A stretch of DNA of 39,398 nt from Thraustochytrium aureum (taxonomy: Eukaryota): positions 72,603 through 112,000 of the forward strand of contig BLSG01000427.1 in the NCBI GenBank assembly GCA_012862495.1. Reading direction: 5' to 3'. Below, piece by piece: positions 1-39,398 of the stretch (the stretch's first letter is position 1; every line of letters begins with the position of its first letter). The notes under the pieces are model-generated. The model was not told where the DNA came from. It did no database searches and was given only the letters and a program-made list of their open reading frames with translations. Made by a program: the position numbers and the translations under genes.

Positions 1-3000
1 GGAGCGCCGCGTCCGCCCAGACTTCATACGTATCGCTGGCGTCACCCGACCCGGGTCTCGGTCGCGATCTCCTCGCGGAAGGATTGAGGATCCCGAAAGC
101 ACGACCGAGACTGAGGCATTTGTAGTTGGCCAGCAGGTTGAAGCTCGCTTCAAAGGCGGCGCCAAGTGGTTCAAGGGCCAGATCTCTCGAGCTAACCCAG
201 ACGGAACGTTTGCGATCGACTATGACGATGGCGACTCCGAGCGCCGAGTTCGTGTAGAGCACATACGTGGCAGAGGGTCAAAGGAACGCGCTCGCCCTCC
301 CGTTGGCATGTCAGATCGAGCACGCTACCTCTTCGAGAAAGAAGACGAAGTAACGCTCAGTACTGTCCCAATGCTGCTGAGGCGCCTGACAGGATCTGCA
401 GTTTCCAGTTCCGAAAGGCAGCGAATTCGTGACTTCGCCCGTAAGGAACGAATCCGGGCGTCCGATGCGTTCAGCGCGAGTCAGTTCTCCGCTTTGTGTA
501 ACGAGCTTGGCGTCGGCGGCACTGGCGCTGGTGAAGGTGGTTCAGTAAGTAAGGCGTCGGCATCGCCGACAGTGGGTGATCGGGTGACTGCGAATTTTCG
601 TGCAAGTGGCAAGTTCTACCCGGGTAAGATCTCCGCAGTTAACCGCAACGGCACGTTCGACGTTGAGTTTGACGACGGAGACTTTGAATCCGGTCTGGCG
701 CCGGACGACATCAAGCTCACTGGCCTCGGAACCTCGAAAACAGCATCCAAACGGGGATCTCGCTCGCGCTCGCCACGTCGCAGTTTTGAGATGGACTCAG
801 AGTTGCAGGTTGCTGCAGGATTTGCGCGGGGGGATCGAGTCGAAGCGCGCTACAAAGGCGGCAACAAATGGTACAAGGGAAGAGTCTCGCGAGTCAACGC
901 CGACGAAACCTACGCGGTGGACTATGATGACGGTGACACTGAGCGCACCGTTCGAAGCTCACATATCCGCGCGCTTGGCAGCGCTCTCGCGAACAGGTCG
1001 GGCTCCTTCCGCGTCGGTGATCGTGTTAAAGCGCCTTTCGAAGGCTCTGCAGCACTTTTCCCAGGTACTGTGACCCGTGTTGGCAAGCACGGCGAGTGTG
1101 ACATCGAATTCGACGACGGCGACAGGGGTGCTCGGATTGAGCCTTCGTTTATTCAACCACTGGGCACTGCTCGGGGATCTCCCACTTTGCGCATGCGCTC
1201 AAGATCGCAGCCCGGTGGCCGGGGCATGGAGGATCTTCTCGCCGGCTTTGAAAGGGAGGGTACTGTGACGCCTGCGAACGTTTCAGAAGTGATTCGAAAG
1301 CTCACAGGGACGGCTCTGGACTCAGAGCAGCGAAAGCAAGCTCACTATTTCTGCAAGGAGGAGAGGCTCGGCGCAAGGGACGCGATGTCGTTCGAAACGT
1401 TCCAGCGACTGTGTGCTCGCCTCGGTGTCTCGAGCGCACAGGAGGCTGGCGACGCAGACGATGAACCAGATTCGGGTGCGAATGGGGCTCGGCAAGCGCG
1501 CAGCCGCGCATCTCGCGGACTCGAAACTTCTCGTCGCGCGCGGAAAGGAAGGTCAAGCACGCGTGAAGGGGGGCAAGAGCCAGGATTTTCGGTGGGAGAC
1601 CGCGTCGAGGGCTTGTTCGCCAACGGAACGGCTTGGTTCCCGGGGGCCGTGGCTCGTGTGCATCAAGACGGGACGGTCGACGTTGACTACGACGACGGTG
1701 ACAAGGAGCAAAGAAAGCCGGCACGGTCTGTGCGTAGTTTGGCACAGGCGCCTTCCAGGGCTTCCCGGCGGTCACGGTCGCCACGCGCTGCTCGCTCCCC
1801 ACCCCGCAGAGGCAGCAGGAGCAACATCGAGAAGGTATGGGGCAAAATGCGCCGTATCGCTCTCACTGAAGCCAGTGACGGTTTTCGGCCTCCATCGCTA
1901 AGGGAGATTGCGAAAGAGGAAGACCTCCGAATGCGTGTAAAGGCAGCCCTGGGGGCGCGACGCTTCCGGGAGCTTCGAGACGCGTTCAACAAGTACGACC
2001 GAAATGGCGACGGATTCATCAGCGAGGCCGAAGTCTCTCGCACATTTCGTGACATGGGCAAGCCTTTTGCGCGTCGAGACATTCAACGCTGGATGGATGA
2101 GCTTGATACGAACCAAGATGGCAAGGTCGACTTTGTGGAGTTTGTCAAAGCATACGCCGAACTTTCTATTTCCGACGGCGAGAGCGAGGATGACAGCAGC
2201 GAGGTTCCCACGACCGCTCCAGGTCCCGTTCCCAGCGACGCGGTAGGCGTACACGAAGGCGGCGAGGAAGCAGGCGCCGCGGAGGTTTGAGTGGCTCTGA
2301 ATCAAGTGTTTCTTCGGCGAGCGGATACAGTACAGGGTCGAGCGGAAGCGAAGCAGATGATGATGCTGCGGCCTCGGCGCCATGGCGCAAGGAAGCTTGG
2401 GCTGTGGCCCTGGGAAAGGGCACGCAAGAAAAGCTAGAGGATGCTTTCTTTGACTACTGCATCAAGACGCGCCGAGGCAGGCGCCGCGTGCTTCCTGTTA
2501 AAACTTTGCGGTTGGCGCTTGGCGCCGCAGGGAAAACCGCGTCAGTGAACCAGGTGGGCGAGTACATGCGGGTCATGGGCCTGAAAAAGGGCGATGCGCT
2601 GTCGCTCGGGGAGCTTGCGCATGCCTACTCGTACATGTTTGCAGACCCAGAGCGCGACGAGTTCGGCCGAGTCGGGTCGTACCACGACAAACTGTGGGGC
2701 AAGGGAGTGTCCGGCCGCGATCCGTCAACAACTCTCGGGCTACGTTCTACGCACGGGGACGCCGAGACCATTGCAGCGCTAGCCGCACAAGTCTACAGAA
2801 GTGGGGAGTGGACTGGCTCGCGCCGGGAGCACGAGGCGCTGTTGCGCAAGCTTGCACTCGGAAGAGCCGCAGAGCAGGTTGAGGCATTGAAGCTTTGCGT
2901 CAGAGCCTTTGAGGAACTCGACACGGAGGAAGATGGCGAGATCCCCGCTGCCTCCGTCACTGATTTGATTCGGAGCTGCGGCAGGGACCCTGAACCGCTC

Positions 3001-6000
3001 AAAGCGACGCTCGAAGACTTTTGCAAGGTGCGTGCAAAAGCTTCCCTGCCGGAGATCTTGGCTTGCTTTGGCTTTGTTTTCGAGAGCTTGGGTGCCGCGC
3101 CGACCGTGGCGAGCGCTTTCGCGATGCTTCGCCTGCACGTAGCGCCAAGAGACGCGCGGGTTGCCGCGGAGACCGTGCTGCACTACATCAACAACGTGAT
3201 TGCCCGACCTGACGATTCGAGGCTCTGGCAGGTTTCCGTCCGGGACGACGTGTTTCGAGCTAAAGTCGGACAGCACCGGGGCGGCATTGAGCTCATGCAC
3301 GCTGTCGGCTTTGAGCCAAGTCGGCGCCCGAGCCGCGAGACGCTGCGAGACCTCGTGACAGGCGCTCCAGCGGCTGGAAACCGAGCCGAATTCGTCCAAA
3401 TGCTGGCATTAAAAGGAACGCTGGACAAACACGGCCGAAGTATGGTCCAGGGTGTTCCGAACGACACAATTGCCACGCTCGCGGTTCGACGCGAGGAGGT
3501 CGAGCAAGAGCTCCGCGTCCTGGACGGCGGCGTTGTAACCGTTGGTGAAGCGGTGCGCCTCTTGCAGGCAGAGTGCACGCTCGCGGAACTTCGCAGCGCC
3601 GTGGAAACGGTCCATGCAATGGTGGCGCGCGTCTTGGGCAACCCGAAAGACAGCCGGCTGTGGCGCATCCGCGCCGCAAACTCGTCGTACCTGCGCAAAG
3701 TTGGGCAATGGAAGGGGGGCGCAGTGCTTATGGAAGCCGTTGGTTTTGAGCTCCGCCGCGACGCCAACCTCTTCGTACTGCGAGGAACCGAAGACGCTGT
3801 TTCCTCTCAGGCTACGTTCAAGTTCCCAACGCTGTCTGCCGAGACCGAACAGGTGCTGTGGCGCAGGAAGGCCGACCTTGAGGCCGCCCTTCGGGCCTTA
3901 GAAGTCTCAATCGTTACCGGGAGGCCGTCCGCCGTCTCGGACGGGCGTGGTATTGCGCCACGAGCACGACAAGGGAAGCGAGGCTCTGGCAAAGTCTCAG
4001 GAAGCGAGCAATCAGTGCCGCGCCAGGGCGCCTTGCAGCCCCATGCCCAGGCAGGCTCAAGCCGAGCTACACGCGAGCATCAGATGCACAAGTCCCTTGA
4101 GACTCTTTTGGCAGGCAAGTCAGCAACCGAGCAGCTGCAGCTGGAAATGATCCACCAGGCCTTCAACGATCTTGACAAGAATGGAGACGGCTGGATCACA
4201 GCAGCTGACCTCAAGCAAGCGTTCGGCGAGCGCGGCCGAGACTCTAGCGACCGCGCCGTCGAGACGTGGATCAAAGAGCACGACATCGACCAGGACGGGG
4301 TCGTGTCGCTTGCGGAATTCGCTGCATCGTTTGCGCATCTCATGCCGGCAGCGAGCGCAGCCCAAGCGCGTGGGGCTGAGGCAATCGTGGCGCATGGCGT
4401 TTCGGCGCAAGTCCCTTCTGTTGTCTCGAGCCTCTCGTCAAGCCTGGTGCGAGAGCGCACAAGTGCAGTAGCTCGAGCGTTTGGCTTGCTCAAACTTTTC
4501 AACCCGATCGCCCGCGTTGCGTCGGTATGTGCCGCGGTGCGGTCGCTCGTGGATAAGGGACTCTCTGCGCCAGCCTCGGCAGTTGAGTCCGCGGGTCCCA
4601 GTGCTGCTGCCCCTGCCAAGACGTTAAGTGCGCAGGATGCCGGCCGGCTTTTCGGGGGTTGCAAAGGGGCTGTCGAGCTTATGCTCGCCCTGGGATGGAA
4701 GCACGACGCAACTAGAGGCTCGTTCCAATTGGAACGTACGACGACGAAGGGGGAGAGCAAGCTTCGCGACATGGCACGCGAGCTCGGCGTGCACCAGCGT
4801 GGTTTGGATTATGCCGGGATCGCGGACGCCAGGGCTGTGGCTGGAGCCCTTCTGTGCTTAGGGGACTCACCGAGTACGAGTGAGAATCGTCCCGAGTCGT
4901 GGCTTGGCGCGCTGGAGACATTTGTGCGCTACCTGGAAAACATTGTTCGGAGCCCTCAAGCTGTGCAGTACCGGGTGATAAACATCCAGAACGACAACTT
5001 TCGTCGCCGCATTGGTCGCCTACATGGCGGAATCGAGATGTTTCTTGCCGTAGGATTTGCTGAGACGGAAGACGCCCTACTCAAGCTACCAGACCGCTGC
5101 GACATGCGCCTCATCAAAGCCCGGCTGCTGGAAATCCAGGCCGGTCTCCCAACGCTGCGCGCGCGGGCGAAGGAATCGCAAGCGCTCGTGCCTGCTCGCG
5201 CTNNNGCGCAAACCGTGCTCCAGGGCGTGTCAGGCAAACCGGCTGCTGACGCAGCCGTCCGTGGCGGAGCGAGGTCCCAGCCTTTGCAAGGCACAGAGAC
5301 AGGCGGCCAGGTCAATTTGGATGCGTCATTTGCGACTCGCAGAATTGAATCGCTCCGCATCCGCGAGCTGGAGGCGCAAGTGCACATCCTCAAGGACAAA
5401 CTCGACAAGCGCGGCGCCGCCAAGGGGCGCCAAGGCGCAAGCTCGACCGCGCTGCCACTGACGAAAGCTGCGTTGGAGACCGCGGCGCTGCTGCGGGACG
5501 ACGGCTATGTAGATGATTTGCTTCGTCTTGGGGCAACCATGCCGCGTGGCACGGTGACGAAGGGAGGGAGCGGAACTGGCGGCGCGCCGTACACACGTGG
5601 TGCAGGCTTGGGGGCAAAAGGAGGAGGTGGTGGTGTTGGGATGTCCATGTCCACCGTCGTGGCGTACCAGACGCTGCGAGGGGCTACGACGCTTCCTGTC
5701 GTGTCGCACCAAGGGTTTAGCTACGGCGGAATGGTCCTTGTGGGCAATCCGGGGCGAAATCAGGAAACACGGTTCGTTGTGGGGTTCACCGAGTCGAGCC
5801 TCGCGCTAGATTTTGGGCTTCACTACGACCACAGCGAGGGCGAGGAGGTTTTTGTCGCCAAGCCGACTCGTGCCGAGCTCGCCAAATTCCGCAAGCGGGA
5901 GGTAGTCACCTTTGTTCAGCAGGACGTGCTTTATCCTCTTGTTGCGCAAGCCGCGGCGCGCGGTCAAGAGGCCGAGGCCGCGCGCAGGGCGCAGACGCAG

Positions 6001-9000
6001 TTCCAGCAGCGACCGCTTCCAAAGCCTGTCTTCACCGCAGAGCCTATCCTCGACTTCGGGCTGGAGAGCGCCGCGTCAACATGTGTCCCTTCAGCTCCAG
6101 GGTTGACGCAACGCCAGATCCTCGCTGGGTTTTCGTCGCTGGGCCGGATACATGTCGCCGGAAGGCTGGACACAATCCTCACGCTTGAGGAAACCATGCC
6201 GATCGAGGAGCTCCGCGAGCTCTTCGAGATGATCGACGCAAACGGCAACGGCGTCGTCAGCAAGGCGGAGATAGTGGCGGCGGCACGCAGCGAGCCTCGA
6301 GTCGCTGCTCTGTTGTCCAGCGGCACGCGCTTTGACAACGCCTTGCGGGACTCTGAGCAGGTCGGCTTTGGGAAAGCGTTTCGCGCAATGACGAACGACC
6401 ACCGCGAAGAGCTCTCTTGGGCAGACTTTGTGAGCTACTTTTGCCCTTCGGCGCAAGCCGCGAATGCAGAACGATCTGCAGCGACTTGGTGGGAGCATCA
6501 GGCCAAGTGGCGCGCAATGCCTTGGGCAACGCAACTCCAAGACGGCGACCTCCGCGAGCTGCATGTCGCCTTTTCGCTTTTTGACACTGACGGCGACGGC
6601 CAAATCACAACGAAGGAGTGGGGCGCGGCTTGCCAGCTCCTCGACGGGCTTGTCTCCGCTGAGGAACGCACCTTTGCTGAGCGCAGACTGCAGAAGAAGT
6701 CGCTCAACTTTGGCGAGTTTTGCCAGATGCGTGTGGCTCTTGCCCGCAAGAGGCCCTTCCGTTTTCAGGCCCCTTCCGCCTCTCCTTTGGCGCGTGGTGC
6801 AGGTGTGCTTGACGTTGTGCGCACCGAGCTGCGACGCGTATTTTGCTCTGCACGAAGGCCTCAGGGCACTGCGGGCAGCGTTTCACGAGCTATACTGGCG
6901 CGAATGCTTTTCCAAGACGCCAGCCTGGCGTCTCTGATGCAGATCGAAATGCCGGGTCGTGCGGGCGCAACCGCAAATGTGTCGCTTGAGCAGCGTCTTC
7001 GTGCTTTTGCCGCTGATGCTACGAAAGAGGCGGTGTTCTGGCCCGATCTTGCGGCCTGCCTCGGGGCGCGTTTCGGCGACGAGCGCCAGCTGCGCCTCTT
7101 TCCGGCTCTCCAGGGCGTTGATGGTGTCGCTCGCAGGCATGTCCAGCCGGAAGGCGGTGCAGGACTCGGTCCGGCTCGCCAAGACAAGGTGTACGAGCTC
7201 GTCGCGGATCAGGTGCTGAACCGGCTTTTTGTACTCATGACGAGCGGCGAGATCCAGGTTTGGACCGCCGAGGTGGACGAGCTCCTCATGTCTGCGCCAG
7301 TGCTGGACAAATCGGGGCCAGCCCGGGCGTACCTCATGTCCGGGAGGAGCTCAAGGCTCAATGCTCTCGCACGACGCGGACTCGGGGCTTCTGTTAGTCA
7401 GCACTGCAGCGGTGGACAGACGCGTCTTGTTCCTGGACCCTGTTTCGCTTGCGCAGATGCGAAACGTGCGCCTCTCGGTTCGAGTAAACGAGCAAAGCGA
7501 GCGCGGCGCTGCCCGTAGCTCGAACAAGATTGCCCCACATGGATCGGTGACGTCGACTGCTTTCGCTGGTCGTTGGGACGTCATCGTTTGCGCTGTACAG
7601 GGGGGCGACCCGTTTGTTCAGATCTGTTGTGCACGTTACGGAACGACTTTGGCGGCGCTTCCTGGGCACGAGAGGGGCGGCGTTGCGCCAAGCCTCCTCT
7701 ACGTTGCCCAGGCGGCCTTCCTAGTCTCGGGGGGCGGCCACGGCTCCGTGCGATTCTGGGATCTTTCCGATCAACTAGCATGGCGTGTGAGCGACGCCGG
7801 CAAGCAAGGCGGCCCGCTGCAAGAGCTTTTCGAGCGAGTCCGTGACGTTTTGAAAGGCAAGGCGTGCTTGAGCGACGAATCACGCCAAGCCAAGGTCGTG
7901 GCTCGTGGAGAGAGTGGGCGCCTCACCGTTCGGTACACGGACGCAGCAGGCGGCATTGAGCACCAAGTGGATCCAGACCGTATCGGGCTGGGCGGCACCG
8001 GCCATGTGCTCTCGCTCGCGGCGGGCTCTAGTGTACGCGTCTTCGCCGTGCGCCAAGTTCGAGTCACAGTCTCGCAAGTACACAAGGCCGAATCATGCGC
8101 CGACGTCGTCGTCGACTCAACTGGCGAAGCATGGGCAAGAGTGGCCCCTCCTAGCGGTGTTGATCTTGACGCAGTGCATGAAGGCGACAAGTGGACCATC
8201 GACCAGCCGAGGGAGCACAGCTCCATTGAAGGCCTGTTCGAAGCCCTTGACGAGAACGGCGACGGTTTCGTCTCCTTGGCCGAGTTTAACCGGATGCTCC
8301 TCGACAAGCTGCGCGTACCGCTCCATCCGGGAGACGCTGAGCGCGTCTATCGTGTGTTTGATGGCAACGGCGATTCCCAGGTATCTCTGCGGGAGCTCTC
8401 GCGGGCGCTGCAGACGGGCAAAGGTCCTGGTAGCGTCACGAAGGCGCGCGTGCGACAGCTCGCTTGCCGAAAGTCGATCAAGCTGTCTGGCCACGGCGAG
8501 CGACGCGCGTGCGTCGCTGCCTTGGTCTACCTGCCTTCTGCTGGGCTCGTGTGCGCTGCTACTGCAGGAGGTTCCTTGCACTTTTTCGACCCAACAGCGA
8601 GGCCGCACCGCCTGACGCATCCCCAGTTTCTTTTGCAACACCCCGCTGTCAAGCCTGAGATCACAGAGTCCCAAGAGCCGTACCAGGAAGTACTACGTGC
8701 AGAGCTTGGGGGTGAGCTGCAACACCTTAGCGTGCAGCGGTTCGCCTTTGGCCACCACTCCCGCGATGCGAACGTGCGAGATCTGGTTGAGACCGCTCAG
8801 GCGGCGCGGACTGCGAGCCTTGCTGCTCGCGCAGAAGGAAGCCCAGGAGCGACGCAGGGGTTTGCTTATATTCTCGATGATGGTCAAGTGTTGTGCGTTC
8901 CCGTCGACGGTTTCGATACGAGGTACATTCGAGTGGACGATCGTGTGCTTTTCGGGACTGCGGGGGCGATGACAGAGGTGGGCGGCTGGGCCAGCGGTAG

Positions 9001-12000
9001 CGATGCACTTCGCCGGGTCTACCGCATTCGTGCGAACATCGCTCGGGTCGTCTACTTTGTGACCCGCCAGATGGGGAGTGTCGCGGACGTTGAAGCGCTA
9101 TTCCGCGATCGGCGGGCAGGCGAAATGGACCTTGTCTCGATGCGGCATGCACTCGAACGGCCGTTTGTTGAGGTTTTCCCTTTTTTCAGGGATGGCGACG
9201 GGCCAGAGCAGAGCCTTGGAAGTCTCGGCTCCTCCGTGCACGCTAGCGCGATGAGCTTTGCAGACCTACCTGGCACAGTTACGCGGAAGCTGCGGGATGG
9301 CTTCGTTGAGGTTGCCTATGATGCGACACAAACTCTCCTGAAGGTCCCACAGGCGTTCCTTCGGCGTCTGGATTTCGGCGAGCTCGACGAGCGAGGCGAG
9401 CCCGTTGCCCTGGTAGAGACCAGTGGCGACGTCCAGTGGCGGCAGCGCTCGGTTCGACCTGCCAGTGGGCGCCAAAGTCAGACTCCATCAGGGATATATT
9501 CCTGCAACGAGCTCGATCCCAGAGCTAAGCCACGCATCGAGTGAAGCGTCCAGGGGACTCGTGGCCAATCGGACTTGCGTTTGGCCTGGTGTGGCAGCGC
9601 GATGCTCCATGGCCGCACCTGGCGCAGGCGCCGCAGGAGCTTCTGCAGCTGCGGACGATGACGATACGAGCGAGGCCCTCGAAGTCCTCTTTGCGGTTTG
9701 CTCTGGCGATGCTGGGGAAGCCCGGATACGCGCATGGTCGGTCCAACGCACCTCTGTGCTTGTCCCTGCGCTCCAGTACGACGCCCCACTATCTCCGTCT
9801 GTACTGCGGAGCGCAGACTTTGCGCAGCGAGCCAACCTCGAGGTCGCTCTACAAGGCGTTCGAGCAGCAGCGGCTGGTTTGCTCGAGCAGCGGAGCACCA
9901 GCCGCAAGATCGAGTCGCAGCTGGTCGCAGAGCTTGGTTCGTTGCTTCGGGGTGTCTCGCTATGTGGAGCCGACCCTGGCGCTTCCGGGGGTCTCGAATC
10001 CCGGTCGCAGCTCGACCGCGCGTTTTCCATCGCTCAGCGACTCCCTTTCCGCTGGGGCTCGCGCTTCGAAGCCATGCTTGGCCGTTTTTCTGCGCTCTTT
10101 GACGCTGTGGCCATCGGGTCCCACGCTCAGATAGATGAGATCGTCCGTCAGCTCGAGACGGAGTTGGCGACCGGAGATAGCGTCTCCCGCCATGCTCTTG
10201 ACGTTGGAGTAGGCGAGACTGTTGCGCACTTCCGCCGGAGGCTGTCCGGCGTTGGGTCACGAGACGTCGTGACGCTCAACCAGCTTCTGGGCTGCGTGAC
10301 CGAGCTCCACCATGCAGCTCTCTCGCCGGAGGACATTTTCGAAGTTCTTCGCATTTCGAGGTTTATCCGCGGCCCAGACACAAGCGCTGCCCACGTTCGT
10401 GCAATATGCCAAGACCAATCGCAAGCTGTAGGATCAACCTTCGAGGTTGCTCAGGTCGGCGTGGATGCATTTGTGAGCCTCTCAAGCCGATTCGACCCGT
10501 TCTGGGCAGTTCGTGATGGGCTTTCCCAGCTCGCGCGGGCGTCGACCGGCCGCGAGCACGACCGAGACCGTGACGTAACCAGCGCTTCTATATACGCCCC
10601 CGGGGCTGTGCGGCCTCGAACGTCTTGCCCAACTGGCCGCCTCTGAAGAGTGCGGCGCAAAGTCGCGGCAATGTAAAGTCGAACTTGACGGTGTGGTGGC
10701 AGCTTTGCGGGCGAGCGCTCTTGCTTTGGTCACTGAAAGTGTAGATGCGGTCCTCTGGAAGCAGCGCGGTCGGGGCCGCAGCCAGGCGGGTTTTGGCGCC
10801 GAGCAGGCCGTGGCGAGTGAGGAGGATCCCCTGTCAATGGCGCTCACAGAAGATGACGTACTCTCAAGCTTGCGGGCCCAGGACCCAAGCTTGGAATGGC
10901 TACGCGATGCGGCTCGACCGCTCAAATATCGTGTGCATGGTTTTGCCCAGCTGGGTGCCCAGAGCAGCCCAGGTCGTCTTGTATTCCAAGGCAAGGGTTG
11001 GCACAGCGCGGATGCTCAAGGGCGTTCGATCCCGCTCACGATCCACTTGATCGAGCAAAGCAAGCTCGGCAGAGTGCAAGTTTCAGATGGAGAACCTTAC
11101 GAAGCGCACATTGAGCGCGAGCTGGCTATGTACAGGATCATTGAAGATGACCCCCTCCTCGGGCCGAGGCTGCTGGAGAATGTGCAGCGCGTCGAGAGCA
11201 CCGCCCTGGAAGACTTGGCGGCGGGAAGACATTCTCGTGCAGAGCGAGACGTAGTCGCCGTTGTTTTCGCTGGGCTCGAGGGTTGGCGGCCGCTTCGGGA
11301 CGTGTTCCTCGCGCACGGATTTCTTGGTGCCCCACACCGTATTCCCTTGTTGCGGCTCTGGGGCCTCCAGCTTCTCCACCAGCTTCGCCGCCTGCATGGC
11401 AAAGGCATTTTGCTTCGTGGGCCACGGCCAAGCCAGATCGTCGTCTCGCCATGTGGCCGCTTTGTTCGTATCGCGGGACTCTGGACTGCGGGGCTACTGG
11501 GCCTTGAGGGCGTCTCGGAGGGTAGGCTTGTCGTGGGCCCAGATCTGAGCGAGGTGACCAACGCTCACGAGCAAGGCTATCTAGCGCCTGAGGATGCGGG
11601 AGGTGCCTTGCGGGAGTTCGATACGTGGTGTTTCGGCGCTCTACTCTTGGAGGCAGTGACGGGGCAACCGCCCAAAGTAGTTGAGAGTNNNNNNNNNNNN
11701 NNNNNNNNNNNNNNNNNNNNNNNNNNNNNNNNNNNNNNNNNNNNNNNNNNNNNNNNNNNNNNNNNNNNNNNNNNNNNNNNNNNNNNNNNNNNNNNNNNNN
11801 NNNNNNNNNNNNNNNNNNNNNNNNNNNNNNNNNNNNNNNNNNNNNNNNNNNNNNNNNNNNNNNNNNNNNNNNNNNNNNNNNNNNNNNNNNNNNNNNNNNN
11901 NNNNNNNNNNNNNNNNNNNNNNNNNNNNNNNNNNNNNNNGTCTTGAGCGTGCGGTCGGCGGCTCAGCCGCTTGTATGCGTGGGGCCGCGCAGCGAGCTTC

Positions 12001-15000
12001 AGCTGGCGCGGTCCGGATTCAGGTCGGCGACACGTGATTCCGAGCCCATCGATGCAGCGGATGTTGAGTTGGCCGCCAGACTCGGGGCTCTCTGCGCCGC
12101 GGCAGAGGCCAAGTCCCTCTCTGGCGTTTTCGGGCTGTCCGCTGAGCAACGCCGTGACTGGGATGTGTTGGACGTTGCTGCGTTGTGCTTGCAGCAATCG
12201 CCAACAGCGCGGCCGCTGCCTTCGGACCTTCTCGAGCTCGATTTTTTCTCTCTGTCAAGCTCGGATCTCAATCGAGCGGAGGCTGCTGCTGTAGAGCTCA
12301 TGGGCGCAGCAACCGCCAGCATCAGCGTGCGCGAAAGTGTTTTAGCCCCGTTAGACCTGCTGCTGAGTCAGTCCGAGGCGGCCGGCTCGGAGATCTTCAT
12401 CGATGGCGCCTGCGACCCGCGCGTCTTGCTGGATGTAATCGAGAAGGTGGTTCAGTGCCTGTGCGACTCTCGCTTTTCCGAAGCCGGCGGCGAGGCGGCG
12501 GATGGAATTGAGCGCGACCAGACTGTTGCAATGCGCGGCTCCGCGGCCTCGATCTGCGATGAGGTCATACATGCAAACGCGCTCTCCCGGCTGGTCACAG
12601 TCACGTTGCGCTTCTATTCTAGCGAGTTGGGCCGAGCTCGCGGGCGCGGGATTCCTGGGACTGGGTTCGTTGAAGGAAGCGCAGAGGATAAGCTGAGCAC
12701 TCGTCTAGTCAAGCGGCTCGTTCAGGCGTTCAGGACTGGTGCGGCGATGTTTGCGAAGCGGGACGCGCCGCTTTGTCGCCATATTGCGCCGTTTATTGAG
12801 GCGCTTCTGTGCCTCTACTTTGGCAAAGAAGGCGATCTGGCTCAGCAAATCCATCCTGGGAAGGCCAGGTTTCCGCCCAGCAAGTGCGACCACTGGACGG
12901 CCGAGCTAGAGAGTCTCGTGGCGCCGGCCGTGCGACAAGTTCTGTCCGAGGAAGGCCAAGGGAACGCGCGCTACGCCGCTGTTCGAGAGCAACTCCGCGC
13001 TTGGAATCGATCCCTTGGCGCGGACGAGGCGAGCGTGGGCGGCATCGAGCCCTTTCGGCGATCTTCTACGTACTTTGCAGGACTCCTGCCGCTGGGAGCA
13101 TGCCTCTCGCAGCTGTGCTCCGTCGCACGGCAAGGGCGGACGCGGACTGTCGCGGCGCGTCAGGCGTTTGCCGCGCTGGCATCGGACGAGGTCGGGACGC
13201 TGCAACTCGTCGTTGATTTAGACGCTGCTCGTCGAGTAGCGCCGTTGGTTGCGGATGCTGACGAGCAGGTGTCTCGGTTGGCTTTTGGAGAGCGCCAAGG
13301 CGGTGCTTTGCGGCTTGCCAGGCGTAGCCAGCGGGGTCGTGCCTGACAGGCTTGGCAGGCTCCGTATGCAGATTGCCGAGGCCTTTGCGTCAGTGCCAGC
13401 TGTGACAGCTCTCGTCCAGCACATCCTCGGAGCGGATGCCGTTCGACGCGACCTCGCATTTGACACGCTCGAAGCAGCGGTTTCAGCGGGGCCCGCATTG
13501 ACCGCCGCGTGGGCTAGCGTCGACGTCGTGCCTGCGCTGCACAATCTTGTCAAGCGACGGCAGGAGCCTCGCGCGGTTCAACTGTGCCGGAAGGCTCTGG
13601 CTGGCGGGGACCGTGCGATTGTCTCTCTGATTGTGGCGCTCCCGGAACTTGCGGACGCCCTCGAGCTAGACCATGGCATTCGTGTCCCGGCGGAGGCTGA
13701 CCTCCATGGCTTTGGCGCTGTCGATTTTGAGTCTCTGGCTGCGGATGCCGCCGCAGCTGAGACGACATCAGAGGTGGAGGCAGTGCTTCCGCGGATTCGG
13801 CTTGCGCTCGCCTCGCAGGTTTGGAGTGAGCTCGGCGGAGACTCGTTCTCACAGCGCGCATATCTTGTCCAGGTGGTTCAGTGTGTTTGGGGCTGGTTTG
13901 GAAAGTTTTGGGAGGCTTGCAAGTATAGCGAAAGCCTCACGGAGAGGCGTTCTGGCGTCTTGCGAGATATCCTGGCGTTGTCGCGCGCAACATTGGCGGC
14001 TGTGCGATCGAGCAGCGCCCCAGAGCGAGCGGTAGCGATTCTGTCCGAGAGTGGCGCGTTCGAAGCGGTCGCCATCGTTGCTGGTGACACTCAAGTCGAC
14101 GTGCTTGGATGGTCGCGGCCACTTTTGGATTTGCAGAGCGACACTATGGTCCACCTCGCTGCCGAGTGGGCAACTTTCAGCGACGCGCGTGCTCATCTAG
14201 TCGGCGCAGCCAACGGCGAAGCCGACGTGGCCAAGAGCTTTGGCTTGTTTCTGACAAATACGGTAGACCTGGTGCGCGCATGTGTTTCCTCAGGGCATGA
14301 AAGACACCTCTCGCTTCTTGGGAGTTTGCCAGCCCGGAGCGATGCAACGCGAAAGACATGGAGTGCGCTCACAAAAATCGCAGACTCGGCTTTGCAGCAG
14401 CGAATCCTTGACGCAGGCGTGATCGAGCTCATGGTGCGCGAGATGCTTGGGGACGAGACGCTCGTGAAGGCAGAAAGTCATCATGTCAAGCTCAAGCAGG
14501 AGCTTGGAAAGCGGGATGGCACCGTCGTGCTTCGCGACGATGCGGTCGCAATGGTCGAAGCGCTGGCCGAGCGGCGGTCTATGGCCGAAGTCCTCGCGGC
14601 GGAGCTCGTTGCGCTTTGCCAGCGGACGTCGCTGGCGCTTGTGGAGCGGGACCGCATCTGGCGGTCGAAGCAGCGCCGTGACGTGCGCTCCGTCACCAAG
14701 TTGCTTCGCGCACTCGCCTCTCTATGCCATCCGCAGCTCGCGGAGGTGCTCGTCTACGACGCGCAGGTCCCACGCGCGATTGCGGATGGGGGTTCTGGCC
14801 TGGCGGATGAGGCAAAGACCGACGCCTGGCGAGAGTGGGAGGCGGCGGCGTCTGCGTGCAAGCGGGACGACACTAGGGGTCTTAGTCTCGCCTCTATTGA
14901 CCGCGAAGAGAACGTAGCGGTAGCGCGGAGCTCTCTGCGCGCAAGCGCCTCGCCTGGTCGTGCGAGCGGCCCGCCAGACAAGGAGGACAAGCACGGTGCA

Positions 15001-16317
15001 GCGAACAGGCCAAGACCGCAGAGCCCAGCAGCTCCGAGCAAGGCTGCTCGCAGCTCTCCCAAGCCTCCAAGGATGAGCCTGATTCGTCGGGGCGTCGCGC
15101 TGGTGTCGCTCGCTCTGGCCACGGCCCCGGGCAAAAGCCCGAAGAACCTGAGGGCATGATCGACAGGCTCGGCGACGATANNNNNNNNNNNNNNNNNNNN
15201 NNNNNNNNNNNNNNNNNNNNNNNNNNNNNNNNNNNNNNNNNNNNNNNNNNNNNNNNNNNNNNNNNNNNNNNNNNNNNNNNNNNNNGTCTCGCTGTCAGCA
15301 AGTGACCTTGAGGGGCAGTTTCAGGGCCGCTCGCGCCTGGGGTTTTCAGGGTTTTGTGCCTTGGTTGAGTCTCAAGTGCTGGCGCGCAGGGCAGCCGCGA
15401 GCGCGATCGCGGAGCGCAGCTTGCTCCTCGAGCGCTTGTTTCAGCGGTTTGACTCGGATAGCGATGGCCAGCTTAGTCTGCAAGAGACGCAGCTCGCGCT
15501 GGGGGCGGCAGCGGGCTGCCGGGCCATCATGCTGGACGAAATCCGTTCTTTGGCCCGCTCGTTGCGAGTGGGTCGTGCACAAAAGTTCAGCTTTGAGGAG
15601 TTTGCCAAACTCCACAGGCATTGGCGAAAGCGCTCCGTTGCTGGGCGCAGCCGTGACGAAAACGGGCGCGCTGTCGAAGAAGCTTTTCAAGAGCACAGCG
15701 GCGGCGGGTTCTTTTTGCACGGCGCAAAGCAAGTCCAAGCGTTCCTGGGGGACTGCCTTCGTGAAGCACGTGTGCCGGACGTGGAGCGAATCAAGAAGTG
15801 GATGGAGGCTACTGCTCCGCAACAACGCGGGATCGAGGTCGAGTTCGACCAGGCTGTCGAGCTGGTGGCGTGGGCTGAGGATGGGGCCTCTCTTGACTTT
15901 TCTACGCGCGCTGACGGGGTGTCTGCGCGCAGATCAGAGGCAGGCCAAGTTGCGACATCGGATCCTCTCTTGGAAAGTGCCGCGCGCGCAGGGCCTCTTC
16001 GCTCGCAGCCTCAGAGTCGAGGCGGCGTCGCCCTTGTTGACGTTGTTGACAGCGTGCCCCACGCTATTCGCGAGGCTCTTGGAAGCAAACTTGGGGGTCT
16101 CTGGAAGGCCTTTGTTCGGTATGGCGGCGACAGGGGCGTTGATGGTATTCGTTTCATCGAGCTTCGGACAGCATTCAACGAGATGGGCCGGGCTCAGGTT
16201 GCAGACGCCGACCTTTTGCGTTGGATCAGAGCTCGAGACTCGACGGGCACGGGCAGGGTATCCTTCGCTGACTTTTGTGCGTCCTACGCGCAGGCGGCAG
16301 AGTCGGGCTCAAGCTGA
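1..16317 (+). CDS. Giant multidomain scaffold protein (Tudor-like x>=5, EF-hands, PUB x3-4, WD40, pseudokinase, ARM/HEAT-like, C-terminal EF-hands); 5'-truncated, broken by frameshifts and two gaps
   Basis: The frame of ORF 308 is open from base 2 (ERRVRPDFIR...FVVGQQVEARFKGGAKWFKGQI...DYDDGD). Consecutive + ORFs 308-2290, 2287-7518, 7361-9544, 9423-10646, 10693-11946, 11943-13346, 13249-15159 and 15361-16317 overlap or abut. At each junction the downstream frame is open upstream of the break (about 2200, 7330, 9430, 10600 ccccc, 13283 tttt, 15062), or an N-gap lies there. Stop TGA at 16315-16317. Joining these into one gene is inference. Confidence 0.75.
119..1740 (+). repeat. Tandem Tudor/Agenet-like domain repeats in the giant gene (about 119-270, 569-720, 821-972, 1007-1160, 1586-1740, plus the tail of another at 2-34)
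   Basis: Recurring motif F-x-V-G-D-R-V-E-A-x-F/Y-x-G-x-x-x-W-F/Y-x-G-x-V-x-x-V-N-x-D-G-T-x-x-V-D-Y-D-D-G-D-x-E, separated by RS-rich linkers. Confidence 0.8.
3169..5058 (+). other. Three clear PUB (p97/VCP-binding) domains plus one degenerate copy in the giant gene
   Basis: ETVLHYINNVIARPDDSRLWQVSVRDDVFRAKVGQHRGGIELMHAVGF (3169-3312), ETVHAMVARVLGNPKDSRLWRIRAANSSYLRKVGQWKGGAVLMEAVGF (3604-3747) and ETFVRYLENIVRSPQAVQYRVINIQNDNFRRRIGRLHGGIEMFLAVGF (4915-5058) match the PUB consensus (L..Y..NI...P...KYR.I...N..F...V....GG.E.L...GF). A degenerate GCKGAVELMLALGW lies near 4660-4700. Confidence 0.8.
10920..12250 (+). other. Protein kinase-like (probably catalytically dead) domain in the giant gene
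   Basis: C-lobe motifs LHQLRRLHGKGILLRGPRPSQIVV, GYLAPE, DTWCFGALLLEAVTGQPP and CLQQSPTARP..LL...FF are present. HRD and DFG are absent. Confidence 0.7.
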
Positions 16318-16740
16318 CATTTATTAGATAACATCCGGAACCCAGCCCGATGAGCTCGCTCGGTCTCGGCGGCGCGCGCCTGTCGAGCCTCCGCGACGAC
16401 TTGGAGTGAGTTCAAGACAATGTAGTTTGCTCCTTGATCAAGACCACAACTCGTGACTGCAGGCATAAATGACGTCGAAGCGCGGTAGTAGCGCCGGCCG
16501 AGGAGGACCGTCCGTGCAGGTCGGTCCCTTTTCCAACCGTTGCACAAATCAGGCAGCACTTCGCACTTGAGCCGGCAAGCCGTTGCTGAGCCAGCCCCCT
16601 TCAACTCGGCAGAAAGCCAGGCGCTGGCGTGTGATTGAGCTCAACAGCAAACAAACGTTCACGCTGTTGGCACAACGCGCACGCAGGAAGCGCTGCAAGT
16701 GGCGGCTCGTCGACACAACAGTCGACCATGCTTGCCAACT

Positions 16741-16850
16741 CGTTGGGTGGGGTGGATGGGTAAATGGCTGGCTGGCTGGCTGGCTCGCTGGCTGGATTGG
16801 GTGGATGGATGCCTAGCTAGAGATGGATGGATGGAGAAGTGGATGGATAG
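16741..16850. repeat. Intergenic GGAT/GGCT tetranucleotide microsatellite region
   Basis: ggtggatgg...ggctggctggctggctggct...gatggatggatgg is visible directly. Confidence 0.85.
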
Positions 16851-17340
16851 TGTGCAGGCGCCCTCATCGACGGGCACGGCGTCGAAAGAGGGAAGGAAGA
16901 CTGCATGCTCTGCATCCCATCCAACAACGCACCAAGCACGGAGCGGCGTCATTGCATGTGCAGCTTGGCATCCAATCCATTGGGACAAAGTGTGCATGCT
17001 TGTTCAATGCAACTTATTCAAGAATCCTGTTTTTCGCCCTTCTGTGCGTGAGACTCTTGAACATGCCTTCGCAAGGCTCTTGACCATTGAGGGTTCCCTC
17101 ACCTCACAGTCCACCATCACCATCAACAAGTGTCTCTAAATTGATTGAAAGGTTTTGATTCACCCAATCTGTCGACTTGTCGCATACGTATGTACTTGCT
17201 ATGTGGGAGTTCTGATGGAATTCAATGCAATGCAATGCGATGGAATGAGTTGGTTTGATGAGCAGCTGGAGTCCATGCCAGTCCTGTATCGGCAAGGTCG
17301 TGGCGCGATCGCTGCGACAGTCACGCGGCGCTGGCTGGCG

Positions 17341-19546
17341 ATGGCAAACGGGGCGTACACTGCGGCGCAGCTCGGCCAGCTCATCGAGCTCGTTCCGTGC
17401 GCGCTCGCATGGCTCCGCGACGAGGAGACAGGGCGCGCGGGCGAGCTGTTTCTTGAGGCCTCTAGCGTGAACAGCTTCGAGGTACAAAACCTCGTCCAAG
17501 GACTGGTTGACGGGATGAACAGCGACGGCGACCTGTCGCTGTTGGAGCTCCGCGTGCTGTTCGCCAAGACAAGCCCGGCTGTGGTGGCCAGTGCGGTGCG
17601 AACGATCGTGGTCGATTGCCACCCCGTTTTTGTGAACGAGAACATAAGCGAGCGGCTGCGCGATGTCGCCGCGTGGCCTGCTAGCAGCACAAAGGGCGCA
17701 CTCGCCCGCGCCCAGGCCCTCGGCGATGCGGTGGACGCGCTCCCGCGCCGCAATTATTATGCGCTCGCTGAGCTCTGCGCTGTCTTTCGCGACACGTGCG
17801 GCAACCCTGGCGAGGTGGCACAACTGGTAGGCCCGTCGATTCTCCTCTCCGTCTCCAAAAGCCAGGACCGAACCTCTACGGCCAGTTCCAGCGCGGTTGT
17901 TGCGTTTACAGCCCTGATAGAGAGTTGCGACGTGGTCTTTGGCAACGCCCCCTTGTGCGTCGGTCGCAACGCGCTCGGGCAGCGGCAAAAGAAAGACATT
18001 AAGCAGCTCGAAAAGGCCAGCCGCACAGCTACTCTCCACCGGCGCCAGGCCAACCAACGCGAACCGTACCGCCTCAATCGATCCGGTCGCAGGAGGCAGG
18101 CTCTGGTCGCGGGACCCGACGCGGGTAGGGGCGGCTCGCTATTTGGTCAACGCACTACTCTGCTGCAGCGAACTACGAGCAACTCCGACAGCGACAGCGA
18201 GAGCGACGACGACAGAGCCAGCCAGGTCGCATATGAGACAATGTCTGAAACTGGCTCCCCTCGAACATCGCGCACCACGAGGACGCATGACAAGTCGGCA
18301 AACTCTGAGAACTCTGCGCAAGGCAGCCTCGGGCGCGGCGCTGACGGTCGCGAAAGCGTGCTGCTTGGCGGGTCGGAGGCAGCCCATGCAGAAAGGCACG
18401 CGGAGCAGTTGCGCGCGTTCTATCACTGGCGAGATCCAGCGAAAGCGGACAGTGTGCAGGTCCTGCTCGAGAACCACTCGTTCCAAAACGTGGCGAGAGC
18501 GATCCACGACCAATACTCTGGAGCGCTTCCCCCACCCTGGAAGGGCGAGCTTGCCGCCATGGCGGAGGCCGGTTCTCCAGGTCTCGAGTGGTTCACCAGC
18601 AAGTTCTTGCAAGGCGGAAGGAAAAAGCCAGACGCCGCGGAAAGAAGGCTCTCGCACCGCCTGTTCGGGGTTCGCAGCAGCGGCAGGTCAGAAGCGCGCA
18701 AACCTCTCGACCATGTCGTGGACGAGCTCATCGAGACCGAGCACTTTTACCACGACTGCCTTGTTGCCACGGACGCGTTCGTCAACCGTATCCGAGAGAT
18801 TGCGATCGGGTCGCACGGCGAGCGGGCGAAGCGCAACCTTGGCCTGACAAAGCGCGAGATTGATGCGATTTTCGGAACGCGCCGCCTCAACGACCTCCTC
18901 AGCGTGAGCAAGCAGTTTTTGAGCGGGCTCGAGGTAATTGACTTTGTGCGCACACCGCCCCTTCGAGCGAGCCGCGCCGAGCTTGCAGCGGATGCGATGC
19001 TCGCCTTGCTCGAAGAGCTGCACGAGGCATACACAAACTTTGCGGCATCGCACGAGGCTGGGAACGGGGTCCTCAGCGCTGCGTGCGACACGATGCGCAA
19101 GCGCCGCCGCAGCGGCACGAAGAGCAAAGNNNNNNNNNNNNNNNNNNNNNNNNNNNNNNNNNNNNNNNNNNNNNNNNNNNNNNNNNNNNNNNNNNNNNNN
19201 NNNNNNNNNNNNNNNNNNNNNNNNNNNNNNNNNNNNNNNNNNNNNNNNNNNNNNNNNNNNNNNNNNNNNNNNNNNNNNNNNNNNNNNNNNNACGAAGAGC
19301 AAAGAGACCTTTGAGGAGATTTGGGTACAGTTTGTGCGCAATGACCGGCGCCTGCGCTCCCAAAAGATCCCAGCCCTCCTGATCATGCCGATCCAGCGCC
19401 TCCCGCGCTACGAGCTTTTGTTCAAGCAAGTCGAGAAGAACCTCGGCGAGAGCGACACTTCCGCCAAGGACAAGGTAAGCCGCGTTGTGTTGTCTCTCGT
19501 CTCGATTAATCAGAGCATCAACGAGGCGACTGGGCGAGCCGCGTGA
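17341..19546 (+). CDS. RhoGAP-like domain plus C-terminal RhoGEF (DH) domain protein
   Basis: DH motifs LDHVVDELIETEHFYHDCL and LLIMPIQRLPRYELLFKQV. N-terminal RhoGAP-like helices (ELFLEASS, AVVASAVRTIVVDCHPVF, LPRRNYYALAEL). The gap at 19130-19291 is flanked on both sides by the same 13-mer acgaagagcaaag, so the two halves join in frame (GTKSKETFEEIW). The start at ATG 17341 is a best guess. Confidence 0.75.
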
Positions 19547-19679
19547 TCGCCAGGCGGGCAGGGGCTTTGAGGGCTTTGGAAGCTCGTGCAGACCCGAGGA
19601 CCGCGGCTTGTGAAATGGCGATCGAGAACGGCTCGTGGCACTTGAATCGCTCCGTCGTAGACACTGCGTTTGATTGGTT

Positions 19680-19720
19680 GAGAGAGAGTCAGAGACAAAG
19701 AGAGAGAGAGAGAGAGAGAG
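19680..19720. repeat. (GA)n microsatellite between convergent genes
   Basis: gagagagagtcagagacaaagagagagagagagagagagag seen directly. Confidence 0.9.
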
Positions 19721-19876
19721 ACCAATCCATCCTAGTTTGCATTACAGGACAGCCCTTGTTGATGCCTCTACCGAGAGAGAGTACCCTGCCGCACTCACCA
19801 GCCTGCCTCCAACCTCTGTACACCTGGGCTGCACGCACGTTGACATCCATGAAAAGTGCCGCGGTGCGGCCGCAGT

Positions 19877-21187
19877 TCAGCCGACCAACTGCTCAACCTT
19901 GCTGCGCAGTTCAGCGAGCGTCTCCTCGCACGGTCCGAGCACCGTGTGGGCATTGATTCGCGCGACATGATGCGCAGGGACGTTCTCAACAACGTTAAAG
20001 TTGTAAACTGTTGCTGAGGGGCTCTTGGCTGCGGCGCAACAGAATGCAATTTGCGTGATTTGGACAGCGAAGGATGTGCCAACAAAGACGATGACGTCCG
20101 CCTCTTCGAGCCACTTTTTCGCCTTGTCGAACTGGTACGAGTCGTGATCGGTGTAGTCTTCGTCGAACAAGAGACAGTTGGGCACCATTACCTCGCCGCA
20201 CCCAGGACACTTGGGAAGATCCGCAGTGGAGGGGAGGAAGGAGCGCCCGTCTTGGCGCTTACGAATCTTGTCATTCAGGGACGTGTAGTGCACCATGCGC
20301 TCGGAGAACTCGCAGTTGTCGCCGTAGCACTTGTACCCGCCAGAAAACCCGTGGACCTCGATCAGCTGCTCGTCCTGCACACGCCCGGAGCTGTGCCGAT
20401 GCAAGCGGTCTATATTCTGCGTCATCACAGTGGCCTGCGGAAATATGGCGCAAAGCGCGGCGATCGCGTCGTGGCCCGCGTTTGGTCGGTATCCTGCAGC
20501 TTTGGACTCGTCAAAGTGCTCAAGCCAAAACGTATTGTACCACTCAAGAGGGCATTCCTCAAACTTTTCGCGTGTGCCCCACGAGTGAACACTCTGCGCC
20601 CACACCGCGTCGTCTCGTCCTCGAAAGGGGGGGATTCCTGAAGCAACGCTGAGCCCCGCTCCGGTGAGAAACACGACTCGCTCGCCCTGCACGAGACTTG
20701 CGGCGAGCTCCTCTAGCGCTTGGTCCTTGGAAATCTGTGGCCTGTCTTTTTTCCCTCTGCGCGGCTGGCTCCGCCTCGTTGGCTCGCGACGCGCGGCGCG
20801 CTCTCGCGACCGTTTCCTGCTCCTTGTGACTTGGGTGCCCGAGGCCACCGCCCCTTCCTCTTGCATTGGTTTGCTTGCAGCGTCTTGCGCAGGCTCCGAG
20901 CCGCTCACATCGCAAGCAACGGCACCGCGCTCCTCGCTTTCAGCTGTGCGAGCGGCCTGGGCATCGCCTTTGGTGTTAGTGCCCAGCACCACATCATCAT
21001 TTTCATGACCCTTAGCCTCATCAACATCCTCACGGCCCTGTGCTTTGCCATCATCATCACGGCCTTGCGCCTCATCAACAACGTCTCCGCCCTGTGCTGT
21101 GCCATCATCATGACGGCCTTGCGCCTCACCAGCACCATTCCCGCCGTCCCGCAGCACATCACCCTGCTGTCCCCGCGCCTCCATCAT
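19877..21187 (-). CDS. NAD-dependent protein deacylase, sirtuin (Sir2) family
   Basis: Motifs FLTGAGLSVASGIPPFRG, TQNIDRLH, EVHG, Zn-binding CYGDNC and CPGC, LFDE, and VGTSF. Likely start MMEARG (cat at 21185-21187), with an acidic low-complexity N-terminus. Confidence 0.92.
   Translation of the reverse strand: MMEARGQQGDVLRDGGNGAGEAQGRHDDGTAQGGDVVDEAQGRDDDGKAQGREDVDEAKGHENDDVVLGTNTKGDAQAARTAESEERGAVACDVSGSEPAQDAASKPMQEEGAVASGTQVTRSRKRSRERAARREPTRRSQPRRGKKDRPQISKDQALEELAASLVQGERVVFLTGAGLSVASGIPPFRGRDDAVWAQSVHSWGTREKFEECPLEWYNTFWLEHFDESKAAGYRPNAGHDAIAALCAIFPQATVMTQNIDRLHRHSSGRVQDEQLIEVHGFSGGYKCYGDNCEFSERMVHYTSLNDKIRKRQDGRSFLPSTADLPKCPGCGEVMVPNCLLFDEDYTDHDSYQFDKAKKWLEEADVIVFVGTSFAVQITQIAFCCAAAKSPSATVYNFNVVENVPAHHVARINAHTVLGPCEETLAELRSKVEQLVG
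20993..21128 (-). repeat. About 54-bp imperfect coding tandem repeat in the sirtuin N-terminus
   Basis: EAQGRHDDGTAQGGDVVD / EAQGRDDDGKAQGREDVD / EAKGHENDD. Confidence 0.7.
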
Positions 21188-21256
21188 CGCGTCCTTGCTT
21201 GGCGAGCAACAGACAGACAGGCAGCGCACGCAGCCTGCCTGCCTGCCTGCCCGTAC

Positions 21257-21257
<1 letters not shown>

Positions 21258-21299
<42 letters not shown>
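21258..21299. repeat. (GCT)14 trinucleotide microsatellite upstream of the sirtuin start
   Basis: Pure gct run visible, flanked by gcct and gtcc tetramer repeats. Confidence 0.9.
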
Positions 21300-21302
<3 letters not shown>

Positions 21303-21878
21303 CCGTCCGTCCGTTGGTTCGTTGGAGGTCTGCGCGCTGCTGCTGCTGGTCGCCGAGCGCCTGCAAGGCCTGCTTGTTCTATCGTTGAAAACATGTACTG
21401 TTACCAGCCTGAGAGTACTCAACCATGAGCAGCGTCTCAAGTTCTCTCAACTGCCGCGCGGCCGTGCTCGTGGTGCTGGCTGCCACGCGAGCTGCCTGGC
21501 CGAGATCGACCGCCTGGCGAGCCGCGGTGGGTTGACTCGGTAACGATGGCTGGATGCTCGGTGGGTTGGTTGCTGGGCGTTGGGCTTGCAACAACAACGG
21601 GCCTGGCTAGGGCTTGCAACAANNNNNNNNNNNNNNNNNNNNNNNNNNNNNNNNNNNNNNNNNNNNNNNNNNNNNNNNNNNNNNNNNNNNNNNNNNNNNN
21701 NNNNNNNNNNNNNNNNNNNNNNNNNNNNNNNNNNNNNNNNNNNNNNNNNNNNNNNNNNNNNNNNNNNNNNNNNNNNNNNNNNNNNNNNNNNNNNNNNNNN
21801 NNNNNNNNNNNNNNNNNNNNNNNNNNNNNNNNNNNNNNNNNNNNNNNNNNNNNNNNNNNNNNNNNNNNNNNNNNNNNA

Positions 21879-22392
21879 AGCCCGAGGCGGCAGTCGACCT
21901 CCTCAGGGGCCGATCGGGCGCCGAGCCAGAAAAGACGGCGAGTCGAGACAAACCTTCGTCGGCTCTCGTCCGCTTGCCCGATGGCGCAGACATTGCACCA
22001 GGTCGAGATGAGGGTGAACAAAAAGAAGGACGGAAGTGTCGGTTGAACGGCTACATTCCATGACGCTGACGAGAGCGGCGGAGCGGAGCGGCCTGAGCCT
22101 GACTACTGAGATGGAGACAGCAACACTGCTGCAAAGCGTGCGCCGAGAGACCGACCGAGACCTCCACTGCAGACTGTGCCCTCTTCCGACGAGTGGCCTC
22201 CCCTCCACCGGAGAGCGAAGCGCAGCTCTGCCGAGCCACGGTCGAGTTTTGCTCCACAACGCGCCAGAGCAACGCATCGATCTCGTTGTGGCAGCCAACC
22301 CAGACTGGATCGCGGCATTTAGTCCGAAATCGCCCAGCCTTTGGGCCGTGGCGGCTGCGAAAAAAAACGCACACGGGGTTTGCACGGGGTGA
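21879..22392 (+). CDS. Possible 3' part of a hypothetical protein (5' end in gap; probable frameshift near 22021)
   Basis: Open frames after the gap (…QKRRRVETNLRRL…VEMRVNK) join ORF 22036-22392 (VERLHSMTLTRAAERSGLSLTTEMETATLL…) through an A-run. No recognisable domain. Confidence 0.3.
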
Positions 22393-22795
22393 TGAAGAGA
22401 CTACCAACGGATAGGCCTGGAGCTCACACTCTCTCGAGTGCATGCGGCTGCTTGCTGTGCTGACGGACGAGACGCCTTTGGTTTGTTTGGGGCCATCCAT
22501 GCATCCGTCCATCTGACACGCGAGCAACCGTCGCCGGCCGAAAACGCCAGACCTCCAAAGCAGTGCGAGGCGCCCGCGACGGGCGAGCACGTCAATAGCG
22601 CAGAAGGGCAGGCAGGCAGGCAGGCAAGACAGCGAGGCAGAGCACACGCGCGCAGAGGAGACCAAGTTGAGCGGAGAAGCGCGCTGGAGGTCAGCGTTTT
22701 GGCTCCCGCCCCAGCGCGTGCCGGCCACCAAGCCGACCTCGCCGGGCGCAGACGAAGACAAAATATTTTCCGTCGCGCTTGACCAAAGCTTCAAA

Positions 22796-34355: not shown

Positions 34356-36289
34356 ATGGCGAAGGATGGCGCGGACGGCGCGGCAGGGATGGCGATGAGC
34401 GAGCTGGCCGGAAAGCGAAGGGCCAAACGCGGTCGTGGTGGGGATGGTCGCGCTGAACTGCTGCTTGCTGGTGTTTTCGCACCTCGGCACGAGCGGGGTC
34501 GTGGACTCGAACTTGAGCGAGCTTGGCGCGCACGGCGAGGGACGGCGCGCGCTCCAGAGCTTGCGCGACCAGTGCTTGAACGAAGCGGACGCTGCGCTCT
34601 TCCGCAAGCTCAAGCTCGACAGCATGGTGTCGATGCTGATGAACTGCAACCTCGGCGGAAACAAGCCGTGCTTTGCGGACGTGCCATGCGTGACGCAGTG
34701 CGTGTCTGGCGGGTCTGGGTTCACTTCGGCATGTTCCGTCTGCTTTGGCGAAGCGAGCGCCTGCACGCTTGACAAGTGCATCACGGACAACCCGGTCTGC
34801 ATGGACGCGAGCGACCCTGCATGCCATCAGTGTCTGCGCGACAAGTGCTCGCTCGGGTTTTTGCGCTGCACTGGGCTTGACCTCCCCCCGAGCTTTGGCG
34901 ACGAGGGCGACAGCCGCCCGGGCGGGAGCGCGCCGGGAGCCGACGCGGGGTTTGCAACGTGCAAGGCGCTTCGCCCGCTTTACAAGGTCCAGTTTGTGGA
35001 CGCGATTCGCAAGGCCTGGAATGGGGGCGCCCAGTGGCTCGCCGTCGTGCTGGGGGTCGCCTCGGGGGTGTGGCCGTACCTGAAAAACGCGCTCATCCTC
35101 GCCGTCTGGTTCCGGCCCATGAGCGTCGCGACGCGCGGCAGCCTGCTAGAGTGGCTGGGCAGGCTGGGCAAGTGGTCCTTCGTGGACGTGTTCATCATGG
35201 TGTTGCTGAACGCGACGCTGCGGATCGAAAAACAGCTGAGCGCAAAACTTGTGTTCCTCATCCTCGCCTACCCGCGGCCGGGCGTGTACTGCTTTTGCAT
35301 TGCCGCCACGCTCTCGCTTTTGCAGAGCGAATGGCTGAGGATCCAGAACACCGACTTTGCGGCGGTTATCGCGCAGCAGTCGCGACGCACTGCCCCCGCG
35401 CTCACTGACGGCCGCTTGCGTAGCAACTGGCGCCGCGCCCTTGCCGACAACATTGTGCACAGCCGCGTGCTGGACCGGCAGTCCTCGCTGACTCTTCGGC
35501 TCATGGTCCCGGGGTTTTGCCTCGTGCTGCTGATCGTGGGGTGCTACTTGGTCGACGCTGTGACGTTCGAGGTCGGGGGCACCGTGGCGCTCATGCCGGG
35601 CGCCAACCTGTACACTTACTCTGTGGACCAAGTGATGCGCTCGATACTCGGCGCGACTGTGTGCTCCAACGAAGCTGCGTCGGAGCCCGGCCGCGTCCTG
35701 CTCTTTTCCGTATTCTTCGTCACCGTACTCACAATGCCTGCGGTGGTGTGCATCTCCACGGCTCTCCTGTGGGTCGTGCGCACGCGAGCATCTCTGCTCG
35801 AGTCGCGGATGCTGCGACGCTGCCAGCCTGGCGCTGCGGCGCAGAATTCGATGGGCTACTACCCGGGGGAGCGGGAGCCGGCGGCTTGCCGCAACTGTAG
35901 ACCTTTGCAGCGCGTTTGCCTGTTTGGACGTGTTTGTGGTTTCGCTCGTCATTGTCGCCATGGAGGTCGGCAAGGTGGTGCGAGCGGTGGGGGCGTCGGC
36001 GCAGGTGAGCGGCGTCGACGTGGACATGACCGTGACTTTGCAGCCAGGCGCGTACATGCTTGTCCTTGCAGTGTTGTTGTTTTGGGTGATGCAGCTCTTG
36101 AGTTGGTATGGCGCAGACACGGAGAGATATCTGGGGAGCCGCGGTGTCTCCGTGGCCATGGCGGACCTCCCTCCCGGCCGGTCGCCGTTCGACCCAGAAT
36201 CTAGTTCAGACTCAAGCGAGCCGAACGGGCTGGATGAGGACATAGCTGTTGACGAGGAGCGCCTCGCGCTGTTTGCCTCCGTAGGCTAG
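34356..36289 (+). CDS. PqiA (paraquat-inducible protein A)-like multipass membrane protein with a Cys-rich luminal domain; frameshifts near 34425 and 35870
   Basis: PqiA-type motifs SGVWPYLK…LGRLGKWSFVDVFIMVL and, after a frameshift next to a ggggg run, LCSAFACLDVFVVSLV…LQPGAY. Multiple TM segments and a Cys-rich region at 34570-34870. Stop TAG at 36287-36289. Confidence 0.75.
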
Positions 36290-37271
36290 CTCGAGCCCAA
36301 GCCAGTGCGCTAGTTTACTAAAGTGCGTGGTATGATGCACGTTTTTTTATCAGCGAAGCGGGCTGCCGTCGGTGATAGTCGCCCAGATTCAGGCGTTCCT
36401 GGGTGGACCTGGAACAACCCCCCAAAAACAAACCCACCGCGCGTCCTCGGTTGTCACGGGCGGCCAATTTGANNNNNNNNNNNNNNNNNNNNNNNNNNNN
36501 NNNNNNNNNNNNNNNNNNNNNNNNNNNNNNNNNNNNNNNNNNNNNNNNNNNNNNNNNNNNNNNNNNNNNNNNNNNNNNNNNNNNNNNNNNNNNNNNNNNN
36601 NNNNNNNNNNNNNNNNNNNNNNNNNNNNNNNNNNNNNNNNNNNNNNNNNNNNNNNNNNNNNNNNNNNNNNNNNNNNNNNNNNNNNNNNNNNNNNNNNNNN
36701 NNNNNNNNNNNNNNNNNNNNNNNNNNNNNNNNNNNNNNNNNNNNNNNNNNNNNNNNNNNNNNNNNNNNNNNNNNNNNNNNNNNNNNNNNNNNNNNNNNNN
36801 NNNNNNNNNNNNNNNNNNNNNNNNNNNNNNNNNNNNNNNNNNNNNNNNNNNNNNNNNNNNNNNNNNNNNNNNNNNNNNNNNNNNNNNNNNNNNNNNNNNN
36901 NNNNNNNNNNNNNNNNNNNNNNNNNNNNNNNNNNNNNNNNNNNNNNNNNNNNNNNNNNNNNNNNNNNNNNNNNNNNNNNNNNNNNNNNNNNNNNNNNNNN
37001 NNNNNNNNNNNNNNNNNNNNNNNNNNNNNNNNNNNNNNNNNNNNNNNNNNNNNNNNNNNNNNNNNNNNNNNNNNNNNNNNNNNNNNNNNNNNNNNNNNNN
37101 NNNNNNNNNNNNNNNNNNNNNNNNNNNNNNNNNNNNNNNNNNNNNNNNNNNNNNNNNNNNNNNNNNNNNNNNNNNNNNNNNNNNNNNNNNNNNNNNNNNN
37201 NNNNNNNNNNNNNNNNNNNNNNNNNNNNNNNNNNNNNNNNNNNNNNNNNNNNNNNNNNNNNNNNNNNNNNN

Positions 37272-39398
37272 GGGCTCGTGCCTGCCGCGTGCCTGCCGCG
37301 TGCCTGCATGCATACAGACAGAGCCTGCTTTGACTGCGGCACCGCTCTGTGTTTCGCGGCGGTCGCTAACCAACTCGCGCGACCATAATCATCGAACGAC
37401 GACGCGACAACGACAACAACAACATCAACAGTCTCGGGGGCAACGGCATTGGCGATGCAGGGGCTGGCACGCTGGCAAAATCGCTCAAGACCAACACGAC
37501 GCTGTCTTCGTTGGGGTAAGTCGTGGCAAATTTGGCAGTGCGCTGGTGGCTGCACCGCTCGGCGTTTCTCGGTGGTGGCTGACCGACTCGCGGTGCGACC
37601 ATCTTCATCGTCGAACGACTACAACAACAACAACAGTCTTGGGGGCAACGGCATCGGCGATTTAGGAGCTGGCTCGCTGGCCAAGGCGCTTGAGACCAAC
37701 TCGTCGCTGACAAGGCTGGAGTAAGTAGTGGCAGAGATTGCAGAGCGATGGTGGCTGTCGAGTGCACTTCTGCGTCGTGACTGCGTGCATACGGGCTTTA
37801 TTCAGACAGAGCCTGCTTAGACTTCCGCACCGCTCTGTGTTTCGCGGCGGTCGCTAACCAACTCGCGCGACCATCATCATCGAACGACGACGATAACAAC
37901 AACAACAACACAACAACAGTTTTGGGGGCAACGGCCTCGGCGATGCAGGGGCTGGCATGCTGGCCAAGGCGCTCACGACCAACTCGACGCTGACTTCGCT
38001 CTAGTAAGTCGTGGCAGGGATGGCAGTGCGCTGGGTGGCTGTCGAGTGCGCTCGTGCCTGCCTCGTGGCTGCATGCATTCAGACAGGGCTTGCTTGCGCG
38101 AGCGCACCGCTCTGTGTTTATCGGTCATGGCTGACCAAATCGCACGACCATCGACGTCATCGTCGTTCGATGACAACAACAGTCTTGGGTGGAGCAGCAT
38201 CAACGATGTAGGGGCTGGCACACTGGCCAAGGCACTCGAGACCAACTCGACGCTGACTTCGCTCTAGTATGTCGTGGTAGGGATGGCAGTGCGCTGGTGA
38301 CTGTCGAGTGCGCTCGTGCCTGCCTCGTGGCTGCATGCATTCAGACAGGGCTTGCTTGCGCGAGCGCACCGCTCTGTGTTTCGCGGCCATGGCTGACCAA
38401 CTCGCACGACCATCGTCATCAAACGACGAACGACAACAGTCTCAACAACAACGGCATCGGCACTGCAGGCGCTGGCTCNNNNNNNNNNNNNNNNNNNNNN
38501 NNNNNNNNNNNNNNNNNNNNNNNNNNNNNNNNNNNNNNNNNNNNNNNNNNNNNNNNNNNNNNNNNNNNNNNNNNNNNNNNNNNNNNNNNNNNNNNNNNNN
38601 NNNNNNNNNNNNNNNNNNNNNNNNNNNNNNNNNNNNNNNNNNNNNNNNNNNNNNNNNNNNNNNNNNNNNNNNNNNNNNNNNNNNNNNNNNNNNNNNNNNN
38701 NNNNNNNNNNNNNNNNNNNNNNNNNNNNNNNNNNNNNNNNNNNNNNNNNNNNNNNNNNNNNNNNNNNNNNNNNNNNNNNNNNNNNNNNAGCTCAACGACA
38801 TCAGCGCTGACGGAGCTGGCGCGCTGACCAGGGCGCTCGAGACCAACTCGACGCTGACTTCGCTGGTGTAAGTCGTGGCAGGGATGGCAGTGCGCTGGTG
38901 GCTGTCGAGTGTGCTCGTGACTGCCTCGTGCATTCAGACAGAGCCTGCTTAGACTGCCGCACCGCTCTGTATTTCTCGGTGGTGGCTGACCAACTCGCGG
39001 CGCGACCGTCGTCATCATCGAACAACAACAACAACAACAACAACATCAGTCTTGGGGGTAACGGCATTGGCGATGCGGGGGCTGGCGCGCTGGCCAAGAC
39101 GCTCGAGACCACCTCGACGCTGACTTCGCTGGTGTAAGTCGTCTCAGGGATGGCAGTGCCCTGGTGGCTGCCGAGTGCGCTCGTGCCTGCCTCGTGCCTG
39201 CATTCATTCAAAAAGTCTGCTTGCGTCCGTGCTGTGTTTCTCGGCAGTGGCTGACCAACTCGCGCGACCATCGTCATCATCAAATGACACACACCAACAG
39301 GCTCAACAACAATGGCATCGAAGCTGCAGGGGCTGGCGCGCTGGCCAAGGCGCTCGAGACCAACTCGACGCTGACTAGGCTGGAGTAAGTTGCTGCAG
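37272..39398 (+). repeat. Tandem array of homologous intron+exon units (about 205-285 bp)
   Basis: Introns of 121, 199, 179, 173, 182 and 167 nt share GTAAGTCGTGGCAGGGATGGCAGTGCGCTGGTGGCTG…CACCGCTCTGTGTTTC…GCTRACCAACTCGCGCGACCATC…(CAA)n-CAG. Confidence 0.92.
37432..39384 (+). CDS. Leucine-rich repeat protein (RI/NLRC3-type, 28 aa) built from 84-nt exons; partial at both ends
   Basis: Exons 37432-37515, 37637-37720, 37920-38003, 38183-38266, 38440-(gap 38479), (gap)38789-38867, 39050-39133 and 39301-39384. Every visible boundary is CAG|…|GTAAGT or GTATGT. The spliced product reads LGGNGIGDAGAGTLAKSLKTNTTLSSLG-LGGNGIGDLGAGSLAKALETNSSLTRLD-FGGNGLGDAGAGMLAKALTTNSTLTSLY-LGWSSINDVGAGTLAKALETNSTLTSLY-LNNNGIGTAGAG…LNDISADGAGALTRALETNSTLTSLV-LGGNGIGDAGAGALAKTLETTSTLTSLV-LNNNGIEAAGAGALAKALETNSTLTRL. 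Confidence 0.9.

Follow-up and report, generated by a model that had tools for sequence, protein, structure and literature searches.

A one-repeat-per-exon leucine-rich repeat array in Thraustochytrium aureum, with signs of recombination among its units and membership in a putative large gene family

Tandem exons that each encode a single leucine-rich repeat (LRR) have been described in several eukaryotic lineages. In the ciliate Tetrahymena, LRR genes number in the thousands, and their 90-bp phase-2 exons have been scrambled by ectopic recombination (PMC6564038). Among brown algae, the ROCO genes of Ectocarpus are reported to carry 72-nt exons of one LRR each, subject to recombination (PMC3341825), with both intra- and intergenic recombination among type I LRR exons (PMC3341825, PMC11378527); in brown-algal ROCO genes, the LRR exons have phase 2 and undergo alternative splicing, and selection acts on their concave face (PMC11378527). 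A somatic-shuffling hypothesis has been put forward for Ectocarpus, its authors stating that direct immune evidence is lacking (PMC3341825). Among animals, a study of human NOD/NLRC genes reports that in most of them each exon encodes a single 28-residue LRR and has its border inside the beta strand (PMC6642158). The layout considered here is already known from brown algae and ciliates, and is not new.

Our window is a 39,398-nt stretch of a T. aureum contig, near the end of which lies a plus-strand array of at least eight LRR units. Six exons are complete and each is exactly 84 nt long (exon 1, 37432-37515; exon 2, 37637-37720; exon 3, 37920-38003; exon 4, 38183-38266; exon 7, 39050-39133; exon 8, 39301-39384), with CAG preceding and GTAAGT or GTATGT following. 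Two more are cut by an assembly gap at 38479-38788, leaving the first 39 nt of exon 5 (38440-38478) and the last 79 nt of exon 6 (38789-38867). All eight are free of stop codons, and the splice sites are intact wherever visible. Every array exon is phase 2-2 and encodes 27 residues plus one junction codon, giving a 28-residue repeat; the intron falls within the LxxLxLxxNxI strand, in the codon that separates the second L from the third. The initial annotation had proposed one 28-residue LRR per 84-nt exon in at least eight units, and this anatomy bears it out. The translated repeat is of the RI type and resembles NLRC3 (Pfam LRR_6). A profile built from seven exons returned 342 matches, to RI-type/NLRC3 LRR proteins including those of corals, Mortierellaceae fungi, and Capsaspora; in the best 120 of these 342, PF13516 is present and the repeats recur every 28 residues (667 spacings of 28). 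Sequence matches in the PDB, DRC5/TCTE1 and LRRC16A among them, are likewise LRR proteins of the RI type. Lone exons match Pfam LRR_6 weakly, at E 0.025-3.2, below the cut-off.

The introns that separate these exons are homologous to one another, as originally described. Six are complete and range from 121 to 199 nt: intron 1 (37516-37636), which is 121 nt long and in alignment is missing about 75 nt of the middle of the unit, and those preceding exons 3, 4, 5, 7, and 8 (199, 179, 173, 182, and 167 nt, respectively). Their pairwise identity is 79-94%, compared with 74-85% for the exons, with the introns ahead of exons 4 and 5 being 94% identical; all 15 pairs score above the best of 200 shuffles in a comparison from which the donor and the CAA-rich end had been removed. 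Common to them are a branch-like word, GCTRAC, and a 3' end rich in CAA; the corresponding acceptor pattern (CTRAC..CAACAG) occurs six times in the 1.8-kb array against twice in the other 34.7 kb, both times on the minus strand. We observe that the array acceptors (37366-37431 and those of the other introns) show no polypyrimidine tract, and have CAA/GAC-rich runs after the GCTRAC word. A partial homologous intron (37272-37431, 79-89% identical to the others) precedes exon 1 and lacks its 5' end, which implies at least one further (ninth) exon in the adjoining assembly gap (36473-37271; 799 N, an estimated size); this gap would contain the gene start as well. Because a donor follows exon 8 at 39385, the gene continues beyond the window. 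The expectation that the array extends both past the window end and into the gaps is thus upheld, with exons 5 and 6 running into the second gap.

It had also been claimed that any exon could be exchanged freely in frame. The frame is indeed always kept, and 47 of the 49 exon pairings remain open; the other two, exon 3 or 4 joined to exon 8, create a TAG, so that exchange is not entirely free. In each of the six introns, read-through would end at a stop no more than two codons in.

Compared with the described systems, the locus shares with Tetrahymena a unicellular host, exons of constant length in tandem, introns of phase 2 that leave a junction codon, scrambling by ectopic recombination, and what is probably a large young family (its size here deduced from sequencing depth); it differs in its 84-nt exon and 28-residue RI-type repeat, and no retrotransposon is seen beside the units (PMC6564038). 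With the LRR exons of type I in Ectocarpus and other brown algae, it has in common one LRR per phase-2 exon, recombination, and variation of the concave face (PMC3341825, PMC11378527). The Ectocarpus genes as described there differ in having 72-nt exons, 24-residue repeats ahead of ROC-COR, and inverted or dead intronic exons, none of which is seen here. The resemblance to human NOD/NLRC genes lies in one 28-residue RI-type LRR per exon, a border inside the beta strand, and a conserved frame (PMC6642158); unlike in those genes, the array introns are still homologous, so the copies must be young. NACHT and NB-ARC domains are absent from the readable sequence, and the space between the array and an upstream tail remnant (described below), a gap of an estimated 799 bases, would be tight for one. 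The locus works like known one-repeat-per-exon systems and cannot be filed as ROCO, NLR, or VLR. Literature listings, mostly of freely available papers, on 84-nt exons, choanoflagellate one-exon LRRs, labyrinthulomycete and thraustochytrid LRRs, and protist LRRs with a C-terminal F-box contain no paper on the family.

Four public sequencing runs were found, none of which is recorded as RNA; we treat one (X1) as DNA and another (X2), by guess, as RNA. X2 is RNA-like, with long near-identical contigs over the neighboring PqiA-domain gene. At intron 1, an X2 joint omits exactly 121 nt bounded by GT..AG, the shorter side being 20 letters long, and X2 joints leave exon 4 exactly at 38266. One X2 contig shows 13 differences to exon 1 (12 to exon 7) and runs on into exon 8, whose opening 27 nt it reproduces exactly; it has a depth of 14.9, against 12.8 for the neighboring gene, and fits exon 7 spliced to exon 8. 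Among the 18 listed X2 matches with letters, 15 run from exon to exon, and all 15 keep a period of 84 nt. The X1 matches listed contain none of these joints, and AACAG precedes their exons. Most X2 joints have sides shorter than 31 letters, possibly derived from paralogues, and most carry letters absent from the window, which points to sibling genes as their source. Taken together, the X2 joints confirm for the family the exon model that had been proposed, including splicing at the predicted junctions, and they give no evidence of exon skipping. The remaining three of the 18 listed matches are intron-containing contigs with depths of 177-201; those at 37288-37386 and 37676-37760 may be abundant intron-retaining transcripts, whose reading frame would close at the donor, or else DNA carried into the library. 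X2 has no cover inside intron 1 or at 36420-36473, an absence that by itself proves nothing.

The units of the array are mosaics. Nearest neighbors among them change along the length of the unit; for example, unit 5 is nearly identical to unit 4 over most of the intron, and groups with unit 8 from the 3' part of the intron into the start of the exon. In a PHI-type test of moderate strength (43 informative sites in seven units of this locus alone), neighboring sites conflict less than permuted ones at p 0.003-0.019 across four window sizes; with the sites thinned to 27, the p values are 0.007, 0.013, and 0.086, the last not significant. These results speak for the suggested shuffling of units by recombination or conversion over evolutionary time. 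Amino acid change is concentrated on the concave strand, the one divided by the intron, as would befit the variable binding face envisaged for this protein. Over eight exons compared in non-independent pairs, concave-face positions have pN 0.44 and pS 0.20, core positions pN 0.07 and pS 0.32, and other surface positions pN 0.25 and pS 0.14; concave variation exceeds that of other non-core positions (p 0.03), and overall pN = pS = 0.22. Hand translation of 15 X2 joints, which are biased towards mismatches, gives nine different residues at the junction position and ten and eight at the two positions before the Asn, with the flanking leucines constant.

In X1, the neighboring gene has a depth of 2.9, whereas intron bins reach about 300 and exon bins up to 1453. 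This excess of roughly 100 times or more, together with the many variants present, suggests a large family, where size is read from summed contig depth, a measure that does not give copy number and takes in other organisms as well. Since non-coding intron sequence at least 85% identical should come from the same or a very close species, we arrive at about a hundred or more units, a figure of low precision.

Family sequence is also found upstream of the first gap. The initial annotation placed the array from 37272 onwards; the exons do lie there, but family sequence begins further upstream, at 36326-36472. Its first part (36326-36411, plus strand) translates as a 5'-truncated, frameshifted remnant of a C-terminal tail, in the frames VRGMMHVF and then YQRSGLPSVIVAQIQAFLGGPG. 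This stretch is multi-copy in both X1 and X2. An X2 contig of depth 80 matches it but shows 10 differences, lacks one T at 36346, and runs to a stop; the X1 contig of the locus shares the extra T and has a 9-nt deletion, which identifies the window's copy as a real remnant. In X2, the tail follows LRR sequence (a joint from 37711 to 36351, and a loose end behind 37474). In a reading frame worked out by hand, the X2 loose ends run from a 14-codon half repeat into an in-frame motif starting EVMEHQV, then into the tail stretch, and reach a stop seven codons later. The tail of these sibling transcripts is about 45 residues long and contains LPSVIVAQIQAFL. The sibling transcripts accordingly have no large effector domain at their end, contrary to what had been anticipated. 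What is new is that transcripts of the family close with half a repeat and a short, unrecognized tail, rather than in ROC-COR, NACHT, or a kinase. The end of the present gene lies outside the window; its protein likely terminates in the same way, with half a repeat followed by a tail some 45 residues long, and the sibling ends argue against ROC-COR after the LRRs. Other family members could carry other domains.

Downstream of the tail remnant, a non-coding flank (36431-36472, plus strand) containing a CCAAT word is shared with a sibling gene, according to X1 joints. The X1 contig in question joins 37592 to 36351 and 36403 to 36431, both at depth 6.66; this linkage of intron, tail, and flank suggests that sibling genes are arranged head to tail, and the CCAAT-containing flank is possibly the start region of the next gene.

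Searches with the tail yielded no Pfam match at E 10 (queries of 22-45 residues), no homologue at E 10 among five candidates, and nothing usable in Atlas; it is present in none of the 120 LRR homologues fetched (the best 120 of 342). Three matches among cluster representatives were dismissed as unrelated repetitive proteins. The tail's LPxxIxxxIxxFL motif presumably resembles F-box or SOCS-type motifs, but for an F-box, SOCS-box, or PRANC ligase-binding motif the same 22-45-residue queries gave no Pfam match at E 10 and no homologue. Neither tail nor exon patterns have any match in viral contigs.

The locus is a spliced gene with one LRR per 84-nt exon, and we think it probable that it belongs to a large family of binding proteins, most of them LRR-only, which diversifies through gene conversion and unequal crossing-over, both inherited, among the duplicated units of exon plus intron. 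With a crossover inside an intron, a strand would take its first half from one unit and its second half from another, so that intron crossovers could create new concave surfaces and change the number of repeats with no shift of frame; selection would then be likely to favor change at concave surface residues. An ordinary LRR gene lengthened recently by tandem copying, with neutral conversion, weak constraint, and no recognition role, or a decaying family of which this copy may itself be decaying, is a considerably less probable account; in its favor are the equal overall pN and pS, the broken tail remnant directly upstream, and the separate appearance of the same layout, with another intron phase and position, in an unrelated soil eukaryote (L012). 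Yet purifying selection acts on the core, concave pN exceeds the overall pS about twofold, and the eight stop-free exons, intact visible splice sites, and spliced exon 7-8 contig are hard to square with decay.

Lampreys provide a different precedent: their VLR gene is incomplete in the germline and is filled from donor cassettes in somatic cells. Programmed or somatic assembly of this sort, with the present units acting as donors that are copied to a site of expression during the life of one cell lineage, would accommodate the uniform units with homologous flanks, the many family variants in the runs, and the stray gene piece upstream. We consider it very improbable, as all visible units stand in line on one strand with splice sites intact where visible and could be spliced in place, no inverted LRR copy occurs in 30000-39398 and no LRR copy at all in the first 36 kb, and neither an empty expression site nor a recombinase is seen among the neighbors; the VLR-like assembly raised in the initial annotation finds no backing here. 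Combinatorial splicing, also raised there, would generate many isoforms per gene through in-frame skipping of LRR exons; the open exon pairings would permit it, the X2 matches listed include joints between non-adjacent window exons, and precedent exists in work on brown-algal ROCO genes (PMC11378527) and human NLRP3 (PMC6642158). Nevertheless, nearly all of the non-adjacent joints include letters that none of the window's exons has, so that paralogues explain them equally well and we dismissed them as evidence of skipping; the sole contig attributable to the locus joins the adjacent exons 7 and 8, and contigs of this kind cannot show skipping. As the main source of diversity, exon skipping therefore seems improbable to us.

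By analogy, the likeliest job of the protein may be the recognition of fast-changing foreign proteins inside the cell. A bolder extension, which we regard as a long shot, is a protist intracellular immune repertoire of hundreds of LRR modules, recombined through strand-splitting introns at a rate high enough for clones to differ, with the LPxxIxxxIxxFL tail docking a ubiquitin ligase; were it true, bound virus or parasite proteins would be destroyed through that ligase. The common tail is the best handle on function. More broadly, the locus would represent another, probably independent, unicellular family of variable LRR proteins built from one-repeat exons, using the 28-residue repeat of animal NOD/NLRC proteins, and, with compact units of about 260 bases, it would be well suited to testing the Ectocarpus-based proposal of recombination within a lineage.

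In metagenome contigs, a pattern of exon plus donor had no match, and the exon-only pattern had 16, none with the array introns. Four of these 16 are the unrelated soil LRR array (L001, L002, L007, and L012), which is of RI type with 84-nt exons 71-95% alike and introns 84-100% alike; of the rest, one or two may be other LRRs and the remainder look like chance. On L012 (715-1866, minus strand) we observe nine RI-type LRR units with a 127-128-nt period, phase-1 exons, and homologous 43-44-nt GT-AG introns. The short introns, phase 1, and a border after LxLx make an independent origin likely, and such a separate origin would indicate that the layout arises easily.

Elsewhere in the window, 34399-36288 holds the gene of a membrane protein with a PqiA domain, frameshifted near 35.85-35.9 kb; the X1 and X2 contigs each differ there by one gap, so an indel error in the window is probable. 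A chain of overlapping plus-strand ORFs (2-16317) with Tudor/Agenet, EF-hand, PUB, and WD40 matches, and by eye a kinase-like stretch, may be a single giant gene that indels or short introns interrupt. A Sir2-family gene lies on the minus strand at 19880-21184, its best matches being marine protist transcripts (at most 64% identity) followed by eukaryotic and bacterial proteins at about 40%; its N-terminal part contains a 54-nt tandem repeat (21009-21161).
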